From an uncultured Actinomycetes bacterium (GTDB taxonomy: Bacteria; Actinomycetota; CADDZG01; WHSQ01), in the NCBI GenBank assembly GCA_963849115.1, contig CAWKGK010000004.1:49204-113203 (forward strand): a DNA stretch of 64,000 nt. The letters run 5' to 3'. A program made the translations under genes and the position numbers. The notes under the pieces were generated by a model that did not search any database, was not told the origin of the DNA, and saw only the letters and a list, made by a program, of their open reading frames with translations. Within the stretch, counting starts at the first letter, position 1. Each line of letters begins with the position of its first letter. Shown here piece after piece: positions 1 to 64,000 of the stretch.

Positions 1-129
1 CCTGCGCGAGCCGACCTAGCCGTCAGCGCCTACGAACAAATCGCAACAATGCTCCATAACTGTTGATTCCCCCACGAATAACCTCATACTCCAAATAACT
101 GGCATATCGGAGAAGCACGAGGGGGAACC

Positions 130-795
130 TTGACGACTGGACTGAAGCTCAAGAAGACGTTTATAGCTGTGGCAGCGGGGGCGATCGCGGCAATGCCTGG
201 ACTGGCGCTGGCCGATCCGCCCGGTAACAACGGCACCGTAAAGATCGACCGCGTGGAGTTCGACACCCACCCCAACAACCAGCCTCACGTCGGCTGTATC
301 TTCCAGGTCGACTTCTACGGCTACGACGAAGGTAACCTCCACGCCGACTACACGTTCCAGCTGGTGCCGCCGACCGCGGACGGCTCCACCGGTGGAAACG
401 TCTTCATCGGCGGGGACAGTGCCGGTGGGGGCACCGACCTCGACGCCGAGGTCACGGTCGATCTCAGCTCGTTGATCAACTCGTCGGGAGTCGATCCTCA
501 CCCCATCCAGGGTCATCACGTGAAGCTGACGGTTAATGCAGAGGGCTCTCAGGGGGCCGACGTCAAGCACAAGGTCTTCTGGGTGGAAGGCTGCGGAGAG
601 CCGAACGGCTCCGCCGATCTTCCCCCACAGGGTGAGACCCAGACACTCGACGGTGACGCCACCTCCTACCTGGCGCCGGAGGAGACCAAGCTCGACGGGC
701 CCCTCGCACTTGCGCTGCTGGGTGGAATGGCCGCGGTCTTCCTGATCACCCGCAAGCTCGCCGGGAAGCTGGTCGGCGCCAACTCAGACCACTAA
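130..795 (+). CDS. hypothetical secreted protein with C-terminal membrane anchor
   Basis: TTG start preceded by GAGGGGGAA. The N-terminus KKTFIAVAAGAIAAMPGLALA looks like a signal peptide. The C-terminus LALALLGGMAAVFLITRKLAGK is a hydrophobic helix plus basic tail, a sortase-substrate-like layout, but I see no canonical LPXTG/LAXTG. Confidence 0.6.
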   Translation: MTTGLKLKKTFIAVAAGAIAAMPGLALADPPGNNGTVKIDRVEFDTHPNNQPHVGCIFQVDFYGYDEGNLHADYTFQLVPPTADGSTGGNVFIGGDSAGGGTDLDAEVTVDLSSLINSSGVDPHPIQGHHVKLTVNAEGSQGADVKHKVFWVEGCGEPNGSADLPPQGETQTLDGDATSYLAPEETKLDGPLALALLGGMAAVFLITRKLAGKLVGANSDH

Positions 796-817
796 CCGAC
801 CGGATCGACCAGTTTCT

Positions 818-1744
818 TCAGGGGGCCCCTCCGGGGGCCTCCTGCTTTTCCATGTAGCGCAGGTAGCCCCAGGTGTTCATCCAGGTAGATGTGGTTGCCT
901 CGACCCGGTCGGCAACCCCCTCGGAGAGCCTGGCCTCGAGTTCGGCCCGGGCCCTCTTCGCCACATACGCGGTGGCCGAGTCGAGGTCGTCGGCGCCCTC
1001 CGAGCGCGCCGCCTGTACCCACGCGCCCCACCGTCGCAAACCGTCAATGGCTTCTTCGCAGACCGCCGCCACACTGCCTCCACCCCCGTCGTCGTGGCGA
1101 GAGAAGTGGGTCAGCCACATCGCGGTGGCCCCAAGCTTGCTGATGCGAGTGATCGATTCAACCGCCTTCTCGAGATGGAACTCGGGCGGTGGAGTGGCGG
1201 GGCGGACGATACCGGCATCGCCCAGGCGAACCCCGAGCGCATCGCCGACGAAGACGGTTCCCGAGAGATCGTCGAAGAAAGCGTGGTGATGATAAGCGTG
1301 ACCCGGTGTCTCGACTGCGGTGAGTGTGCGCCCGCCGAGGTCGATCGAGTCGCCGTCCTCCAGCACGTGGATACGGTCGGCCGCAAGGGCATCGATGCCG
1401 CCCCACATCCGCGTCATGTCGTCGCCGTAGATACGGGCCGCGCTCGTCCACAGCTTGGAAGGGTCAATGAGATGAGGAGCGCCGATCGGATGGACGGCCA
1501 CCCTAGCCTGAGGAAAACGCTGTGCCAAGCTCCCCGCGGCGCCGGCATGGTCGAGATGGATGTGGGTGACGAGAATCCAATCCAGAGAGGACACTCCGCA
1601 AGCCTCGAGTCCCGACAGCACGTGTTCGAGCGACGACTTCGGTCCGGTCTCGATCAGCGCCGTTTGCTCGCCTCGAATCACATAGGTCGCCGTGATACCC
1701 GCCAAACCCAGCATGTGGGTGTCGATGACGTCAATTTCGCTCAC
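818..1744 (-). CDS. MBL-fold metallo-hydrolase
   Basis: HxHxDH motif (THIHLDHAG). The track ORF 818..1852 is trimmed to the GTG at 1744 (alternative ATG at 1714) so it does not overlap the divergent kinase gene. Confidence 0.75.
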   Translation of the reverse strand: MSEIDVIDTHMLGLAGITATYVIRGEQTALIETGPKSSLEHVLSGLEACGVSSLDWILVTHIHLDHAGAAGSLAQRFPQARVAVHPIGAPHLIDPSKLWTSAARIYGDDMTRMWGGIDALAADRIHVLEDGDSIDLGGRTLTAVETPGHAYHHHAFFDDLSGTVFVGDALGVRLGDAGIVRPATPPPEFHLEKAVESITRISKLGATAMWLTHFSRHDDGGGGSVAAVCEEAIDGLRRWGAWVQAARSEGADDLDSATAYVAKRARAELEARLSEGVADRVEATTSTWMNTWGYLRYMEKQEAPGGAP

Positions 1745-1793
1745 TCGCCGGCTCCGTCTCTGTGCCCTTGGTTTCGCCGCTTCGGAGGGTAGC

Positions 1794-2726
1794 GTGTTGG
1801 CAATGGCCCCCCTTTCAGCCCGTCCACCTGCGGTGGTGATCATCAATCCCAACGCCGGTCGTTTCGCTGCGGGCCGGCTGAGAAAGGACGTGATCGCGCA
1901 TCTCAGGGCGCGTTTTAGCGTCGACGCCTACTCCACAACGGACCGGGACACCGGCATCACGATCGCCGCAGAGGCAGCCGAGGCCGGAGCAGAACTGGTA
2001 ATTGCCTTCGGGGGTGACGGGCACGTCAATGAAGTCGCCAACGGGCTCGCCGGCGCCGCCTCGCCCCTCGCCATCGTCCCGGGCGGGACGATGAACGTGT
2101 TCGCCCGCGCCCTCGGCGTGCCGCTTGACCCCTTCCAGGCCGTCGATCAACTTCTGAAGAACATCGCTACGCCCGCTATCAAGGTGCCGCTGGGGCGCAT
2201 GAACGAGCGCTACTTCACCTTCTCGGCAGGCTGCGGGTTCGATGCGGAGGCGGCAGAGCGAGTTGAACGCTACGTACCGGCAAAACGGCGCTTCGGGGAG
2301 GTGTGGTTCTACTGGAGCGCCTTCAGAGTTCTGGCCGGCAGCCATCGCCACCGGCGTCCGCAGATGACGCTCTCCGGCGACTTCGGTCAAATACCGGTTT
2401 CGATGGCGATCGCGTGTAACGCGGGGCCCTACGCGTATATCGGCAACAGACCGGTGATGATCGCACCCGAGGTCAACCTGCACGGGGGAATAGACGTGTT
2501 CGCCCTCAAGACCATGCGTATCGAGGCGCTGCCGCTCTATGCCTGGCGTGTGATGGTTTCGAAAGACCTCATTCATCATCGCGACGTCCTCTATCATCAG
2601 GGCCTCCACTCGTTCGAGCTGAGCTCGGAATCTCCCTTCGCCCGCCATGTGGACGGTGAGCCGCTGCCACCCGCTCGTATCGCTCGCTTCGAGCTCGCCT
2701 CCGGAATCCTGAATGTCAAGACTTGA
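1794..2726 (+). CDS. diacylglycerol/lipid kinase family protein (YegS/DagK-like)
   Basis: Motifs VVIINPNAGRF, AFGGDGHVNEVANGL and PGGTMNVFARALG. GTG at 1794 has GGAGGG 5 nt upstream; alternative ATG at 1803. Confidence 0.8.
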   Translation: MLAMAPLSARPPAVVIINPNAGRFAAGRLRKDVIAHLRARFSVDAYSTTDRDTGITIAAEAAEAGAELVIAFGGDGHVNEVANGLAGAASPLAIVPGGTMNVFARALGVPLDPFQAVDQLLKNIATPAIKVPLGRMNERYFTFSAGCGFDAEAAERVERYVPAKRRFGEVWFYWSAFRVLAGSHRHRRPQMTLSGDFGQIPVSMAIACNAGPYAYIGNRPVMIAPEVNLHGGIDVFALKTMRIEALPLYAWRVMVSKDLIHHRDVLYHQGLHSFELSSESPFARHVDGEPLPPARIARFELASGILNVKT

Positions 2727-2744
2727 AGAAGTGACCTTGTCTCG

Positions 2745-3272
2745 ATGACCATCGTGGTGCTCGGTGCGTCTGGGGAGTTGGGGGCCGCAGTCGTGAATCT
2801 GCTTCTCGAGGCGGGCGACGATGTCGGGGTGATCGAGCCCTCACCCGAACGCGCAGAGCTTTGGCGGCGCGCCGGAGCTCACGTGGCCCCCGGCAGCTCG
2901 AGCGATGCGGACCTCATCGAACGAGCGGCACAAGACGCACGTACGCTTGTGGTCCTCGGCGCGGATCGGGACGTCTTGAACGCCGCCGTAGAGGGGGCCC
3001 GCTTCGCAGGGGTCGAGCGAATCGTCGTCACGTGGCGCCGCAGCAACCCAGAGTCGATCGCTCTGCTTCGCGCGAGCGGACTCGATTACGTGGTGCTCGA
3101 AACCGCACTCCGCCTGCTGGGTGCCACTTCACCCGAAGACGTGGGGCGCGCCGTGGACGCGGCCGACGATCTGCCCGGCCGGCCACGGCTCGAGCTGTCC
3201 CTGAGGAGCACGAAGGCGTGGCACGAGCTGCGGCTGGAACCGCCGCCGGGCCGGAGCGGCGCTCACTCCTAA
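2745..3272 (+). CDS. NAD(P)-binding (NmrA/SDR-like) domain protein
   Basis: N-terminal Rossmann motif MTIVVLGASGELGAAVV. Confidence 0.6.
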   Translation: MTIVVLGASGELGAAVVNLLLEAGDDVGVIEPSPERAELWRRAGAHVAPGSSSDADLIERAAQDARTLVVLGADRDVLNAAVEGARFAGVERIVVTWRRSNPESIALLRASGLDYVVLETALRLLGATSPEDVGRAVDAADDLPGRPRLELSLRSTKAWHELRLEPPPGRSGAHS

Positions 3273-4501
3273 CGCAACGGGTGGAACACGAGGCCGGTCA
3301 CCGCTTTGGGCCAGAAGTAGCTCGCCTTCTGCGGCATCCTCTTGGCTTCGCGGGCGACTTCGACCACCGCCACGGCCTCCAACGGTTTCATGAGCACTCC
3401 GAAGCTGAACGAGTCCTCGGCCACGAGCCGTCTTATTTCCGCCTCCTCGGAGGAAAACCGCATCGTGTCGATCCCCTCGGGCAGCAGCAGGGGCAGTATC
3501 GCCTCGTGCAGTGCCACCACATCGAGGCAGCGCCACGCCTGAGGCTGATCTCCGAGGGCTCTGGCGACAAGCTCCTCGTCTACCTCCAACAACAACTCCG
3601 AGCCGGGCACGATCACGAGGAAGGCGTGATCGGCGGCCGAGTGTTCGAACACGCGCTCGGCAACTGCCCGATCGAGCTCCTTGGCCCCGAAGTCTTCGAT
3701 CAAGCGGGTGCGCACTGCGCCGTCTGAAACCGAAGCCTGGAAGGCGCGGTGATATGGGAGCACGTTGAGATCCTCGACGTCGGCGTCGGCGCAGAAACAC
3801 ATCACCGCGCTCGCTTCCGTACTTCCGCCCGACTCCTTGGCATACTCGAGCGCGGTTTCATAGCGGTGGTGTCCGTCGGCGATCACCAGAGGGCCGGGGC
3901 GGACCGCGGCCGAAAGAACCTCGATCTCGGCGGCAGCCCGCACCACCCACATGCGGTGAAGCGTGCCGGACTCGTCCTGCAGCCGGGCCTCTGGGGGTCT
4001 CTGGGTGAGCGAGTCGAGAAAGGGGGCCAGCTCTCCCTTGCCGCGGTAGATGGCGTAGATCGGAGAGATGTTGACCGGACACGCCCGCAACAGTGCAAGA
4101 CGGTCTTCAATGGGCCCCGGCATGGTCCGTTCATGGGGCAGGATGCCGCTTTCTTCGCCGAGCTCTTGAAGCCGCAGCGCACCGATCACGCCGGTCACTC
4201 GCTTGGGCGCCCCGTTGCGGGTGAAGTCTTGGCGGTAGACATAAAGGCAGGGTTGCTCGTCGGGGACGAGCACGCCGTCTTCCAGCCATGAGTCGAACTG
4301 CACCGCTGCCTTTCGGTAACGGTCATCCGGGTCGTGGGTCTCCGAGAAGGGCAGTTCGATCCTCACCGCATTGTGAGGATGGCGTTCGTGCAGCTTTCTC
4401 TGCGCCTCCTCGGAGATGACGTCGAAGGGCGGGCAGACGATGTCCGAGAGCTCTTGCGAGCGCGCATAGCGGACGCCGCGAAACGGCCCAAGGTCGGGCA
4501 T
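3269..4501 (-). CDS. DUF1015 family protein
   Basis: N-terminal PFRGVRY...CPPFDVIS and an internal ILPHERT...DRL pattern, as I remember for DUF1015. Confidence 0.7.
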   Translation of the reverse strand: MPDLGPFRGVRYARSQELSDIVCPPFDVISEEAQRKLHERHPHNAVRIELPFSETHDPDDRYRKAAVQFDSWLEDGVLVPDEQPCLYVYRQDFTRNGAPKRVTGVIGALRLQELGEESGILPHERTMPGPIEDRLALLRACPVNISPIYAIYRGKGELAPFLDSLTQRPPEARLQDESGTLHRMWVVRAAAEIEVLSAAVRPGPLVIADGHHRYETALEYAKESGGSTEASAVMCFCADADVEDLNVLPYHRAFQASVSDGAVRTRLIEDFGAKELDRAVAERVFEHSAADHAFLVIVPGSELLLEVDEELVARALGDQPQAWRCLDVVALHEAILPLLLPEGIDTMRFSSEEAEIRRLVAEDSFSFGVLMKPLEAVAVVEVAREAKRMPQKASYFWPKAVTGLVFHPLR

Positions 4502-4510
4502 TGCGTACCG

Positions 4511-5896
4511 CTATCCGGCCGGTTGAGGTTGTGGAGGAAGGGTGCTCAAGGACGCTTCCAGCGCCTCGTCGGTCAGCGTGAAGTCCTCGAGCCCGCCGGC
4601 GAGGAACGCCTCGTAGGCGCTCATGTCGAAGTGACCGTGCCCGCAGAGATTGAACAGGATTACTCGCTCCTCATCTGCCGCATGAGCCTGCAAGGCCTCG
4701 TCGATGGCCGCTCGGACCGCGTGAGCAGGCTCCGGACCAGGGATGAATCCCTCGGTGCGAGCGAACTGCACGGCCGCCTCGAACACCGGTACCTGCCCAT
4801 AGGCGCGCGCCTCGTACACCCCTTGATGCACAAGGGCGCACATCAACGGAGCATCACCATGGTAGCGGAGCCCGCCGGCGTGAACCGGCGCCGGAACGAA
4901 GTCGTGGCCGAGCGTGTACATCGGCATGAGTGGAGTGGTGCCGGCGGTGTCGCCGAAGTCATACGCGTAGGTGCCGCGCGTAAGCGTGGGGCAAGCCTCG
5001 GGCTCCACGGCGACAAACCGTGTGTGCGCATCGCCTCGTAGAACATCCGCTGCGAAGGGATAGGACAGGCCTGCGTAGTTGGAGCCGCCTCCGACGCAGC
5101 CGATGACAACATCGGGTATGTCCTCGAACAGCTCCATCTGCTTCTTGGCTTCGAGTCCGATGACGGTCTGGTGAAGACATACGTGGTTGAGGACGGAGCC
5201 GAGCGCGTAATTTGTGTTGGGATCTTGAGCTGCGATCTCCACGGCCTCAGAGATGGCGATGCCGAGGGAGCCGGTGGAGGTGGGATCGGCGGCAAGCACG
5301 TTGCGTCCGGCCGACGTCTCCTCCGACGGAGAGGCGTGGACTTTGGCCCCCCACGTCTCCATTAGAACGCGGCGGTAGGGCTTCTGGTCGTAAGACACCT
5401 TGACCATGAACACGAGGCACTCGAGCCCGAAGGCGGTGCATGCGTAAGCAAGCGCAGATCCCCACTGACCGGCCCCCGTTTCCGTCGCAAGGCGAGTGAT
5501 GCCGGCCTGCTTATTGAAGTAGGCCTGCGGCACCGCCGTGTTGGGCTTGTGGGATCCGGCCGGCGAGGTTCCCTCCCACTTGTAGTAGATGCGCTGCTTG
5601 TTGGACAACCCCAACGACGCTTCGAGGCGGTGAGCCCGATGCAGGGGAGAGGGCCTCCACTGACGGTAGACATCGAGCACCGCTCCGGGGATGTCGATGT
5701 AACGCTCGGAGGAAACCTCCTGTGCGATGAGTGACTCGGGAAACAGCGGGGCAAGATCGGCGGGCCCCACCGGCTGCATCGTCCCGGGATGGAGCGGGGG
5801 CATGGGATCGCCCGGCAGATCCACGAGCAGGTTGTACCAGGCGGTGGGAATGTCCTGCTCCTGCAACAGGGCTTTGGTGATGTCCACTCTGGGCAT
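4511..5896 (-). CDS. TrpB-like PLP-dependent enzyme (tryptophan synthase beta chain 2 type)
   Basis: 461-aa long-form TrpB2-type sequence with PTAWYN..., AGSHKPNTA (PLP lysine region) and GGGSN. No other trp genes are adjacent. Confidence 0.8.
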
Positions 5897-6009
5897 CGCT
5901 GCTCTCTCCTCGATCGGGGCCTCAGGCGATGCACCCTAACGGGGTGGGTCGCATCGGAGCTCCGCCCGGGACCCCGCGCCACAAGCCGCCCAGCATCTTG
6001 TGGGGAACC

Positions 6010-6807
6010 TCAGGGGCCGCCGCCGGTGGAGTTGATCACCTGCCCGGTGATCCAGCGAGCGTCGTCCGAGCACAGCCATGCGATCAGCCGGGCAGCGTCG
6101 TCGGGCTCGCCCCACCGACCCTGGGGTTCGAGGTCGAGCACTTCCTGCCTCAGCTCGTCGTCGGCATAGCCGGTGTCGGTGGCCCCGGGGTTGATCGTGT
6201 TCACGGTGATGCCGCGCGGCGCCAGGTGCGCCGCGAGGCTCGCGGTGACCTGGTGGAGGGCGCCCTTGGATGCGATGTAAGGGAGCTCTGAGGGCATAGG
6301 GGAGAGATGCTGGCCCGAGGTCATCATGAGTACCCGGCCCCCGCTTCGCCCGTCGTGCCGGCGCACGAACTCTTTGACCAGCAGCAGGGTTGCACGGGTG
6401 TTGATTTGGAAGGTCAGGTCGAGCTCGGCGGCGGTGATCTCCTCCAGCGACAGGGAACTAGAACGTGCGTGGTTGCAAACGAGGATGTCGACGTGCCCGA
6501 ATCTCGACGCAGCCCAGGCCATTACCACCTCTGGAGCAGCGTCGTCGGCGAAGTCTGCCTCGACGTGGGCGACAGACGCTCCGCCGGAGCGGAGCTCCTC
6601 CACCAACGAGTCCACGCCCGCCGAATCCGCACCCCAGGGCTGCTCTCGGTCGTGCGGAGCCCACGAGTGGAGCGCCACCGCGGCTCCCCCGGACAACAGC
6701 CTCCGGGCAACTGCGAAACCGATCCCGGCCCGGCGGCTGACTCCGGTCACGACCGCCACTCGTCCCTGGAGAGATCCCACGGCATCAAGTTTAGGATCAC
6801 CGCTCAC
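6010..6807 (-). CDS. SDR family oxidoreductase
   Basis: [16 protein letters not shown] cofactor motif and a YIASKGAL catalytic YxxxK. GTG at 6807, or GTG at 6780. The rest of the 418-aa track ORF is antisense to the AKR gene. Confidence 0.8.
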
Positions 6808-6828
6808 AAATCGATTAAGGAGACTAGC

Positions 6829-7704
6829 ATGGAGAAGAGGCGGCTGGGACGCAACGGGCACATGAGCTCGGTGCTCATCTACGGAGGCGCGGCCCTGTCC
6901 GAGGTGGACCAGGGAACGGCCGACGAATCGATCGCCCTGGCGCTCGATGCAGGCATCAATCACTTCGATGTAGCAGCCTCCTACGGCGACGCCGAGCTTC
7001 GCTACGGCCCGTGGATGAAGGACATCCGCGATCGCATTTTCCTGTCGACCAAGACGGAGGAGCGCAGCAAACAGGGGGCCGCTCAAGAGATCCACCGCTC
7101 GCTCGAGCGCCTGCAGGTAGACAATGTCGACCTGCTGCAACTTCACGCGGTCAATAACATCTCGGAGCTCGACAAGGCGACCGCAAAGGGAGGCGCCCTG
7201 GAGGCCGCCATCGAGGCGAAGGAGCAGGGCTTGATCCGGGCCGTCGGGATTACCGGCCACTCTCACTCAGCGCCGTCCACCCATCGCGAAGCCCTTCGGC
7301 GATACCCCTTCGAGACTGTGCTCACGCCGCTCAACTACCTGCTCTATTCGAACCAGGAATACCGGCGGGACTACGAGGACCTGGTCGGGGAGGTAGAGCG
7401 TCAGGATGCCGGCCTCATGATCATCAAAGCGATTGCCAGAAATCTGTGGCGAGAGGGCGAGCAACGCTACGCCACCTGGTACGAGCCGTTCGAGCAGCAG
7501 GAGCACATCGACGCCGCCGTCGATTTCGTGCTGGCGCGGCCCGAGGTCGCCGGGTTGTGCGTGGCCGGCGACGTACGCCTGCTGCCGAAGATCATCACCG
7601 CCGAGAAGCAACGCCGGGCCGGAAACCCCAGCGAGGTGCTGGAGGATGTCGGAGATTACGCGACGCCGTTCGCCCCGGCCCCCGGCCGCGTCGGCCCTCT
7701 CTAG
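6829..7704 (+). CDS. aldo/keto reductase
   Basis: ATG at 6829 with AAGGAG 7 nt upstream. AKR-like N-terminus (LGRNG..., [14 protein letters not shown]). Confidence 0.8.
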
Positions 7705-7708
7705 AGTC

Positions 7709-8530
7709 ATGGAGCAGTATCTCGCCGCCAACCGTGCACTGTGGGACGAGTGGACGGCCATCCACGAGCACTCGAGCTTCTACGACGTCGAGGGCTTCAA
7801 GCGGGGCGGCATCCGTCTGCGCGAATACGAGCTCGCTGAACTCGGCGAAGTGAACGGCAAGGACTTGCTTCACCTCCAATGCCACTTCGGGCTCGACACC
7901 CTCTCCTTCTCCCGGCTCGGCGCACACCCGACCGGCGCCGACTTCTCCGCCGACGCGATCTCGCTTGCTCGATCTCTTGCCGACGAGCTAGAGCTTCGGG
8001 CCAACTTCATCTGCTCCGATCTCTACGACCTGCCCGCCGCTCTGCCGGGCGACTTCGACATCGTCTACACCTCGCGGGGAGTCCTCGGTTGGCTTCCGGA
8101 CATTTGGGCATGGGCGAAGGTAGTCAGGCACTTTCTGCGCCCGGGCGGCGTCTTCTACATCACCGAGAAGCATCCCTTCGCGGATGTGTTCGACGACGAC
8201 ATCCCGTTCAAGGTCAACTACGACTACTTCGGCGGTAAGGAGCCGCAGCGGTTCGAGACCCAGGGCAGTTACGCCGACCCCGAAGCTCACATTGAGCAAC
8301 CCTACGAATACGGATGGTGGCATCCGCTCTCGAACATCATCAGCGCGCTGACATCGCAGGGTTTGCGGATCGACTTCCTCCACGAGTGGCCTTTCTGCGA
8401 ATGGGAGCTGGCCGGGCTCGATCTCAATCTCGAAGACGGCACCTGGCGCCAACCCAAAGGGGAACCGAAGCTGCCGTTGTTCTTCTCGCTACGAGCGACC
8501 AAGCCTGAGGGTTCCTCACCAAGCGGCTAA
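7709..8530 (+). CDS. class I SAM-dependent methyltransferase
   Basis: ATG at 7709. DLLHLQCHFGLDTLSFSRLGA resembles motif I, with a downstream FDIVYTS. Confidence 0.7.
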   Translation: MEQYLAANRALWDEWTAIHEHSSFYDVEGFKRGGIRLREYELAELGEVNGKDLLHLQCHFGLDTLSFSRLGAHPTGADFSADAISLARSLADELELRANFICSDLYDLPAALPGDFDIVYTSRGVLGWLPDIWAWAKVVRHFLRPGGVFYITEKHPFADVFDDDIPFKVNYDYFGGKEPQRFETQGSYADPEAHIEQPYEYGWWHPLSNIISALTSQGLRIDFLHEWPFCEWELAGLDLNLEDGTWRQPKGEPKLPLFFSLRATKPEGSSPSG

Positions 8531-8536
8531 CATTGG

Positions 8537-9136
8537 GTGATGAAAAGACTCATCGTGGTTCTCGCCATCTTCGTCGGTCTCGCGCCCGCCCCCTTAGGGG
8601 CCGCCACCAAGGGTGTCAAGGTCAAAGACAACTTCTTCCAGCCGGCCAACGTGGGCGCGAGAGTGGGGGACTTCGTTCACTGGACCAGGGCGGCAGACTC
8701 CTTCGGAAGTCACAACATCCACGGGGAGAGAAACCTGTTTCACTCCGGGCCGGTGACCATGGGCTCCATCAATTTCAAAGTCCGCTTCTCCGCGGGCAAC
8801 TTCTACTACCGTTGCGACTTCCACGGGGGCGCAAACATGGAGGGCTTTGTTCGAGTGCCGCCCAGTGTGACGGGGGCCCCCAGCGGCCTGCCCTTCACGG
8901 TCCGCTGGGCCACAGGTAAGACAAAGACGGGGGGCAGGTACGCAGTCCAATACCGGGCCGGCTCGAGCAAGACGTGGCGCACCTGGAAGCCCGACACCAT
9001 CACGGTCTCGGGAGTCTTCGGCAAGAGCAAGAAGCCGGTCGCGGTGGTCAACGGAAAAAAGTACTCGTTCAGGGCACGCTCGAAGAACAAGAAGGGGCCC
9101 AGCCACTGGTCCCCGACGCGCACCTTCCGCGCCTAG
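8537..9136 (+). CDS. secreted cupredoxin (type-1 copper) protein with FN3-like C-terminal domain
   Basis: Signal peptide KRLIVVLAIFVGLAPAPLGA. Copper ligands HNIH ... YYRCDFHGGANMEG (C-x2-H-x4-M). Confidence 0.75.
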   Translation: MMKRLIVVLAIFVGLAPAPLGAATKGVKVKDNFFQPANVGARVGDFVHWTRAADSFGSHNIHGERNLFHSGPVTMGSINFKVRFSAGNFYYRCDFHGGANMEGFVRVPPSVTGAPSGLPFTVRWATGKTKTGGRYAVQYRAGSSKTWRTWKPDTITVSGVFGKSKKPVAVVNGKKYSFRARSKNKKGPSHWSPTRTFRA

Positions 9137-9195
9137 CCGCTCACGATCTTCTCACGCTCAGCCCCGGTTAGCGGGGGTGGCGTTGACAAGTGCGC

Positions 9196-10230
9196 TCAAT
9201 GGCTGCCTTGGTGGGTAGAGCCGTGGTGCTGCCAGGCTTCCAGGGCGCCCCGCGCCGCCTCGGTGAGACGGCCTGCCGCGTCGCGCACCAGGAACAGGCC
9301 CGTCATTCCGACATCCGAATGCCCCTGCACATGGCAGTGGTACATCCACGCGCCCGGGCCCACGCCCTCCCCGGCGATGATCTGGAAGCCGAACGAGTCG
9401 GCAGGCCCGCTCGTGCGGTTATCGATCACCTGCACCGGATCGTCGGGCGAGGCCGGGATCCCGGTGCGGTTGTCGGCCCAGCGGTGGCCATGCAGGTGGA
9501 AAGTGTGGAAGAGGTCGCCGTGGGTGATGACGACGAACTCGACTCGTTCCCCCTCGTTCGCCCTGAACAACGGAGTGCGCGGAGCCTCCTTCAGGTTGAT
9601 CCGAGCACCGGGCCCCATCACCACCACGAAGGGATTGCGATCGGGAACGGGATCTCCGGAACGCCGCACGATGAAGGCACCGAACAGGCCGGCGTTGATG
9701 CCGCCGGTGCCGTGGGGTGAGCCGCTGCAGTGATCGTGGTAGTGCCAGTACCCTGCGCTGCCCGCCTCGACGGTGCCGTCGCCGCGCGCGGAGGCTTCGT
9801 GCGTGCTGAAGAAGTACGTGCGAGAGCCGCCGGGTTTGGTGCAGCTCGAATTCAGCCGGGTCCCGTCGGATGCGACGGTGTAGTCGACTCCGTGAGAGTG
9901 GACGCTAACGCGCTTGGTGGTCCGGTTCACGAGCCTTACCGCGAGACATTCGCCCTCCTCCATCTCGAGCGTAGGGCCGGGGATGCTCACCGTCGCCGGA
10001 GAAAAGCCGTAGCCCACGCGCCGAGGTGCTAGACGCTTCGCGTACAGGGTCACCGAGCGGTCGGGGTTGTCGCACGCTTGCGGCGCAACGACCTGCTGGG
10101 CCCCGGTGGATACCGAGCCGAGCAGCGCGGCGACCATCACGGAGGCGGTCACCACCGCAGCCCCGCGGTGCACGAAACCTCTTCGCGGCGGCGACGGCCC
10201 CCCGAGGGGCCGTCGCCTGGGAGTGATCAA
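9196..10230 (-). CDS. two-domain multicopper oxidase (small laccase/SLAC-like) with Tat-type signal
   Basis: All four MCO copper motifs are present: HSHG, WHYHDH, HTFHLHGH and HCHVQGHSDVGM. Length is 344 aa. N-terminal RRGFVHRGAAVV is a twin-arginine-like motif. Confidence 0.85.
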   Translation of the reverse strand: MITPRRRPLGGPSPPRRGFVHRGAAVVTASVMVAALLGSVSTGAQQVVAPQACDNPDRSVTLYAKRLAPRRVGYGFSPATVSIPGPTLEMEEGECLAVRLVNRTTKRVSVHSHGVDYTVASDGTRLNSSCTKPGGSRTYFFSTHEASARGDGTVEAGSAGYWHYHDHCSGSPHGTGGINAGLFGAFIVRRSGDPVPDRNPFVVVMGPGARINLKEAPRTPLFRANEGERVEFVVITHGDLFHTFHLHGHRWADNRTGIPASPDDPVQVIDNRTSGPADSFGFQIIAGEGVGPGAWMYHCHVQGHSDVGMTGLFLVRDAAGRLTEAARGALEAWQHHGSTHQGSH

Positions 10231-10237
10231 CGCCCTT

Positions 10238-11404
10238 CTAGCCTCGAGCCCTCACCGACACCTTCCCCTTCATGAAGGGGTGGAGCATGCAGAGGTACTT
10301 GAAGCCTTCGCGGTTCTTGCGCGTGAACTGGAGCGCGTAGGGCGCCGTCCCCAAATTGGCGCCTTGAAGCCCCGAGTTGCCGTAGTCGCCCCCGTGGTGA
10401 CGCTTGTCTCCCCGCCTGAAGGCGAACCTTGGCTTGATGTCGAGCTCGAGATCGTTCGGGTTGTTACAGAACGGAGGACCCTGGACCTGGGGTGGCTTGT
10501 CAGGTCCCGATCCCGTGTCGCAGAACGGTGCGAAACCGTTCTGGGCGACTTTCGTGGCTTTACCTTGGGGGAAAGTAACCGTGTGGTCCTCGTAGCGCAA
10601 CGACGAGAAGTGCCAGTTGACCTTTTGACCTCTACGGATATGAATCTTTCTCGGATACATCGCTAAAAGAGCGAAGCCCTTGCCGTCGTAACCGGAGAGT
10701 GCATGCTTCACCAACGTGCCCGACGAATCGCGCGTGACCCGGTGGTAATTGAGCAGCCGGTTATGGGCGGCCCGGGCGCGCGCGGCGTCGCGCTTGAGCT
10801 GGCGCTTCTTGTAGCTATCTATCGCGCTCTGCTTGGTGGCGGTCGCACCCTTGGCGACCACCTCGATGCGCATGCGGGCGCGCGGCTGGAGAAGGTTCAG
10901 TGCCCAGAACACGTCGCCGACATCGGCGTTGATCTTGACAACGAACCTCGACCGACCGAAGAAGACGCCGTTGGCCACCACGTGTGACCCATCGTAGCCA
11001 CACGGCTTGGCGCCGTAGCCGCAGCCCTGTTGGGCGTTAAAGACGACTCGGTTGTTGAGCTTGAGATGCTGCTTGCGTTCGTCTTTGTCCCGGAGCGCGA
11101 TCGAGAACTTCTTGCCCACGCCTCTGGTGTGGCTGCCGATCCATTTCTTGATGCGAACGTTAGCCGGCGCCAGTCCGGCGGAACCTTTGAACTTGATCGT
11201 GTCGCCTTTGTGGACCCTGAGCGAAGGCGAGTAGAAGCGGGTCCCTAAAGCGGGAGCGGGAGCCGCGAGTTTGAAGAGCTTCCCGCTCCCGAGGGAGATC
11301 GTGTAGTCGGCCGGAGCCGCGCCGGCCTCCAGCGGAGCTACCAGTAGACTTCCCACTAGCCCCACCACCGCCATGGTCGCGGCCAGCCGCAAACGCCTCG
11401 CCAT
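10238..11404 (-). CDS. secreted double cupredoxin-like copper-binding protein
   Basis: Signal peptide. C-terminal type-1 Cu pattern EDHTVTF ... YLCMLHPFMKG (H, C-x2-H-x2-M). An earlier plastocyanin-like segment LRVHKGDTIKFK. The gene ends 8 bp upstream of the MCO start codon. Confidence 0.7.
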   Translation of the reverse strand: MARRLRLAATMAVVGLVGSLLVAPLEAGAAPADYTISLGSGKLFKLAAPAPALGTRFYSPSLRVHKGDTIKFKGSAGLAPANVRIKKWIGSHTRGVGKKFSIALRDKDERKQHLKLNNRVVFNAQQGCGYGAKPCGYDGSHVVANGVFFGRSRFVVKINADVGDVFWALNLLQPRARMRIEVVAKGATATKQSAIDSYKKRQLKRDAARARAAHNRLLNYHRVTRDSSGTLVKHALSGYDGKGFALLAMYPRKIHIRRGQKVNWHFSSLRYEDHTVTFPQGKATKVAQNGFAPFCDTGSGPDKPPQVQGPPFCNNPNDLELDIKPRFAFRRGDKRHHGGDYGNSGLQGANLGTAPYALQFTRKNREGFKYLCMLHPFMKGKVSVRARG

Positions 11405-11586
11405 TGAGCCCTCCTATCCGTTGAGCGGTCCTGGGCATCAAATCCCGACTCGCCGGTGCGAGTCAAGCCTTATGCCCGCAACTTTAGCCTCCTTGAACAG
11501 AGACGATACTTCGAGGCATCAGCTTCCTACCCGATCGTCTGGGAATCGTTACGAAACTGTTGCCGATCAAAGAAAACGGATGAACT

Positions 11587-13026
11587 TCACACGAACCCGA
11601 ACTTCTCAAAATGAATTCGCCGACGGGGGACGCCGAGCTCGACAAACTGATGTTCGAGCACGTCGATCATCGCCGGGGGCCCGCAGATAAGGATGTCCTT
11701 GTCGCTGAGGCCAGGGGTCAGCCCGGCAATGTCCGAGGCGGTTACGAAGCCGAGCCGGTCCCTGCGGATAGGCGCCACTCGAAGCCGCGGGACCCGATCG
11801 GCGATGTCGTAGAGCTCGTCGAGAAAATAGCCCTGGTGGCCGTCCTCCATGCAATAGTAGAAGTCGATTTCGTGATCTCCGGTCTGAAGGCTACGGGCCA
11901 TACTCAGAAACGGCGTCAGACCTATGCCCCCGGCAATCCACACCTGGCGGTGGTTGTTCACGGTGAGATACGAGAAGCTGCCGTAGGGCCCTTCGACGCG
12001 GACGCCGGCCCCGGGCTCGAGGTTCGCCATCGCCCGCGTATAGTCGCCCACCGCCTTTACCACGACCCTGAGCTCACGCTCGGTGGGACCGGATGTAATG
12101 GAAAAGGGATGATACTGATTGGCGACCTCGCCGGGACGCACCGAAACCACCCCAAAATCGCCCTCCGCGTGGATCAAGAAGGGCCGGAAGCTGCGCTTCA
12201 TGGCCTCGGACTCGAACGTTACGTAGACGAACTGTCCTGGGGTAAACGAAAGCGAGCCGTCTCCCTCCTGTCGCGATCGCCGAGCCGATCGCTCGTCTCC
12301 ATTCTGTCGCGATCGCCGAGCCGATCGCTCGTCGCGGGGAACCATCGACACCTCGATGACGTCGTGGCCGACGACCCTCACGGAGTCGATGACGTAGGAG
12401 CGACGGGGCACGAGGCGCTCGCCCAGCAGCGAGCGATAGATCCAGGCGCCCAGGCCCAAAGCGAAAAGGCTTGAGAGGTACAGGGTCAAGGGCCTCGATA
12501 TCGCCTTGGTCCCGGGCACGAGGAAGACGTGCAGCGCGGCCAGACAGAACACGAAGCCGAAGAAGCGCTGCACGTAGACGAACGTCTCGTGGCCCAGGCG
12601 CGCGTAAAGTGTTAGTGCGATCGTGACCGCCATGAGCACGAGAGCGATCAGCCCGAAAGTCACCGCCCAGCTGCCGCCTGTGGGCAAAAGAAAGCGGAGG
12701 CCTGCAGTACCCGATGCTGCAACCCGGGCAGCCGCCATCACTACGCCGTGGCCCATGAGCAACAAGAAGGCGAGGCGACCGTTGGCGCGATGTGCTCCGT
12801 AAAGTTTGTCAAGACCCCCGAATGCGCTCTCCAACAGTTTGATGCGACCGCCCAACACGAGGTTGAGCGCAAAGGAAGACACGCCGGCCAGCGCGAGCAG
12901 GGTGCCGACACTCGTCAGGGACTGGGCGGCTCCCGCGAAGCGGGGGCCCAGAGGGGCGGCCATCACCCACAACACGAGCGGCACGATGCACACCGCCGCC
13001 ATGACGAAGACCCCCGCGCGTCTCAT
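11587..13026 (-). CDS. ferric-reductase/NOX-type transmembrane flavocytochrome (FRD domain + FAD + NAD(P)H domains)
   Basis: N-terminal polytopic domain with a His pair spaced by 13 residues (HRANGRLAFLLLMGH). HPFS FAD motif (YHPFSITSG). GGIGLTPF and CGPPAM NAD(P)H-domain motifs. Confidence 0.8.
   Translation of the reverse strand: MRRAGVFVMAAVCIVPLVLWVMAAPLGPRFAGAAQSLTSVGTLLALAGVSSFALNLVLGGRIKLLESAFGGLDKLYGAHRANGRLAFLLLMGHGVVMAAARVAASGTAGLRFLLPTGGSWAVTFGLIALVLMAVTIALTLYARLGHETFVYVQRFFGFVFCLAALHVFLVPGTKAISRPLTLYLSSLFALGLGAWIYRSLLGERLVPRRSYVIDSVRVVGHDVIEVSMVPRDERSARRSRQNGDERSARRSRQEGDGSLSFTPGQFVYVTFESEAMKRSFRPFLIHAEGDFGVVSVRPGEVANQYHPFSITSGPTERELRVVVKAVGDYTRAMANLEPGAGVRVEGPYGSFSYLTVNNHRQVWIAGGIGLTPFLSMARSLQTGDHEIDFYYCMEDGHQGYFLDELYDIADRVPRLRVAPIRRDRLGFVTASDIAGLTPGLSDKDILICGPPAMIDVLEHQFVELGVPRRRIHFEKFGFV
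12268..12333 (-). repeat. in-frame tandem duplication, two 30-bp identical copies with 36-bp period
   Basis: ctgtcgcgatcgccgagccgatcgctcgtc occurs at 12268-12297 and again at 12304-12333. It encodes ERSARRSRQNGD / ERSARRSRQEGD inside the reductase. Confidence 0.9.
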
Positions 13027-13030
13027 GGGC

Positions 13031-14203
13031 TCAACTAAAGGCGCGCAAGCCGGTGAGCGCCTCGCCGAGGATGAGCGTGTGGATCTCGCTGGTGCCTTCG
13101 TAGGTGAGCACCGACTCGAGATTGTTCATGTGTCGTATCACCGGATACTCCAGCGTGATCCCCGAAGCACCGAGGATGGTGCGGGCCTTTCTCGCCACCT
13201 CCAGCGCCTCGCGCACGTTGTTGAGCTTGCCTAAGCTGACCTGCTCGACTGCAAGCTCGGATGCGTCCTTCAAGCGGCCGAGATGAAGCGCGACCAAGAG
13301 TCCCTTCTGGATCTCGAGCATCATTTCGACGAGCTTCTGCTGTGTGAGCTGGAAGGCGCCGATGGGACGCTCGAACTGCGCGCGAGACTTGGAATACTCG
13401 AGCGCGCACTCATAGCACGAGCGCGCCGCTCCCATCGAACCCCACACGATTCCGAAGCGAGCCTCACTAAGACAGCTCAGGGGCCCTTTGAGCCCCGAGA
13501 CGCCCGGCAGGAGCGCATTACCTGGAACCCTGCAGTCGTCGAAATGCAGCTCCGATGTCACCGATGCGCGCAGCGACAGCTTCCGCTTGATGTCTCGAGT
13601 ATGAAAACCTGAGGTGCCGGCGGGGACCAGGAAGCCCCTGATTCCCTGCTCGGTTACCGCCCACACCACCGCGACCCCGGCGATCGAGCCGTTCGTGATC
13701 CACATCTTGGAGCCGTTCAGCACCCAGTCCGAGCCGTCCTTGCGGGCGCTCGTCCTCATACGGGAGGGGTCGGAGCCGGCGTCTGGCTCGGTCAGCCCGA
13801 AGCAGCCGATGACCTCGCCGGTGGCCATCCTCGGAAGCCACTCTGCTTTCTGCTCCTCGGAGCCGTAGGAGTGGATCGGAAACATCGCCAGCGAACCCTG
13901 GACCGAGACGAAGCTGCGGAAGCCAGAATCTGCGGCCTCGAGCTCGAGACAGGCGAGGCCGTAGCCGACTGCATTTACACCGGCGCAGCCGTAGCCCTGC
14001 AGGTGCATGCCGAGGAGACCGAGCCGGCCGAGCTCCTCTGCGATCTCGCGCGGGAACTCTGCGTTCTCAAACCACTCTTCGATTCCGGGAAGAAGCCGAT
14101 GAACGGCGAAGCGCCGCACGGTCTCCTGGAGCATGCGCTCCTCCTCGCTGAAAAGCGCACTCAGGCCGAGAAAGTCGAGAGGATCCGGGTGGGGCCGGCT
14201 CAC
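13031..14203 (-). CDS. acyl-CoA dehydrogenase (glutaryl-CoA dehydrogenase-like)
   Basis: ACAD-family sequence throughout, with a GCDH-like N-terminus DFLGLSALFSEEERML. GTG at 14203 is preferred over ATG at 14287, which would overlap the divergent HAD gene. Confidence 0.8.
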   Translation of the reverse strand: MSRPHPDPLDFLGLSALFSEEERMLQETVRRFAVHRLLPGIEEWFENAEFPREIAEELGRLGLLGMHLQGYGCAGVNAVGYGLACLELEAADSGFRSFVSVQGSLAMFPIHSYGSEEQKAEWLPRMATGEVIGCFGLTEPDAGSDPSRMRTSARKDGSDWVLNGSKMWITNGSIAGVAVVWAVTEQGIRGFLVPAGTSGFHTRDIKRKLSLRASVTSELHFDDCRVPGNALLPGVSGLKGPLSCLSEARFGIVWGSMGAARSCYECALEYSKSRAQFERPIGAFQLTQQKLVEMMLEIQKGLLVALHLGRLKDASELAVEQVSLGKLNNVREALEVARKARTILGASGITLEYPVIRHMNNLESVLTYEGTSEIHTLILGEALTGLRAFS

Positions 14204-14264
14204 CGGCGGATAGGGTCGTTCGTCCGAAGTTGTAGGTCCATGGGGTGAGGCTAACCGGAGGCGA

Positions 14265-15047
14265 ATGCACTTCTCATTGCACGACATCGAGGGAGTCGTG
14301 TGCGATCTCGACGGCGTCGTTTACCGGGGCAGCAGCGCTCTCCCCGGAGCAGTCGAGGCGATCGCCCAGATGCAGGCACAGGGAATCAAAGTGCTGTTCT
14401 GCACCAACAACTCTCGCGCCACGCTTGCCCAGTACGCCGCCAAGCTCGAAGGTATGGGTATCGAGGTGCCCCGAGAGCTGATCCTGACCTCGGCCATTGT
14501 GCTCGGCGAGGTGTTGCGGGCGCGGTCCCCGCGCCCCAAGAGCGCCTTCGTCATCGGCGGGGACGGCGTGCGCGAGGGAGTCCAGAATGCCGGGGTAGAG
14601 GTCTCGGATCACGACGAAGTCGATGTGGTCGCAATTGGGTGGGACCCGGGTTTCACCTATGACCACCTCCGCCGTGCGACCTTCGCGCTACATCGGGGAG
14701 CCGCTCTCATCGCCACCAACGCCGACGCCACCTTTCCGGCCGAGGAGGGAAGGCTGTTGCCGGGAGCGGGCCCGATCGTGGCCGCGGTCGAGGTCGCCGG
14801 CGGAGTGAAGGCGGAGGTGCTGGGCAAGCCGCACCGATCCATGATGGAGGCCGCCGCGGCCCGGCTCGCCCCGGCGACTCGGATCGCCGTCATCGGCGAC
14901 CGGGCCGAGACCGATCTCGCCGGGGGCCACGCCATGGGCTGGAGAACGATCCTGGTGCTATCCGGGGTGACCTCTGCGCAGCAGGCGCAAGCGCTCGAAC
15001 CTCCACCCGACGCGATAGTCGAAAGCCTCGCAGAACTGGCGACCTGA
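14265..15047 (+). CDS. HAD-IIA family hydrolase (NagD-like)
   Basis: DLDGVVY motif I, CTNNS motif II and a C-terminal GDRAETD motif. Confidence 0.8.
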   Translation: MHFSLHDIEGVVCDLDGVVYRGSSALPGAVEAIAQMQAQGIKVLFCTNNSRATLAQYAAKLEGMGIEVPRELILTSAIVLGEVLRARSPRPKSAFVIGGDGVREGVQNAGVEVSDHDEVDVVAIGWDPGFTYDHLRRATFALHRGAALIATNADATFPAEEGRLLPGAGPIVAAVEVAGGVKAEVLGKPHRSMMEAAAARLAPATRIAVIGDRAETDLAGGHAMGWRTILVLSGVTSAQQAQALEPPPDAIVESLAELAT

Positions 15048-15075
15048 CTCCCTGTTCACCTTCATTGCAGAGCTA

Positions 15076-15092
15076 ACCCCGCTGAGCGGGGT
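15076..15092. terminator. candidate bidirectional hairpin between convergent genes
   Basis: accccgc-tga-gcggggt: 7-bp GC-rich stem, 3-nt loop, no clear U-tract. Confidence 0.35.
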
Positions 15093-15125
15093 CCTGTCTG
15101 CACCGAACGCTGTCTGCACGTTGGG

Positions 15126-15851
15126 TTAGCTCCCTACCTCGATCTTGACCTCGTCCATGGCCCCGGTGTACTGGTCCCCTCCCGCCGGCGACTTGACACC
15201 CACGTAAACATTGACGTTGTTGGAGATCGACCCGATGGTGACGTTCTTGGTGTAGGTCTGGTCGAATGATCCGACCGTGGCCTGGATCCTCAGTGAGATC
15301 TGGTTAGCACTCTTCTTACATTGCACGAAGTACCACTGATCATCGGACAGATCCGGGCCCTTGACGAGCTTCCCCTGGCCGGACGATCCCTTGAAGAAGC
15401 ACAACGCGCGCCCACCGCTGTTCTTCGGAAAGATTTCCATCTTGTAGCTGCCGCCGGGCGTTGCGGTGAGGCCCTTTCGCACCATGTCGTAGTCGCCCAC
15501 CGACGCGGGGGGAACGTTGGGGAACTTCGCGTACATGGACAGGGTGAGGTCCTGGATGCCGGGGTTGAGTGTGTTGTCGTGGGGGACGTCCACGTAGGAG
15601 GGCAGCCCGACCCGCCCGAAGTAGTAGGACTTGTTGATATTGCCGTTGAGCCCGCTTTCGACCTTATTGAGCCTTCCGTCGTTGTTGTTGCCGCTGGAGT
15701 CCACCATCTGGGTGGCTCCGGAGTCCTCATCCATGTGCCACAGCGCCACGACGGTGGGCGCGGCGGACACCGCGCCGATGGGAGTCGCGGTGGCCGCGGC
15801 GACAAACAGCAACAATGAAACCCTGACAAAGCTGTGCTTCGCGATGCTCAT
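15126..15851 (-). CDS. secreted LamG (concanavalin A-like lectin/glucanase) domain protein
   Basis: Signal peptide SLLLFVAAATATPIGAVSA. LWHMDE...SGNNNDG pattern typical of Laminin_G_3 proteins. Local GC is visibly lower than the flanks. Start at the ATG at 15851 (track start 15887). Confidence 0.7.
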   Translation of the reverse strand: MSIAKHSFVRVSLLLFVAAATATPIGAVSAAPTVVALWHMDEDSGATQMVDSSGNNNDGRLNKVESGLNGNINKSYYFGRVGLPSYVDVPHDNTLNPGIQDLTLSMYAKFPNVPPASVGDYDMVRKGLTATPGGSYKMEIFPKNSGGRALCFFKGSSGQGKLVKGPDLSDDQWYFVQCKKSANQISLRIQATVGSFDQTYTKNVTIGSISNNVNVYVGVKSPAGGDQYTGAMDEVKIEVGS

Positions 15852-16016
15852 AGAAAGCCTCCCGGCGGGGTCCGCCTGACCGTTCACCCCTCAATGGAAC
15901 GATGGCCCGAACGCGATCGTCTAGGATTGGGCTATTCCAGTTTGTGGGATTAGTAACCAAACAACAACCGGCTTCGGGCAGATTGTCCACTCGCCATTGT
16001 TAGTGGTCCCCCCTGG

Positions 16017-17078
16017 TCAGCGGCCCAGGCCCGCCGCCTCGTCTAGGGCCTCGTGGGCCCCGGCCAAGGTCATGCCCGAGCCCCGCAATATGTCTGAGGC
16101 CGTTAACCGCACTTGAGCCACCAGAGAGCCGAGGGCCAGCACCTCCGGCCGCTCGAGCAGGTCGGTGGCGAGCCGCACGGCCTCCAGCGCCAGTGAGCGG
16201 GTCTCATCGCCGCTCCCATCTTCGTCGTCATCGACATCGAGCTGACGGTCGAGAGAGCGGACCGCATCCGCCAATCGCCGGACCGCGTCGACGACTCCCG
16301 CCGGAGCCGGTTTATTGCTCCTAACGACACTGATGGCGACTCGAGCGAGCACCCGTGTGTTGCGCACGGCCAGGTCGATCTGGCTGGCGGCGAGGGCGTA
16401 CTCGTCGAGGTGTCCACGCACCCGGCGTCGCGACGGCGCAAGCCGCACGGTCTCGTATCCGGTCTGAAGAGCGTCGTTGAACGCTCGCACCGACTCGTCG
16501 ATACCGCGCGCCCGGTACAAAGCCTCCTCGGCTGCACCGGGGTCACCGGCGGCAAGCGCATCTGCGGTCTCCTCGAGCGCGGCCCCGAGCTCGGAGAACA
16601 CCGGCCGTGCGGCACGCCGGATCAAGGCCACAGGATCGAGCGGGAACAGCAGCTGGCTTATCAGCAGGGCGACCGAGCCCCCCACCAAGGTGTCGAACAC
16701 GCGCGTCGGGACGAGCCCACTCGTAGGCGGCTCCAGGGTGGCAACGAAGATCGCCGACACCGCGGCCTGGGTTACCAGCACGGGTCCCGCCCCCACGAAC
16801 ACCGCCACCACCATAGCCATCACCACTATCAATGCAATCTGGGGGATTCCCGTACCAATCGCCAGCACGAGAGCGTCGGCGATGGCGACGCCAACCACCA
16901 CCCCGGCTGTGACCTCCACGGCCCGCCTCGGCTCCTGCCCCCGCACCGCCCCCAACACGATGACCGCTGAGACGGCGGCGAATATCGGTTCCTCGTGTCC
17001 CAGCGCGTAGGTTGAGATCGCGTAAGACGCAGCCGCCGCAGCCGCCGTCTGCAGCAGGGCGGAGGCCTGGCCTCTCAC
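16017..17078 (-). CDS. FUSC / aromatic acid exporter family membrane protein
   Basis: N-terminal TM bundle (AASYAISTYALGHEEPIFAAVSAVIVLG...) plus a helical cytoplasmic C-domain. Upstream of about 17135 the track ORF overlaps the rhomboid gene, so I start at the GTG at 17078 (uncertain). Confidence 0.65.
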   Translation of the reverse strand: MRGQASALLQTAAAAAASYAISTYALGHEEPIFAAVSAVIVLGAVRGQEPRRAVEVTAGVVVGVAIADALVLAIGTGIPQIALIVVMAMVVAVFVGAGPVLVTQAAVSAIFVATLEPPTSGLVPTRVFDTLVGGSVALLISQLLFPLDPVALIRRAARPVFSELGAALEETADALAAGDPGAAEEALYRARGIDESVRAFNDALQTGYETVRLAPSRRRVRGHLDEYALAASQIDLAVRNTRVLARVAISVVRSNKPAPAGVVDAVRRLADAVRSLDRQLDVDDDEDGSGDETRSLALEAVRLATDLLERPEVLALGSLVAQVRLTASDILRGSGMTLAGAHEALDEAAGLGR

Positions 17079-17134
17079 ACGCCCGATGCGCTCGGCCGCG
17101 CTGATCTTGCCGCGGCTTACGACCCGGGACGACC

Positions 17135-17884
17135 TCAGTAGCGCCACTCCGGCCGCCACGCAATCTGCGGGCGCTGTGGCCGCCCTCCGAGCAGGTAGAT
17201 GATCACGACGCCGTAAACGAAACCGCCGACGTGAGCCATCCACGCCACCGCCGTTGCGCCGGACGCCTCTTGAAGTCCGATGAAGAACTGATAGACGAAC
17301 CACAGTCCCAGAACTGCTATCGCCGACATCTGGATCACCGAAAAGAAGAAGAAGATCGGCACCAGCACGTTCACCCGCGCTTTGGGATAGAGGACCAGAT
17401 AGGCGCCCATCACCGCCGCCACCGCCCCGGATGCCCCCACGGTCGGGAGCACCGAAGAAGTGTGGGAGAGGATGTGGGCGAACGAGGCGGCGATTCCACC
17501 CAAGAGATAGAAAATGAGGAATCGCACGCGGCCCAGGTAGTCCTCGATATTGTTGCCGAAGACCCACAGGAACAACATGTTCCCGATGATGTGCAGGAAG
17601 CCCGCGTGAAGAAAGGTCGAGATCACGACCGCTATCAGGAACTCAACCGGGCCGCGCTCGGGGATGGGAACCGCCACAGGGCCCAGATCGACGCCTGCCG
17701 GACAACTCTCGTCGAGCTGGCAGGGAATGGGGGCGTTGTCGAAGAAGTAGACGCTTCCCTCGATACCACCCCCGAACCCCGGCTCCGCTACGAAGCTCAG
17801 CACGTTGAGCACGATCAGGGCTACCGTCACGATTGGAAAACGGCGTGTGGGGTTGGCGTCCGAGATCGGAATGAGGGACAACAT
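17135..17884 (-). CDS. rhomboid family intramembrane serine protease
   Basis: HxxxN motif (FLHIIGNMLFLWVFGNNIED) and catalytic GASGAV. ATG at 17884. Confidence 0.85.
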   Translation of the reverse strand: MLSLIPISDANPTRRFPIVTVALIVLNVLSFVAEPGFGGGIEGSVYFFDNAPIPCQLDESCPAGVDLGPVAVPIPERGPVEFLIAVVISTFLHAGFLHIIGNMLFLWVFGNNIEDYLGRVRFLIFYLLGGIAASFAHILSHTSSVLPTVGASGAVAAVMGAYLVLYPKARVNVLVPIFFFFSVIQMSAIAVLGLWFVYQFFIGLQEASGATAVAWMAHVGGFVYGVVIIYLLGGRPQRPQIAWRPEWRY

Positions 17885-17909
17885 CCTCTGAGGAGTATAG
17901 GTTCGCTCT

Positions 17910-18417
17910 ATGGCTCGGCGAGGGACACCCCTAGGGATGGGAGCAGACGTGCTGGAGGAGATGCGCAGGCTGGCTATATTCACCTCGGGCGTGGCCGAGC
18001 TGACCCGCAATCGCGCCGAACAGGTCGTCAAGAGCGTCATGAGCGATCATCCCGAAGCGTCCGCCGCCGTCAAGCAGCTCGTCGAGATCTCGAAACAGAA
18101 CCGCCAGGAGCTGCTCCGGGTGATCTCGCAGGAGATGCACGATCAGGTAGAGGCTCTGGGCCTGGCAACCAAGAGCAGACCTCGAACGGATCGACCGCAG
18201 ACTCGCCCGGCTCGAGGAGCGGGCGCGCTCCGACGCGGCCGCCCGCTCCTCCAAGAAGACCACCACCACGAAGAGCTCGAGGCGCTCCAAGAAGCCCACG
18301 GCGCGAACCAAGTCCACGGCGAGGGGCTCGGTCTCGAAGAGGTCCACGGCGAAGAAGTCGATGGCGAAGAAGTCCACGGCGAAGAAGTCCACCCGCTCGT
18401 CGACCAGGCGGGCTTGA
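17910..18417 (+). pseudogene. phasin-like (COG3937-type) protein with Lys/Ser/Thr/Arg-rich tail; apparent +1 frameshift near 18177
   Basis: Frame 1 gives ...LAIFTSGVAELTRNRAEQVVKSV...EALGLATKS. The sensible continuation DLERIDRRLARLEERAR...STAKKSMAKKSTAKKST is in the next frame (18178..18417). My hand count of GC3 over 18178-18417 is about 95% in that frame against about 70% in frame 1. Confidence 0.55.
18336..18395 (+). repeat. four tandem 15-bp units (gaagaagtccacggc and variants)
   Basis: Units at 18336-50, 18351-65, 18366-80 and 18381-95. They encode the repeated (S/M)(T/A)AKK tail and create long shadow ORFs in several frames. Confidence 0.85.
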
Positions 18418-18422
18418 CCGGG

Positions 18423-18587
18423 ATGGAAAAAGACCAAGACAAGCAGGCCGCAGACACCAGTGAGCGAGTACGCGCCGAGCTGGCACGGGGGGAGGTCTTA
18501 GGCCACGCCGCCAGGCTCGAGACGCTTCAGAGCCTGCACGAGTGGCTGGAAGCCGAGCTTGACCAAGCCGCTCCGCCTCGACACTGA
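18423..18587 (+). CDS. possible small helical protein (54 aa) just upstream of tlyA
   Basis: The ATG at 18423 opens MEKDQDKQAADTSERVRAELARGEVLGHAARLETLQSLHEWLEAELDQ. This is the tail of the 225-aa track ORF and overlaps the tlyA start by 29 nt. Weak RBS. Confidence 0.3.
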   Translation: MEKDQDKQAADTSERVRAELARGEVLGHAARLETLQSLHEWLEAELDQAAPPRH

Positions 18588-19347
18588 GCTGGTAAGGCGC
18601 GGATTGGCAGCCTCGCGCGCCGAGGCGAGGCGCGCGATCGAGGCGGGTGAGGTGTTGGTGGGCGGGCTGCCCGCAACCAAGCCCGCGGCCCTCGTTCGTA
18701 GAGAGCAGAACCTCTCTCTGGCCCGCTCGGAGCCGTCGTTCGTGTCGCGCGGCGGGGACAAGCTCGACGGCGCACTGGCTTGCTTCGACGTGGAAGTGGA
18801 GGGCCGCGTATGGCTCGACGCGGGGGCCTCCACGGGAGGCTTCACCGACCGCCTCCTGCGAGGGGGTGCCGCGGGCGTGATCGCGGTTGACGTGGGCTAC
18901 GGCCAGCTCGACTGGCGTCTACGCAACGACGCCAGGGTGACGGTGCTGGAGCGGGTCAATGTCCGTCACCTTCGGGCTTCAGACCTGGCCCTGAGGCCCG
19001 AGGGAGTGGTGGCCGACCTCTCCTTCATCTCGCTCACACTCGTGCTGCCGGCGCTCGCTGCGGTTGCGGGTCCCCGCGCCGACTACGTCCTGCTGGTCAA
19101 GCCTCAGTTCGAAGTCGGCAGAAAAGCCGTTCCCAGAGGGGGAGTGGTAAGGGACCCAGACCTGTGGCGGGCCGCGCTCGACCAAGTGGTGGCGAGTGCG
19201 GGGGAGCTCGGGCTGGGGGTGGCGGGAGTCGTGCCGGCCACTCCGCCGGGGCCTGCGGGCAACCGGGAGTTCTTCGTGCATCTGAGGAGCGGCGCCGTCA
19301 GTGACGAACAGTCCCTGGAGCGGGCGGTGGGGGAGGCGGCGCGGTGA
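18559..19347 (+). CDS. tlyA: TlyA family 16S/23S rRNA (cytidine-2'-O)-methyltransferase
   Basis: S4-like N-terminus RLDTELVRRGLAASRAEARRAIEAGEVLV and an FtsJ-type GASTGGFTD motif. Confidence 0.85.
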   Translation: MTKPLRLDTELVRRGLAASRAEARRAIEAGEVLVGGLPATKPAALVRREQNLSLARSEPSFVSRGGDKLDGALACFDVEVEGRVWLDAGASTGGFTDRLLRGGAAGVIAVDVGYGQLDWRLRNDARVTVLERVNVRHLRASDLALRPEGVVADLSFISLTLVLPALAAVAGPRADYVLLVKPQFEVGRKAVPRGGVVRDPDLWRAALDQVVASAGELGLGVAGVVPATPPGPAGNREFFVHLRSGAVSDEQSLERAVGEAAR

Positions 19348-20129
19348 TCGGCCGGGTCGCCATCGTGGTCCACAGCGGCAACCCCCGCAGCGTAGAGCTC
19401 GCCTCGGAGCTTGCCGGCTGGCTGTCGCGGCGCGGAATCGAGGTCGTCGAAGAGCGGCCCAACCTGGTCCTCGCATTGGGAGGCGATGGCACCATGCTGC
19501 GGGCCGCACGCCTCGCTCACAAAGAGGACGCGCTCGTGCTCGGAGTCAACTTCGGCTCGCTCGGCTACCTGCCGGAGGTCGAGGCGGGCGATGAGATCAA
19601 GGCTCTGGAACGGGTCTTCGACGGCGCCCACGGAATCGAAGAGCGCATGATGCTGTTGTGCGAGCACGGGGCCGAGCACTACATCGGTCTGAACGAGGTC
19701 CTGGTCGAGCGCTCCTCCCGGCGCCGGCTCGTCCGCCTCGCCGTGAGAATCGGAGGAGAGCACCTCTCCACCTTCAATGCCGACGGCGTCATCGTCGCCA
19801 CCCCCACCGGTTCGACCGCCTACGCGCTCAGTGCAGGAGGCCCGATAGTCGATCCCCGCGCCCCCTGCCTTCTCGTGGTCCCGGTGAGTCCGCACATGAT
19901 CTTCTCGCGCCCCTTGGTTCTCCATCCCGACCAAGTTATCGAGATCATCGTCGACGAAGAGGGCCTGAGCGCGGCCCTGTCCCTCGATGGTGCGCTGGGC
20001 TGCGACCTCGACCCGGGGGCGCGGCTGGTGGTGCGCAGGCACCCCCGTCCGCTCAAGCTGGTCAAGTTGTCGGGACCGGCTTTCATCGAGCGGCTGAGGG
20101 CCAAATTGAACCTGCCCGATCAGACCTGA
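19344..20129 (+). CDS. nadK: NAD kinase
   Basis: GGDGTML motif and TPTGSTAYALSAGGPIV. GTGA overlap with the tlyA stop. Confidence 0.9.
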   Translation: MIGRVAIVVHSGNPRSVELASELAGWLSRRGIEVVEERPNLVLALGGDGTMLRAARLAHKEDALVLGVNFGSLGYLPEVEAGDEIKALERVFDGAHGIEERMMLLCEHGAEHYIGLNEVLVERSSRRRLVRLAVRIGGEHLSTFNADGVIVATPTGSTAYALSAGGPIVDPRAPCLLVVPVSPHMIFSRPLVLHPDQVIEIIVDEEGLSAALSLDGALGCDLDPGARLVVRRHPRPLKLVKLSGPAFIERLRAKLNLPDQT

Positions 20130-20171
20130 GCCCGGCGGTCCTGGCCCTCGGCTGGGGGGCGAACGCGAACC

Positions 20172-20238
20172 GAGTGCACTCACCCACGAAAATGCGTGGG
20201 TAAACGCACACCGTGTGCATTTCCCACGCTGGGCACAC
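20172..20238. promoter_or_regulatory. cluster of three adjacent palindromes plus composite half-sites upstream of recN
   Basis: GAGTGCACTC (20172-81). ACCCACG-N6-CGTGGGT (20182-20201). GCACAC-C-GTGTGC (20206-18). Then CCCACGctggGCACAC (20223-38). Confidence 0.4.
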
Positions 20239-20330
20239 TGGACATTCGCCACCGTCACAATGGGGCGGGGGGAGGACCCAGGGCCGGGTGCGGGGCGATA
20301 GAGGGGGGCGCAGCTTAGGATTTTGCCCAC

Positions 20331-22001
20331 ATGCTGACTGAATTGGTGGTGGAGAGCGTGGGCGTGATCAAGCACGCCGAGCTGACCCTCGACGACGGCT
20401 CCTGCGCCCTGACCGGGGAGACCGGAGCGGGAAAGACGCTGCTGGTGGCGGCCGTCGCCCTGCTCCTGGGAGCGCGCGCCGACCGCACGCTGGTGCGCAC
20501 AGGCGCCTCCCGCGCGGTGGTTGAGGGCCGCTTCTTGTTGCCTCCTGATCACCCGGTCGTGGCTCGGCTCGTCGCCGAGGACCTGCTCGAGCATGCTCCT
20601 GTGAGTGAGGCCGAGGTGGTCGTGTCGCGCTTGATCACCCCCGACGGCAGGGGGCGGGCGCGCATCAACGGACGGCTCGTCACCGTCGCCCTGCTGGCGC
20701 AGGTGTCGGGCGCTCTGGTCGAGATCGCAGGCCAGTCGGAGCACGGTCGGATCAACAGCGGCAGCGAACAGAGGCGGCTGTTGGACGCCTTCGCGGGCAC
20801 AACCAAAGCGGCCGCCGTTCTGGCGGCCGCGGTTCGACGTGCCGCAGAGATAGAGCGTCGTCTCGACTCCGCCCGCGCCGGGGCCCGCTCCCGCCGGCGC
20901 GAGCTCGACGTCACCGAGTACGAGGTCGCTGAGATCGAGGAGGCCTCTCTGGTGGTGGGCGAGCTGGAGCAGCTCCACACCCATGCCGCCCGGCTGGAAC
21001 GGGCGGAGAAGGTTGCATCCGCCCTGCAAGACGCAGTCGAGGAGCTACGCGGCGAGGGGGGCGCCGTAGACAGAGCGAGTTCGGCCCGAGCTGCAGTGGA
21101 GGCGGTGCAAGGGCAGGACCCTGGGCTTCAGGCCATCGGCGAGCGTCTCGCCTCCTGCGCCCTGGAGCTGGAGGACAGTGCGCAGGAGCTGCGCGCGTTG
21201 ATGCTCGAGCCCGACCCGCGCGCGCTCGAACAGACCAACACCCGGCGTGCGGTCATCGGCCGCCTGTTGCGCAAGTACGGCGAGGACGAAGCCGAGGTGC
21301 TGGCCTACCTCGAACGGGCGCGCACTCGAGCCGGCGAGCTGTCTGCCACCGAGGCGGGCCTCTCGGACCTGGAGGCCCAGCTCGATGCCGCCCGGCTTCA
21401 GGCACAGACTGAGGCGGCCGGCCTCGCCGTCGCCAGGCTCTCGGCCGCACCCAAGCTGGCGCGTGCAGTCGAGGGCGAGCTGGCCTCGCTGGCCCTCGAG
21501 GGTGCAAGCTTCCACGTCCGGCTAGAGCCACAGGAGCTGGGCGAAGCAGGGACCGAACGAGTTTCCTTCGAGCTCGCCGCCAACTCGGGGGAGGCCCTCA
21601 AGCCACTTTCCAAAGTCGCTTCAGGCGGCGAGCTTTCCCGCATTGCATTGGCGCTGCACCTGGTGGTACGCCGGCGAGGGGCGCCCACCATGATCTTCGA
21701 CGAGGTCGATGCGGGCGTGGGAGGAAAGGCCGCGCTCGCAGTCGGCAGGGCACTCGCCGAGCTTGCGCGCAGCAGCGGGGCGCAGGTCCTCATGGTCACC
21801 CACCTGCCCCAGGTCGCGGCCTTCGCTGAGGCTCACTACCGCGTCGCCTCCTCGGATGAGGGGGCCATAGTCGCGCGTGTCGAGGCCTCCGAACGCGTTG
21901 CGGAGCTCTCCCGCATGCTGGCCGGCCTGCCGGAAAGTGAACGCGCCCAGGAGCACGCGCAGGAGCTGCTGGCGCTGGCTTCGGCCTCTGAAGCGCGGTG
22001 A
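20331..22001 (+). CDS. recN: DNA repair protein RecN
   Basis: N-terminal Walker A GETGAGKT, long coiled-coil, C-terminal ASGGELSRIALAL and MIFDEVDAGVGG. Confidence 0.95.
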   Translation: MLTELVVESVGVIKHAELTLDDGSCALTGETGAGKTLLVAAVALLLGARADRTLVRTGASRAVVEGRFLLPPDHPVVARLVAEDLLEHAPVSEAEVVVSRLITPDGRGRARINGRLVTVALLAQVSGALVEIAGQSEHGRINSGSEQRRLLDAFAGTTKAAAVLAAAVRRAAEIERRLDSARAGARSRRRELDVTEYEVAEIEEASLVVGELEQLHTHAARLERAEKVASALQDAVEELRGEGGAVDRASSARAAVEAVQGQDPGLQAIGERLASCALELEDSAQELRALMLEPDPRALEQTNTRRAVIGRLLRKYGEDEAEVLAYLERARTRAGELSATEAGLSDLEAQLDAARLQAQTEAAGLAVARLSAAPKLARAVEGELASLALEGASFHVRLEPQELGEAGTERVSFELAANSGEALKPLSKVASGGELSRIALALHLVVRRRGAPTMIFDEVDAGVGGKAALAVGRALAELARSSGAQVLMVTHLPQVAAFAEAHYRVASSDEGAIVARVEASERVAELSRMLAGLPESERAQEHAQELLALASASEAR

Positions 22002-22043
22002 CGGCCTCGCTCTGGAATCACTTTTTTCGCCCGAGGACCCGGT

Positions 22044-23240
22044 GTGAGAGCTCGTAAGCGGATCCCATCCAGGAGCCTGGCCGTGCCCGGAAGTCCTAGC
22101 GGCATCGCCCGGGTGGACACGCGCACCAAGAGGCTCCTGTCGCGACTTCATCCCGGTGAGATCGCAATAATCGACCACGAGGACCTTGATCGTGTGTCCG
22201 CAGAAGGCCTCATCTCACGCCAGGTGGGCGCCGTGGTCAACGCTTCCCGCTCCAGCACCGGACGTTATCCGAACCTCGGCCCCCTGCTGCTGCGCACCGC
22301 CGGCATCCCCCTGCTGGACGAAGCCGGGCCTGCCGTCATGCAGTTGATCGAGGGCACCAGGGTGCATCTCGACGGCTCCAAGCTCTTCAGCGAGCTGGAC
22401 GGCAGGGTGGCTGAGGTCTCGCGCGGCCGCCTGCTCGAGCTCGAGGACGTCGAAGAACAGCTCGACGCAGCCAAACGAGGCATCGCCGCCGAGATCGAGC
22501 GCTTCGCCGAGAACACCATCGAATACATCCGCAACGAGCGCGAGGTGCTGGTCGAGGCCGCTCGGCTGCCCCACGTAATGGCCGACTTCCACGGCCGTCA
22601 TGTTCTGATTGTGGTACGCGGCCAGGACTACAAGGACGACCTCGTCGCGTTGCGCCCTTACGTCCGCGAGGTCAAGCCTGTGTTGATCGGCGTGGACGGG
22701 GGGGCCGACGCCCTGCTCGAGTTCGGATTCAGCCCCGACATCATCATCGGGGACATGGACTCGGTCACTACCAAGGGGCTACTGTCGGGAGCGGAGCTCA
22801 TCGTGCATGCCTATGCCGGCGGTAAGGCTCCCGGCCTCGAGAGGATTGAGGCCCTGGAGCTCAAGAGCGTCGTGTTCGAGGCCCCCGGTACCTCAGAGGA
22901 CATCGCCATGCTGCTCGCCTACGAGCGGGGGGCCGAGCTCATCGTGGCGGTCGGCACCCACGCGAGCCTCATCGATTACATGGACAAGGGCCGCAAGGGA
23001 ATGGCGTCCACGTTTCTGACGCGGCTGCGGGTGGGCACGATCCTGGTCGACGCCAAGGGAGTGAGCCGCCTCTACCGGGCATCCGTCAAGCGCAGCGACC
23101 TGCTGCTGCTGCTCCTTGTGGCTCTGGCCACCCTCGCCGCCTCGGTAGCGCTGTCCGAGCCCCTGCGGCTCTACGTGGGGCTCATCTGGATCGAGATCAC
23201 GCAGGTGTGGTTCTCGCTGCTGCGAGGCCTGCCCGGATGA
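22044..23240 (+). CDS. steA: putative cytokinetic ring protein SteA (Rv1697-like, thiamine pyrophosphokinase-like domain)
   Basis: GIARVDTRTKRLLSRLHPGEIAIIDHEDLDR ... NASRSSTGRYPNLGP pattern, a C-terminal TM helix, and position after recN. Confidence 0.75.
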   Translation: MRARKRIPSRSLAVPGSPSGIARVDTRTKRLLSRLHPGEIAIIDHEDLDRVSAEGLISRQVGAVVNASRSSTGRYPNLGPLLLRTAGIPLLDEAGPAVMQLIEGTRVHLDGSKLFSELDGRVAEVSRGRLLELEDVEEQLDAAKRGIAAEIERFAENTIEYIRNEREVLVEAARLPHVMADFHGRHVLIVVRGQDYKDDLVALRPYVREVKPVLIGVDGGADALLEFGFSPDIIIGDMDSVTTKGLLSGAELIVHAYAGGKAPGLERIEALELKSVVFEAPGTSEDIAMLLAYERGAELIVAVGTHASLIDYMDKGRKGMASTFLTRLRVGTILVDAKGVSRLYRASVKRSDLLLLLLVALATLAASVALSEPLRLYVGLIWIEITQVWFSLLRGLPG

Positions 23241-24157
23241 TCGACTTCCGCTACCACCTCATTTCGATCATCGCAGTGCTGCTCGCGCTCAGCATCGGCA
23301 TCGTGACGGGGTCGGGGTTTCTCGGGGGCCGTCTATTGCAGGAGGTGAGGAGCGCGGCCCGGCGGGTGGCCGATCGGAATCAAACGCTGAGGCTGGAGAA
23401 CGCCGAGGTGACCGAGAGAGCCGAGGCTGCGGAGACGGCGCTCGAGGCGCTCGAGCCGGGGCTCTTGGACGGGGCCCTGTTGGCCCGCAGAGTCATGATG
23501 CTGGAGTTCGAGGGAGCCGACGACGACTCCACGGGCCAGGTAAGGGCGGCGGTGGAGAGGGCCGGGGGCCAGGTCGCCGGGGTCGTTCGTTTTGAGGAGA
23601 GCCTCACCCTCGAGGACGAAACCACGCGAGCAGAGCTCGCCGCGTTGCTGGACCGCGCAGGAGGGACGGCGGCCGACCTCCAACTGGCCCTCGCCGATAC
23701 CCTCGGCCGGGCGCTCAACCAGGCCGCGTCGGCACGTGATTCGGGCGACCAGGCGGGGCTGCAGGATCTGCTCACGGGACTCGAGGGCACCGGTTTGCTG
23801 GCCACGGAGAACCTCCCGGTCATCCTTGCTTCGGGCACCTACTTCGTGGTCGCCGGTGGAGCAGTCCCCGAGCCGGCCTGGCCGGTTGCCGACTTCACCG
23901 TCACGATGGCCCAGAGGCTCGCCGAGCGAGAGGGTGGGGTGGCGGTGGTCGAACCGACCCAGAGCACTTGGGATCTGGTAGGCGCCGTGCGTCGAAACGG
24001 CGCCACCCAGGCGGTCGTGTGGACCGTGGACAATTCCGACACCGTCCTGGGTCGCGTCGCGTCGGTCCTCGTCCTCGAGCGGGCCGGGAGCCGTCCCGCT
24101 AATCACTACGGCACACAGCCCGGCGCCTCGGCGGTGGTTCCCGGCCCCGAGCCGTGA
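23237..24157 (+). CDS. MctB/SteB-like copper transporter family membrane protein (Rv1698-like)
   Basis: MIDFRYHLISIIAVLLALSIGIVTG N-terminus typical of this family. ATGA overlap with steA. Confidence 0.7.
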   Translation: MIDFRYHLISIIAVLLALSIGIVTGSGFLGGRLLQEVRSAARRVADRNQTLRLENAEVTERAEAAETALEALEPGLLDGALLARRVMMLEFEGADDDSTGQVRAAVERAGGQVAGVVRFEESLTLEDETTRAELAALLDRAGGTAADLQLALADTLGRALNQAASARDSGDQAGLQDLLTGLEGTGLLATENLPVILASGTYFVVAGGAVPEPAWPVADFTVTMAQRLAEREGGVAVVEPTQSTWDLVGAVRRNGATQAVVWTVDNSDTVLGRVASVLVLERAGSRPANHYGTQPGASAVVPGPEP

Positions 24158-24194
24158 TGCGGGATCTCATTTCACTACCTGCGATGCCCTCGAG

Positions 24195-25799
24195 GTGACG
24201 CTCACGAACGGCCCCTCATTGGCACGCGGCGCGGCCGCCATAACGATCGCGGCCACGCTGTCGCGCCTCACCGGCTTCGTGCGGGTGATCGTAGTGGCCG
24301 CGGCCATGGGGACCACTTATCTAGCCAACACCTATCAGACTGCAAACAGCGCTCCGAATCTGCTATTCGAACTTCTCGCCGCGGGGGTGCTCACGTCGGT
24401 CTTCGTCCCCACGTTCGTCGATTACCTCACCAAGGGCCAGGCCGGCGCCGCGTGGCGGGCGGCCGATGCGTTGACCTCGATTGCAATCGCAGCCCTCGCC
24501 ATCGTGGCCGTGCTGCTGGCGCTGATGGCGCCGCTGCTCATGCGTCTGCTCACCGTGGGTGTCGAGCAGGAGGAGGTCCGCGCCGCAGAGATCGCCCTCG
24601 GGTCCGACCTGCTTCGTTTGTTCGCTCCCCAAGTGGTCTTCTATGGACTGGGCATGATCATGACCGCGGCCCTGCACGCCCACCGGCGCTTCGCCCTGGC
24701 GGCCGCGGCCCCCATTGTCAACAACCTCGTGGTGTCGTGCGTGTATCTCACCTACGCGGCAATGCGCGCGGGCCAGGAACCTTCCCTCGAAGGTATCGGC
24801 GGGGCAGAGACCCTCGTGTTGGGGGCGGGCACGACTCTCGGCGTGGTGTTGATGACCGCGATCTTGGCCCCACAGCTCTATTCGCTGGGGTGGCGCCCTC
24901 GGTGGCGCTGGGAGCCCCGCCATCCTGCGGTCGGAAAGGCCGCTCGCCTCGGGTTCTGGGCGCTCGGTTACGCGGGGAGTTACCAGGCCGGGCTCATCGT
25001 GGTGCTGCTGTTGGCCAACCGGATCGAGGGCGGGGTAGCCGCATACCAGTGGGCTTTCACGTTCTTCTATGTCCCCCATACGATCCTCGGCATTGCCATC
25101 TTCAACGTGCTGTTTCCGGCCCTGGCCGAGCTCGCGGCGAAAGGGGACGAGGCCGGGTTCACCAGGCGTTTGACCGAGGGCTCCGAGATGCTTGCATTCG
25201 TGTTGCTCCCGGTGGCGGTGCTGCTGGTCGTGTCGGGAGATGCGATCGCTCAGAGCGTCCTGCGCTTCGGCGCCATGACCACCGCGGGGGCGGAGCTGGT
25301 GGGCCGGACGCTTCAGGCCTTCGGCTTCGGGCTGCCGGCCTACTCGGGCTTTCTGGCACTCAGCAGGGCGTTCTACGCGCGCGGCGATGCGCGCACCCCG
25401 GCGCTCGTGAACGCGCTTGCCATAACGGTAGCTGCAGTCTCTGGAGCCGTCATGTTCCTTGCGCTCCCCGACGCCTGGGCCGTCCCAGGACTGGCGGCCG
25501 GACACTCCCTCGGGTTTGCCGTTGCAGTCTTCCTGGGAGCTCGGCTCCTGCGCCGCCAGCTCCCGCTGAGCACGTGGACGACACCATCGATGAAAAGATC
25601 CGCGCTGGTGGCGGTGGCTGCGGCCCCTGTGATGCTGGTAGCGAGCGCCCTTGTTCCCGCGGGGCCCGGGCTCGAAGCTCCCCTGAGCTTCGTGGTAACC
25701 GCCCTGACCGGAGCGCTCGTCTACGCGGGGGCCATGCGGGCGCTCAAGGCGCGCGAGCTGAGTCTTCTTGCCTCGGTCCTCAGGCGAAACCCCTCATGA
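24195..25799 (+). CDS. murJ: lipid II flippase MurJ (MviN, MOP superfamily)
   Basis: SRLTGFVRVIVVAAAMGTTYLANTYQTANSAPNLLFELLAAGVLTSVFVP is a classic MurJ N-terminus. About 14 predicted TM segments. Confidence 0.85.
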   Translation: MTLTNGPSLARGAAAITIAATLSRLTGFVRVIVVAAAMGTTYLANTYQTANSAPNLLFELLAAGVLTSVFVPTFVDYLTKGQAGAAWRAADALTSIAIAALAIVAVLLALMAPLLMRLLTVGVEQEEVRAAEIALGSDLLRLFAPQVVFYGLGMIMTAALHAHRRFALAAAAPIVNNLVVSCVYLTYAAMRAGQEPSLEGIGGAETLVLGAGTTLGVVLMTAILAPQLYSLGWRPRWRWEPRHPAVGKAARLGFWALGYAGSYQAGLIVVLLLANRIEGGVAAYQWAFTFFYVPHTILGIAIFNVLFPALAELAAKGDEAGFTRRLTEGSEMLAFVLLPVAVLLVVSGDAIAQSVLRFGAMTTAGAELVGRTLQAFGFGLPAYSGFLALSRAFYARGDARTPALVNALAITVAAVSGAVMFLALPDAWAVPGLAAGHSLGFAVAVFLGARLLRRQLPLSTWTTPSMKRSALVAVAAAPVMLVASALVPAGPGLEAPLSFVVTALTGALVYAGAMRALKARELSLLASVLRRNPS

Positions 25800-26896
25800 C
25801 TACGAGAGTGCTGCAGGTCCTCGGCTACTCCACCGGAGGCATCGCACGCCACGTTGCAGACATCGTGCGGGCTCTGGATCAGACCCACGGGCTCGTAATC
25901 GATATCGCCGGGCCTGAAGACTTGGCCGTCGAGCTGCCCAAACCCCACTTCCCGGTGACCATCCCGAAAAGACTCTCGGGTCACGGGCGCGCAGCGGGGT
26001 CCTTGGCGCGCATGATCAAGGCCGCGGGCTACGACGTCGTTCACGCCCACGGGCTAACAGCCGGCATCGACGCCGGGCTTGCCCGGCGCAGGTCAGCTGC
26101 GTTGCACATCGCCAGCGTCCACAACATCCTCATCCCCGAGATCTCAGGGAGAACTCAGGCCCTGTTGTGTGGCCCCGCGGAAGGCCTCGTGGTTCGCCTG
26201 AACCACCGGGTGCTGGCGCCCTCCGAAGATATCGCCAGACGTCTGCAGCGCCGCGCCTCCTCTGCCGCGGGCCGCATCGAAGTGCTTCATCTCGGCGTCG
26301 GCGAGCCGCCCGCTCAGCTCCGGGACCGGGCCGAGGTGCGGCGCGAGCTCGGGGTCACGGGCTCAACGCGTCTCCTCGTGACCGTGGCGCGACTTGCTCC
26401 GCAGAAGGCGCTACACGTGTTGATCGAGGCGCTCTCCTCGCTCGGCGACACGGTCGCCGTGGTGGTTGGGGACGGGCGCTTGGACGAGGAGCTGAGAGCA
26501 CAGGCGAATGCCGCCGGCCTGGCCGACAGGATGCGGTGGCTCGGGGCGCTCACGGCGCCGTGGGACATCGTTGCAGCGGCCGATGTCTTCGTGCTGTCGT
26601 CCCATTGGGAGGCCTGCTCACTCGCGGCACAGGAGGCGATGGCGCTGGGGGTTCCGGTGGTCGCTACCAACGTCGGAGGCATGCCGGAGCTGATAGCGGA
26701 CGGCATCTCTGGTCGCCTCGTGCCCCCCGCCGACCCGGCCGCTCTGGCGCGAGGTCTGAGAGACACTCTCGACGATCCCTCTCGAGCGCGCGCTTACGCC
26801 GAGGCCGCCCGCCACAATTTGCGCCGCAACTTCTCCACCCAGCAGATGGTGGGGCGACTCAAGGACATCTATCTCGCCGCCGGCCGTGGCCGCTAG
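25796..26896 (+). CDS. GT-B fold glycosyltransferase (family 4 / RfaG-like)
   Basis: ATGA overlap with the murJ stop. C-terminal E-x7-E region SSHWEACSLAAQEAMALGVPVVATNVGGMPELI. Confidence 0.8.
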   Translation: MTTRVLQVLGYSTGGIARHVADIVRALDQTHGLVIDIAGPEDLAVELPKPHFPVTIPKRLSGHGRAAGSLARMIKAAGYDVVHAHGLTAGIDAGLARRRSAALHIASVHNILIPEISGRTQALLCGPAEGLVVRLNHRVLAPSEDIARRLQRRASSAAGRIEVLHLGVGEPPAQLRDRAEVRRELGVTGSTRLLVTVARLAPQKALHVLIEALSSLGDTVAVVVGDGRLDEELRAQANAAGLADRMRWLGALTAPWDIVAAADVFVLSSHWEACSLAAQEAMALGVPVVATNVGGMPELIADGISGRLVPPADPAALARGLRDTLDDPSRARAYAEAARHNLRRNFSTQQMVGRLKDIYLAAGRGR

Positions 26897-29060
26897 GACG
26901 ATCCGTCGGCTGGCCTGCTCGAGCATCGCCGCCCTCCTGCTTGCTAGTGCGGCGTCGGCCCCAGCGCACGCCGCTCCCGAGTGCTCCCGTGTCGTCCTGT
27001 TCGCGCTTCCCGGCATCACCTGGGAGGACGTAAGAGGCATCGAGCCCCCCGCCCTCCTCGAGGCGGCGCGTGCCGGCGGTGTGGGTTCGATCTCGGTGCG
27101 AGTTGCGGGACCCAGGACCTCCTACGCCTCGGGTTTCGCCACGATTGGGGCCGGGAGCCGGCTTCGGGGAGACGATGAGCTCGGCCTCGAGATCACCGAG
27201 CCCGCCCGGCCCCCCTTCGTGCGCGCGCGCGTGAGGGGCATACAGAAGATGCGGGAACGGGCGGAGCGCGACGGCTACGGGGCCGTACCGGGGGCGCTCG
27301 CCGGAGAAATCGGCATCGCGACGGCGGTCGTGGGCGACTCCCGCTTGGTCCTCGTCGGGGGCGAGATTCCCTTCGCACAGTGGGCGCTGCTCAGCGCGAT
27401 GGATGAGTCGGGAACAGTGGAGCTCGCTGCATTCGGCCCTGGTTTCCTCGAAGAGGACCAAGAAGCAGCCCCGTTATTCGGCGTCCGTACGAATGCCCAG
27501 AGGGCCGCGCGCGCGCTGGAGAACGCCCTCGCTCGGCCCTGTGGGCTCACGATCGTGGCAGAGGGTGATCTGATCCGTGCCGACCAGTGGTCGCTTGCCT
27601 TGCCGGAAACCCGGGCGGAATCCGTGCGTTCCGCTCTTCTCGCCTCCGACCGGCTGCTGGCCGTCGCCAGGCACAACCTCGATCGGTCTTCCGATCTGCT
27701 GCTGATAGCCTCGCCGACCTCCCCTGCCGCCGCCGGCGAAGCACATCTCGGTGTGGCGGTTGCCGAAGGCCCCGGCTATCCCGCCGGCTCCACACTCGTG
27801 TCGCCATCCACCCGCAGGGACGGCGTGGTGACGCTGCCGGACCTGGCTCCAACGATCCTCGAACATCTTGGCCTCGACCGGCCGGCAGGCATGACCGGGC
27901 GGCCCTGGTTCGGCGTCGCCGGCGGCGAGCAGCGGATCGCGAGCGCCATAGAGAGCGACCGCGAAGCCGCCTTCGTAGACGCCGTCACCGGGTTCGCGGC
28001 GCGCAGCTTCATCGCCCTCCAGAGCCTCGTCTACCTCGCCGCGGCCGTAGCGGTCCTGCGCGACCGGCGATTGGGACGAGCTCCTGGACTGCTCGTGGGG
28101 GGGGCGCTGGCGGTGGTCGCGTTTCCCTTGGCGACCTATGTGATGGGGCTGCTTTCCGGCCACGCCCTCGGCGGCCTCGCCTTCATGGCGTTGTTGGCGG
28201 TGGTCGATGCGGCCTTGGTCACGGCGGTAACAGTCGCTCTTCGGCACCCCCTGGACCGTCTGCTGGCGCTCACAGCCGCCACCGCGCTGCTATTGATAGT
28301 CGACCTACTAACCGGTGCCCGGCTTCAGATCAACACGATCTTCGGCTACTCACCGATCGTGGGGGGGCGATTTGCAGGCGTCGGCAACATGGCTTTCGCG
28401 GTTCTCGGAGCTTCGGCCCTCGCCGCGGCGGCGCTGTTCGTCCACCGCCTGAACCGCGCCCGCACTGCCTTGATTGGGGCCGCCGTGCTCTTGGGCGTGG
28501 TCATCGTGGTCGACGGAGCTCCCTTGTGGGGGAGCGACGTGGGCGGAGTGATCGCTCTGGTCCCGGCCTTCGGGGTGGGACTGCTGCTGTTGGCGGGGGT
28601 GCGTCCGAGCCTGCGAACGGTGGGTGGCCTTGCCCTTGCGGCCGTGGCCGTGCTGGCCGTCTTCCTCGCCTTCGACCTCGCCCGGCCCGAGGAGTCGCGC
28701 ACACACCTGGCCCGGTTGTACGAGAGCGTCGCAGAACGGGGGCCGGGCGTTCTCGCACAGACCGTCGAGCGCAAGTCCGCCGCCAACCTAAGGCTCTTGA
28801 CGTCCTCGATCTGGGCCCTATCGGTGCCGCCGGCTGCCGCCTGCCTGGCGGTCCTATTGCTGACCCCGCGCACGACATGGGCCGCTCTGCGTGAGCGGAT
28901 GCCGGCCGTCAGTGCGGGACTGTCGGCCGCGCTGCTGTTGGGTGCGCTGGGGTTTGCCGTCAACGACTCCGGCATCGCCATCCCCTCGATGATTCTGGCG
29001 TTCTTCGTCCCCTACGTGCTCATCGCTCGTCTCTATGCGATGGAGGGCCCGGGCCGGTGA
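26886..29060 (+). CDS. large membrane protein, paralog 1: signal peptide, ~330-aa extracytoplasmic alkaline-phosphatase-like domain, ~10 TM helices; family not recognised
   Basis: Overlaps the GT stop by 11 nt. Motifs VVLFALPGITW, PRTSYASGFATIGAG, DLAPTILEHLGLDRPAGMTGRP, GYSPIVGGRFAGVGN and AVNDSGI. Confidence 0.7.
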   Translation: MAARTIRRLACSSIAALLLASAASAPAHAAPECSRVVLFALPGITWEDVRGIEPPALLEAARAGGVGSISVRVAGPRTSYASGFATIGAGSRLRGDDELGLEITEPARPPFVRARVRGIQKMRERAERDGYGAVPGALAGEIGIATAVVGDSRLVLVGGEIPFAQWALLSAMDESGTVELAAFGPGFLEEDQEAAPLFGVRTNAQRAARALENALARPCGLTIVAEGDLIRADQWSLALPETRAESVRSALLASDRLLAVARHNLDRSSDLLLIASPTSPAAAGEAHLGVAVAEGPGYPAGSTLVSPSTRRDGVVTLPDLAPTILEHLGLDRPAGMTGRPWFGVAGGEQRIASAIESDREAAFVDAVTGFAARSFIALQSLVYLAAAVAVLRDRRLGRAPGLLVGGALAVVAFPLATYVMGLLSGHALGGLAFMALLAVVDAALVTAVTVALRHPLDRLLALTAATALLLIVDLLTGARLQINTIFGYSPIVGGRFAGVGNMAFAVLGASALAAAALFVHRLNRARTALIGAAVLLGVVIVVDGAPLWGSDVGGVIALVPAFGVGLLLLAGVRPSLRTVGGLALAAVAVLAVFLAFDLARPEESRTHLARLYESVAERGPGVLAQTVERKSAANLRLLTSSIWALSVPPAAACLAVLLLTPRTTWAALRERMPAVSAGLSAALLLGALGFAVNDSGIAIPSMILAFFVPYVLIARLYAMEGPGR

Positions 29061-31021
29061 GGGCGGTGGCTCTGTGTTGCGGGTGTGCCCTCCTTCTGTT
29101 GGTCCCCACGCCGGCCGCCGCTCAGCCGCGCTGTGCCCGGACGGTGGTATTCACCCTGCCGGGAGTCACCTGGGGCCTGGCGGAGACGGAGCGCCCTCCG
29201 GAGCTGCTGGAGGCAATGTCTCAGGGAGCTGCAGGCTCCATGTCGGTGCGCACCACCGAAGACCGGCCGACATTCGGCTCGGCCTTCACCACGATCGGTG
29301 CCGGGACGCGCGCCGACGGCGACGGGGTGGTCAAGGCGCCTCTGCGATCGGGCCCGCCGGTGCAGCGCGGCCTCCGGATCCCGCAGATCGAGGAGTTGAA
29401 GCGGCTCGCTCGAGCCGCCGGCTACGGTGCCCACCCGGGCGCGCTGGGCGAAGCTCTCTCCGGCCACGGCCCGGTAGCGGCGGTTGGCAACGGGGACCTC
29501 TTTTTCTCCTCGCCGACAAGCCCGCCGGAGCGTTATCAGCGATGGGTGGCGCTGGCGGCAATGGACGAGGCCGGGATCATCGACCGGGCGGCCCTGGGCA
29601 CCCCTCTGGTGATGGATGCCTCGGCGCCGGGTGGCGTGCGCACCAACCCCGTAGACGTGGCGCTGATTGCGGAAGAGGTCCTGATCCACCCCTGTGCCAC
29701 TGCGATCATCGACCACGGCGACCTCATGCGGGCCGAGGTAACGGGACGAGGTCGTGCCCACGCGCTGAGGGCTGCGGACGACCTCCTCGGAGCCGTGCGC
29801 AACCTGCTCGACGAGGATAGAGACCTGTTGTTGATTGTCTCGCCGACCTCCCCTGCGGGCGCTTCCAGCCCTCACCTCGGAGTGGTCGTGGCGGTAGGCC
29901 CCGGCTTTCCCGCCGGAACCTGGGTGACTTCTGCCTCGACCCGGATGCCGGGGATCGTGAGACTGGAGGACGTTGCGCCCACCGTGCTCGCAAGCCGCGG
30001 GATCGAGCGCCCCATCTCCATGCTCGGCCGTCCGTTCCAGCCCGAGGAGGGAGTCACCGATCGCCTCGAAGCGGCGGCGGCGCTGGATCGAGAGTCGGTG
30101 TTCGCCTACGAGAGCCGGCCGGCTCTGGTGTCGGGGTACATAGTCGCCCAGGTTCTCCTTTACGCGGCCGCGGCATGGTCGCTGAGGCCCGGGCGCAAGC
30201 CGGGACGCAGAGGGGGCCGGGCACTCGAGGCCGGAGTGCTGGCGGCGGCGCTCTTTCCCCTCGCCACCTACCTCGTCACCCCCCTGGATGCGCATTTCCT
30301 GGGGATGGGCGGGATGGTGGCGGCGCTCGTAGCCATCGATATGGCATTGGTCGTAATCCTGTTCGTGCTGCCCTTGACACCTCTTGATCGCCTGTTGACG
30401 GGAGGGCTGGCCTTCCTCGCGCTGATTGCGGCCGACTTGTCCCTGGGCGGCTCACTGCAGCTCAACGCGTTGTTCGGCAACCATCCACTGGTGGGAGGAC
30501 GTTTCGCCGGCCTCGGCAATACCGGCTTCGCTCTGTTCGCGGCCGCCGCCCTGGTCTGCGGTGGTCTCATCGTGCAGCGCAGGACTTCGATGGCTGCGGG
30601 GCGGAGGTGGGGGGGCCCGGGAGTTGCGGCGGCGCTGTTCGCCGCGGCCGTGGTGGTCGACGGTGCCCCCCAGCTGGGCGCCGACGTCGGAGGAGTCATG
30701 GCCCTGGCCCCGGCCGCCGGCCTCACCTATGTTCTGCTCACCGGCCGCCGCCCCGGCCCCCGTTTGATCGCGGCAATCGTGGCGGGCACCGTGGCGGTCC
30801 TGGCGCTGTTCGCGTGGGTCGACCTCGTCCGGCCCGCGGGCGAGCGCACCCACCTCGGCCGCCTTCTCGAGGCGGCGACCGAGCGCGGTGCCGAGCCGGT
30901 CGTCGACGCCGCGGCCAGAAAGTTAGCCAGCAACCTCGAGATCTTCCGGCTATCGCCGTGGAGCTGGGTGGCTCCGATCGTTATCGCCGCGGTCGTACTC
31001 CTCGTAGCTGCGCTGGCGTGA
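29057..31021 (+). CDS. large membrane protein, paralog 2 (tandem duplicate of 26886..29060), C-terminally truncated by an apparent frameshift
   Basis: GTGA overlap with paralog 1. Shares VVFTLPGVTW, TIGAG, DVAPTVLASRGIERP, GNHPLVGGRFAGLGN and VVDGAPQLGADVGGV. Confidence 0.7.
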   Translation: MRAVALCCGCALLLLVPTPAAAQPRCARTVVFTLPGVTWGLAETERPPELLEAMSQGAAGSMSVRTTEDRPTFGSAFTTIGAGTRADGDGVVKAPLRSGPPVQRGLRIPQIEELKRLARAAGYGAHPGALGEALSGHGPVAAVGNGDLFFSSPTSPPERYQRWVALAAMDEAGIIDRAALGTPLVMDASAPGGVRTNPVDVALIAEEVLIHPCATAIIDHGDLMRAEVTGRGRAHALRAADDLLGAVRNLLDEDRDLLLIVSPTSPAGASSPHLGVVVAVGPGFPAGTWVTSASTRMPGIVRLEDVAPTVLASRGIERPISMLGRPFQPEEGVTDRLEAAAALDRESVFAYESRPALVSGYIVAQVLLYAAAAWSLRPGRKPGRRGGRALEAGVLAAALFPLATYLVTPLDAHFLGMGGMVAALVAIDMALVVILFVLPLTPLDRLLTGGLAFLALIAADLSLGGSLQLNALFGNHPLVGGRFAGLGNTGFALFAAAALVCGGLIVQRRTSMAAGRRWGGPGVAAALFAAAVVVDGAPQLGADVGGVMALAPAAGLTYVLLTGRRPGPRLIAAIVAGTVAVLALFAWVDLVRPAGERTHLGRLLEAATERGAEPVVDAAARKLASNLEIFRLSPWSWVAPIVIAAVVLLVAALA

Positions 31022-31034
31022 GCTGGCAGATGCC

Positions 31035-31190
31035 ATGCCGAGCCTGCGGTCGGCGCTGCTCGGGGCGCTGGTGCTGGGGGCGCTGGGCGCGGCCGTCAAC
31101 GACTCCGGCATCGTGGTGCCGGCCCTGGTCCTGGTCTGGGTCCTGTCACCGGTCGCGCTCGCCGCTCTCGATCTCAACCGTCGAGAGTGA
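31035..31190 (+). other. out-of-frame remnant of the paralog 2 C-terminus (52 codons)
   Basis: MPSLRSALLGALVLGALGAAVNDSGIVVPALVL aligns with the paralog 1 C-terminus MPAVSAGLSAALLLGALGFAVNDSGIAIPSMIL. It lies in frame +1 relative to 29057..31021. Confidence 0.6.
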
Positions 31191-31238
31191 GGGTTGATGG
31201 AGTCACGCAGCAGCCATGAATGACCACTCGCCAGACTG

Positions 31239-32093
31239 GTGAGCCCCGCACGCCTGGTTGTGCTCGGTATCTCATTCGGGGCGCTGTCGGGCGCTCTGGT
31301 GGCCATCGCCCTGATACGCCACCCGCCGTCGGGCACCGAGCGAACCAACGTCCGCGGACTCCTCGTCCCGGCGGTGCTGGGTGGTCCTCTGGTGCTGGCC
31401 GGGGTCGGCCTAGCGCTGTCGGTGGGCTCACTCGCTCTGTCGTCCCGCATCGGCGGCTCGGTGGGGGGCCTGTGTGTAGCGCTCGGAGCGGCAGGCTTTC
31501 TCGACGACGTGCGCGGGGACCGAGGGGCGAGGGGATTCTGGGGGCATTTGAGGGCCGCCGGGGCGGGGCATGTGACGACGGGTCTCGTGAAGCTGCTGAT
31601 CGGTGGTGCCGGCGGATTGGCGGTGGGCGTGGCGGTGGCCGATTCGTGGCAGGTGCTCACCACCGCGCTGCTCGTGGCCCTCTCCGCGAACCTCTTCAAC
31701 CTCTTGGACGTGGCCCCAGGGCGGGCGGGGAAGGTGGGCCTGGTGCTGTGGATCCCGCTTCTGGTGTGGGGCTCCGAGGGGTGGGCGGTATCGTCCGCGG
31801 GCATGCTCGGAGCCCTGCTTGTGTGCCTGCCCTTGGACCTCAGGGAGCGCGCCATGCTCGGCGACGCCGGGGCCAACCCGCTCGGGGCGGTCCTGGGCTT
31901 GGGGCTTGCACTTGCGCTGCCGCCGTGGATCGCGGCAACCGCGACGGTGTTGCTGCTGGGTTTGAACCTCAGCTCCGAGCGGTGGTCCTTCTCTACCGTC
32001 ATCGAGCGAGTGGGCCCTCTCAGAGCCCTCGACCACCTCGGCCGGGTCCATCCTCCACCTCCCTCTCCACAGGATGACGCCTCCGCTCAGTAG
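31239..32093 (+). CDS. short MraY/WecA-family polyprenyl-phosphate sugar-phosphate transferase-like membrane protein
   Basis: Polytopic, 284 aa. NLFNLLDVAPGRAGK (divergent NxxNxxDGxDG region) and LGDAGANPLGAVLG (GDxGSxxLG-like). Confidence 0.6.
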   Translation: MSPARLVVLGISFGALSGALVAIALIRHPPSGTERTNVRGLLVPAVLGGPLVLAGVGLALSVGSLALSSRIGGSVGGLCVALGAAGFLDDVRGDRGARGFWGHLRAAGAGHVTTGLVKLLIGGAGGLAVGVAVADSWQVLTTALLVALSANLFNLLDVAPGRAGKVGLVLWIPLLVWGSEGWAVSSAGMLGALLVCLPLDLRERAMLGDAGANPLGAVLGLGLALALPPWIAATATVLLLGLNLSSERWSFSTVIERVGPLRALDHLGRVHPPPPSPQDDASAQ

Positions 32094-32109
32094 CTCCGTG
32101 CTACGGTGA

Positions 32110-33846
<1,737 letters not shown>

Positions 33847-34031
33847 GGGCCCGGCGCCGGCGTATCCAGGCGTTTCGATGTGAACGGAAAGGTGCCGGGC
33901 TGCGTCTGATCTAGCAGATGAAGATCCTGTTGTGGTAGAAGCGGGCGGCCAGAAGCGAGGTCAGGGATACGGGAACCGCTCTATGGATCGACATCCCTGC
34001 GTACAGGAGAGGCTCGATCATCTATTCAACG

Positions 34032-34304
34032 ATGCTCACCCCAGACACCGATCCGGATCTCACACAGTCCTCAACCGAAAAGAAGATCGGGCGCCGCGGA
34101 AGCTACACCGTCTACTACCAGCGAGGAAATTTTGCGTGGGAGAGCTACAAGGCGTCCAACCGGAAATGGCAGCTTTCGCTACTGGCCTATCCGGGCGCCG
34201 GCAGCGATACCGTGACGTGGCCGCGGGGGATCATCGACTGGCTCAGCAATGCAGTCGACCGAGCCGAGCAGTCACCACCCCAGTGCCGAGGATATTTCCC
34301 TTAG
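34032..34304 (+). CDS. hypothetical small protein (90 aa)
   Basis: Trp/Tyr-rich and not Arg-rich. My hand count gives GC3 of about 72% (65/90 codons) in a visibly lower-GC spacer. No convincing RBS. Confidence 0.4.
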   Translation: MLTPDTDPDLTQSSTEKKIGRRGSYTVYYQRGNFAWESYKASNRKWQLSLLAYPGAGSDTVTWPRGIIDWLSNAVDRAEQSPPQCRGYFP

Positions 34305-34349
34305 TGCCGATTCCAGACGCTAGACTCCTCCGATGGATAAACCTCTGCC

Positions 34350-35462
34350 GTGAAGGTCGGAATCCCGGCTGAGCTGAAAGACAACGAGTACCGCGTCGCC
34401 ATCACGCCGGCAGGTGTGCGCGAGCTGGTCGTACAGGGCCACGACGTACTGATCGAGCACGATGCCGGACGCGGCTCGAGCATTCCCGATTCGGATTTCG
34501 AGCGGGCCGGCGCCCGGATCGCCCCCGACGCTGATGTCATCTTCGCCGAAGCGGAGATGGTATTGAAAGTCAAGGAGCCCGTTCCCGAAGAGTTTCATCG
34601 CCTGCGAGACGGTCTCATCCTGTTCACCTACCTTCACCTCGCCGCGGACGCCAAGGTGACCCACGCGCTGCTCGAATCGGGGACAACTGCGGTGGCTTAC
34701 GAGACGGTCGAGCATTCAGACGGCTCTCTGCCTCTGCTCGCACCGATGAGTGAAGTAGCAGGTCGTATGGCCCCGCAGGTTGGAGCGACCCTGCTCGAGC
34801 GTGAGCACGGGGGCCGCGGCGTCTTACTGGGTGGAGTGTCGGGGGTGAGGCCCGCACGCGTGGTGGTAATCGGCGCAGGCATGGCGGGAATGAACGCCGC
34901 CTGGATCGCGCAAGGCATGGAGGCTGAGGTCATCGTCTTGGACACCAACATCAACAAGCTGCGCGACATCGACCGCATCCATCAGGGAAAAATCCTCACG
35001 CTCGCCTCCAACCGGCTGGCGGTCGAAGAGGTCTGCGTGGAAGCCGACCTCGTCATCGGCGCTGTACTCGTCCCCGGAGCCCGCGCACCGAAGATCGTGA
35101 CGAAAGAGATCATCTCGAACATGAAGCCGGGCTCGATCGTGGTCGACATCGCCGTGGATCAGGGCGGCTGTTTCGAAACCTCGAGGATGACGACACATTC
35201 GGATCCGACTTACATCGTCGACGATGTCGTTCACTACTGCGTGGGCAACATGCCGGGGGCCGTGCCGCACACCTCTACCTACGCGCTCACGAACGCCACG
35301 CTGCCTTATGTCGTCGCGCTGGCCGAGCAGGGACTCGAGCAAGCGGTTCGCAGCGACGGCTGTCTTGCAAAGGGTGTGAACGTACACAACAGGAACTTGA
35401 CGAGCGCCCCAGTGGCAGAGGCTCACGGACTCGAGCATGCCTCCCTCTCTGAACTTCTCTGA
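34350..35462 (+). CDS. ald: alanine dehydrogenase
   Basis: (M)KVGIPAELKDNEYRVAITPAGVRELV and VIGAGMAGMNAA Rossmann motif. Confidence 0.95.
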   Translation: MKVGIPAELKDNEYRVAITPAGVRELVVQGHDVLIEHDAGRGSSIPDSDFERAGARIAPDADVIFAEAEMVLKVKEPVPEEFHRLRDGLILFTYLHLAADAKVTHALLESGTTAVAYETVEHSDGSLPLLAPMSEVAGRMAPQVGATLLEREHGGRGVLLGGVSGVRPARVVVIGAGMAGMNAAWIAQGMEAEVIVLDTNINKLRDIDRIHQGKILTLASNRLAVEEVCVEADLVIGAVLVPGARAPKIVTKEIISNMKPGSIVVDIAVDQGGCFETSRMTTHSDPTYIVDDVVHYCVGNMPGAVPHTSTYALTNATLPYVVALAEQGLEQAVRSDGCLAKGVNVHNRNLTSAPVAEAHGLEHASLSELL

Positions 35463-36390
35463 AGAGCGAGCTGCATTCGACGCAGAGGTCGAGGAGTTCT
35501 TCACCCACCTTCGAACGGAGAAGGGCTTGGCCGCAAACACCGTAGCGGCCTATCGGCGCGACCTGAACGCGTGGCGCCGTCACTGTGCGCACCACGGCGT
35601 AGAGCCCCTGACGGCTTCTGCCAACGACGTCACCCGCTACCTGGAGAGTCTTCGCTCGGGAGCCCCCCCAGCGCCGCAACCCTATTCGCCGGCATCGGTC
35701 GCTCGCATGATCGTTTCCCTGCGCCGGCTCTATCGCTTCCTGGCTCGCGAAGCGCGCATTCCTGTCGATCCCACTGCGAAGCTGGTTCCCCCGCGCCGCC
35801 CTCGGCACCTGCCGAAAGCGATCGGCGTGGAGGAAGTCGCTCGTCTTCTGGAGATCCCGCCAAGCGATCTTCTGGGTCGCCGCGACCGCGCCGTTCTCGA
35901 AACCCTCTACGGAGCGGGACTCCGCATATCGGAGCTCACCGCTCTGGATGTCGACGACCTGGACCTCGACGAGGGCATGCTTCTGATCCGCTCCGCCAAG
36001 GGTGGCAAGGGGAGAAGGCTGCCCCTCGGGAGCAAGTCGCGCGCGTCGCTCGACAGCTACATGGTGTTGTCCCGGCCGGAGCTTGCCCGACTCTCCAAAT
36101 CCTTCGCACCGGCGTTGTTCCTCAACGGACGAGGCGGCCGTCTGGGCCGCCAAGGCTGCTGGAAGATGATCACCGCGCACGCGCGGCGGGCGGGTCTCGA
36201 GAGCTCCCTCTCACCGCATACTCTGCGACACTCCTTCGCCACGCATCTACTCGATGCAGGTGCAGACGTGCGCGTCGTGCAGGAGCTACTGGGACATTCG
36301 AGCCTCACCAGCACGCAGATCTATACGCTGGTTTCCGACACCCGCCTGCGGGAGGTTTACTTGACCTCGCATCCCCGGGCCCGCGCCTGA
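35437..36390 (+). CDS. xerD: site-specific tyrosine recombinase XerD
   Basis: Core-binding domain (FFTHLRTEKGLAANTVAAYRRDL) and catalytic R...HxLRHSFATHLL...Y. Syntenic position near pyrG. Confidence 0.85.
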   Translation: MPPSLNFSEERAAFDAEVEEFFTHLRTEKGLAANTVAAYRRDLNAWRRHCAHHGVEPLTASANDVTRYLESLRSGAPPAPQPYSPASVARMIVSLRRLYRFLAREARIPVDPTAKLVPPRRPRHLPKAIGVEEVARLLEIPPSDLLGRRDRAVLETLYGAGLRISELTALDVDDLDLDEGMLLIRSAKGGKGRRLPLGSKSRASLDSYMVLSRPELARLSKSFAPALFLNGRGGRLGRQGCWKMITAHARRAGLESSLSPHTLRHSFATHLLDAGADVRVVQELLGHSSLTSTQIYTLVSDTRLREVYLTSHPRARA

Positions 36391-36463
36391 TCCGTCCGCC
36401 GGAGCCATCCTCGAGCCGGTCGTAAAGAACATATAGAGCTCTGACAACAACGCTCGGCAGGGT

Positions 36464-37654
36464 CTATCCGACGGCGGCCTCAGCAAAGGATTCGCCCGTC
36501 GGTGGGGCCGGCACTCCGAGCAACTCGGCGACGCTGGCACCACAGTCGGCGAACGTGGAGCGCACTCCGAGGTCGGCACCCTGGCTGACACGGGGGCCGG
36601 CGACCAGGACCGGCACCTGCTCGCGTGAATGATCGGTGCTCGGAGTGGTGGGGTCGTTGCCGTGGTCGGCGGTCACGATCAACACGTCGTCCTCTCCCAG
36701 CGCCGAGGTGATATCCGGGAGCCGGGCATCGAAGCTCTCGAGCGCCCGGGCATAGCCTGCGGGGTCGTTGCGATGCCCGAAGGACTGGTCGAAGTCAACG
36801 AGGTTCGTGAATACGAGGCCGCGCGAGATGGCGCCGAGCTCTGCGATCGTGGCCTCGATGCCTTCGTCGTTGGACGCAGTCGGCACAGACGACGTCACCC
36901 CTCGGCCGGCGAAGATGTCGGCGATCTTGCCGACTCCACGCATTTCCAGGCCCTCACTCGAGATGTTATCGAGAACTGTGGGGGAGGGCGGCTCAACTGC
37001 GAAGTCGTGACGGTCGGGAGTGCGCACGAAGTTTCCGGGCTCTCCAGTGAAGGGCCGGGCGATCACCCTGCCCACCTCGTGGGGGCCCGTGAGGATGGCG
37101 CGCGCCCGTTCGCACATCTCAAACAGCCTGGCGAGCGGAACGACGTCTGTATGAGCCGCTATTTGAAAGACGCTGTCCCCTGAGGTGTAGACGATCGGTT
37201 TGCCGGTGGCCATGTGCTCGGCTCCGAGCTCGTCGATGATCACGGTGCCGGACGCCGGGTAGTTGCCGAGCGTTGACGCCCCGATGGAGGAGTGAAAGGC
37301 GTCCATCACCTCGTCTGGGAACCCCTCGGGGTAGAGAGGAAAGGCGTGTTCGAGAATGACGCCCATCAGCTCCCAGTGCCCGGTCGTTGTGTCCTTTCCC
37401 GGTGAGAGCTCGGTCATGATGCCGAACGCTCCCTGGGCCGCCTCCATGGCGTCGACTCCGGCCGCAGTCGCCACGTTGCCGAGTCCGAGCTTCGCCAAAT
37501 TGGGGAGACGAAGACCTCCGACCGAGTCGGCGACGTTCTGCAGCGTCGCGCTGCCCACATCTCCGAACTCATCTGCATCGGGCGCCCCCCCGATTCCCAC
37601 CGAGTCGAGCACCACCACCGCTACGGCGCGCAGAGGTCTAGACGTTAGGTTCAC
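36464..37654 (-). CDS. deoB: phosphopentomutase
   Basis: VVLDSVGIGGAPDA metal-binding N-terminus, and TADHGNDPT. Confidence 0.9.
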   Translation of the reverse strand: MNLTSRPLRAVAVVVLDSVGIGGAPDADEFGDVGSATLQNVADSVGGLRLPNLAKLGLGNVATAAGVDAMEAAQGAFGIMTELSPGKDTTTGHWELMGVILEHAFPLYPEGFPDEVMDAFHSSIGASTLGNYPASGTVIIDELGAEHMATGKPIVYTSGDSVFQIAAHTDVVPLARLFEMCERARAILTGPHEVGRVIARPFTGEPGNFVRTPDRHDFAVEPPSPTVLDNISSEGLEMRGVGKIADIFAGRGVTSSVPTASNDEGIEATIAELGAISRGLVFTNLVDFDQSFGHRNDPAGYARALESFDARLPDITSALGEDDVLIVTADHGNDPTTPSTDHSREQVPVLVAGPRVSQGADLGVRSTFADCGASVAELLGVPAPPTGESFAEAAVG

Positions 37655-37696
37655 AGTTTGATCACACGGCCGACTGGTTCGGCCATCGGAGGGAGT

Positions 37697-38044
37697 TCAG
37701 CCCCGTTTTTGCTTGCATGTCAGGCACAGACGGGCCGTCGGCAAAGCCTCCAGGCGCTCCGGGGCGATGCGATTCCCACACGACTCGCACAGACCGAAGC
37801 TGCCCTCGTCGAGACGTGTAAGTGCAGCAACAACCTCGGCATGGGTGGCGTGCAGCTGTTCGACGTGGGCGATCAGCTCGGAGAGCTCACTCGTCGCCTG
37901 AGCCGAGTCGGCGAAACCCTCGTCGAAGGAGACCTCCACCTGGTCACCCTCGATCGATGCCCCCGAGTCCAGGAGCTGACGCTCGAGGGAAGCTCGCTCG
38001 GCCTCGAGCGAGGTGCGAATGGAGTCGATCGTCGCCTGTTCCAT
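37697..38044 (-). CDS. TraR/DksA family zinc-finger transcription factor
   Basis: C-terminal CESCGNRIAPERLEALPTARLCLTCK (C4 finger) after a coiled-coil. ATG at 38044. Confidence 0.75.
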   Translation of the reverse strand: MEQATIDSIRTSLEAERASLERQLLDSGASIEGDQVEVSFDEGFADSAQATSELSELIAHVEQLHATHAEVVAALTRLDEGSFGLCESCGNRIAPERLEALPTARLCLTCKQKRG

Positions 38045-38103
38045 GGCGCAACGATAGTCGCTGTGTAGGCGCAACGAGGGCGGCAAACCGACAACGAGCT
38101 GGT

Positions 38104-38117
38104 GACTTGTCGACAAG
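38104..38117. promoter_or_regulatory. palindromic site GACTTGTCGACAAG (12-bp perfect palindrome core 38106-38117)
   Basis: Lies in the dksA-like/parA divergent intergenic region. The 11-mer GACTTGTCGAC recurs exactly at 39214-39224. A near-identical palindrome lies at 43721-43734. Confidence 0.4.
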
Positions 38118-38303
38118 GCAATTAAGCAACAAGGGAGCGCTCCAGGGCCACCACAGTTGCGCCGAGGGGGCGCTTGGGATAGGTTCCGAGGCGCAACAGA
38201 GACTTGTCAACCTGTCGCCAACGTTACAAGGCGACTGAACCGCAACCGTTCGACGGCAGCTCGTCGAAATACCACAGGAGGGGCAGTGCATTCGGGGGCC
38301 GAG

Positions 38304-39143
38304 ATGCGCTCGCCGGTATCTGACGGGGCTGCCACAGCCGCGGCAGAGACCCGGGCCGGGCGCGTGATTGCTTTCGCCAACCAAAAGGGGGGCGTGGGCA
38401 AGACCACATCCACCATCACTCTGGGCGCCTGCTTGGCCGAGCTCGGATACCGGGTCCTCGTCACCGACATGGACCCCCAGGGGGGCTGCGGCATCGGGCT
38501 CGGCGTCGAGCCCTCGACCCTCGAGCTGTCCATCTACAACCTGCTCCTGGATCGCAACTGCGCGGCGGCCGACGTGCTTCAGAAGACGTCGATCCCCAAC
38601 CTAGACCTGCTGCCCTCGAATATCGATCTCGCCGCCGCCGAACTGATGCTGGTGCAGGAGGTAGCTCGAGAGCACAGCCTCCGACGGGTGCTCGAACCAC
38701 TAAACCTCGACTATGACTTTACCCTTATAGATTGCCCTCCCTCGTTGGGGCTCTTGACTATCAACGGCCTGAGCGCGGCCGACGGAGTCATCATCCCACT
38801 CGAGTGCGAGTACTACGCGCTGCGAGGGATGGCGTTGCTGCTCGACTCGATCGACAGGGTCACCGAGCTGCTCAACCCCAAGCTGGTGATCGAGGGCATC
38901 CTGCCAACGATGTACGACGGCCGCACACTGCACGGTCGCGAGGTCCTGGGGCGCGTGAAAGAGGCCTTCGGTGCCAAGGTCTTCGAGGTGATCATTCGCA
39001 AGACCATCCGCTTCGCCGAAGCGCCGGTGGTGGGGGAGCCGATCGTTCACTATGCCCCCGGCTCGCCGGGTGCGGCCGCCTACCGGGAACTCGCTCAGGA
39101 GGTGATCGCTCGTGTCGCGTCGCGCCAGACTGCCGGGAGCTGA
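38304..39143 (+). CDS. ParA/Soj-family partition ATPase (Rv1708-like)
   Basis: Deviant Walker A NQKGGVGKTT. ATG at 38304 chosen; the track ORF starts at 38157. Confidence 0.85.
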   Translation: MRSPVSDGAATAAAETRAGRVIAFANQKGGVGKTTSTITLGACLAELGYRVLVTDMDPQGGCGIGLGVEPSTLELSIYNLLLDRNCAAADVLQKTSIPNLDLLPSNIDLAAAELMLVQEVAREHSLRRVLEPLNLDYDFTLIDCPPSLGLLTINGLSAADGVIIPLECEYYALRGMALLLDSIDRVTELLNPKLVIEGILPTMYDGRTLHGREVLGRVKEAFGAKVFEVIIRKTIRFAEAPVVGEPIVHYAPGSPGAAAYRELAQEVIARVASRQTAGS

Positions 39144-39489
39144 GGAGCTCTTCCGGCGTACGGGACCGGGCCCCGACCAGGACGCCGCGATCCCCCCCGA
39201 CCAAATACAAGACGACTTGTCGACTAAGAGACAAGACGATCTGTCTACCAACGATGAGATTCCCGTTCGGCCGGCGCCCGCGAAGCCGCCCAAGCACGAC
39301 GAGAAGATCACCTTCTACTGCACGGGCGACGATCTCATGGCCCTGGAGCGCACCCGGCTCAGCCTGCGCTCAGAGCATGGACTGGGCAGCGACAGAGGCC
39401 GCATCGTAAGAGCTGCGCTCGCCCACGTGCTGGAGGACTACGAGGCGCGAGGCAAGGACTCGATCCTGCTCCGGGCCCTGAGGCCGTGA
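39112..39489 (+). CDS. small protein with basic N-terminal peptide, acidic repeat linker and ribbon-helix-helix-like C-terminus (ParG-like partner candidate)
   Basis: GTG overlaps the parA 3' end by 32 nt. MSRRARLPGAEELFRR; QDDLSTKRQDDLSTN; KITFYCTGDDLMALERTRLSLRSEHGLGSDRGRIVRAALAHVL (beta strand, helix, G-x-S turn, helix). Confidence 0.5.
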   Translation: MSRRARLPGAEELFRRTGPGPDQDAAIPPDQIQDDLSTKRQDDLSTNDEIPVRPAPAKPPKHDEKITFYCTGDDLMALERTRLSLRSEHGLGSDRGRIVRAALAHVLEDYEARGKDSILLRALRP

Positions 39490-39534
39490 CGCCTCGGGAT
39501 CGCAGGCTGCCGCGGCCGGTGATTCCTCTCGATG

Positions 39535-39554
39535 CGCACCGCATTGGCGGTGCG
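39535..39554. terminator. hairpin between convergent genes
   Basis: cgcaccgc-attg-gcggtgcg: 8-bp stem, 4-nt loop. Confidence 0.45.
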
Positions 39555-39565
39555 GAACGTGAGGC

Positions 39566-40192
39566 TTAATGCAGTCTGCATTCAATCCATTGTCTGACTG
39601 CATCTCGCGCCTTGGCGTTTAGGACGAGGTCCCAGTGGCCGGCGCCGGGGATCGAACAGCTTTCAGCCGAGTAAAGCTCGGCAACACGCGTGCCCCTGTC
39701 GGTCGCAAACTCATCGCCCCACACCATTAGGGATGGACAGGGGATGGAGGGAACCGAGATGCCGCGCTTTCGCTCATCGCGCGCGAGCTGCGACTCCCAG
39801 CGGCTCGCGATGCCCGGAGGAAAGGGGCCGTAGGCTTCCTCGGGATCAAAGGCTCCTTGCCGCAGCTCCTTAGACTCGTCGAAACCCTGCACCTCAGCCG
39901 GAGGGCTGGGTTCCAAGAGGATCAGGCCCGCGAGCTCGAGTGAGGGGCAGGCCATGAGAGCGACGAGGCCTCCCATGCTCCAGCCACATACAAAGAGGGG
40001 AGGGCGCAGCCCGGTGCACGCCTCAATCAGAGAACCTGCGTAGTCTTGCATCGAAGAACAAGTGACATCGAGATCGTCGTGTAGGTCGATTGTGGCGACC
40101 TCGATACCGGGAAGGGCGGCACCCCAGCTCTCGAACACCCAGGGGCCGCTTCCTGCGCCGTGGACGAGCATCAACGACGCTCGGTGGTCCAC
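39566..40192 (-). CDS. alpha/beta hydrolase
   Basis: LVHGAGSGPWVF and nucleophile elbow GWSMGG. Start at GTG 40192 or ATG 40171. The upstream part of the 397-aa track ORF is out of frame over the M50 gene. Confidence 0.75.
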   Translation of the reverse strand: MDHRASLMLVHGAGSGPWVFESWGAALPGIEVATIDLHDDLDVTCSSMQDYAGSLIEACTGLRPPLFVCGWSMGGLVALMACPSLELAGLILLEPSPPAEVQGFDESKELRQGAFDPEEAYGPFPPGIASRWESQLARDERKRGISVPSIPCPSLMVWGDEFATDRGTRVAELYSAESCSIPGAGHWDLVLNAKARDAVRQWIECRLH

Positions 40193-40206
40193 GCCCCGGC
40201 TCGCTT

Positions 40207-40836
40207 TTAGGCCCCCGCCAGCCTCAAGACGAAATCCCTCACAAACAGGATCACGGGCGAAAGCAGGCTGAAGCCCCCGAAGAACACCAGCAGCAACAAG
40301 ATGATGAACCCGTAGCGGTCGAGGAAATAGATGATGTGCTGCTTGCTGGGAGGAAGAAAGATCGTGAGCAAGCGGGAGCCATCGAGTGGGGGCAGGGGAA
40401 TCAGGTTGAAGACGGCCAGGAGCACGTTGATCGACATGAACAGACCCAGGAAGGTCACGACTGGGTCGTAGAGTCCCGACTCGGCGGCTGCCACGAACAG
40501 GAACGCCCCCACCAGGGCCAGCGCCAGGTTCATGGCCGGCCCGGCCAGCGCCACGATCGCAGAGCCGAAGCGCTGGGAGGAGAACGCCTCGGGTCTGAAC
40601 TCGACCGGCTTGCCCCAGCCGAAGCCGACCAGGAAGATCAGCAGCGTGCCCAGCACGTCGAGGTGGCGGGCGGGGTTGAGGGTGACCCTGCCCATCGCGC
40701 GCGGCAGGCGGTCGCCCTGGGCGTCGGCGGCGAAGGCGTGGGCGAACTCGTGCAGGCAAATCGCTCCCAGCAGGGAGATAGCAAGGAGCACGAAGGCGAG
40801 CGGGTCGCTACGCAGGATGCCGAGCGGAGATTCCAC
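40207..40836 (-). CDS. site-2 protease (peptidase M50) family membrane protein
   Basis: HEFAHAF zinc motif, polytopic, and NLIPLPPLDG motif. Confidence 0.8.
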   Translation of the reverse strand: MESPLGILRSDPLAFVLLAISLLGAICLHEFAHAFAADAQGDRLPRAMGRVTLNPARHLDVLGTLLIFLVGFGWGKPVEFRPEAFSSQRFGSAIVALAGPAMNLALALVGAFLFVAAAESGLYDPVVTFLGLFMSINVLLAVFNLIPLPPLDGSRLLTIFLPPSKQHIIYFLDRYGFIILLLLVFFGGFSLLSPVILFVRDFVLRLAGA

Positions 40837-40935
40837 AGGCCGGTATTGTAGGCGCCGAGCGGTAGCGAGCAGTCAAGAATCGAGCGGGAGCGAGCAGGCA
40901 GTCCGGTCACAGGGTCCGATCAAGCCCTCCCACAA

Positions 40936-41973
40936 GTGGCGGAGAAATACTTGAACCCCAACTCAACCTTTAAGGATAGACAACGGGTCTTCAGCGGTGT
41001 CCAACCGACCGGAGACTTTCATCTCGGTAACGTGTTGGGGGCGGTGGACAACTGGGTCCCGCTGCAGAACTCACACGACGCCTTCTTCTGCATCGTCGAC
41101 CTGCACGCGCTGACCCTGCCCTGGGACCCCGAGATCCTGAGGGAGCGGGTGCTGCAGATGGGTGCTCTGCTTCTGGCACGCGGCATCGACCCGGACCGTG
41201 CCGTGCTCTTCGTGCAGTCCCATGTACCCGCCCATTCCGAGTTGAGCTGGCTGCTGATGTGCGTTGCCCGGATGGGGGAGCTTCGCCGCATGATCCAGTT
41301 CAAGGAGAAGTCGAAGGGTGAGAACGAGGCGGTGGGGGCGGGCCTCTTCACCTACCCCGTGCTCCAAGCGGCCGACGTCCTCCTGTATCAAGCGCGCGGG
41401 GTGCCGGTGGGCGAAGACCAGAAGCAGCACGTCGAGCTCATGCGCGATCTCGCGGCGCGCTTCAACGCCCTACTCGGAGAGACGTTCGTCGTCCCCGAAC
41501 CCTGGATCCGCCCCCACGGTGCGCGCATCCTCGCGCTCGACAACCCGGCCGAAAAGATGAGCAAGTCGACTCCCCGGGAGGCCTCCAAGATCCTGCTCGT
41601 CGACTCGCCCGATGTCATCTCCCGGAAGATCAGATCGGCGGTGACGGACTCCGGCAGGGAGGTGCGGGCGGGGGAGGACAAGCCGGAGCTGACCAACCTG
41701 CTGACGATCTTCTCGCTGGTGTCCGGAGAATCCATCGCGGAGCTCGAAGAGCGCTTCTCCGGCATGGGCTACGGGGACTTCAAGAAAGCGCTCGCCGAGG
41801 CGGTTATCGCGAACCTGCGCCCCACTCAGCAGCGCTACTTCGAGCTCATTGCCGATCCCGGGGAGCTCTTTCGCCTCCTCGTCATCGGTGCCGACAAGGC
41901 GAGGGTCGTGGCGGAGGCGACGATGGCCGACGTCCGCACCGCGGTCGGGCTCGGCCCACGGCCGCGAGCCTGA
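40936..41973 (+). CDS. trpS: tryptophan--tRNA ligase
   Basis: HIGH-type GDFHLGN and KMSKS present. Confidence 0.95.
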   Translation: MAEKYLNPNSTFKDRQRVFSGVQPTGDFHLGNVLGAVDNWVPLQNSHDAFFCIVDLHALTLPWDPEILRERVLQMGALLLARGIDPDRAVLFVQSHVPAHSELSWLLMCVARMGELRRMIQFKEKSKGENEAVGAGLFTYPVLQAADVLLYQARGVPVGEDQKQHVELMRDLAARFNALLGETFVVPEPWIRPHGARILALDNPAEKMSKSTPREASKILLVDSPDVISRKIRSAVTDSGREVRAGEDKPELTNLLTIFSLVSGESIAELEERFSGMGYGDFKKALAEAVIANLRPTQQRYFELIADPGELFRLLVIGADKARVVAEATMADVRTAVGLGPRPRA

Positions 41974-42207
41974 GGTCGCCCAGGCTGCCTCACACGGCGC
42001 CGACCACAGAGCACCTCGAAGCGCTAGCAGGACTTGTTGAAATTCATGGCATCGAATCGAGCAAGTTCCATGGACTCGGCGAGCCGAACCATCGCCCCTC
42101 CCTCAACGTGCCGGTGATGCCGAAGGCTCAGCCTGAACGCAAGGGTCGGGGGGCTTCCCTCGAACACGCTGGGCGTACGAAAACCTGATTTCGGGAACAA
42201 TGGATGT

Positions 42208-42981
42208 ATGTCAACCGCTCGCGACCGTCCGCCCGAGGAAGCTGCGGAGGATTCCTCGTTTGCACGCGGCCTCCGCCTGCTGCTGACGGTCGCCGATCGC
42301 GGTGAGATCTCGGCCGATGACCTCGCCAAGCTCCTCGGCATGCCTCTGTCCACTGCGTACCGCTTCCTGCGCACTCTCACCGAGTTCGGCTTCGTCGACC
42401 GGGCGGCAGGCCAATACCGACTAGGCCCCCGGTTGGTGGTCGGCGCCTCGGGATCGAACGTTCCCAGCGAGCAGCTGATTCGGCTCTCCGACCCCGTCCT
42501 TCGCATGCTCGTGGAGGAAACCGGCGAGACCGCCTTGATAATGCGACGAGTGGGGCTCTCCGCAATGTGCCTTCACCAGGTTGAGTCGACCAAAGGCATG
42601 CGCGTAGTGATGGACCCGGCAGCGATAACGCCCCTATACGCCGGCGCCATGAGCAGGATCCTGCTCGCCTTCGCCCCCGCCGATATCACCAAGGCGGTCG
42701 CCGACAACGACATCGAACCCATCACTCCCAACACTCCTTCACGGGAAGATCTCCGAGGAATATTGGACGATGTCCGCTCGGCGGGTATCGCCGTCAGCGA
42801 GGGGGAGCTCATCGCCGGCAGCGTGACGGTAGCCGTTCCGATTGTGCGGCGGGACGGGATCGTGGGGGCGCTCGCCGTCACGGGACCCGAGGCTCGCTGC
42901 GGCATCGCGTGGCGATCCTCGGTGCGAAAGCTGCTGCCGGACGCCGCCGCAACGCTTGTCGCTGCCCTCGAAGAGGTGTAG
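42208..42981 (+). CDS. IclR family transcriptional regulator
   Basis: N-terminal wHTH (LSTAYRFLRTLTEFGFV) plus a C-terminal IclR effector domain pattern. Confidence 0.8.
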   Translation: MSTARDRPPEEAAEDSSFARGLRLLLTVADRGEISADDLAKLLGMPLSTAYRFLRTLTEFGFVDRAAGQYRLGPRLVVGASGSNVPSEQLIRLSDPVLRMLVEETGETALIMRRVGLSAMCLHQVESTKGMRVVMDPAAITPLYAGAMSRILLAFAPADITKAVADNDIEPITPNTPSREDLRGILDDVRSAGIAVSEGELIAGSVTVAVPIVRRDGIVGALAVTGPEARCGIAWRSSVRKLLPDAAATLVAALEEV

Positions 42982-43134
42982 ACCACCTTCTCATACCACA
43001 AGAACATTCCTTACGGCGCTACGAGAACAGCCGGCCACACGTGTATCTAACTGCGCAAACACCCTTCGATCCACCGGCAGCTCTCGCAAAGCGGGGATTT
43101 GTGTTTTCATCAGATGGAAATCAAGCGCGATTTC

Positions 43135-43143
43135 TGTTATACT
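43135..43143 (+). promoter_or_regulatory. extended -10 element TGTTATACT, implying a leaderless mRNA
   Basis: The TATACT hexamer ends 6 nt before the ATG at 43150. Confidence 0.4.
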
Positions 43144-43149
43144 GGTGCC

Positions 43150-43599
43150 ATGCTGGACACTCTTGCCACGAATCGATTTGAGGTGCTTGCCCCTATATCG
43201 GCCGATTACGCCTCTTTGCCCGTGAGCGAAGCCTTCAATTGGAGCGAGTGCGGACCCGATGCCGGCGAGTGGTGCCTGATCGCGTTCCGTTCGGTGCTGC
43301 GGAAAACTGCCGACCTGGATCGCTTGTGGGAGCAGGACGAGCTCGCCTTCGAGGAGGCCGCCGGCCTCCCCGGATTCGTCCACTATTTCAGAGGTTTGCC
43401 CAACCAGCTCGGGGAGTGCTTGTCGTTCTGTCTGTGGAAGTCCTGGGAGCAGGCCCGGGCCTCCGCCCGTGGGCCCGCCCACGCGCTGGCGATGGAACTG
43501 ATCGACGACACCTTCGAGAGCTTTCAGCTCGAGTTTCTGACCGTCACGAAAACATCCCCGGCCGTCAGCTTCGAGTTCTCCGCCGCTACCCGCAAGTAG
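43150..43599 (+). CDS. hypothetical protein, possibly ABM/Dabb-fold (antibiotic biosynthesis monooxygenase-like)
   Basis: ATG at 43150. ...GFVHYFRG...LSFCLWKSWEQARA resembles ABM-type sequences. The assignment is weak. Confidence 0.45.
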   Translation: MLDTLATNRFEVLAPISADYASLPVSEAFNWSECGPDAGEWCLIAFRSVLRKTADLDRLWEQDELAFEEAAGLPGFVHYFRGLPNQLGECLSFCLWKSWEQARASARGPAHALAMELIDDTFESFQLEFLTVTKTSPAVSFEFSAATRK

Positions 43600-43720
43600 C
43601 CGTCCTCAGGACAAACGCCCGCCGTAACCGCTGAGCTTCACTCGCTAGAAACACGCCGACATTGCCCGTGGGGGCACTAGGCTCTCAGTCAAGGCGATTC
43701 CGGCCGGAGTCGAGAAGTGT

Positions 43721-43734
43721 ACTTGTAGACAAGT
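43721..43734. promoter_or_regulatory. palindrome ACTTGT-AG-ACAAGT 17 nt upstream of the scpA start
   Basis: Perfect 6-bp arms. 12 of 14 positions match ACTTGTCGACAAGG at 38105-38118. Confidence 0.4.
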
Positions 43735-43750
43735 TCGGGGCGGTTAACGC

Positions 43751-44569
43751 ATGGCGCATGAGGTCAGGCTGGAGGTCTTCGAGGGTCCGATCGACTTACT
43801 GCTGCACCTGATCACGCGCCGCCGCGTCGACATCTACGAGGTGTCCTTGGCGACCATCACCGAGGACTACCTCGCGGCGGTGGCTGCGGCAGAAGACCTC
43901 AATCTCGACGCCGCCACCGGCTTCCTGGTGGTGGCGGCGACCCTGCTCGAGCTCAAGTCGGCGCGCTTGCTGCCCTCTGTGGTGGATGAGTCGATCTCGA
44001 GCGAGCTCCTCGAGGAGCGAGATTTCCTGCTCGCGCGGCTCGTCGAGTGCGCTACCTATCGCGAGGCAGGAATGTGGATCTCAAACGAGCTGGTTCTGGG
44101 TGAGGGCTTCTTCGGTCGCGCCGGTGGCTCGAGGCACCTCGAGGAGCTGGGTCTGGTGGAGCGGCCAACTCTCGCCGCGCGCATCTCGGAGGCCCTCGCC
44201 GGCGTGACGCCGGACGTGCTCGCGGAGGTTGCGGCCGACGCCCTGGCCCCCCCCGTGCAGCGACGGCTCGACATCTCTCACCTGGCGCCGATTACCGCGT
44301 CGGTCAAGGACGCCATCCACCAGGTCGCGGGCCTGCTCTCGAGCAGGTCTCCGGCTTCCTTCGCCTACCTGAGCGGAGGTGCTACGAATCGAATCGAGGT
44401 CATCGTGCGCTTCCTGGCTCTGCTCGAGCTCTACAAGGGCGGCGCGGTGGAGCTCGAGCAGGCCGCCCGCTTTGGCGACATCGTGGTGTCGTGGACCGGG
44501 GAGGTGGCAGTGTCGCAGGTGATTTCCGACGCCGAGGAGTACTCGCTCATTCCGGGAGGCCCAGGATGA
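43751..44569 (+). CDS. scpA: segregation and condensation protein A
   Basis: FEGPIDLLLHLITRRRVDIYEVSLATITEDYL is a typical ScpA N-terminus. Confidence 0.9.
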   Translation: MAHEVRLEVFEGPIDLLLHLITRRRVDIYEVSLATITEDYLAAVAAAEDLNLDAATGFLVVAATLLELKSARLLPSVVDESISSELLEERDFLLARLVECATYREAGMWISNELVLGEGFFGRAGGSRHLEELGLVERPTLAARISEALAGVTPDVLAEVAADALAPPVQRRLDISHLAPITASVKDAIHQVAGLLSSRSPASFAYLSGGATNRIEVIVRFLALLELYKGGAVELEQAARFGDIVVSWTGEVAVSQVISDAEEYSLIPGGPG

Positions 44570-45123
44570 TCCCCGAGCAACGAAAGATCGTAGAGGCGAT
44601 TCTTCTGGTGGCCGACGAGCCGGTGCCGGCCACCACTCTGGCACAGGTAATGGAGAAACCTCGAGCTGAGGTCGAGGCTCTGCTGCGGGACTTGGCCGAC
44701 GGCTATGTCACCGAAGGGCGCGGCTTCGTGTTGCGGCAGGTCGCCGGGGGATGGCGCCTCTACTCGAATCCCGACTGCGCCCCCTGGCTCGAGCGCTTCG
44801 TGACAACGCACAAGCACCCTCGCCTGACGGGAGCCGCCCTGGAGGTGCTCGCCATCGTCGCATACCGGCAGCCGATCGCCCGCGCCGAGATCACGGCCAT
44901 ACGCGGTGTGGAATCGGACGGCGTGGTCAAGACACTGGCCGGTCGAGGGCTGATCGAGGCCCACGAGCAGACGGGGTCGTCGCCGGCCCTGTTCTCCGTG
45001 ACCGACTCCTTCCTCGAGGCCACCGGCCTCGCCGGGGTTCACGAGCTCCCGCGGCTGGCGAACTTCATCCCCGATGCCGAGACCGTTCAAGACATGGAGG
45101 CGAAGCTGTCGCCGGGAGCGTAG
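44566..45123 (+). CDS. scpB: segregation and condensation protein B
   Basis: ATGA overlap with scpA. IVEAILLVADEPV and AALEVLAIVAYRQPIARAEITAIRGV. Confidence 0.9.
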   Translation: MIPEQRKIVEAILLVADEPVPATTLAQVMEKPRAEVEALLRDLADGYVTEGRGFVLRQVAGGWRLYSNPDCAPWLERFVTTHKHPRLTGAALEVLAIVAYRQPIARAEITAIRGVESDGVVKTLAGRGLIEAHEQTGSSPALFSVTDSFLEATGLAGVHELPRLANFIPDAETVQDMEAKLSPGA

Positions 45124-45863
45124 AGGGGAGTGGAGCGGTCGAGAACCGAGCGCAACGGCTCCAGAAGGTTCTGGCCCGAGCAGGCTTCGGCTCCAGAAGA
45201 GCGGTCGAGGGCCTCATAGACCAGGGCCGCGTGCGCGTCAACGGCCGCAAGGCTCGGCTCGGAGATCGTGCCGACCCAACAAAGGATCTAGTAGAGGTCG
45301 ATGGTTCCAAGGTGCCCGTCGACGAGGCCCTCGTCTACTACCTGCTCAACAAACCCACGGGCACTCTTACCAGCGCTTCAGATCCCCAGGGCCGACCCAC
45401 CGTGATGGACTATGTCGATACCACCGCTCGGGTGTGGCCCGTGGGTCGCCTGGACTACGACACCGAGGGTGCTTTGATCATCACCAACGACGGCGATCTC
45501 ACTCAGCGCCTGACCCATCCCCGCTTCGGAGTCCCCAAGACCTATGTCGCCTACATCACCTCCCGCATGGGCCGACGAGATGTGCGTGCGCTGGAAAGGG
45601 GAGTGGAGCTCGAGGACGGGCTTGCGAAGGCCACCTCGGCCCGGCTCCTCGAGTCAACCTCGGCGGCGACACTGGTCGAACTAGAGCTTGTCGAGGGCCG
45701 CAACCGACAGGTGCGCAGGATGCTGGAGGCGTTGGGGCACCCGCCTGCTCGCCTCGTAAGGGTGGCGATCGGGCCTCTTATGCTGGGTCGACTCAAACCG
45801 TCGACGCTGCGGCGTCTGGCGCCGGCGGAAGTGCAGACGTTGTACAGGGCGGCGCGAAGCTGA
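45120..45863 (+). CDS. rluB: 23S rRNA pseudouridine synthase RluB family (start codon unresolved)
   Basis: S4 domain QRLQKVLARAGFGSRRAVEGLIDQGRVRVNG and catalytic VGRLDYDTEG. No in-frame ATG/GTG/TTG lies between 44751 and 45231, so the 5' boundary given is approximate. Confidence 0.8.
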   Translation, partial: VEGSGAVENRAQRLQKVLARAGFGSRRAVEGLIDQGRVRVNGRKARLGDRADPTKDLVEVDGSKVPVDEALVYYLLNKPTGTLTSASDPQGRPTVMDYVDTTARVWPVGRLDYDTEGALIITNDGDLTQRLTHPRFGVPKTYVAYITSRMGRRDVRALERGVELEDGLAKATSARLLESTSAATLVELELVEGRNRQVRRMLEALGHPPARLVRVAIGPLMLGRLKPSTLRRLAPAEVQTLYRAARS

Positions 45864-45888
45864 CGCTCATTCAGGGGCACAAATCGAT

Positions 45889-46293
45889 ATGACTACAATC
45901 GATATGTCTACAAGCCAACATGGCGATAACGCGCGGCTGTGCGCCATACGAGGGGCGACCAGCGTGGAGCGCGACGAGCCCGCTGAGATCATCGCCGCCA
46001 CTACCGCCCTGCTCGAGGAGATGATGGGCCGCAACGACATCGCCCCGGGCGAGCTGGTCAGTCTCATCTTCACCGCCACGCCCGATCTGGTCGCCGAGTT
46101 TCCCGCCGTGGCTGCCCGCCGGCTGGGGCTCTCGGGCGTCGCTCTGATGTGTGCCGCCGAGATTCCGGTTCCGGGAGCCACTCCACGCTGTGTGCGCGTC
46201 CTTGCGCACTGCTATTCGAAGCGCTCCCTTGATCAGCTCCGGCATGTCTATCTCGGAGCCGCCAAGCAACTACGCGCCGACCTTCCCGAATGA
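45889..46293 (+). CDS. aroH: chorismate mutase, AroH class
   Basis: CAIRGATSVERDEPAEI...LVSLIFTATPDL...RVL pattern of monofunctional AroH enzymes. Confidence 0.8.
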   Translation: MTTIDMSTSQHGDNARLCAIRGATSVERDEPAEIIAATTALLEEMMGRNDIAPGELVSLIFTATPDLVAEFPAVAARRLGLSGVALMCAAEIPVPGATPRCVRVLAHCYSKRSLDQLRHVYLGAAKQLRADLPE

Positions 46294-47438
46294 CCCAGAC
46301 CGAGCCGGAGGGCAGTCCTTCACATCCTAAAGCCATACCTCACGGTTTGAACTTGGAGAAGATCGTGATCCTGGGTACAGGATTGATCGGAGGCTCGGTG
46401 GGTTTGGCCCTCAAGGCGGCGCGGCCCGGGCTGCAGGTGATCGGATACGACACCGAGCGGGGCTCCGCCGAGACGGCTGTGGACAGAGGGGCGATTGATC
46501 ATGCTGCGGTCTCGGTGGAGGAGGCCACCGTGGACGCCGAGTTGGTGCTCCTTTGTATGCCGGTCGATCTCATCCCCGAGACCCTCGAGCAGCTGGCGGC
46601 GGCCCGCCGCGGGGCACTCGTGAGCGACGTGGGGAGCGCCAAGACGAGGGTCGTGGCTGAGGGAGAACGACTTTTCGGACATCTGTTCGTGGGAGGCCAT
46701 CCCATGACGGGCTCCGAACGCCACGGCATCGAGGCGGCAGACGCCGACCTGTTCCGCGACGCTCATTGGGTCCTGACTCCCACGCCTGCGACTGCGTCCG
46801 AGGCCTATGCCGCGGTGGCGGGTTTCGTAACCACGCTGGGCGCTCGTCCGGTGGCCCTCGACCCGGCGTCGCACGACGCACTCGTGGCGCGCCTCAGCCA
46901 TCTCCCGCAACTCGTGGCGAGCGCCATCGTGGAGCTGGCTGCGGGAGCGGGCGACCGGGCCGCCCTGCTGGGACTGGCGGGCCCGGGATTCAGGGACGTC
47001 ACGCGCATCGCAGCCAGCGACCCAGACTTGTGGGTGGCCATTATCAAGGCAAATACTAAGGCTGTAGTAGACGGTTTGAGCATGCTGGGGGTGCGCCTCG
47101 GGGAACTTGGCGAGGCAATCCAGGCCGAACGCTGGAACGATCTCAAAGATTTCCTCGGCGCCGCGCGAGAAGCCCGACTGGAGCTCTTTGCCAAGCCCGA
47201 GTACGGAGGCCCGCCGGTGGCACTGTCGATGATGGTGCCCGACCGGCCCGGCGTCCTGGCCGAGGTCACCACTGCGGCCACCCAGCGCGGCGCCAACATC
47301 GAGGACCTCCGCATCGTTCACTCTACTGAAGGGGGCAGGGGACGGCTGGAGCTTGTGGTGGCGGGGGAGGATAGAGCCGAGCGCCTGGTGGAGGATCTGC
47401 TCGGGCTCGGTTATCACGTCGACCGCCGCGTTGAGTAG
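46290..47438 (+). CDS. tyrA: prephenate dehydrogenase with C-terminal ACT domain
   Basis: ILGTGLIGGS Rossmann motif, GGHPMTGSE, and an ACT-like tail. Confidence 0.85.
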   Translation: MTQTEPEGSPSHPKAIPHGLNLEKIVILGTGLIGGSVGLALKAARPGLQVIGYDTERGSAETAVDRGAIDHAAVSVEEATVDAELVLLCMPVDLIPETLEQLAAARRGALVSDVGSAKTRVVAEGERLFGHLFVGGHPMTGSERHGIEAADADLFRDAHWVLTPTPATASEAYAAVAGFVTTLGARPVALDPASHDALVARLSHLPQLVASAIVELAAGAGDRAALLGLAGPGFRDVTRIAASDPDLWVAIIKANTKAVVDGLSMLGVRLGELGEAIQAERWNDLKDFLGAAREARLELFAKPEYGGPPVALSMMVPDRPGVLAEVTTAATQRGANIEDLRIVHSTEGGRGRLELVVAGEDRAERLVEDLLGLGYHVDRRVE

Positions 47439-47503
47439 GACTCGTTGACAAGTATATCTAGCTACTAGAAAACAAGCCGACTCGTCGATGTATCTACTTA
47501 TCG

Positions 47504-48826
47504 ATGAATCACTTAGGAGAGAGATTGACTAGACCACTATCGGGTCGCGTGCGGGTACCAGGCGACAAGTCGATCTCCCATCGCGCCCTACTCCTCGCTG
47601 CCCTGGCCGCGGGTAGCTCCCGAATCGAGGGACTGAACACCGGCCTTGACGTGGGTGCGACGCTGAACGCCGTCCGCGCCCTGGGAGTTCGCTGTCGTTT
47701 GTCCCACGATCGTACTCAAGCTCAAGTAGAAGGTTGTGGTTATTCGGGGCTGCACGAGGCCGAGGATGTGATCGACGCCGGCAACTCCGGGACCACCTTG
47801 AGACTGGTGGCGGGGGTGTGCTCGGCCATCGCGGGAGTCAGCGTTTTGACTGGGGACGCATCGCTTCGCCGCAGACCGATGGCGAGGATCGCGCTCCCGC
47901 TCAGGAGACTGGGCGCCGCGGTGGACGGACGGCGGGGCGGCGAGCTGCCTCCGCTGATAGTGCGAGGGGGGAACCTGCGCGGCGCCGCTCTCGAGACCGG
48001 GGTGGCGAGCGCCCAGGTGAAGTCCGCCCTACTGCTGGCCGCCCTCGGCGCCCAGGGAATCACCTCGATCACCGAGCCGAGCCTCAGCCGAGACCACACC
48101 GAGCGCATGCTGGAAGCCTCAGGAGTGGAACTTGAACGCTCCCAGAACACGGTGACCGTCGCCGGAGGGCAATGCCCGGCCCCCCTCGATCTCCGGGTCC
48201 CCGGCGATATCTCGTCCGCGGTCTTCCTCCTCGTTGCCGCCACGCTGATCCCCGGCTCCGATCTCACGGTTGCAGATGTCGGTCTCAACCCCACCCGCTG
48301 TGGCGCCCTCGACGTGTTGCAGCGCATGGGCGCTCAACTCGACATCGAAGTGCTCGGCAAGGAGTGCGGAGAACCGGTGGGCACGGTGCGAGCCCGGGCG
48401 GTCTCGAGCCTTAGGGGTGTCCAGATCGAAGGCGAGCAAATCCCCTTCCTCATAGACGAGATCCCCGCGCTGGCGATCGCCGCAGCACACGCCCAAGGGC
48501 GAACGATTGTGACCGGCGCCTCGGAACTGCGGGTGAAGGAGAGCGATCGCATCGGCGCAGTGGTGGAGGGACTCGGGGTTTTGGGAGTCCAGGCGCGGGC
48601 ACTGCCCGACGGGATGATCGTGGAGGGGCCGGCCGCGTGGTCCGGCGGAGACATCGACGAACGGGGCGACCACCGCATTGCTCTGGCCTTCGCGCTCGCG
48701 GGTCTGACTTCGGGCAAGCCCGTCCGGATCAGGCGGTGGGAGACCGTGAACACGTCCTTCCCGGAGTTCTGGGACATCGTGTCCACGGCGGCCGGCGAGC
48801 GCCCGGGACCAGGATCCCCTGCGTGA
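47504..48826 (+). CDS. aroA: 3-phosphoshikimate 1-carboxyvinyltransferase (EPSP synthase)
   Basis: PGDKSISHRALLLAALA and NSGTTLRL motifs. Confidence 0.95.
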   Translation: MNHLGERLTRPLSGRVRVPGDKSISHRALLLAALAAGSSRIEGLNTGLDVGATLNAVRALGVRCRLSHDRTQAQVEGCGYSGLHEAEDVIDAGNSGTTLRLVAGVCSAIAGVSVLTGDASLRRRPMARIALPLRRLGAAVDGRRGGELPPLIVRGGNLRGAALETGVASAQVKSALLLAALGAQGITSITEPSLSRDHTERMLEASGVELERSQNTVTVAGGQCPAPLDLRVPGDISSAVFLLVAATLIPGSDLTVADVGLNPTRCGALDVLQRMGAQLDIEVLGKECGEPVGTVRARAVSSLRGVQIEGEQIPFLIDEIPALAIAAAHAQGRTIVTGASELRVKESDRIGAVVEGLGVLGVQARALPDGMIVEGPAAWSGGDIDERGDHRIALAFALAGLTSGKPVRIRRWETVNTSFPEFWDIVSTAAGERPGPGSPA

Positions 48827-49485
48827 CCGTAATCGCAATCGATGGTCCTGCGGGAGCCGGCAAGAGCTCGGTTGCTCGCGCCGTCGCAACCGCTCTCTCC
48901 TTTTCCTATCTCGACACCGGCGCTTTGTACCGAGCCATAGCGCTGGCCGTCCTCGAGGAGGGGGTTCCGCCCGGAGACGAGGATGCGGTAGCCGTCGTAG
49001 CGTCAAGAGTTGAGGTGAAAGTGCACGGTGACAGGACGTTACTGAACGGGCGGGACGTCTCAGACAGAATCAGAGATGAGGACGTCACCATGATCGTGTC
49101 CCTGATCTCCTCCTATCCGGGCGTACGGGAAAGGCTGCTGCAGTTGCAGAAGGAGATGCTGGTGGGGGGCGACATCGTGATCGAAGGCCGCGATATCGGC
49201 ACCCGCGTCGCGCCCGATGCTGACTTGAAGATCTACCTCACGGCCACGCTCGAGCAGCGCGCCGCCCGCCGCGCCGGCCAGATCGGCGCCCAAGGAAGTG
49301 ACCAGGTGTCCATGAAGCGGGACCTCGAAAACCGCGACCGTGCAGACGCAGAGCGGCGAGAGTCGCCGCTGGTGCAGGCGTCCGATTCGCTCGCCATCGA
49401 CTCCACGGACCTGAGCTTCGACGAGGTCGTCGACCAGATCCTCTCCTTGGCTAGAAGTTCCATGGCTCGAGAGCGCAACCGCTGA
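48823..49485 (+). CDS. cmk: (d)CMP kinase
   Basis: GTGA overlap with the aroA stop. IAIDGPAGAGKSS P-loop and YLDTGALYRA. Confidence 0.9.
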   Translation: MTVIAIDGPAGAGKSSVARAVATALSFSYLDTGALYRAIALAVLEEGVPPGDEDAVAVVASRVEVKVHGDRTLLNGRDVSDRIRDEDVTMIVSLISSYPGVRERLLQLQKEMLVGGDIVIEGRDIGTRVAPDADLKIYLTATLEQRAARRAGQIGAQGSDQVSMKRDLENRDRADAERRESPLVQASDSLAIDSTDLSFDEVVDQILSLARSSMARERNR

Positions 49486-49523
49486 CACCCGCCGAGAGTC
49501 GCCCCACTCTTCCCCTCGTTGCA

Positions 49524-50825
49524 GTGGTTGGCCGCCCGAATGTGGGAAAATCATCGCTCGTCAACCGGGTCCTCGGCCGCAGAGAGGCCATAGTAGAAGC
49601 CACGCCCGGCGTCACGCGCGACCGACATGGCTACGAGGCGGAGTGGGCCGGCCATCGCTTCGAGATAGTCGACACAGGCGGGCTGGAGCCCGGCACCCAG
49701 GGGCTCGAGACGTTGGTGCGCGAACAGGCGGAGCTCGCTATTCAGGCGGCGGATGTCGTGGTCATGGTCGTCGACATCGTGACCGGCCCCTTGCAAGAGG
49801 ATGCGGCCGTCGCGCGGATCCTTCAACGATCCGGCAAACCCGTTGTGGTTGCTGCCAACAAGGCCGACGAGCCTCGTTCCGAAACCGACGCGCAGCTCTT
49901 CCTGAGCCTGGGCCTCGGCAGCCCCTCCGCCCTATCCGCCCTCCACGGGAGAGGTTCAGGAGACTTCCTCGACGCGGTCGTGGCGCGGCTCCCCCCAGCA
50001 CCCAGCAAAGAGAGCGCCGAGTGGGCGGCCGTGGCCGTCGTGGGGCGGCCGAACGTGGGGAAGTCCTCCTTGCTCAACGCCCTGACGGGAGAGAGGAGAG
50101 CGCTGGTCGATGCTCGACCCGGCACCACGCGCGATCCGGTCGACTCCCACCTTCTGCTACCCGGAGGCCATTCGATGCGGATCCTAGACACCGCCGGAAT
50201 GAGGCGCGCCGTCCGCATCGACGACCCACTCGAGTACTTCAGCCTGCTGAGAGCACAGCGTGTCCTCGAGAGGGTCGATGTCGCTCTATTGGTTGTCGAC
50301 GCCAATGAAGGGGTGACGGGGCACGATCAGCGCATCGCGGAAGAGATAGCGAGCGGAGGACGTGCCTGCGTCATCGCGATGAACAAGTGGGATCTGGCGC
50401 CCAGGGACCCACCGGAGCGTCTGCGTCTGGAACGCTCCACCGACCAACGCCTCCGCTTCATGCCGTGGGCGCGGCGCATCCGCACCTCCGCCCTCTCAGG
50501 CCGCGGCCTCCATCGCATCGGCCCGGGGCTCGAGGAGGCGGTGGCGTCTCATAGGAGGAGGCTTCCAACGTCAGTGTTGAACAACATCATCCACTCCGCC
50601 CAAGAATCGAACCCACACCCACGATCTCGCGGCGGCAACGTGCGCGTCTATTACGGAGCGCAGGTTGCGGTGAGCCCTCCCACGGTGCTGCTGTTCACCT
50701 CGGCCCCCCTGTCCTCCCGCTACGTTCGCTTTCTCGAGGGCCGGATTCGCTCCGCCGAGCCCTTCCACGGCTCTGCCCTGACGATTCGGTGGAAGTTGAG
50801 AAACAGACGTCAACTAAAGGTCTAG
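49524..50825 (+). CDS. der: ribosome biogenesis GTPase Der (EngA)
   Basis: Two GTPase domains (GRPNVGKSS twice). The GTG at 49524 truncates the conserved beta-1 strand. The frame is open from 49455 and reads PLVAVVGRPNVGKS, so a CTG at 49482 is the likelier true start. Confidence 0.9.
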   Translation: MVGRPNVGKSSLVNRVLGRREAIVEATPGVTRDRHGYEAEWAGHRFEIVDTGGLEPGTQGLETLVREQAELAIQAADVVVMVVDIVTGPLQEDAAVARILQRSGKPVVVAANKADEPRSETDAQLFLSLGLGSPSALSALHGRGSGDFLDAVVARLPPAPSKESAEWAAVAVVGRPNVGKSSLLNALTGERRALVDARPGTTRDPVDSHLLLPGGHSMRILDTAGMRRAVRIDDPLEYFSLLRAQRVLERVDVALLVVDANEGVTGHDQRIAEEIASGGRACVIAMNKWDLAPRDPPERLRLERSTDQRLRFMPWARRIRTSALSGRGLHRIGPGLEEAVASHRRRLPTSVLNNIIHSAQESNPHPRSRGGNVRVYYGAQVAVSPPTVLLFTSAPLSSRYVRFLEGRIRSAEPFHGSALTIRWKLRNRRQLKV

Positions 50826-50894
50826 ATTTGTTCGGTGGGGGAGGAGTTACTGCCGAAGCCAGAGCGGCGGCTGCAGCGCTATGATCGACGGCTT

Positions 50895-50969
50895 CGGGAC
50901 GTGGCGCAGCTTGGTTAGCGCACTGGTCTGGGGGACCAGGGGTCGCCGGTTCAAATCCGGCCGTCCCGA
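50895..50969 (+). tRNA. tRNA-Pro (anticodon GGG)
   Basis: Hand-folded cloverleaf: acceptor CGGGACG/CGTCCCG, D stem GCGC/GCGC, anticodon stem CTGGT/ACCAG with loop CTGGGGG, T arm GCCGG-TTCAAAT-CCGGC. 75 nt, CCA not encoded. Confidence 0.9.
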
Positions 50970-51061
50970 CTAGGTTGGGCCTCATTGAACCGGCGTAATC
51001 GGAAGCGGCGGTGAGCCTGCGCCGGTAGCGGTCGCGGTGCTGCCGATGCCACAATCGCACG

Positions 51062-51697
51062 GTGACGCCGGCCAGACGCCCCCCGAATGAAGAGGAGCTC
51101 CCGCCCTCCCCAAGCTCCCCGGGGGGCGGAAGCGACGAGAGCCGTCTCCTCACCGTGCCCAACGTTCTATCCGCTCTTCGCCTGGCCCTCGTGCCCTTCT
51201 TCGTGTGGCTGTTCGTGTCGGGGCGCGAGGAGGCGGCCGTCCTGCTCTATGGCCTAGGGGCTTCAACGGACTGGCTGGACGGATACATCGCCCGGCGCAC
51301 GGGCCAGATCACCGAGCTGGGCAGGTTGCTCGATCCGCTCGCCGATCGCATCTATATCGCCGCCCTCGTCGTGGCTCTCACCATCCGGGGTGTCCTGCCC
51401 TTGTGGCTGGCGGTGGGCGTCGTTGGGCGCGATGCCCTCCTGCTGGCGCTTTTTCCCCTGGTCGACCGTAAGACGACGGCGCGCCTGAGGGTCAACTTCA
51501 CAGGCAAGACCGCAACCGCTTCGCTCCTGGTGGGCCTCACCTGCCTGGCCCTCTCCGAGACCAGCTTCGGAGGTCGGCCGTGGGAGCAGATCGGTTTCTT
51601 CCTGGTGGTGGTGGGGTTCGTCCTCTACTGGATCTCGGGCATCATGTATGCAGGGGCCGCGAGGTCGAGCGTGGGGTTCGGCCGAGGGGCGGGGTGA
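51062..51697 (+). CDS. CDP-alcohol phosphatidyltransferase family protein (PgsA-like)
   Basis: Signature DGYIARRTGQITELGRLLDPLADR (D-G-x2-A-R-x8-G-x3-D-x3-D). Confidence 0.85.
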   Translation: MTPARRPPNEEELPPSPSSPGGGSDESRLLTVPNVLSALRLALVPFFVWLFVSGREEAAVLLYGLGASTDWLDGYIARRTGQITELGRLLDPLADRIYIAALVVALTIRGVLPLWLAVGVVGRDALLLALFPLVDRKTTARLRVNFTGKTATASLLVGLTCLALSETSFGGRPWEQIGFFLVVVGFVLYWISGIMYAGAARSSVGFGRGAG

Positions 51698-51786
51698 GCG
51701 TCAACCCTGGGACCACTGCTGAGTACCCCGACATCTACTTGTGCACTGGTGTACTCATCAACAAATGGATAGTGGGTGAGCCGGCG

Positions 51787-51814
51787 TTGACCATGTCTAA
51801 AGCTTTGCTATAGG
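51787..51814 (+). promoter_or_regulatory. sigma-70-like promoter (TTGACC, 16-nt spacer, TGc-TATAGG) giving a near-leaderless FHA gene transcript
   Basis: The -10 element ends 11 nt before the ATG at 51826. Confidence 0.4.
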
Positions 51815-51825
51815 GTCATAAAATC

Positions 51826-52296
51826 ATGCCCGTGTATTGCAATAACTGTGGTCATCGCAACCCTCAGGGGGCCAATTTCTGCTCTTCCTGCGGGGCGCCG
51901 CTCGCGGCCGAGTCTAGTGACACGACCGTGAGCTTCATGCCCACCGAGTTGGAGGCGGAGCTCGACGAAGAAGTCCACATATCGCCCGAGGAAGTCGAAG
52001 CCGGACGGGGCGTGCTGGTGGTCAAGCGAGGGCCCAACGCGGGAAGCAAGTACTTCCTCGACTCAGACATCACTCAGATCGGAAGGCACCCCGAGAGCGA
52101 CATCTTCCTCGACGACATCACGGTCTCACGCCGCCACGCGGAGATAAGGCGGGATGCTTCCGGCTTCTCTATGCACGATGTCGGCAGCCTCAACGGCACC
52201 TACGTCAACCGCGAGCGGGTGGAGGGGGCCGAGCTCCGCTCCGGGGACGAGATTCAGATCGGTAAGTTCAAGCTCGTCGTCCTCACCGGAAGCTGA
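51826..52296 (+). CDS. GarA/OdhI-like FHA-domain protein with N-terminal zinc ribbon
   Basis: CNNCGHRNPQGANFCSSCG zinc ribbon. SDTTVSF resembles the GarA ETTSVF phospho-threonine motif. FHA core GRHPESDIFLDDITVSRRHAEI...SLNGTYVN. Confidence 0.85.
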   Translation: MPVYCNNCGHRNPQGANFCSSCGAPLAAESSDTTVSFMPTELEAELDEEVHISPEEVEAGRGVLVVKRGPNAGSKYFLDSDITQIGRHPESDIFLDDITVSRRHAEIRRDASGFSMHDVGSLNGTYVNRERVEGAELRSGDEIQIGKFKLVVLTGS

Positions 52297-52298
52297 CC

Positions 52299-53012
52299 AT
52301 GCCCCTGTCCAAGGCACGTGACTATCTGAGCATCGGAGAGGTGCTCGACTCTCTACGACGAGAGTTTCCGGACGTCAGCATCTCCAAGATTCGTTTTCTC
52401 GAGAGCGAGGGGCTGGTGACTCCGGAGCGCACGTCCAAGGGCTACAGGAAGTTCTACGACGAAGACCTCACCCGGCTTCGTCACATCCTCACCCTTCAGC
52501 GGGATCAGTTTCTGCCGCTCAAGGTCATCAAGAAGCGGCTGGAGGGCACGCCCGAGGCGCGCTCCTCATCGCCCCCGGCCGAGCAGGCCGACGGGGCGGC
52601 GGCTTCCCAGGCCGACACCCCCCCGGACTCGGGCCCGGCACTCGACTGGTCCGATGTTGATCTCTCATCAGCCGAGCTCGCGCGCGCCTCGGGGTTGGGT
52701 GAGGACGAGCTCGCAGCCCTGCAGGACTACAGAGTGATTGAGTCCAAAGCCCATCACGATGGAAACGACCTTCTCATCGCCAAGACGGCTCGCCGCCTCT
52801 TCGACTACGGGTTCGAGCCTCGCCACCTGAGAATGTATCGGCAAGCGTCGGAACGGGAGGCGGCGCTCATCGCCCAAGCAGTGATGCCTCTGACCAAGAA
52901 GCGGGACCCCAGGGGTCGTGAAGAGGCCGAGGTGTCCCGCCGGGAAATGGTGGCGCTATCGAAAAACCTCCGAGAGGCCTTGCTGCGCTCCATCCTCAGC
53001 ACTCAGGCCTGA
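52299..53012 (+). CDS. MerR family transcriptional regulator (Rv1828/FtsR-like)
   Basis: LSIGEVLDSLRREFPDVSISKIRFLESEGLVTPERTSKGYRKF. Confidence 0.8.
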   Translation: MPLSKARDYLSIGEVLDSLRREFPDVSISKIRFLESEGLVTPERTSKGYRKFYDEDLTRLRHILTLQRDQFLPLKVIKKRLEGTPEARSSSPPAEQADGAAASQADTPPDSGPALDWSDVDLSSAELARASGLGEDELAALQDYRVIESKAHHDGNDLLIAKTARRLFDYGFEPRHLRMYRQASEREAALIAQAVMPLTKKRDPRGREEAEVSRREMVALSKNLREALLRSILSTQA

Positions 53013-53030
53013 ACCCTCCTTAAGAGCTAT

Positions 53031-54191
53031 ATGCACTTGTGGATTAGTCGACTTACGTTTATCGCTTCGAGCCTGCTCATATTCGGGTCTCCTTGTTTGC
53101 ACCCGGCAACGGCGCGCCCCAGGCCCGGCGGGGTCACCTGCCGCGCTTGTGTCGTCGTCGACGACACCGGCGCGACCCTGTGGGCGCGCCGGGCCAAGAC
53201 ACCACTGGCGAACGCCAGTACCACCAAGATGCTCACCGCACTCACCGTGCTCGAGCTGGGCACCAAGGCTCAGCGCGAGGTCGTGGTTTCGGAGCAGGCG
53301 GCGGCCACCGGTGGGGGAGGTCTCGACCTCGAGACCGGCGACGTGCTGACGGCCGAGGAGCTTCTGTACGCCATGCTGTTGAGCTCATCCAACGATGCCT
53401 CGGTTGCCCTCGCCGAGCATGCGGCAGGGTCGGAACGCGCCTTTGTTGCCGCGATGAATTCGCACGCCATCCATCTCGGAGCGCTCGACTCCCACTTCGT
53501 CACACCTCACGGGCTCGACACACCCGGGCATCGCGCGACTGCGTCGGACCTGGCGCTCGTCGGGGCAGAGCTGTTGAGCCACCCTCTGCTAAAACGCATA
53601 GTCGGCACCGAGCAACGCAAGGTGGTCGGGCCCGACGGGCCGGAGAAGCTTAAAAACAGTAACCCTCTACTTGGGACCTATCGAGGCGTGATGGGCATCA
53701 AGACCGGGTTCACCGATGGGGCCGGGGAGGTGCTGGTGGTGGCGGCGCAGCGGCACCGGCGACGCCTCATCGCCGTGGCGATGGGATCACGAGATGCCGC
53801 TGCCGATTCCAGGAGACTGCTCGACTATGGCTGGTCCAGGCTGGCGCGCTCGTTGCTTCTGCGAGAGGGAGAGGCGGTAGGCGAGGTCACGGTCGGAGAT
53901 GGCGGTTCGGTCGTCGCAGTGGCGGGCGACTCGGTGCGCGGATGGGCGAGGCCCGAGGAGGTCAGCTCGCACTTCGTGGCCAGAGAAGACCTCTCGGGCG
54001 CGAGCGTGGGAGAGCCGGTGGGAAGGGTCGACGTCTATCGGGCCGGCCGGCGGATCGCCATTGCGACCGCCCTCTCGGCGGGCTCGCTGCCGGCGGCTGC
54101 GCCCGAACCCACCCCCGTGGGGGAGGCGTTGGGAACCCTTCTGGGACACGCCTTTCGGATCGCTTCATTGCTGGGCGCCTCCCCCCCATGA
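53031..54191 (+). CDS. D-alanyl-D-alanine carboxypeptidase (serine peptidase S11)
   Basis: SxxK (ASTTK), SxN (SSND) and KTG (KTGFT) motifs. N-terminal signal/anchor. Confidence 0.85.
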   Translation: MHLWISRLTFIASSLLIFGSPCLHPATARPRPGGVTCRACVVVDDTGATLWARRAKTPLANASTTKMLTALTVLELGTKAQREVVVSEQAAATGGGGLDLETGDVLTAEELLYAMLLSSSNDASVALAEHAAGSERAFVAAMNSHAIHLGALDSHFVTPHGLDTPGHRATASDLALVGAELLSHPLLKRIVGTEQRKVVGPDGPEKLKNSNPLLGTYRGVMGIKTGFTDGAGEVLVVAAQRHRRRLIAVAMGSRDAAADSRRLLDYGWSRLARSLLLREGEAVGEVTVGDGGSVVAVAGDSVRGWARPEEVSSHFVAREDLSGASVGEPVGRVDVYRAGRRIAIATALSAGSLPAAAPEPTPVGEALGTLLGHAFRIASLLGASPP

Positions 54192-54784
54192 CGCAGCCGG
54201 TCGGCCCTGCCCGTCCTCTCATTTCTGAGGAGCAGCTTCGCCGCCGTGTGGCGGGGTTGGGGACCGAGATAACACGCGCCTATACCGCGCCGCCCCATGC
54301 CCTCGTTGTCGTGGGCGTCCTCAAGGGATCGACTCTCTTTCTCGCCGACCTCCTGCGAGCAATTCCCCTGGACACAGAGATCGATTTCATCGCGATCTCG
54401 AGCTATTCGCAGGGTCCAGACCCCCAGTCGGGAGTGGTGCGCATCGTCAAGGACCTCGACCACGATATCTCCGGCCGTGACGTGCTCCTGGTAGAGGACA
54501 TCGTCGACACTGGTTTGACTCTCAACTACCTGAGACGAGCCCTCCTCGAGCGAGAGCCACGCACGTTGGCAACGGTCGCCCTGCTGGACAAGACCGCACG
54601 TCGCATCGTCCCCGTTCCGATCGAGTATCGAGGCTTCGAGATACCAGATGTCTTCGTGGTGGGATACGGCCTCGACTTTCAGGGTCGTTATCGCAACCTG
54701 CGGGCGATCCAGGCGGTCTCCGATCTTGCACGCCTGGCGAACGAACCGCGTCTACTGGAGCCTTCCTGGTGGCGCAGCACTTAG
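54188..54784 (+). CDS. hpt: hypoxanthine phosphoribosyltransferase
   Basis: ATGA overlap with the preceding gene. PRPP motif VLLVEDIVDTGLT. Confidence 0.9.
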   Translation: MTQPVGPARPLISEEQLRRRVAGLGTEITRAYTAPPHALVVVGVLKGSTLFLADLLRAIPLDTEIDFIAISSYSQGPDPQSGVVRIVKDLDHDISGRDVLLVEDIVDTGLTLNYLRRALLEREPRTLATVALLDKTARRIVPVPIEYRGFEIPDVFVVGYGLDFQGRYRNLRAIQAVSDLARLANEPRLLEPSWWRST

Positions 54785-54855
54785 CGCACGTCCGAAGGCG
54801 GAGCGGAGCACGTTGCTCGCCACTTTCCAATAAGAGGGGTGTTAGCCTTCTCAGC

Positions 54856-55335
54856 ATGATCGAGCTATCGCTCGTGGGGGTCCGCGTTGAGCTTCCCTCC
54901 AACCAGCCCATCGTTCTCCTAAAGGAATCGGGGGGAGACCGCTATCTCCCGATTTGGATCGGGGCAGGCGAGGCCACGGCCATCGCTTTCGCTCTGGGAG
55001 GGGTGGAAACGCCGCGTCCCATGACCCACGATCTGATGCGCGATCTTTTGCGCGAGACCGAGACCACGGTAGAGAGGATTCTCATCTCCGAGCTCGTGGA
55101 CTCGACCTTCTACGCACTCATCAAGGTCAGCGCCGACAACGGCACCAAGGAGGTCTCGTCGCGTCCCAGTGATGCGATCGCCTTGGCGGTCCGCATCAAC
55201 GCTCCCATTTTCGCTGCTGAGGACGTGCTCGAGCAGGCGGGTATCGAACTTCGGGACGAAGAAGAGAGCGAGGTCGAGAAGTTTCGTGAGTTTCTCGATC
55301 AGGTCACTCCAGAGGATTTCGCGGGCGGGAGCTGA
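54856..55335 (+). CDS. bifunctional nuclease family protein (DUF151, Rv1829-like)
   Basis: NQPIVLLKE...RYLPIWIGAGEATAIAFAL...RPMTHDL pattern. Confidence 0.8.
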   Translation: MIELSLVGVRVELPSNQPIVLLKESGGDRYLPIWIGAGEATAIAFALGGVETPRPMTHDLMRDLLRETETTVERILISELVDSTFYALIKVSADNGTKEVSSRPSDAIALAVRINAPIFAAEDVLEQAGIELRDEEESEVEKFREFLDQVTPEDFAGGS

Positions 55336-55402
55336 CGCAGGCGCCGAATCCCGCCTGAGACCTCTTCACCTCTAGGCGAGGATGAAAGTTGGGATCGGAA
55401 GA

Positions 55403-55431
55403 TTGACACCGGCGAGGCCTTCCCCTATTCT
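55403..55431 (+). promoter_or_regulatory. sigma-70-like promoter TTGACA, 17-nt spacer, TATTCT
   Basis: Consensus -35 with exact 17-nt spacing. It would give a ~120-nt leader before the GTG at 55560. Confidence 0.5.
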
Positions 55432-55559
55432 TTCATTGGCGTAACTACCGCTGTGTGACTCCGTGTCTTGGAGCACCGGCCCGGCTTCATCGGTCGGCGC
55501 GCCTCCGACCACTCGGCCCTCGAAGAAGTCGGCGGGCCCTTGAAGAGAAGGAAGGCGTC

Positions 55560-56033
55560 GTGCAGAGCACCGGATACAGAGGCCCGCAAGCGTGCAAGAT
55601 AGTCGGCGTCACCTACCGGCAGCTCGACTACTGGACCCGCACGGAGCTGATCACCCCTTCGCTGCGGGCGGCCCAGGGCTCCGGAACGCAGCGCCTCTAC
55701 TCGTTCAACGATCTGCTACAACTCAAGGTCATCAAGAGCCTTACAGACGCAGGGGCAAGCCTCCAAAAGGTACGCCAGGCGATCGAGTACGTGCGAGAGA
55801 ATCTGTCCGGCGATCCCAGCGCAGTCACCATCGTGGCGGACGGTGCAGGCGTCTATGCATGCACCACCGACTCCGAGATCATCGATCTGCTCCGCTCGGG
55901 CCAGGGGGTGCTCGGCGCGGTTGTCGCGGTGGGCAAGGTCCGAGATGAGCTCAACGGCGACCTGAAGCGGCTGCAGCCGCGGCCCGCTGAAGCAGCACAG
56001 GCTCGCAACCTGGCACAGGCCCAAGAGCACTAG
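55560..56033 (+). CDS. MerR family transcriptional regulator (Rv1830-like)
   Basis: GTG at 55560 after GAAGGAAGG. ACKIVGVTYRQLDYWTRTELITPS...RLYSFNDLLQLKVI. Confidence 0.8.
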   Translation: MQSTGYRGPQACKIVGVTYRQLDYWTRTELITPSLRAAQGSGTQRLYSFNDLLQLKVIKSLTDAGASLQKVRQAIEYVRENLSGDPSAVTIVADGAGVYACTTDSEIIDLLRSGQGVLGAVVAVGKVRDELNGDLKRLQPRPAEAAQARNLAQAQEH

Positions 56034-56049
56034 TGCACGTCCCTGCGAT

Positions 56050-56502
56050 GTGGGCCACCCACTCATAGCGGGCGCCCGAGCTTCGCAGGAGTTTTCTGAG
56101 GATCTGCCCGGACATGTGCGGATAGCGTTCGCTCACAACAGCGAGCGCCAGTTTGCAAAGTTGCTTGATTTCTACATGATCGAATGGCGGTACGAACCGA
56201 CCGCCTTCGATATCGACTGGAACGAGAACGGCTCCGTCACCCGGCGCTTCGCCCCCGACTTCTATCTTCCGGAGTTCGATCTCTACATAGAGATCACGAC
56301 CTTGAACCAAAAACTCGTCACCAAGAAGAACCGCAAGGTTCGGCGTCTAACCGCCCTCTATCCGGACGTGCGCTGCAAGATCCTATATCAGAAGGACTAT
56401 CTCAATCTGCTTGTCAAATACGGGCTCGAGGAGCCGTCTCAGGGTTCCTTGCTACGAAACAGCTCACAAGCCCTATCAGAAGATGCCCAAACGGTTTTCT
56501 GA
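56050..56502 (+). CDS. hypothetical protein with PD-(D/E)xK nuclease-like motif
   Basis: SERQFAKLLDFYMIEWRYEPTAF...FAPDFYLPEFDLYIEITTLNQK resembles restriction-endonuclease-fold/TnsA-N-like cores. GC is visibly lower than the flanks. Confidence 0.45.
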   Translation: MGHPLIAGARASQEFSEDLPGHVRIAFAHNSERQFAKLLDFYMIEWRYEPTAFDIDWNENGSVTRRFAPDFYLPEFDLYIEITTLNQKLVTKKNRKVRRLTALYPDVRCKILYQKDYLNLLVKYGLEEPSQGSLLRNSSQALSEDAQTVF

Positions 56503-56542
56503 CCGTTCTCACCGCTGAAACGAACCGGTAGATACTCCTTAC

Positions 56543-57748
56543 TCAAAACATTGGGTACCAGGCTACGAAGTAAGCGGCGATTAGAGCCTGTCCCGCTCCG
56601 AGGAAGAGGGTGACGGGGACGTGCACAGAGGTCCGCTCGGTGAGTCGCGCCAGGACCCAGAACAATGGAAACAGCACCAAGAGAAAACGCGGGACAGACA
56701 TCAGCGGACGGGCGGGGAACACGAAGCTCAAAATGACGGCGAGGTTTCCCCAGACGTAGATCGCATAGGGGGCCCGCAGCCACCGCGGCGACCACAGAGC
56801 AAGCGCCAACACGGGAATGACCAGCAGCCAGTCGATCCGGTGCCACAGTGCATCGAAGCGCCATGCGAAGTTCGTGGCCTGGGAAATCGTCTCCCAAGGC
56901 CACGATGCCTCGCGCAGCCATTGGGCTTGCGAGCTAAACGGTTGCAGTGCGTTTCCCGATCGCAGGCGCCAGAAGACCAGGTATGCCGCGGCCCCCGAGA
57001 AGCTTGCCGCCACCGGTCCCATGACGGACGCGATCGTGGCCACCACCCCGCGGCGACGATCGTGGTGCTGAGCGAGCGCTTCGAGAGCAAGCGGCACAGC
57101 GAGGATCACTCCCAGCGACCGCGTGCCAGATGCTACGGCCGCGCACAACGCGGCCACCCACCAATGCTTGCAGCGAGCAGCCAGCAGAGCGGCCACCGAG
57201 AAGCATAGAAACATCGACTCCGAATAGGGGGCCGCGAGAAAGAAGGCGGTGGGAAAGAGCGCAAGGTATAGAACGCTGCGGCGCGCCACCGGCTCACCGA
57301 ACTCGCGCGTTCCAAGCAAATAGAAGAGCACCAGAGCAGCAACGCTGAAACCGGCCGACATAACTAGGGCGGCACCCAATGCATGCCCGTCGAACACAGT
57401 TGTGAGTGCGCGTGTGGCCAGCGGATAGCCCGGCCAGAACGCCGCACTCCCGTCGTTGAGCCGGTATCCGTCGGCTGCAATTCGCAGGAACCAGAGCGCG
57501 TCCCAACGCTCCAGAGCAGTTCCCACAAACTCGGCCGCTCCTTGTGCCCTCGGCGCGGGCCATCCCGGAACGCCGACGGGTTCAGAGCTTTGCATCCGTC
57601 CGGCAACGAAGCTCACGACGGTCAATCCGAGGCGACTGCACAGCAGCACGGTCACGCAATAGACAAAGGCCCGGCGCGTCGTGTGACCGAGAAGCCCGAC
57701 TTCCGAAGGGGCGCGCACGTGCGGATCTGCGATCGTCGCGTGCATCAA
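56543..57748 (-). CDS. GT-C type membrane mannosyltransferase-like protein (PIG-V-like)
   Basis: Polytopic, with a WDALWFLRIAADGY motif like the PIG-V/Gpi18 family WDxxxFLxIAxxGY. Confidence 0.6.
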   Translation of the reverse strand: MMHATIADPHVRAPSEVGLLGHTTRRAFVYCVTVLLCSRLGLTVVSFVAGRMQSSEPVGVPGWPAPRAQGAAEFVGTALERWDALWFLRIAADGYRLNDGSAAFWPGYPLATRALTTVFDGHALGAALVMSAGFSVAALVLFYLLGTREFGEPVARRSVLYLALFPTAFFLAAPYSESMFLCFSVAALLAARCKHWWVAALCAAVASGTRSLGVILAVPLALEALAQHHDRRRGVVATIASVMGPVAASFSGAAAYLVFWRLRSGNALQPFSSQAQWLREASWPWETISQATNFAWRFDALWHRIDWLLVIPVLALALWSPRWLRAPYAIYVWGNLAVILSFVFPARPLMSVPRFLLVLFPLFWVLARLTERTSVHVPVTLFLGAGQALIAAYFVAWYPMF

Positions 57749-57771
57749 GGCCAGATCCTATCGGAGGTGAG

Positions 57772-58527
57772 CTAAGTGAGTTCCAGTGCGGGATCAAGAA
57801 CGGAAAAATCGAAGGGCGCTCCTAGAGCGAAGATGAGATGCTCGGCGCCCGCCTCGATCAACCCGTCGATGTCGGCCTCGTCCGGGTGCCGGACGAACAC
57901 GGTTCTCTCTATGCTCGCAGGGTCCCTGTCCACTTCAGCGCACCAGCGATCCAGGACATCGTTCAAATGGCTAATCGTGACCGGATCGCCTCCCGTATTC
58001 CACATATCGGCGTGCTCGGCCACCAGACGCAGGGTGACCTTCTCGCCTCCGCCCCCGATCAGAAGCGGCAGCTCGCCCAGGGGTGGCGGCACGAGCTTTC
58101 CGAGGCGCTCCTTGAGGCGGGGGAGGGCCTCTTCCAACTTCGCCAGACGGGAGCCGGCGGTTCCGAACTCGTAGCCGTACTCGACAAAATCACGCTCGTA
58201 CCAGCCCGAGCCCAGTCCCAATATGAGGCGGCCCCCACTGATGTGGTCGATGGTGCGGGCCATGTCGGCGAGCAGGTCCGGTTGGCGGTAGCCGTTGCAG
58301 GTCACGAGGATGCCGATGCGGGCCCGGCTTGTGTCGCAGGCCATCGCCGCGAGCAGCGACCAGCCTTCGAAATGGGCGCCGTGCTCGTCCCCGCGAAGAG
58401 GGAAGAAGTGGTCCCAGGTCCAGATCGTGTCGAAGCCCCTGTCATCCGCCTCGCGCCAGGCGCGACGGAGATCCTCCACCGAGCAGTGCTGAGGTTGAAG
58501 CTGCACTCCCACCCTGACCCTCGCCAT
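57772..58527 (-). CDS. LLM-class F420-dependent oxidoreductase (Rv1855c-like)
   Basis: ATG at 58527. VGVQLQPQH...WTWDHFFPL...LGLGSGWYERDF. Confidence 0.75.
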   Translation of the reverse strand: MARVRVGVQLQPQHCSVEDLRRAWREADDRGFDTIWTWDHFFPLRGDEHGAHFEGWSLLAAMACDTSRARIGILVTCNGYRQPDLLADMARTIDHISGGRLILGLGSGWYERDFVEYGYEFGTAGSRLAKLEEALPRLKERLGKLVPPPLGELPLLIGGGGEKVTLRLVAEHADMWNTGGDPVTISHLNDVLDRWCAEVDRDPASIERTVFVRHPDEADIDGLIEAGAEHLIFALGAPFDFSVLDPALELT

Positions 58528-58532
58528 GTCAG

Positions 58533-59009
58533 TCACGCCTCCCCTTGGATGCCTGTACTGGCCCCGTCGCCCGAGGGTGAGTCGATACGGAAGTGGTGGG
58601 AGCTGATGTGCATGCCCACACCCAGATAGAGACGATGAGCGGCGTGTCGCTCGGTTCCCGAGTCGAGATGGACCTGCCCGCAACCGAGACGAGCGGCCTC
58701 GTCGAGAATCCAGCGCAGCAGTGCGGTGGCGTGGCCCTCGCCGCGCGCCTCGGGAAGCGTGATGAGGTCGTCGACATAGAGGAAGCGCCCCCAAGCGAGG
58801 TTATGGCCCACCCGGAATCCGGCGGCGGCCACCGCCGTGCCTTCCTCATCGAACGAAGCCACCAGACGGTAGCCCTCCGGCCGCTGTAGCTCGTCGATGC
58901 GAGCAACCAGCCTCTCGGCGGGGCCTGCAGACTCCCGCAGGTCCAGCAGGACCTCGGCGGCGGCCATCGTCTCGCCGGCCAAGAGTTCTCTAACCATCAC
59001 GGCGCCCAT
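58533..59009 (-). CDS. GNAT family N-acetyltransferase
   Basis: Acetyl-CoA motif A region LPEARGEGHATALLRWILDEAARLG. Confidence 0.8.
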   Translation of the reverse strand: MGAVMVRELLAGETMAAAEVLLDLRESAGPAERLVARIDELQRPEGYRLVASFDEEGTAVAAAGFRVGHNLAWGRFLYVDDLITLPEARGEGHATALLRWILDEAARLGCGQVHLDSGTERHAAHRLYLGVGMHISSHHFRIDSPSGDGASTGIQGEA

Positions 59010-59081
59010 TGTGCCAAGCGCAGGCGCACAGGCGTGGTAGCGGTCGGTTTGCCGCCAATGGGGAAGCGCCAGCCTAGTTTA

Positions 59082-59097
59082 CATAATGCACATTATG
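59082..59097. promoter_or_regulatory. AT-rich palindrome CATAATG-CA-CATTATG
   Basis: Perfect 7-bp arms. Overlaps the ppm1 stop codon and lies 73 nt upstream of the GNAT start. A TAAACT -10-like hexamer follows on the minus strand. Confidence 0.3.
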
Positions 59098-59824
59098 GGC
59101 GAACTGCCTGGCGGCGAAGAGGAGCCAGAACGCGGTCCCGCAGGGCCCACAGGGCGATACGCACAAGCGCCTCGGCAACGATCGCCCGGGTCATCTTCGA
59201 GCGGCCGGCGACGCGCTCGGTGAAGACAATCGGGATCTCGATCACACGTGCTCCACGGCGGACCGCTCGATAGGCCATTTCGACCTGAAACCCGTAGCCC
59301 TCGGAGCTGATGCTCGCCAGATCAGCGCTGCGGAGCCACTCGGTTCGAAAGGCTCGCAGGCCGCTGGTCGAGTCGGCCACCTCGATCCCCAGCAGGACGC
59401 GCGCATAGCGGTTGCCCGACACGGACAGCGCCCGCCGGAACATCCCCCAGTTCTCGACCCTGCCCCCGGGGACGTAGCGGGAACCGATCACCACGTCGGC
59501 GTTGTCCAGGGCCGCTACAAGCCGGAGCGCGTCACGGGGATCGTGCGAGAGGTCCGAGTCCATCTCCACAACGGCCTCGTAGGGCCGCTCCAATGCCCAG
59601 GCAAACCCGATCAGGTAGGCAGAGCCAAGTCCCAGCGGCGAGGGACGCTCGATGAGAGCGACCCGCTCGCCACGGAAGCGCTCGACGGCCGCGACGGTGT
59701 CGTCCGTCGAGGCATCGTCTACGACCAGGACGTCAGTCGAGGCGTCGCCTTCGAGCAGCAGCTCGATTACACGGCCGACGCTCGGACCTTCGTTCAGGGT
59801 CGGAAGGATCACCAGAACCCTCAC
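59093..59824 (-). CDS. ppm1: polyprenol monophosphomannose synthase (GT2)
   Basis: GTGA overlap with the lnt stop. VLVILPTLNEG...VVDDASTDDT...MDSDLSHDP. Confidence 0.85.
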   Translation of the reverse strand: MRVLVILPTLNEGPSVGRVIELLLEGDASTDVLVVDDASTDDTVAAVERFRGERVALIERPSPLGLGSAYLIGFAWALERPYEAVVEMDSDLSHDPRDALRLVAALDNADVVIGSRYVPGGRVENWGMFRRALSVSGNRYARVLLGIEVADSTSGLRAFRTEWLRSADLASISSEGYGFQVEMAYRAVRRGARVIEIPIVFTERVAGRSKMTRAIVAEALVRIALWALRDRVLAPLRRQAVRP

Positions 59825-61336
59825 TTGGGACGAACCGTACGCGTGCGCGCACCGGCTACCACACCGGCTGCAGAGATCAGCACGCTGATCCACGCCACGA
59901 AATCACCTGCACGTGTATAGAGCGTTTCGGAGTTCGAAAAGCGCACATTCCGAAGCAGGGTTGCCGTTTTCCACAGCGGCGCCAGCGCCACCACCGCCCC
60001 GTCGGGTGCTACGAAAGCGGAGATCCCACTGAGGGCGCCGTGCACGACCCACACCCCGTTCTCCGCCGCCCGCACCTGGCTGAATGCCAGGTGCTGGGCC
60101 GAGGCCCACGATCGTCCCCAGGTCGAGGTGTTGGTGGCGACGACGAGGAGGCGACCGCCGGCATCGATCGGTTCGCGCACCAACGAGCCGAAGTCCCCCT
60201 CGAAAGAGATCACGACGGCGACATTCCCTGACGGGAGTTGGAAGACGCCGGGAACACCACCCGGTAGTGCATCTTTGGGGACCTGATCGAGCATCGGGAT
60301 CCACTCGAGGAACCGGCGGCCCGGAATGTACTCGCCGAAAGGAACGCGGTGTCGCTTCTGATAGCTGCCGGCAACCTCTCCGCCAGGGTCGATGTGGAGC
60401 GCCATCACCCGGTACAAGTCTTCGGAAACGTCGTCGTTCACCCCTGCGATGACATGTGCCGAGACAGCTCGAGCCGACGCCTGCAGCCGCTCCAGGGGGG
60501 TGGGTCTGCCGGGTAGGTCCAGCTCGACAGAGCTTTCGGGCCACACCACCAGATCGGGCGACTCACTCGAGAGGCCTTTTCGTTCCTCGCTCGTGGCGCC
60601 GCAGAATGCCGAACTGGCGAGAGGTGATGTCCGCCGGAGGGCCCTGGGAAACGTTGCCCTGTATCACCGCGACCTCGATCTCGGGCCCCCGTGCCGAGGG
60701 TCGCGGCAGCAGGAAGGGCAACACGAGCAGCAGAGCGGCGGCGCCGACGGCGGCGGCCATCCTCCCCCTCTCCCCCGCTCTCCATGTCATCCACGCCTCG
60801 GCGACCAATACGTTGACCGCCACCACCAAGAAGCTGATACCCCAGCCCCCGGTCAACGGCGCTAGACGCAGCACCCAGCCGAGATTGTGCTGGCCCTGCG
60901 ACAGCTGCCCCCAACTGAAGCCCTCGGCCGGGAACCGAGAGCGCAGGTATTCGAGTGCCACCCAGCACCCCGCACCCAGCAGTACCCGCGCAGCCACCGA
61001 GCTCCGGCGCGAGACGAGGGCCCAGAATGCTCCGAATGCCCCCAGGTAGAGAGCCTGCAGCACCACCAGGAAGGCCCATGCGAGCCAGCCCACCAGGCTG
61101 ATCCAGACGATGAGGACCCCAAAGAAGCCGAGTCCGAACAGCATGCCGTAGGCGAAACCAACCGCCGCTTTTCGGCGGTGCGCAGCGAGGAGAAGGGGGG
61201 TGATCGCGACCCAAGCAGCCGGACAGAGACTGGGCTCGGGAAAAGCCAGAGCGAGGGTGCCGCCACCTGCGATAACAAGGAGGATCGTCCCCCCCGAGCC
61301 GATCCTCGACTGAATCGTTATGCGCAGTCTCGGCAG
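59821..61336 (-). pseudogene. lnt: apolipoprotein N-acyltransferase, interrupted by an apparent 1-nt frameshift; start codon unresolved
   Basis: The TM domain plus IEVAVIQGNV are in one frame (stop at 60563). The CN-hydrolase domain SPDLVVWPESS...VVISFEG... is in another (60549 downward). Removing one A from the A4 run at 60577-60580 restores a continuous reading frame. Confidence 0.7.
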
Positions 61337-61707
61337 AGAGAGCGGGTGGCGTCCGACAACTGAACTCGCGGCTTGACGAGACGGCAGCGGGAGCAGACGA
61401 ACTCGGGGCGCTTCGGAGGCGCCGCCCTCACCTGGAAGGCGCTTGGCTCGTCGTCGAGGAGCGACGGCAGATCAGCGCCACCATCTTCCTCTTCCTGTAG
61501 CGCGGCCTTCGCCGCTCTTCGAGCGAGGAGCTCGTCGAGGCTCGATTCAGGTCCGGCATCGTCGTCGGTGGCCGGCACAAGCAGGTCGCTCTCGGTCTCG
61601 GCAACGTCGGCGTCGTAGAGCTCGAGGGCATCCTCGTCGGCCTCTGGTCCGAAGTCCTCGAGGTCGTCTTCACTAATGGCGTGGGATTCAGACTGGTTGG
61701 CGAACAT
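61318..61707 (-). CDS. DUF4193 family protein
   Basis: Highly acidic N-terminal two thirds, then C-terminal FVCSRCRLV...CRDC (CxxC...CxxC). Confidence 0.75.
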   Translation of the reverse strand: MFANQSESHAISEDDLEDFGPEADEDALELYDADVAETESDLLVPATDDDAGPESSLDELLARRAAKAALQEEEDGGADLPSLLDDEPSAFQVRAAPPKRPEFVCSRCRLVKPRVQLSDATRSLCRDCA

Positions 61708-61884
61708 CTCTGCTCCGCTCCTTTGACTCGCCGTGATTTCGACTCCAACGCGTTCTGTTCATAGTGGTTCGATTCAAGGCATATCGGTCGCAACCCCGAC
61801 CCGATTCAACCTCATTTTCCCGCTTTCTGCGGATCCTTTCACCACACACGCGCCTCGCTGCGAATTGATGAAGGTCGCCCCGAG

Positions 61885-62586
61885 CTAGCGGGCCCTGGCA
61901 GCTCGCTGTGCCTGCTCGCGGGCTGCACGCGCCTGGGTGCGGGCCCTTGCTGCTAGATCGGCAAGTCGGCGCGCCTCGCCTTCGGCCTCCACCGCCCGGG
62001 CGGTCATCTCCTCTGCTTCCTGCTCGGCGCGCTGCGCATGTTCCAGTAGCTCTCGGCGTTCGGAGTCGGGCACCTCGTCTGTCTCGGCCCAGGTCCCGCC
62101 GGTGGCAACCAGGTGAGCAACCGGCTCGCTCTCCTTCTCCACGGTTCCGGCCAGGAGATTTGCGCTGTCGCTCTGAGCCGCACCCTCCAGGGCCCGGCCC
62201 ACGCGCTGCAGGGCCGCCGGCGAGGCGCCCTTACCTGCTCCTTCGAGAATCCTCTGAGCCTCGGCGAGCAGACCATTGAGGAGCTTCCTGCGGGCCGCCG
62301 ATGCCGCCCGCAGCTCCTCGCCCGTTTGGGGCGCATCCTGCTCGATCAGAGCCCGGACCTCCTTAGGCCGCCTGCGCGCCAAACCGTTGACCACCCATAC
62401 CGTCAGGACCGGCTTCTTCAGTGAGCTCACTCGTTGGGCGGCGGAGGTGTCTCCCCCCTCCTTGAGACTTTGGGCAAGATCGCTTCGAGCCCTCACGAAG
62501 TCTTGCAGGTCGACTGCATAGAGTTCGGCTATGCGGTCTTCGACGTCCCCCACGAATCGCAACCTCCCGTACCATCTGGCGAACAT
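61885..62586 (-). CDS. hypothetical protein with Ala/Arg/Glu-rich coiled-coil tail
   Basis: This is the only protein-like part of the 629-aa track ORF: ELYAVDLQDFVRARSDLAQSLKEGGD...KKPVLTVWVVNGL. Start at ATG 62586, or GTG 62553, or TTG 62562. Confidence 0.55.
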   Translation of the reverse strand: MFARWYGRLRFVGDVEDRIAELYAVDLQDFVRARSDLAQSLKEGGDTSAAQRVSSLKKPVLTVWVVNGLARRRPKEVRALIEQDAPQTGEELRAASAARRKLLNGLLAEAQRILEGAGKGASPAALQRVGRALEGAAQSDSANLLAGTVEKESEPVAHLVATGGTWAETDEVPDSERRELLEHAQRAEQEAEEMTARAVEAEGEARRLADLAARARTQARAAREQAQRAARAR

Positions 62587-62956
62587 GCGAACGCACCAGA
62601 GTGAGTGTACGGTCAGCACCTTCGCGGTCCCGGACTTCGTCGATATCACCGAGGACGTCCAAGCCTCCCTGGCGGACTCTGGGATATGCGACGGGCATGT
62701 GACGATCTTCTCCCGCTCGCCCTCGTCGCCGTTGATCGCCAACGAGCGGGAGTCGGGACTGCTCAAGGACATAAAGACCACGATGGCGCGTCTGGACGGC
62801 TCCGTCAGCGACGGTCGGCCGATCATAGGCTCGACCTCTTTGATTCTTCCTGCGGTGGCGGGCAAGCTCCGGCTGGGAACGTGGCAGCGGGTTCTGCTGG
62901 TCGAGCTCTCCCAAGCAGGGCCACGTTCGGTGATAGTCCAAATAGTGGGAGAGTGA
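62585..62956 (+). CDS. YjbQ/UPF0047 family (secondary thiamine-phosphate synthase) protein
   Basis: FVDITEDVQ...[22 protein letters not shown]...[11 protein letters not shown]. Confidence 0.75.
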
Positions 62957-62958
62957 GC

Positions 62959-64000
<1,042 letters not shown>

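What the first reader, a model, noticed from the sequence alone, without database searches (positions are those of the whole stretch)
8537..13026. Copper/heme redox island: NOX/FRE-type reductase next to a double cupredoxin, a Tat-exported two-domain laccase and a cupredoxin-FN3 protein
Seen in sequence: three consecutive minus-strand genes plus one convergent gene. The first is 11587-13026, a ferric-reductase-domain membrane flavocytochrome with a His pair spaced by 13 residues and HPFS, GGIGLTPF and CGP motifs. The second is 10238-11404, a secreted protein with a type-1 Cu site (HTVTF ... C-x2-H-x2-M). The third is 9196-10230, a 344-aa multicopper oxidase with all four Cu motifs and an RRGF twin-arginine signal; it starts 8 bp after the cupredoxin gene ends. 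The convergent gene is 8537-9136, a cupredoxin (C-x2-H-x4-M) fused to an FN3-like domain. Established knowledge: yeast couples the FRE ferric/cupric reductase to the Fet3 multicopper ferroxidase. Bacterial NOX homologues such as SpNOX and small two-domain laccases such as SLAC exist but are usually described singly. Inference: these genes could form an electron path from cytoplasmic NAD(P)H across the membrane to extracytoplasmic blue-copper carriers and an oxidase. That would suit reductive or oxidative Fe/Cu handling or detoxification. No Ftr1/EfeU-type permease or copper chaperone is visible in the window, so the analogy is incomplete.
Basis: partly seen in the sequence, partly recalled or inferred. 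Interest (0 to 1): 0.6.

Follow-up and report, generated by a model that had tools for sequence, protein, structure and literature searches.

The report
NOX-like reductase beside laccase copper genes
An uncultured soil actinobacterium has a membrane NAD(P)H-driven electron exporter next to a small laccase and two blue-copper proteins, but this neighbourhood exists only in one narrow lineage, so a shared electron chain is possible and not shown.

Summary
All four genes are real and correctly typed. They are a SpNOX-like ferric-reductase-domain flavocytochrome, a secreted protein with two cupredoxin domains, a SLAC-type two-domain laccase, and a secreted cupredoxin with a beta-sandwich tail.

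The neighbourhood is not conserved. The reductase and laccase are adjacent only in this genus-level lineage. Across 86 genomes of the family their presence is uncorrelated (odds ratio 0.51). In the two other genomes that carry both on one contig they lie 285 and 462 kb apart. Of about 157 further reductase loci, only one close relative has the cluster.

In sister genera the laccase sits after the glycine-cleavage genes, next to a cupredoxin-NosD-like protein that this genome lacks. The two cupredoxin proteins form their own pair elsewhere. The reductase is 4 nt from an acyl-CoA dehydrogenase and 182 nt from the copper genes.

One part of the idea has outside support. Relatives of this reductase are fused to an exported cytochrome c, are followed at 29 nt by a tethered cupredoxin (one case), or are followed by a tethered cytochrome b5 (42 of 80 loci, already published for CPR bacteria).

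The reductase clade has a shifted haem-ligand set: Gln replaces the canonical fourth His, and a new invariant His lies seven residues upstream.

Verdict: ordinary parts in a lineage-specific arrangement. I put coupling of the reductase to the copper proteins at about 30%.

The parts
13031..14287 (-). Acyl-CoA dehydrogenase. Its stop codon is 4 nt before the reductase start, so it is the reductase's likely operon partner.
   Evidence: Pfam Acyl-CoA_dh_N, _M and _1. The same adjacency is seen in G001, G003, G004, L053 and the P0008 contig. It is not next to the reductase in other genera.
11587..13026 (-). SpNOX-like transmembrane flavocytochrome: ferric-reductase membrane domain plus FAD and NAD(P)H domains. 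His79, His93, His146 and His166 are invariant. Gln153 sits at the canonical fourth haem-ligand position.
   Evidence: Five hydropathy peaks, with a weaker sixth hydrophobic stretch read from the sequence.
12258..12333 (-). In-frame 36-bp tandem duplication. It inserts ERSARRSRQxGD twice between the membrane domain and the FAD barrel.
   Evidence: TRF finds 2.1 copies at 95% match. There are two copies in G000 and G001, one in G003, and none in other genera.
11405..11586 (-). 182-nt spacer between the reductase and the cupredoxin gene. It is AT-richer than its surroundings and has blocks conserved within the genus (AAGGAGG; TTGAC, 17-18 nt, GGGATTTGAT). It possibly holds a separate promoter.
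   Evidence: The consensus scan found nothing, there is no Rfam match, and the motif occurs nowhere else in the genome.
10238..11404 (-). Secreted protein with two cupredoxin domains joined by a long helix. The C-terminal type-1 Cu site is intact (H274, C372, H375, M378). The N-terminal site is lost.
9196..10230 (-). SLAC-type (type B) two-domain laccase with a twin-arginine leader. It starts 7 nt after the cupredoxin gene.
8537..9136 (+). Secreted cupredoxin (H59, C93, H96, M101) with a C-terminal beta-sandwich (FN3-like) domain. It is convergent with the laccase and starts 6 nt after a methyltransferase gene.
7736..8530 (+). Class I SAM methyltransferase directly upstream of the cupredoxin-FN3 gene. 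The start codon is uncertain.
   Evidence: Pfam Methyltransf_25, _12 and _11. The adjacency is kept in G001, G002, L053 and the P0008 contig.

Best explanation
The locus is a lineage-specific juxtaposition of three separately inherited units. It is not a conserved system.

Unit A is an acyl-CoA dehydrogenase gene plus a SpNOX-like membrane flavocytochrome. The flavocytochrome takes electrons from cytoplasmic NAD(P)H through FAD and b-type haem to the outer face of the membrane.

Unit B is a two-gene operon. It encodes a secreted two-cupredoxin-domain protein with one working type-1 copper site, and a Tat-exported SLAC-type two-domain laccase that reduces O2 to water.

Unit C is a methyltransferase gene plus a secreted cupredoxin with a beta-sandwich tail.

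Shown here: the family assignments, the metal-ligand residues, the gene spacing, and the distribution of each unit in other genomes.

Inferred: the two cupredoxin proteins are one-electron carriers that work with the laccase. In this genus they would take the place of the cupredoxin-NosD-like protein that sits next to the laccase in sister genera and is absent from this genome.

Whether the reductase supplies those carriers is open. I put it at roughly 30%.
For: Identities.

The laccase has a different conserved context elsewhere:
- In 12 other genera it lies in hpt, DUF151-type nuclease, merR, gcvT, gcvPA, gcvPB, PIG-V-like, laccase.
- In 9 of those 12 it is followed by a 500-560-aa cupredoxin-NosD-like protein.
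- In this genome the hpt-to-PIG-V genes lie 45 kb away at window 53139-57682, the gcv genes are on another contig, and no cupredoxin-NosD protein is found.

The 388-aa and 199-aa proteins are adjacent on one strand, with no laccase between them, in two other lineages: G024:C19 and L135, where the 199-aa homologue is 50% identical. Three other homologue loci of the 388-aa protein have neither laccase nor reductase.

Reductase neighbourhoods are heterogeneous.

The phyletic profiles of reductase and laccase are independent in 86 genomes.

Spacers: 4 nt between acd and the reductase, 182 nt between the reductase and the cupredoxin gene, 7 nt between the cupredoxin gene and the laccase.
Against: - The cluster order is kept down to 59% reductase identity (P0009 contig). 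That is somewhat deeper than a single species group.
- Relatives of this reductase in the same clade are fused to an exported cytochrome c (P0117, P0120, L140-L142, L144).
- One relative (L139) is followed at 29 nt by a tethered cupredoxin.
- Distant relatives pair with a tethered cytochrome b5 in 42 of 80 loci.

A secreted cupredoxin gene just downstream of the reductase therefore fits a recurring pattern, and the adjacency may be functional.
Confidence: 0.55

Rival explanations
1. One reading: NAD(P)H, then FAD, then haem b of the reductase, then the type-1 copper of the 388-aa and/or 199-aa protein, then the type-1 copper of the laccase, then O2. That would be an extracytoplasmic NAD(P)H:O2 route independent of quinones and cytochrome oxidase. 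It could serve redox balancing or O2 and copper stress.
For: - All partners have the right topology: the reductase's outer haem side faces out, and the other three proteins have Sec or Tat leaders.
- The cluster is kept at 59-97% reductase identity.
- The same clade shows cytochrome c fusions and one operonic cupredoxin.
- Cytochrome b5 partners occur in 42 of 80 distant loci.
- The published view is that SpNOX may have a protein acceptor (PMC11564096).
- Established knowledge: NirK, the structural cousin of two-domain laccases, takes electrons from cupredoxins.
Against: - There is no co-occurrence or co-localisation outside one narrow lineage.
- Lineages at 58% and 53% reductase identity lack the copper genes.
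- Cupredoxins occur within 8-10 kb of a reductase homologue in only 3 of about 165 other loci. By my rough estimate that is about the chance rate.
- The 182-nt spacer has promoter-like conserved blocks.
- The reductase is tightly linked to an acyl-CoA dehydrogenase instead.
Confidence: 0.28
2. The reductase is a true superoxide- or peroxide-forming NADPH oxidase. With the laccase it supplies extracellular oxidants for attack on phenolic or humic polymers. The cupredoxins would be accessory.
For: SpNOX consumes O2 in vitro (PMC5676040 and PMC11564096). From general knowledge, small laccases oxidise phenolics. The relatives come from soil and desert metagenomes.
Against: The synteny argument is the same as above. 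SpNOX's O2 reduction may not be physiological. Nothing in the locus points to aromatic polymer degradation.
Confidence: 0.07
3. The locus is a yeast Fre/Fet3-like iron or copper uptake system: the reductase mobilises the metal and the multicopper oxidase re-oxidises it for a permease.
For: Both enzyme classes are present. An FTR1-family gene exists in the genome.
Against: - The FTR1 gene is on another contig (C9:789771), not near the locus.
- The oxidase is a SLAC-type laccase at roughly 60% identity by eye in the alignment, not a Fet3/EfeO-type ferroxidase.
- SpNOX's ferric reductase activity is very low.
- There is no conserved linkage.
Confidence: 0.05

Closest known systems
SpNOX, the Streptococcus pneumoniae NADPH oxidase homologue (PDB 8QT6, 8QQ7; Hajjar 2017 PMC5676040; Dubach 2024 PMC11564096)
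   Same: It has the same single-chain architecture: ferric-reductase membrane domain plus FAD and NAD(P)H domains. It matches at E 1e-25 over both parts. HPFS, GGIGxTPF and CGP are present, and three of the four haem His align (H79=H69, H93=H83, H166=H142).
   Different: - The inner-haem ligand H129 is replaced by Gln153.
- Tyr123 is replaced by an invariant His146.
- This pattern (HHHQH) holds in 32 of 41 clade members, against HHYHH in 111 of 121 distant homologues.
- There is an Arg/Ser-rich duplicated insert.
- The physiological acceptor is unknown for both proteins.
SLAC, the small two-domain laccase of Streptomyces coelicolor and relatives (PDB 3CG8, 9IX9, 5LHL)
   Same: It has two cupredoxin domains, all four copper motifs, the type-1 site in domain 2 and a twin-arginine leader. 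The match is E 1e-103 to 1e-107.
   Different: The genomic partners differ. Here the neighbours are a two-domain cupredoxin protein and a cupredoxin-FN3 protein. In sister genera the neighbour is a cupredoxin-NosD-like protein.
CPR 'pFre'-cytochrome b5 operon (bioRxiv 10.1101/2021.11.17.468889)
   Same: It is a homologous reductase (about 30-35% identical) with a small membrane-tethered redox protein encoded directly downstream. I saw this in 42 of 80 loci.
   Different: The partner there is a haem b5 domain and the gene is tightly coupled. Here the downstream gene is a cupredoxin after a 182-nt spacer, and no b5 gene is nearby. The only Cyt-b5 hit in this genome is on contig C2.
MsrPQ of Gram-negative bacteria
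   Same: A ferric-reductase-domain haem protein passes electrons across the membrane to a dedicated periplasmic protein. This precedent is cited in PMC11564096.
   Different: MsrQ has no fused dehydrogenase domain and its partner is a molybdoenzyme. Nothing comparable is encoded here.
Yeast Fre1 / Fet3 / Ftr1
   Same: A NOX-family reductase and a multicopper oxidase occur in the same organism.
   Different: There is no linked permease. The oxidase is a laccase-type two-domain enzyme. There is no conserved linkage.
NirK with pseudoazurin or azurin
   Same: From general knowledge, a trimeric two-cupredoxin-domain copper enzyme receives single electrons from a small blue-copper protein. This is the mechanistic model for cupredoxin-to-laccase transfer.
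   Different: The enzyme here has a trinuclear O2-reducing cluster, not a type-2 nitrite site.

Membership tests
Bacterial NOX as defined by Hajjar et al. 2017 (PMC5676040) | FAD motif H[PSA]F[TS][LIMV] | tested here: met
   HPFSI at residues 306-310. HPFS is invariant in 121 homologues.
Bacterial NOX as defined by Hajjar et al. 2017 (PMC5676040) | [quoted passage not shown] | tested here: inconclusive
   The window protein has GIGLTP. The Leu at position 4 is outside the published set. Relatives have Ile (65) or Val (41) there. This is a conservative change.
Bacterial NOX as defined by Hajjar et al. 2017 (PMC5676040) | Two His-X12/14-His pairs, in TM3 and TM5 (four haem ligands) | tested here: not met
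   TM3 H79-x13-H93 is present. In TM5 the position aligned with SpNOX H129 is Gln153, so the only His pair is H146-x19-H166.
Bacterial NOX as defined by Hajjar et al. 2017 (PMC5676040) | Six transmembrane helices followed by a cytoplasmic dehydrogenase domain | tested here: met
   There are five hydropathy peaks above threshold, and I read a weaker sixth stretch (about 178-197) from the sequence. The alignment to SpNOX covers residues 48-226 and 281-478. No dedicated topology predictor was available.
Bacterial NOX as defined by Hajjar et al. 2017 (PMC5676040) | Haem b and FAD content; NAD(P)H-dependent O2 or cytochrome c reduction | not testable with these tools
   This needs expression and spectroscopy.
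SLAC-type (type B) two-domain laccase | Two cupredoxin domains only, about 280-340 aa | tested here: met
   Cu-oxidase_3 at 82-190 and Cu-oxidase_2 at 217-317, in 344 aa.
SLAC-type (type B) two-domain laccase | Four copper motifs (HxH, HxH, HxxHxH, HCHx3Hx4M) with the type-1 site in domain 2 | tested here: met
   HSH, HYHDH, HTFHLHGH and HCHVQGHSDVGM align with the Streptomyces enzymes.
SLAC-type (type B) two-domain laccase | Twin-arginine export signal | tested here: inconclusive
   The PRRGFV motif followed by a hydrophobic stretch is visible in the sequence. No Tat predictor was available.
SLAC-type (type B) two-domain laccase | Homotrimer with trinuclear clusters at the subunit interfaces | not testable with these tools
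   Not modelled.
Type-1 (blue) copper protein / cupredoxin | His, Cys, His, Met ligand set in a cupredoxin fold | tested here: met
   388-aa protein: H274, C372, H375 and M378 are invariant. The fold matches cupredoxin proteins. Pfam Copper-bind scores 21.1 bits against a 21.2 cut-off.
199-aa protein: H59, C93, H96 and M101 are invariant. Only weak NCBIfam plastocyanin and halocyanin hits were found.
   - Adjacent only in genus g1 and close metagenomic relatives.
- 86 family genomes give an odds ratio of 0.51.
- None of 78 non-genus genome loci, and only one of 80 metagenome loci (a close relative), has the copper genes within 8-10 kb of a reductase homologue.
Fre/Fet3/Ftr1-type metal uptake | Linked Ftr1/EfeU permease | tested here: not met
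   The only FTR1 match is at G000:C9:789771-790262, on another contig.

The most novel reading that the evidence does not exclude
In this actinobacterial lineage a SpNOX-like flavocytochrome with a relocated inner-haem ligand (H-x19-H in TM5) is the NAD(P)H-driven donor to a blue-copper relay that ends in a small laccase acting as terminal oxidase.

If true, this would name a physiological acceptor for bacterial NOX homologues, which is stated as unknown in PMC11564096. It would also name a physiological electron donor for SLAC-type laccases. It would fit a wider rule that these reductases use interchangeable tethered carriers: cytochrome b5, cytochrome c or cupredoxin.
Probability: 0.2. Interest if true: 0.75.

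Novelty: new member of a known kind. Interest (0 to 1): 0.38.

Why it matters
The natural electron acceptor of bacterial NADPH-oxidase homologues is an acknowledged open question, and so is the in vivo role of small laccases. This locus offers one concrete, cheap test: does the reductase reduce the neighbouring cupredoxins, and do they feed the laccase?

The comparative evidence says the neighbourhood itself is recent and lineage-specific, so it should not be read as a conserved system.

The more general results are three:
- The actinobacterial clade of these reductases has a different haem-ligand pattern from SpNOX.
- That clade is repeatedly fused to an exported cytochrome c.
- In this family the laccase is normally partnered with a cupredoxin-NosD-like protein.

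Tried and rejected
- Promoter and terminator consensus scan of 8300-14600: no promoter-like site, and terminator-like sites at the shuffle level.
- Rfam at a permissive threshold on 8000-15000: nothing.
- The palindrome GACTCGC-accg-GCGAGTC and the TTGAC...GGGATTTGA element upstream of the cupredoxin gene: each occurs nowhere else in the genome with that spacing, so no regulon could be defined.
- Literature search for a published cytochrome b5, ferric reductase and Patescibacteria link with all three terms: 0 papers. A second search found the 2021 preprint.
- Cupredoxin HMM scan of about 170 reductase loci, to see whether cupredoxin adjacency is enriched: only L032, L139 and L068 outside the genus. 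I estimate that as about chance, so it is rejected as statistical support.
- Fold search of the 199-aa model: the model confidence is low (pLDDT 64.6), so the FN3 call rests on weak ground.
- The C-terminal extension of the G072 reductase (one helix plus a Cys-rich 170-aa domain): no Pfam family.
- I considered that Gln153 means a dead enzyme. I rejected this because 113 of 121 close homologues have it, including the cytochrome c fusions.


Full report
**Observation**

The four ORFs are at the stated coordinates.

- The 479-aa product of 11587-13026(-) carries Ferric_reduct, FAD_binding_8 and NAD_binding_1. Its best solved relative is the Streptococcus pneumoniae NADPH oxidase homologue SpNOX (8qt6, E 1e-25), matched over both the membrane and the dehydrogenase parts.
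- The 344-aa product of 9196-10230(-) is a SLAC-type two-domain laccase. It matches Streptomyces enzymes at E 1e-103 to 1e-107 with all four copper motifs aligned, and it has an RRGF twin-arginine leader.
- The 388-aa product of 10238-11404(-) has an invariant type-1 copper set, H274, C372, H375 and M378. Its AlphaFold model (pLDDT 79.7) shows two beta-sandwich domains joined by a long helix. The best PDB matches are two-domain laccases, NirK, amicyanin and plastocyanin.
- The 199-aa product of 8537-9136(+) has invariant H59, C93, H96 and M101. A low-confidence model resembles tandem FnIII-type sandwiches.

**Corrections to the observation**

First, the reductase has only one canonical His pair, H79-x13-H93.
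- The residue aligned with the SpNOX inner-haem ligand H129 is Gln153. An invariant His146 lies seven residues upstream, where SpNOX has Tyr123.
- Across 162 homologues taken from fetched loci, the pattern at these five positions is HHHQH in 32 of 41 members of the 40%-or-more identity actinobacterial clade, and HHHHH in 7.
- It is HHYHH in 111 of 121 distant homologues.
- This is a correlated replacement, not decay. The Gln form is also the one fused to cytochrome c.

Second, the N-terminal cupredoxin domain of the 388-aa protein has lost its copper site.
- The FHT segment is deleted, and Cys, His and Met have become Asn, Gln and Ala.
- Its 53%-identical paralogue on contig C9 and more distant homologues keep H...C-x2-H-x2-M.

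**Is the neighbourhood conserved?**

It is not conserved beyond a narrow lineage.
- In the 41 nearest genomes, the order reductase, 388-aa protein, laccase, 199-aa protein is present in G000, G001 and G003. It is cut by contig ends in G002 and G004. All five belong to one genus.
- Metagenome contigs with reductases 89%, 87%, 76% and 59% identical show the same order, together with the same flanking housekeeping genes. This is therefore general synteny.
- Contigs with reductases 58% and 53% identical have unrelated neighbours.
- In all 86 genomes of the family, the counts are: both genes 26, reductase only 18, laccase only 31, neither 11 (odds ratio 0.51, Fisher p 0.18).
- In the two other genomes with both genes on one contig, they are 285 kb and 462 kb apart.
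- None of 78 non-genus loci from species-representative genomes has any of the three copper genes within 10 kb of a reductase homologue. Among 80 metagenome loci only one, a close relative, has them.

**What each unit normally sits with**

- *Laccase.* In 12 other genera the laccase lies at the end of a conserved run: hpt, DUF151-type nuclease, merR, gcvT, gcvPA, gcvPB, PIG-V-like membrane protein, laccase. In 9 of the 12 it is followed directly by a 500-560-aa protein with an N-terminal cupredoxin and a NosD-like beta-helix. In this genome the hpt-to-PIG-V genes are at window 53139-57682, the gcv genes are on another contig, and no cupredoxin-NosD protein is found. The laccase was therefore relocated in this lineage.
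- *The two cupredoxin proteins.* The 388-aa and 199-aa proteins are adjacent on one strand, with no laccase between them, in G024 and in metagenome locus L135, where the 199-aa homologue is 50% identical. They are a pair in their own right, and here the laccase gene sits between them.
- *Reductase.* The reductase has no constant neighbour in its own family. In one subclade it is followed by an SdhA/L-aspartate-oxidase-like flavoprotein.

**Local gene spacing**

The spacing points to three transcription units.
- The acyl-CoA dehydrogenase stop is 4 nt before the reductase start.
- A 182-nt AT-richer spacer follows the reductase. It has genus-conserved blocks (AAGGAGG; TTGAC, 17-18 nt, GGGATTTGAT).
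- The 388-aa gene and the laccase are 7 nt apart.
- The 199-aa gene is convergent and lies 6 nt after a methyltransferase gene.
- Consensus promoter and terminator scans and Rfam gave nothing.

- In the same actinobacterial clade, six reductases carry a C-terminal extension made of one transmembrane helix and a CxxCH cytochrome c domain. These are P0117, P0120, L140, L141, L142 and L144.
- One reductase (L139, 48% identical) is followed at 29 nt by a membrane-anchored cupredoxin that passes the Pfam cut-offs.
- One reductase (G008) has an LPXTG-anchored cupredoxin 1.2 kb downstream.
- In distant clades (CPR bacteria, DPANN archaea, Dehalococcoidia), 42 of 80 loci have a gene for a membrane-tethered cytochrome b5 immediately downstream. 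This pairing was already reported for CPR bacteria in a 2021 preprint.
- The SpNOX structure paper states that O2 may not be the physiological acceptor and that a protein acceptor may exist.
- A secreted one-electron carrier encoded just downstream of such a reductase is therefore a recurring theme.

Against this, cupredoxins as such are rare near these reductases. They occur in 3 of about 165 loci outside the genus, which I estimate as roughly the chance rate for genomes that encode several cupredoxins.

**Most likely mechanism**

Shown:
- The reductase has the cofactor motifs needed to move electrons from NAD(P)H via FAD and b haem to the outside.
- The laccase has a complete type-1 site and trinuclear copper ligand set.
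- Each cupredoxin protein has one intact type-1 site and a signal peptide.

Inferred:
- The 388-aa protein and the laccase are co-translated and act together, with the cupredoxin delivering single electrons to the laccase type-1 site. This is how NirK, the structural cousin of two-domain laccases, is served by pseudoazurin.
- In this genus the cupredoxin pair substitutes for the missing cupredoxin-NosD partner.

Whether the reductase loads these carriers is undecided. I give about 30% to coupling of the reductase to the cupredoxins and about 20% to the full chain to O2 through the laccase. The Fre/Fet3 analogy is weak because the only FTR1 gene is on another contig and the oxidase is laccase-type.

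**Comparison with known systems, and novelty**

All four proteins are members of known families.
- The reductase fails the strict published NOX filter on the TM5 His pair. It differs by one conservative residue in the NADPH motif.
- It works like SpNOX but belongs to an actinobacterial subfamily with a shifted ligand.
- The cluster is a lineage-specific arrangement.
- I rate the finding as a new member of a known kind, of moderate interest. It is useful mainly as a testable candidate for the unknown acceptor of bacterial NOX homologues.

Earlier notes of this scan on CPR genomes raise the same idea of interchangeable carriers. I treated them as leads and re-derived the b5 pairing independently.

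Noticed in passing
window 11587-13026 (residues 146 and 153 of the reductase): There is a correlated haem-ligand change in the actinobacterial clade. His146 replaces Tyr, and Gln153 replaces the canonical inner-haem His (pattern HHHQH, 32 of 41). Distant homologues and SpNOX are HHYHH (111 of 121). Seven sequences have both His. This suggests the inner-haem ligand moved two helical turns towards the cytoplasm.
   Followed up: partly
window 12258-12333: An in-frame 36-bp tandem duplication gives ERSARRSRQxGD twice, between the membrane domain and the FAD barrel. There are two copies in G000 and G001, one in G003, and none in other genera.
   Followed up: partly
L039-L048 (other genera); absent from G000: In 9 of 12 sister genera the SLAC-type laccase is directly followed by a 500-560-aa protein with an N-terminal cupredoxin and a NosD-like beta-helix. 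The pair sits after gcvT-gcvPA-gcvPB and a PIG-V-like membrane protein. This looks like a conserved laccase partner that I have not seen described.
   Followed up: partly
window 53139-57682: The genes that flank the laccase in other genera lie here, 45 kb from the laccase. They are a 300-aa gene, hpt, a DUF151-type nuclease, merR and a PIG-V-like gene. This points to an intra-regional rearrangement in this lineage. The gcv genes have moved to contig C9.
   Followed up: partly
window 10238-11404 versus G000:C9:1098479-1099669: The genome has two copies of the two-domain cupredoxin protein (53% identical). The copy next to the laccase has lost the N-terminal copper site, and the distant copy keeps both sites.
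   Followed up: partly
P0117, P0120; L140-L142, L144: Reductases 48-50% identical to the window's carry a C-terminal transmembrane helix plus a monohaem cytochrome c domain (CGDCH). These are natural fusions that place a redox carrier outside the membrane.
   Followed up: partly
L219 (G072:C228) 3-2042: One family member has a different C-terminal fusion: one helix, then a Cys-rich domain of about 170 aa with no Pfam match.
   Followed up: partly
L059, L060, L072, L145, L150, L152 and others: In one actinobacterial subclade the reductase gene is followed closely by a 579-aa SdhA/L-aspartate-oxidase-like flavoprotein (FAD_binding_2 + Succ_DH_flav_C).
   Followed up: partly
G000:C8:419789-422612 (outside the window): The genome has a second copper cluster. 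It consists of a Tat-signal multicopper-oxidase-like protein (HTMHFHGF, HCH), then a ZIP-like membrane protein, then a small cupredoxin-like ORF.
   Followed up: no
window 11405-11586: The spacer upstream of the cupredoxin gene keeps AAGGAGG and TTGAC, 17-18 nt, GGGATTTGAT in four related genomes. A perfect 7-bp palindrome (GACTCGC-accg-GCGAGTC) overlaps the TTGAC in three of them.
   Followed up: partly
window 14265-14287: The called starts of the divergent HAD-hydrolase and acyl-CoA dehydrogenase ORFs overlap by 23 bp. The dehydrogenase start is probably further downstream, since a related contig aa against 418 aa here.
   Followed up: no
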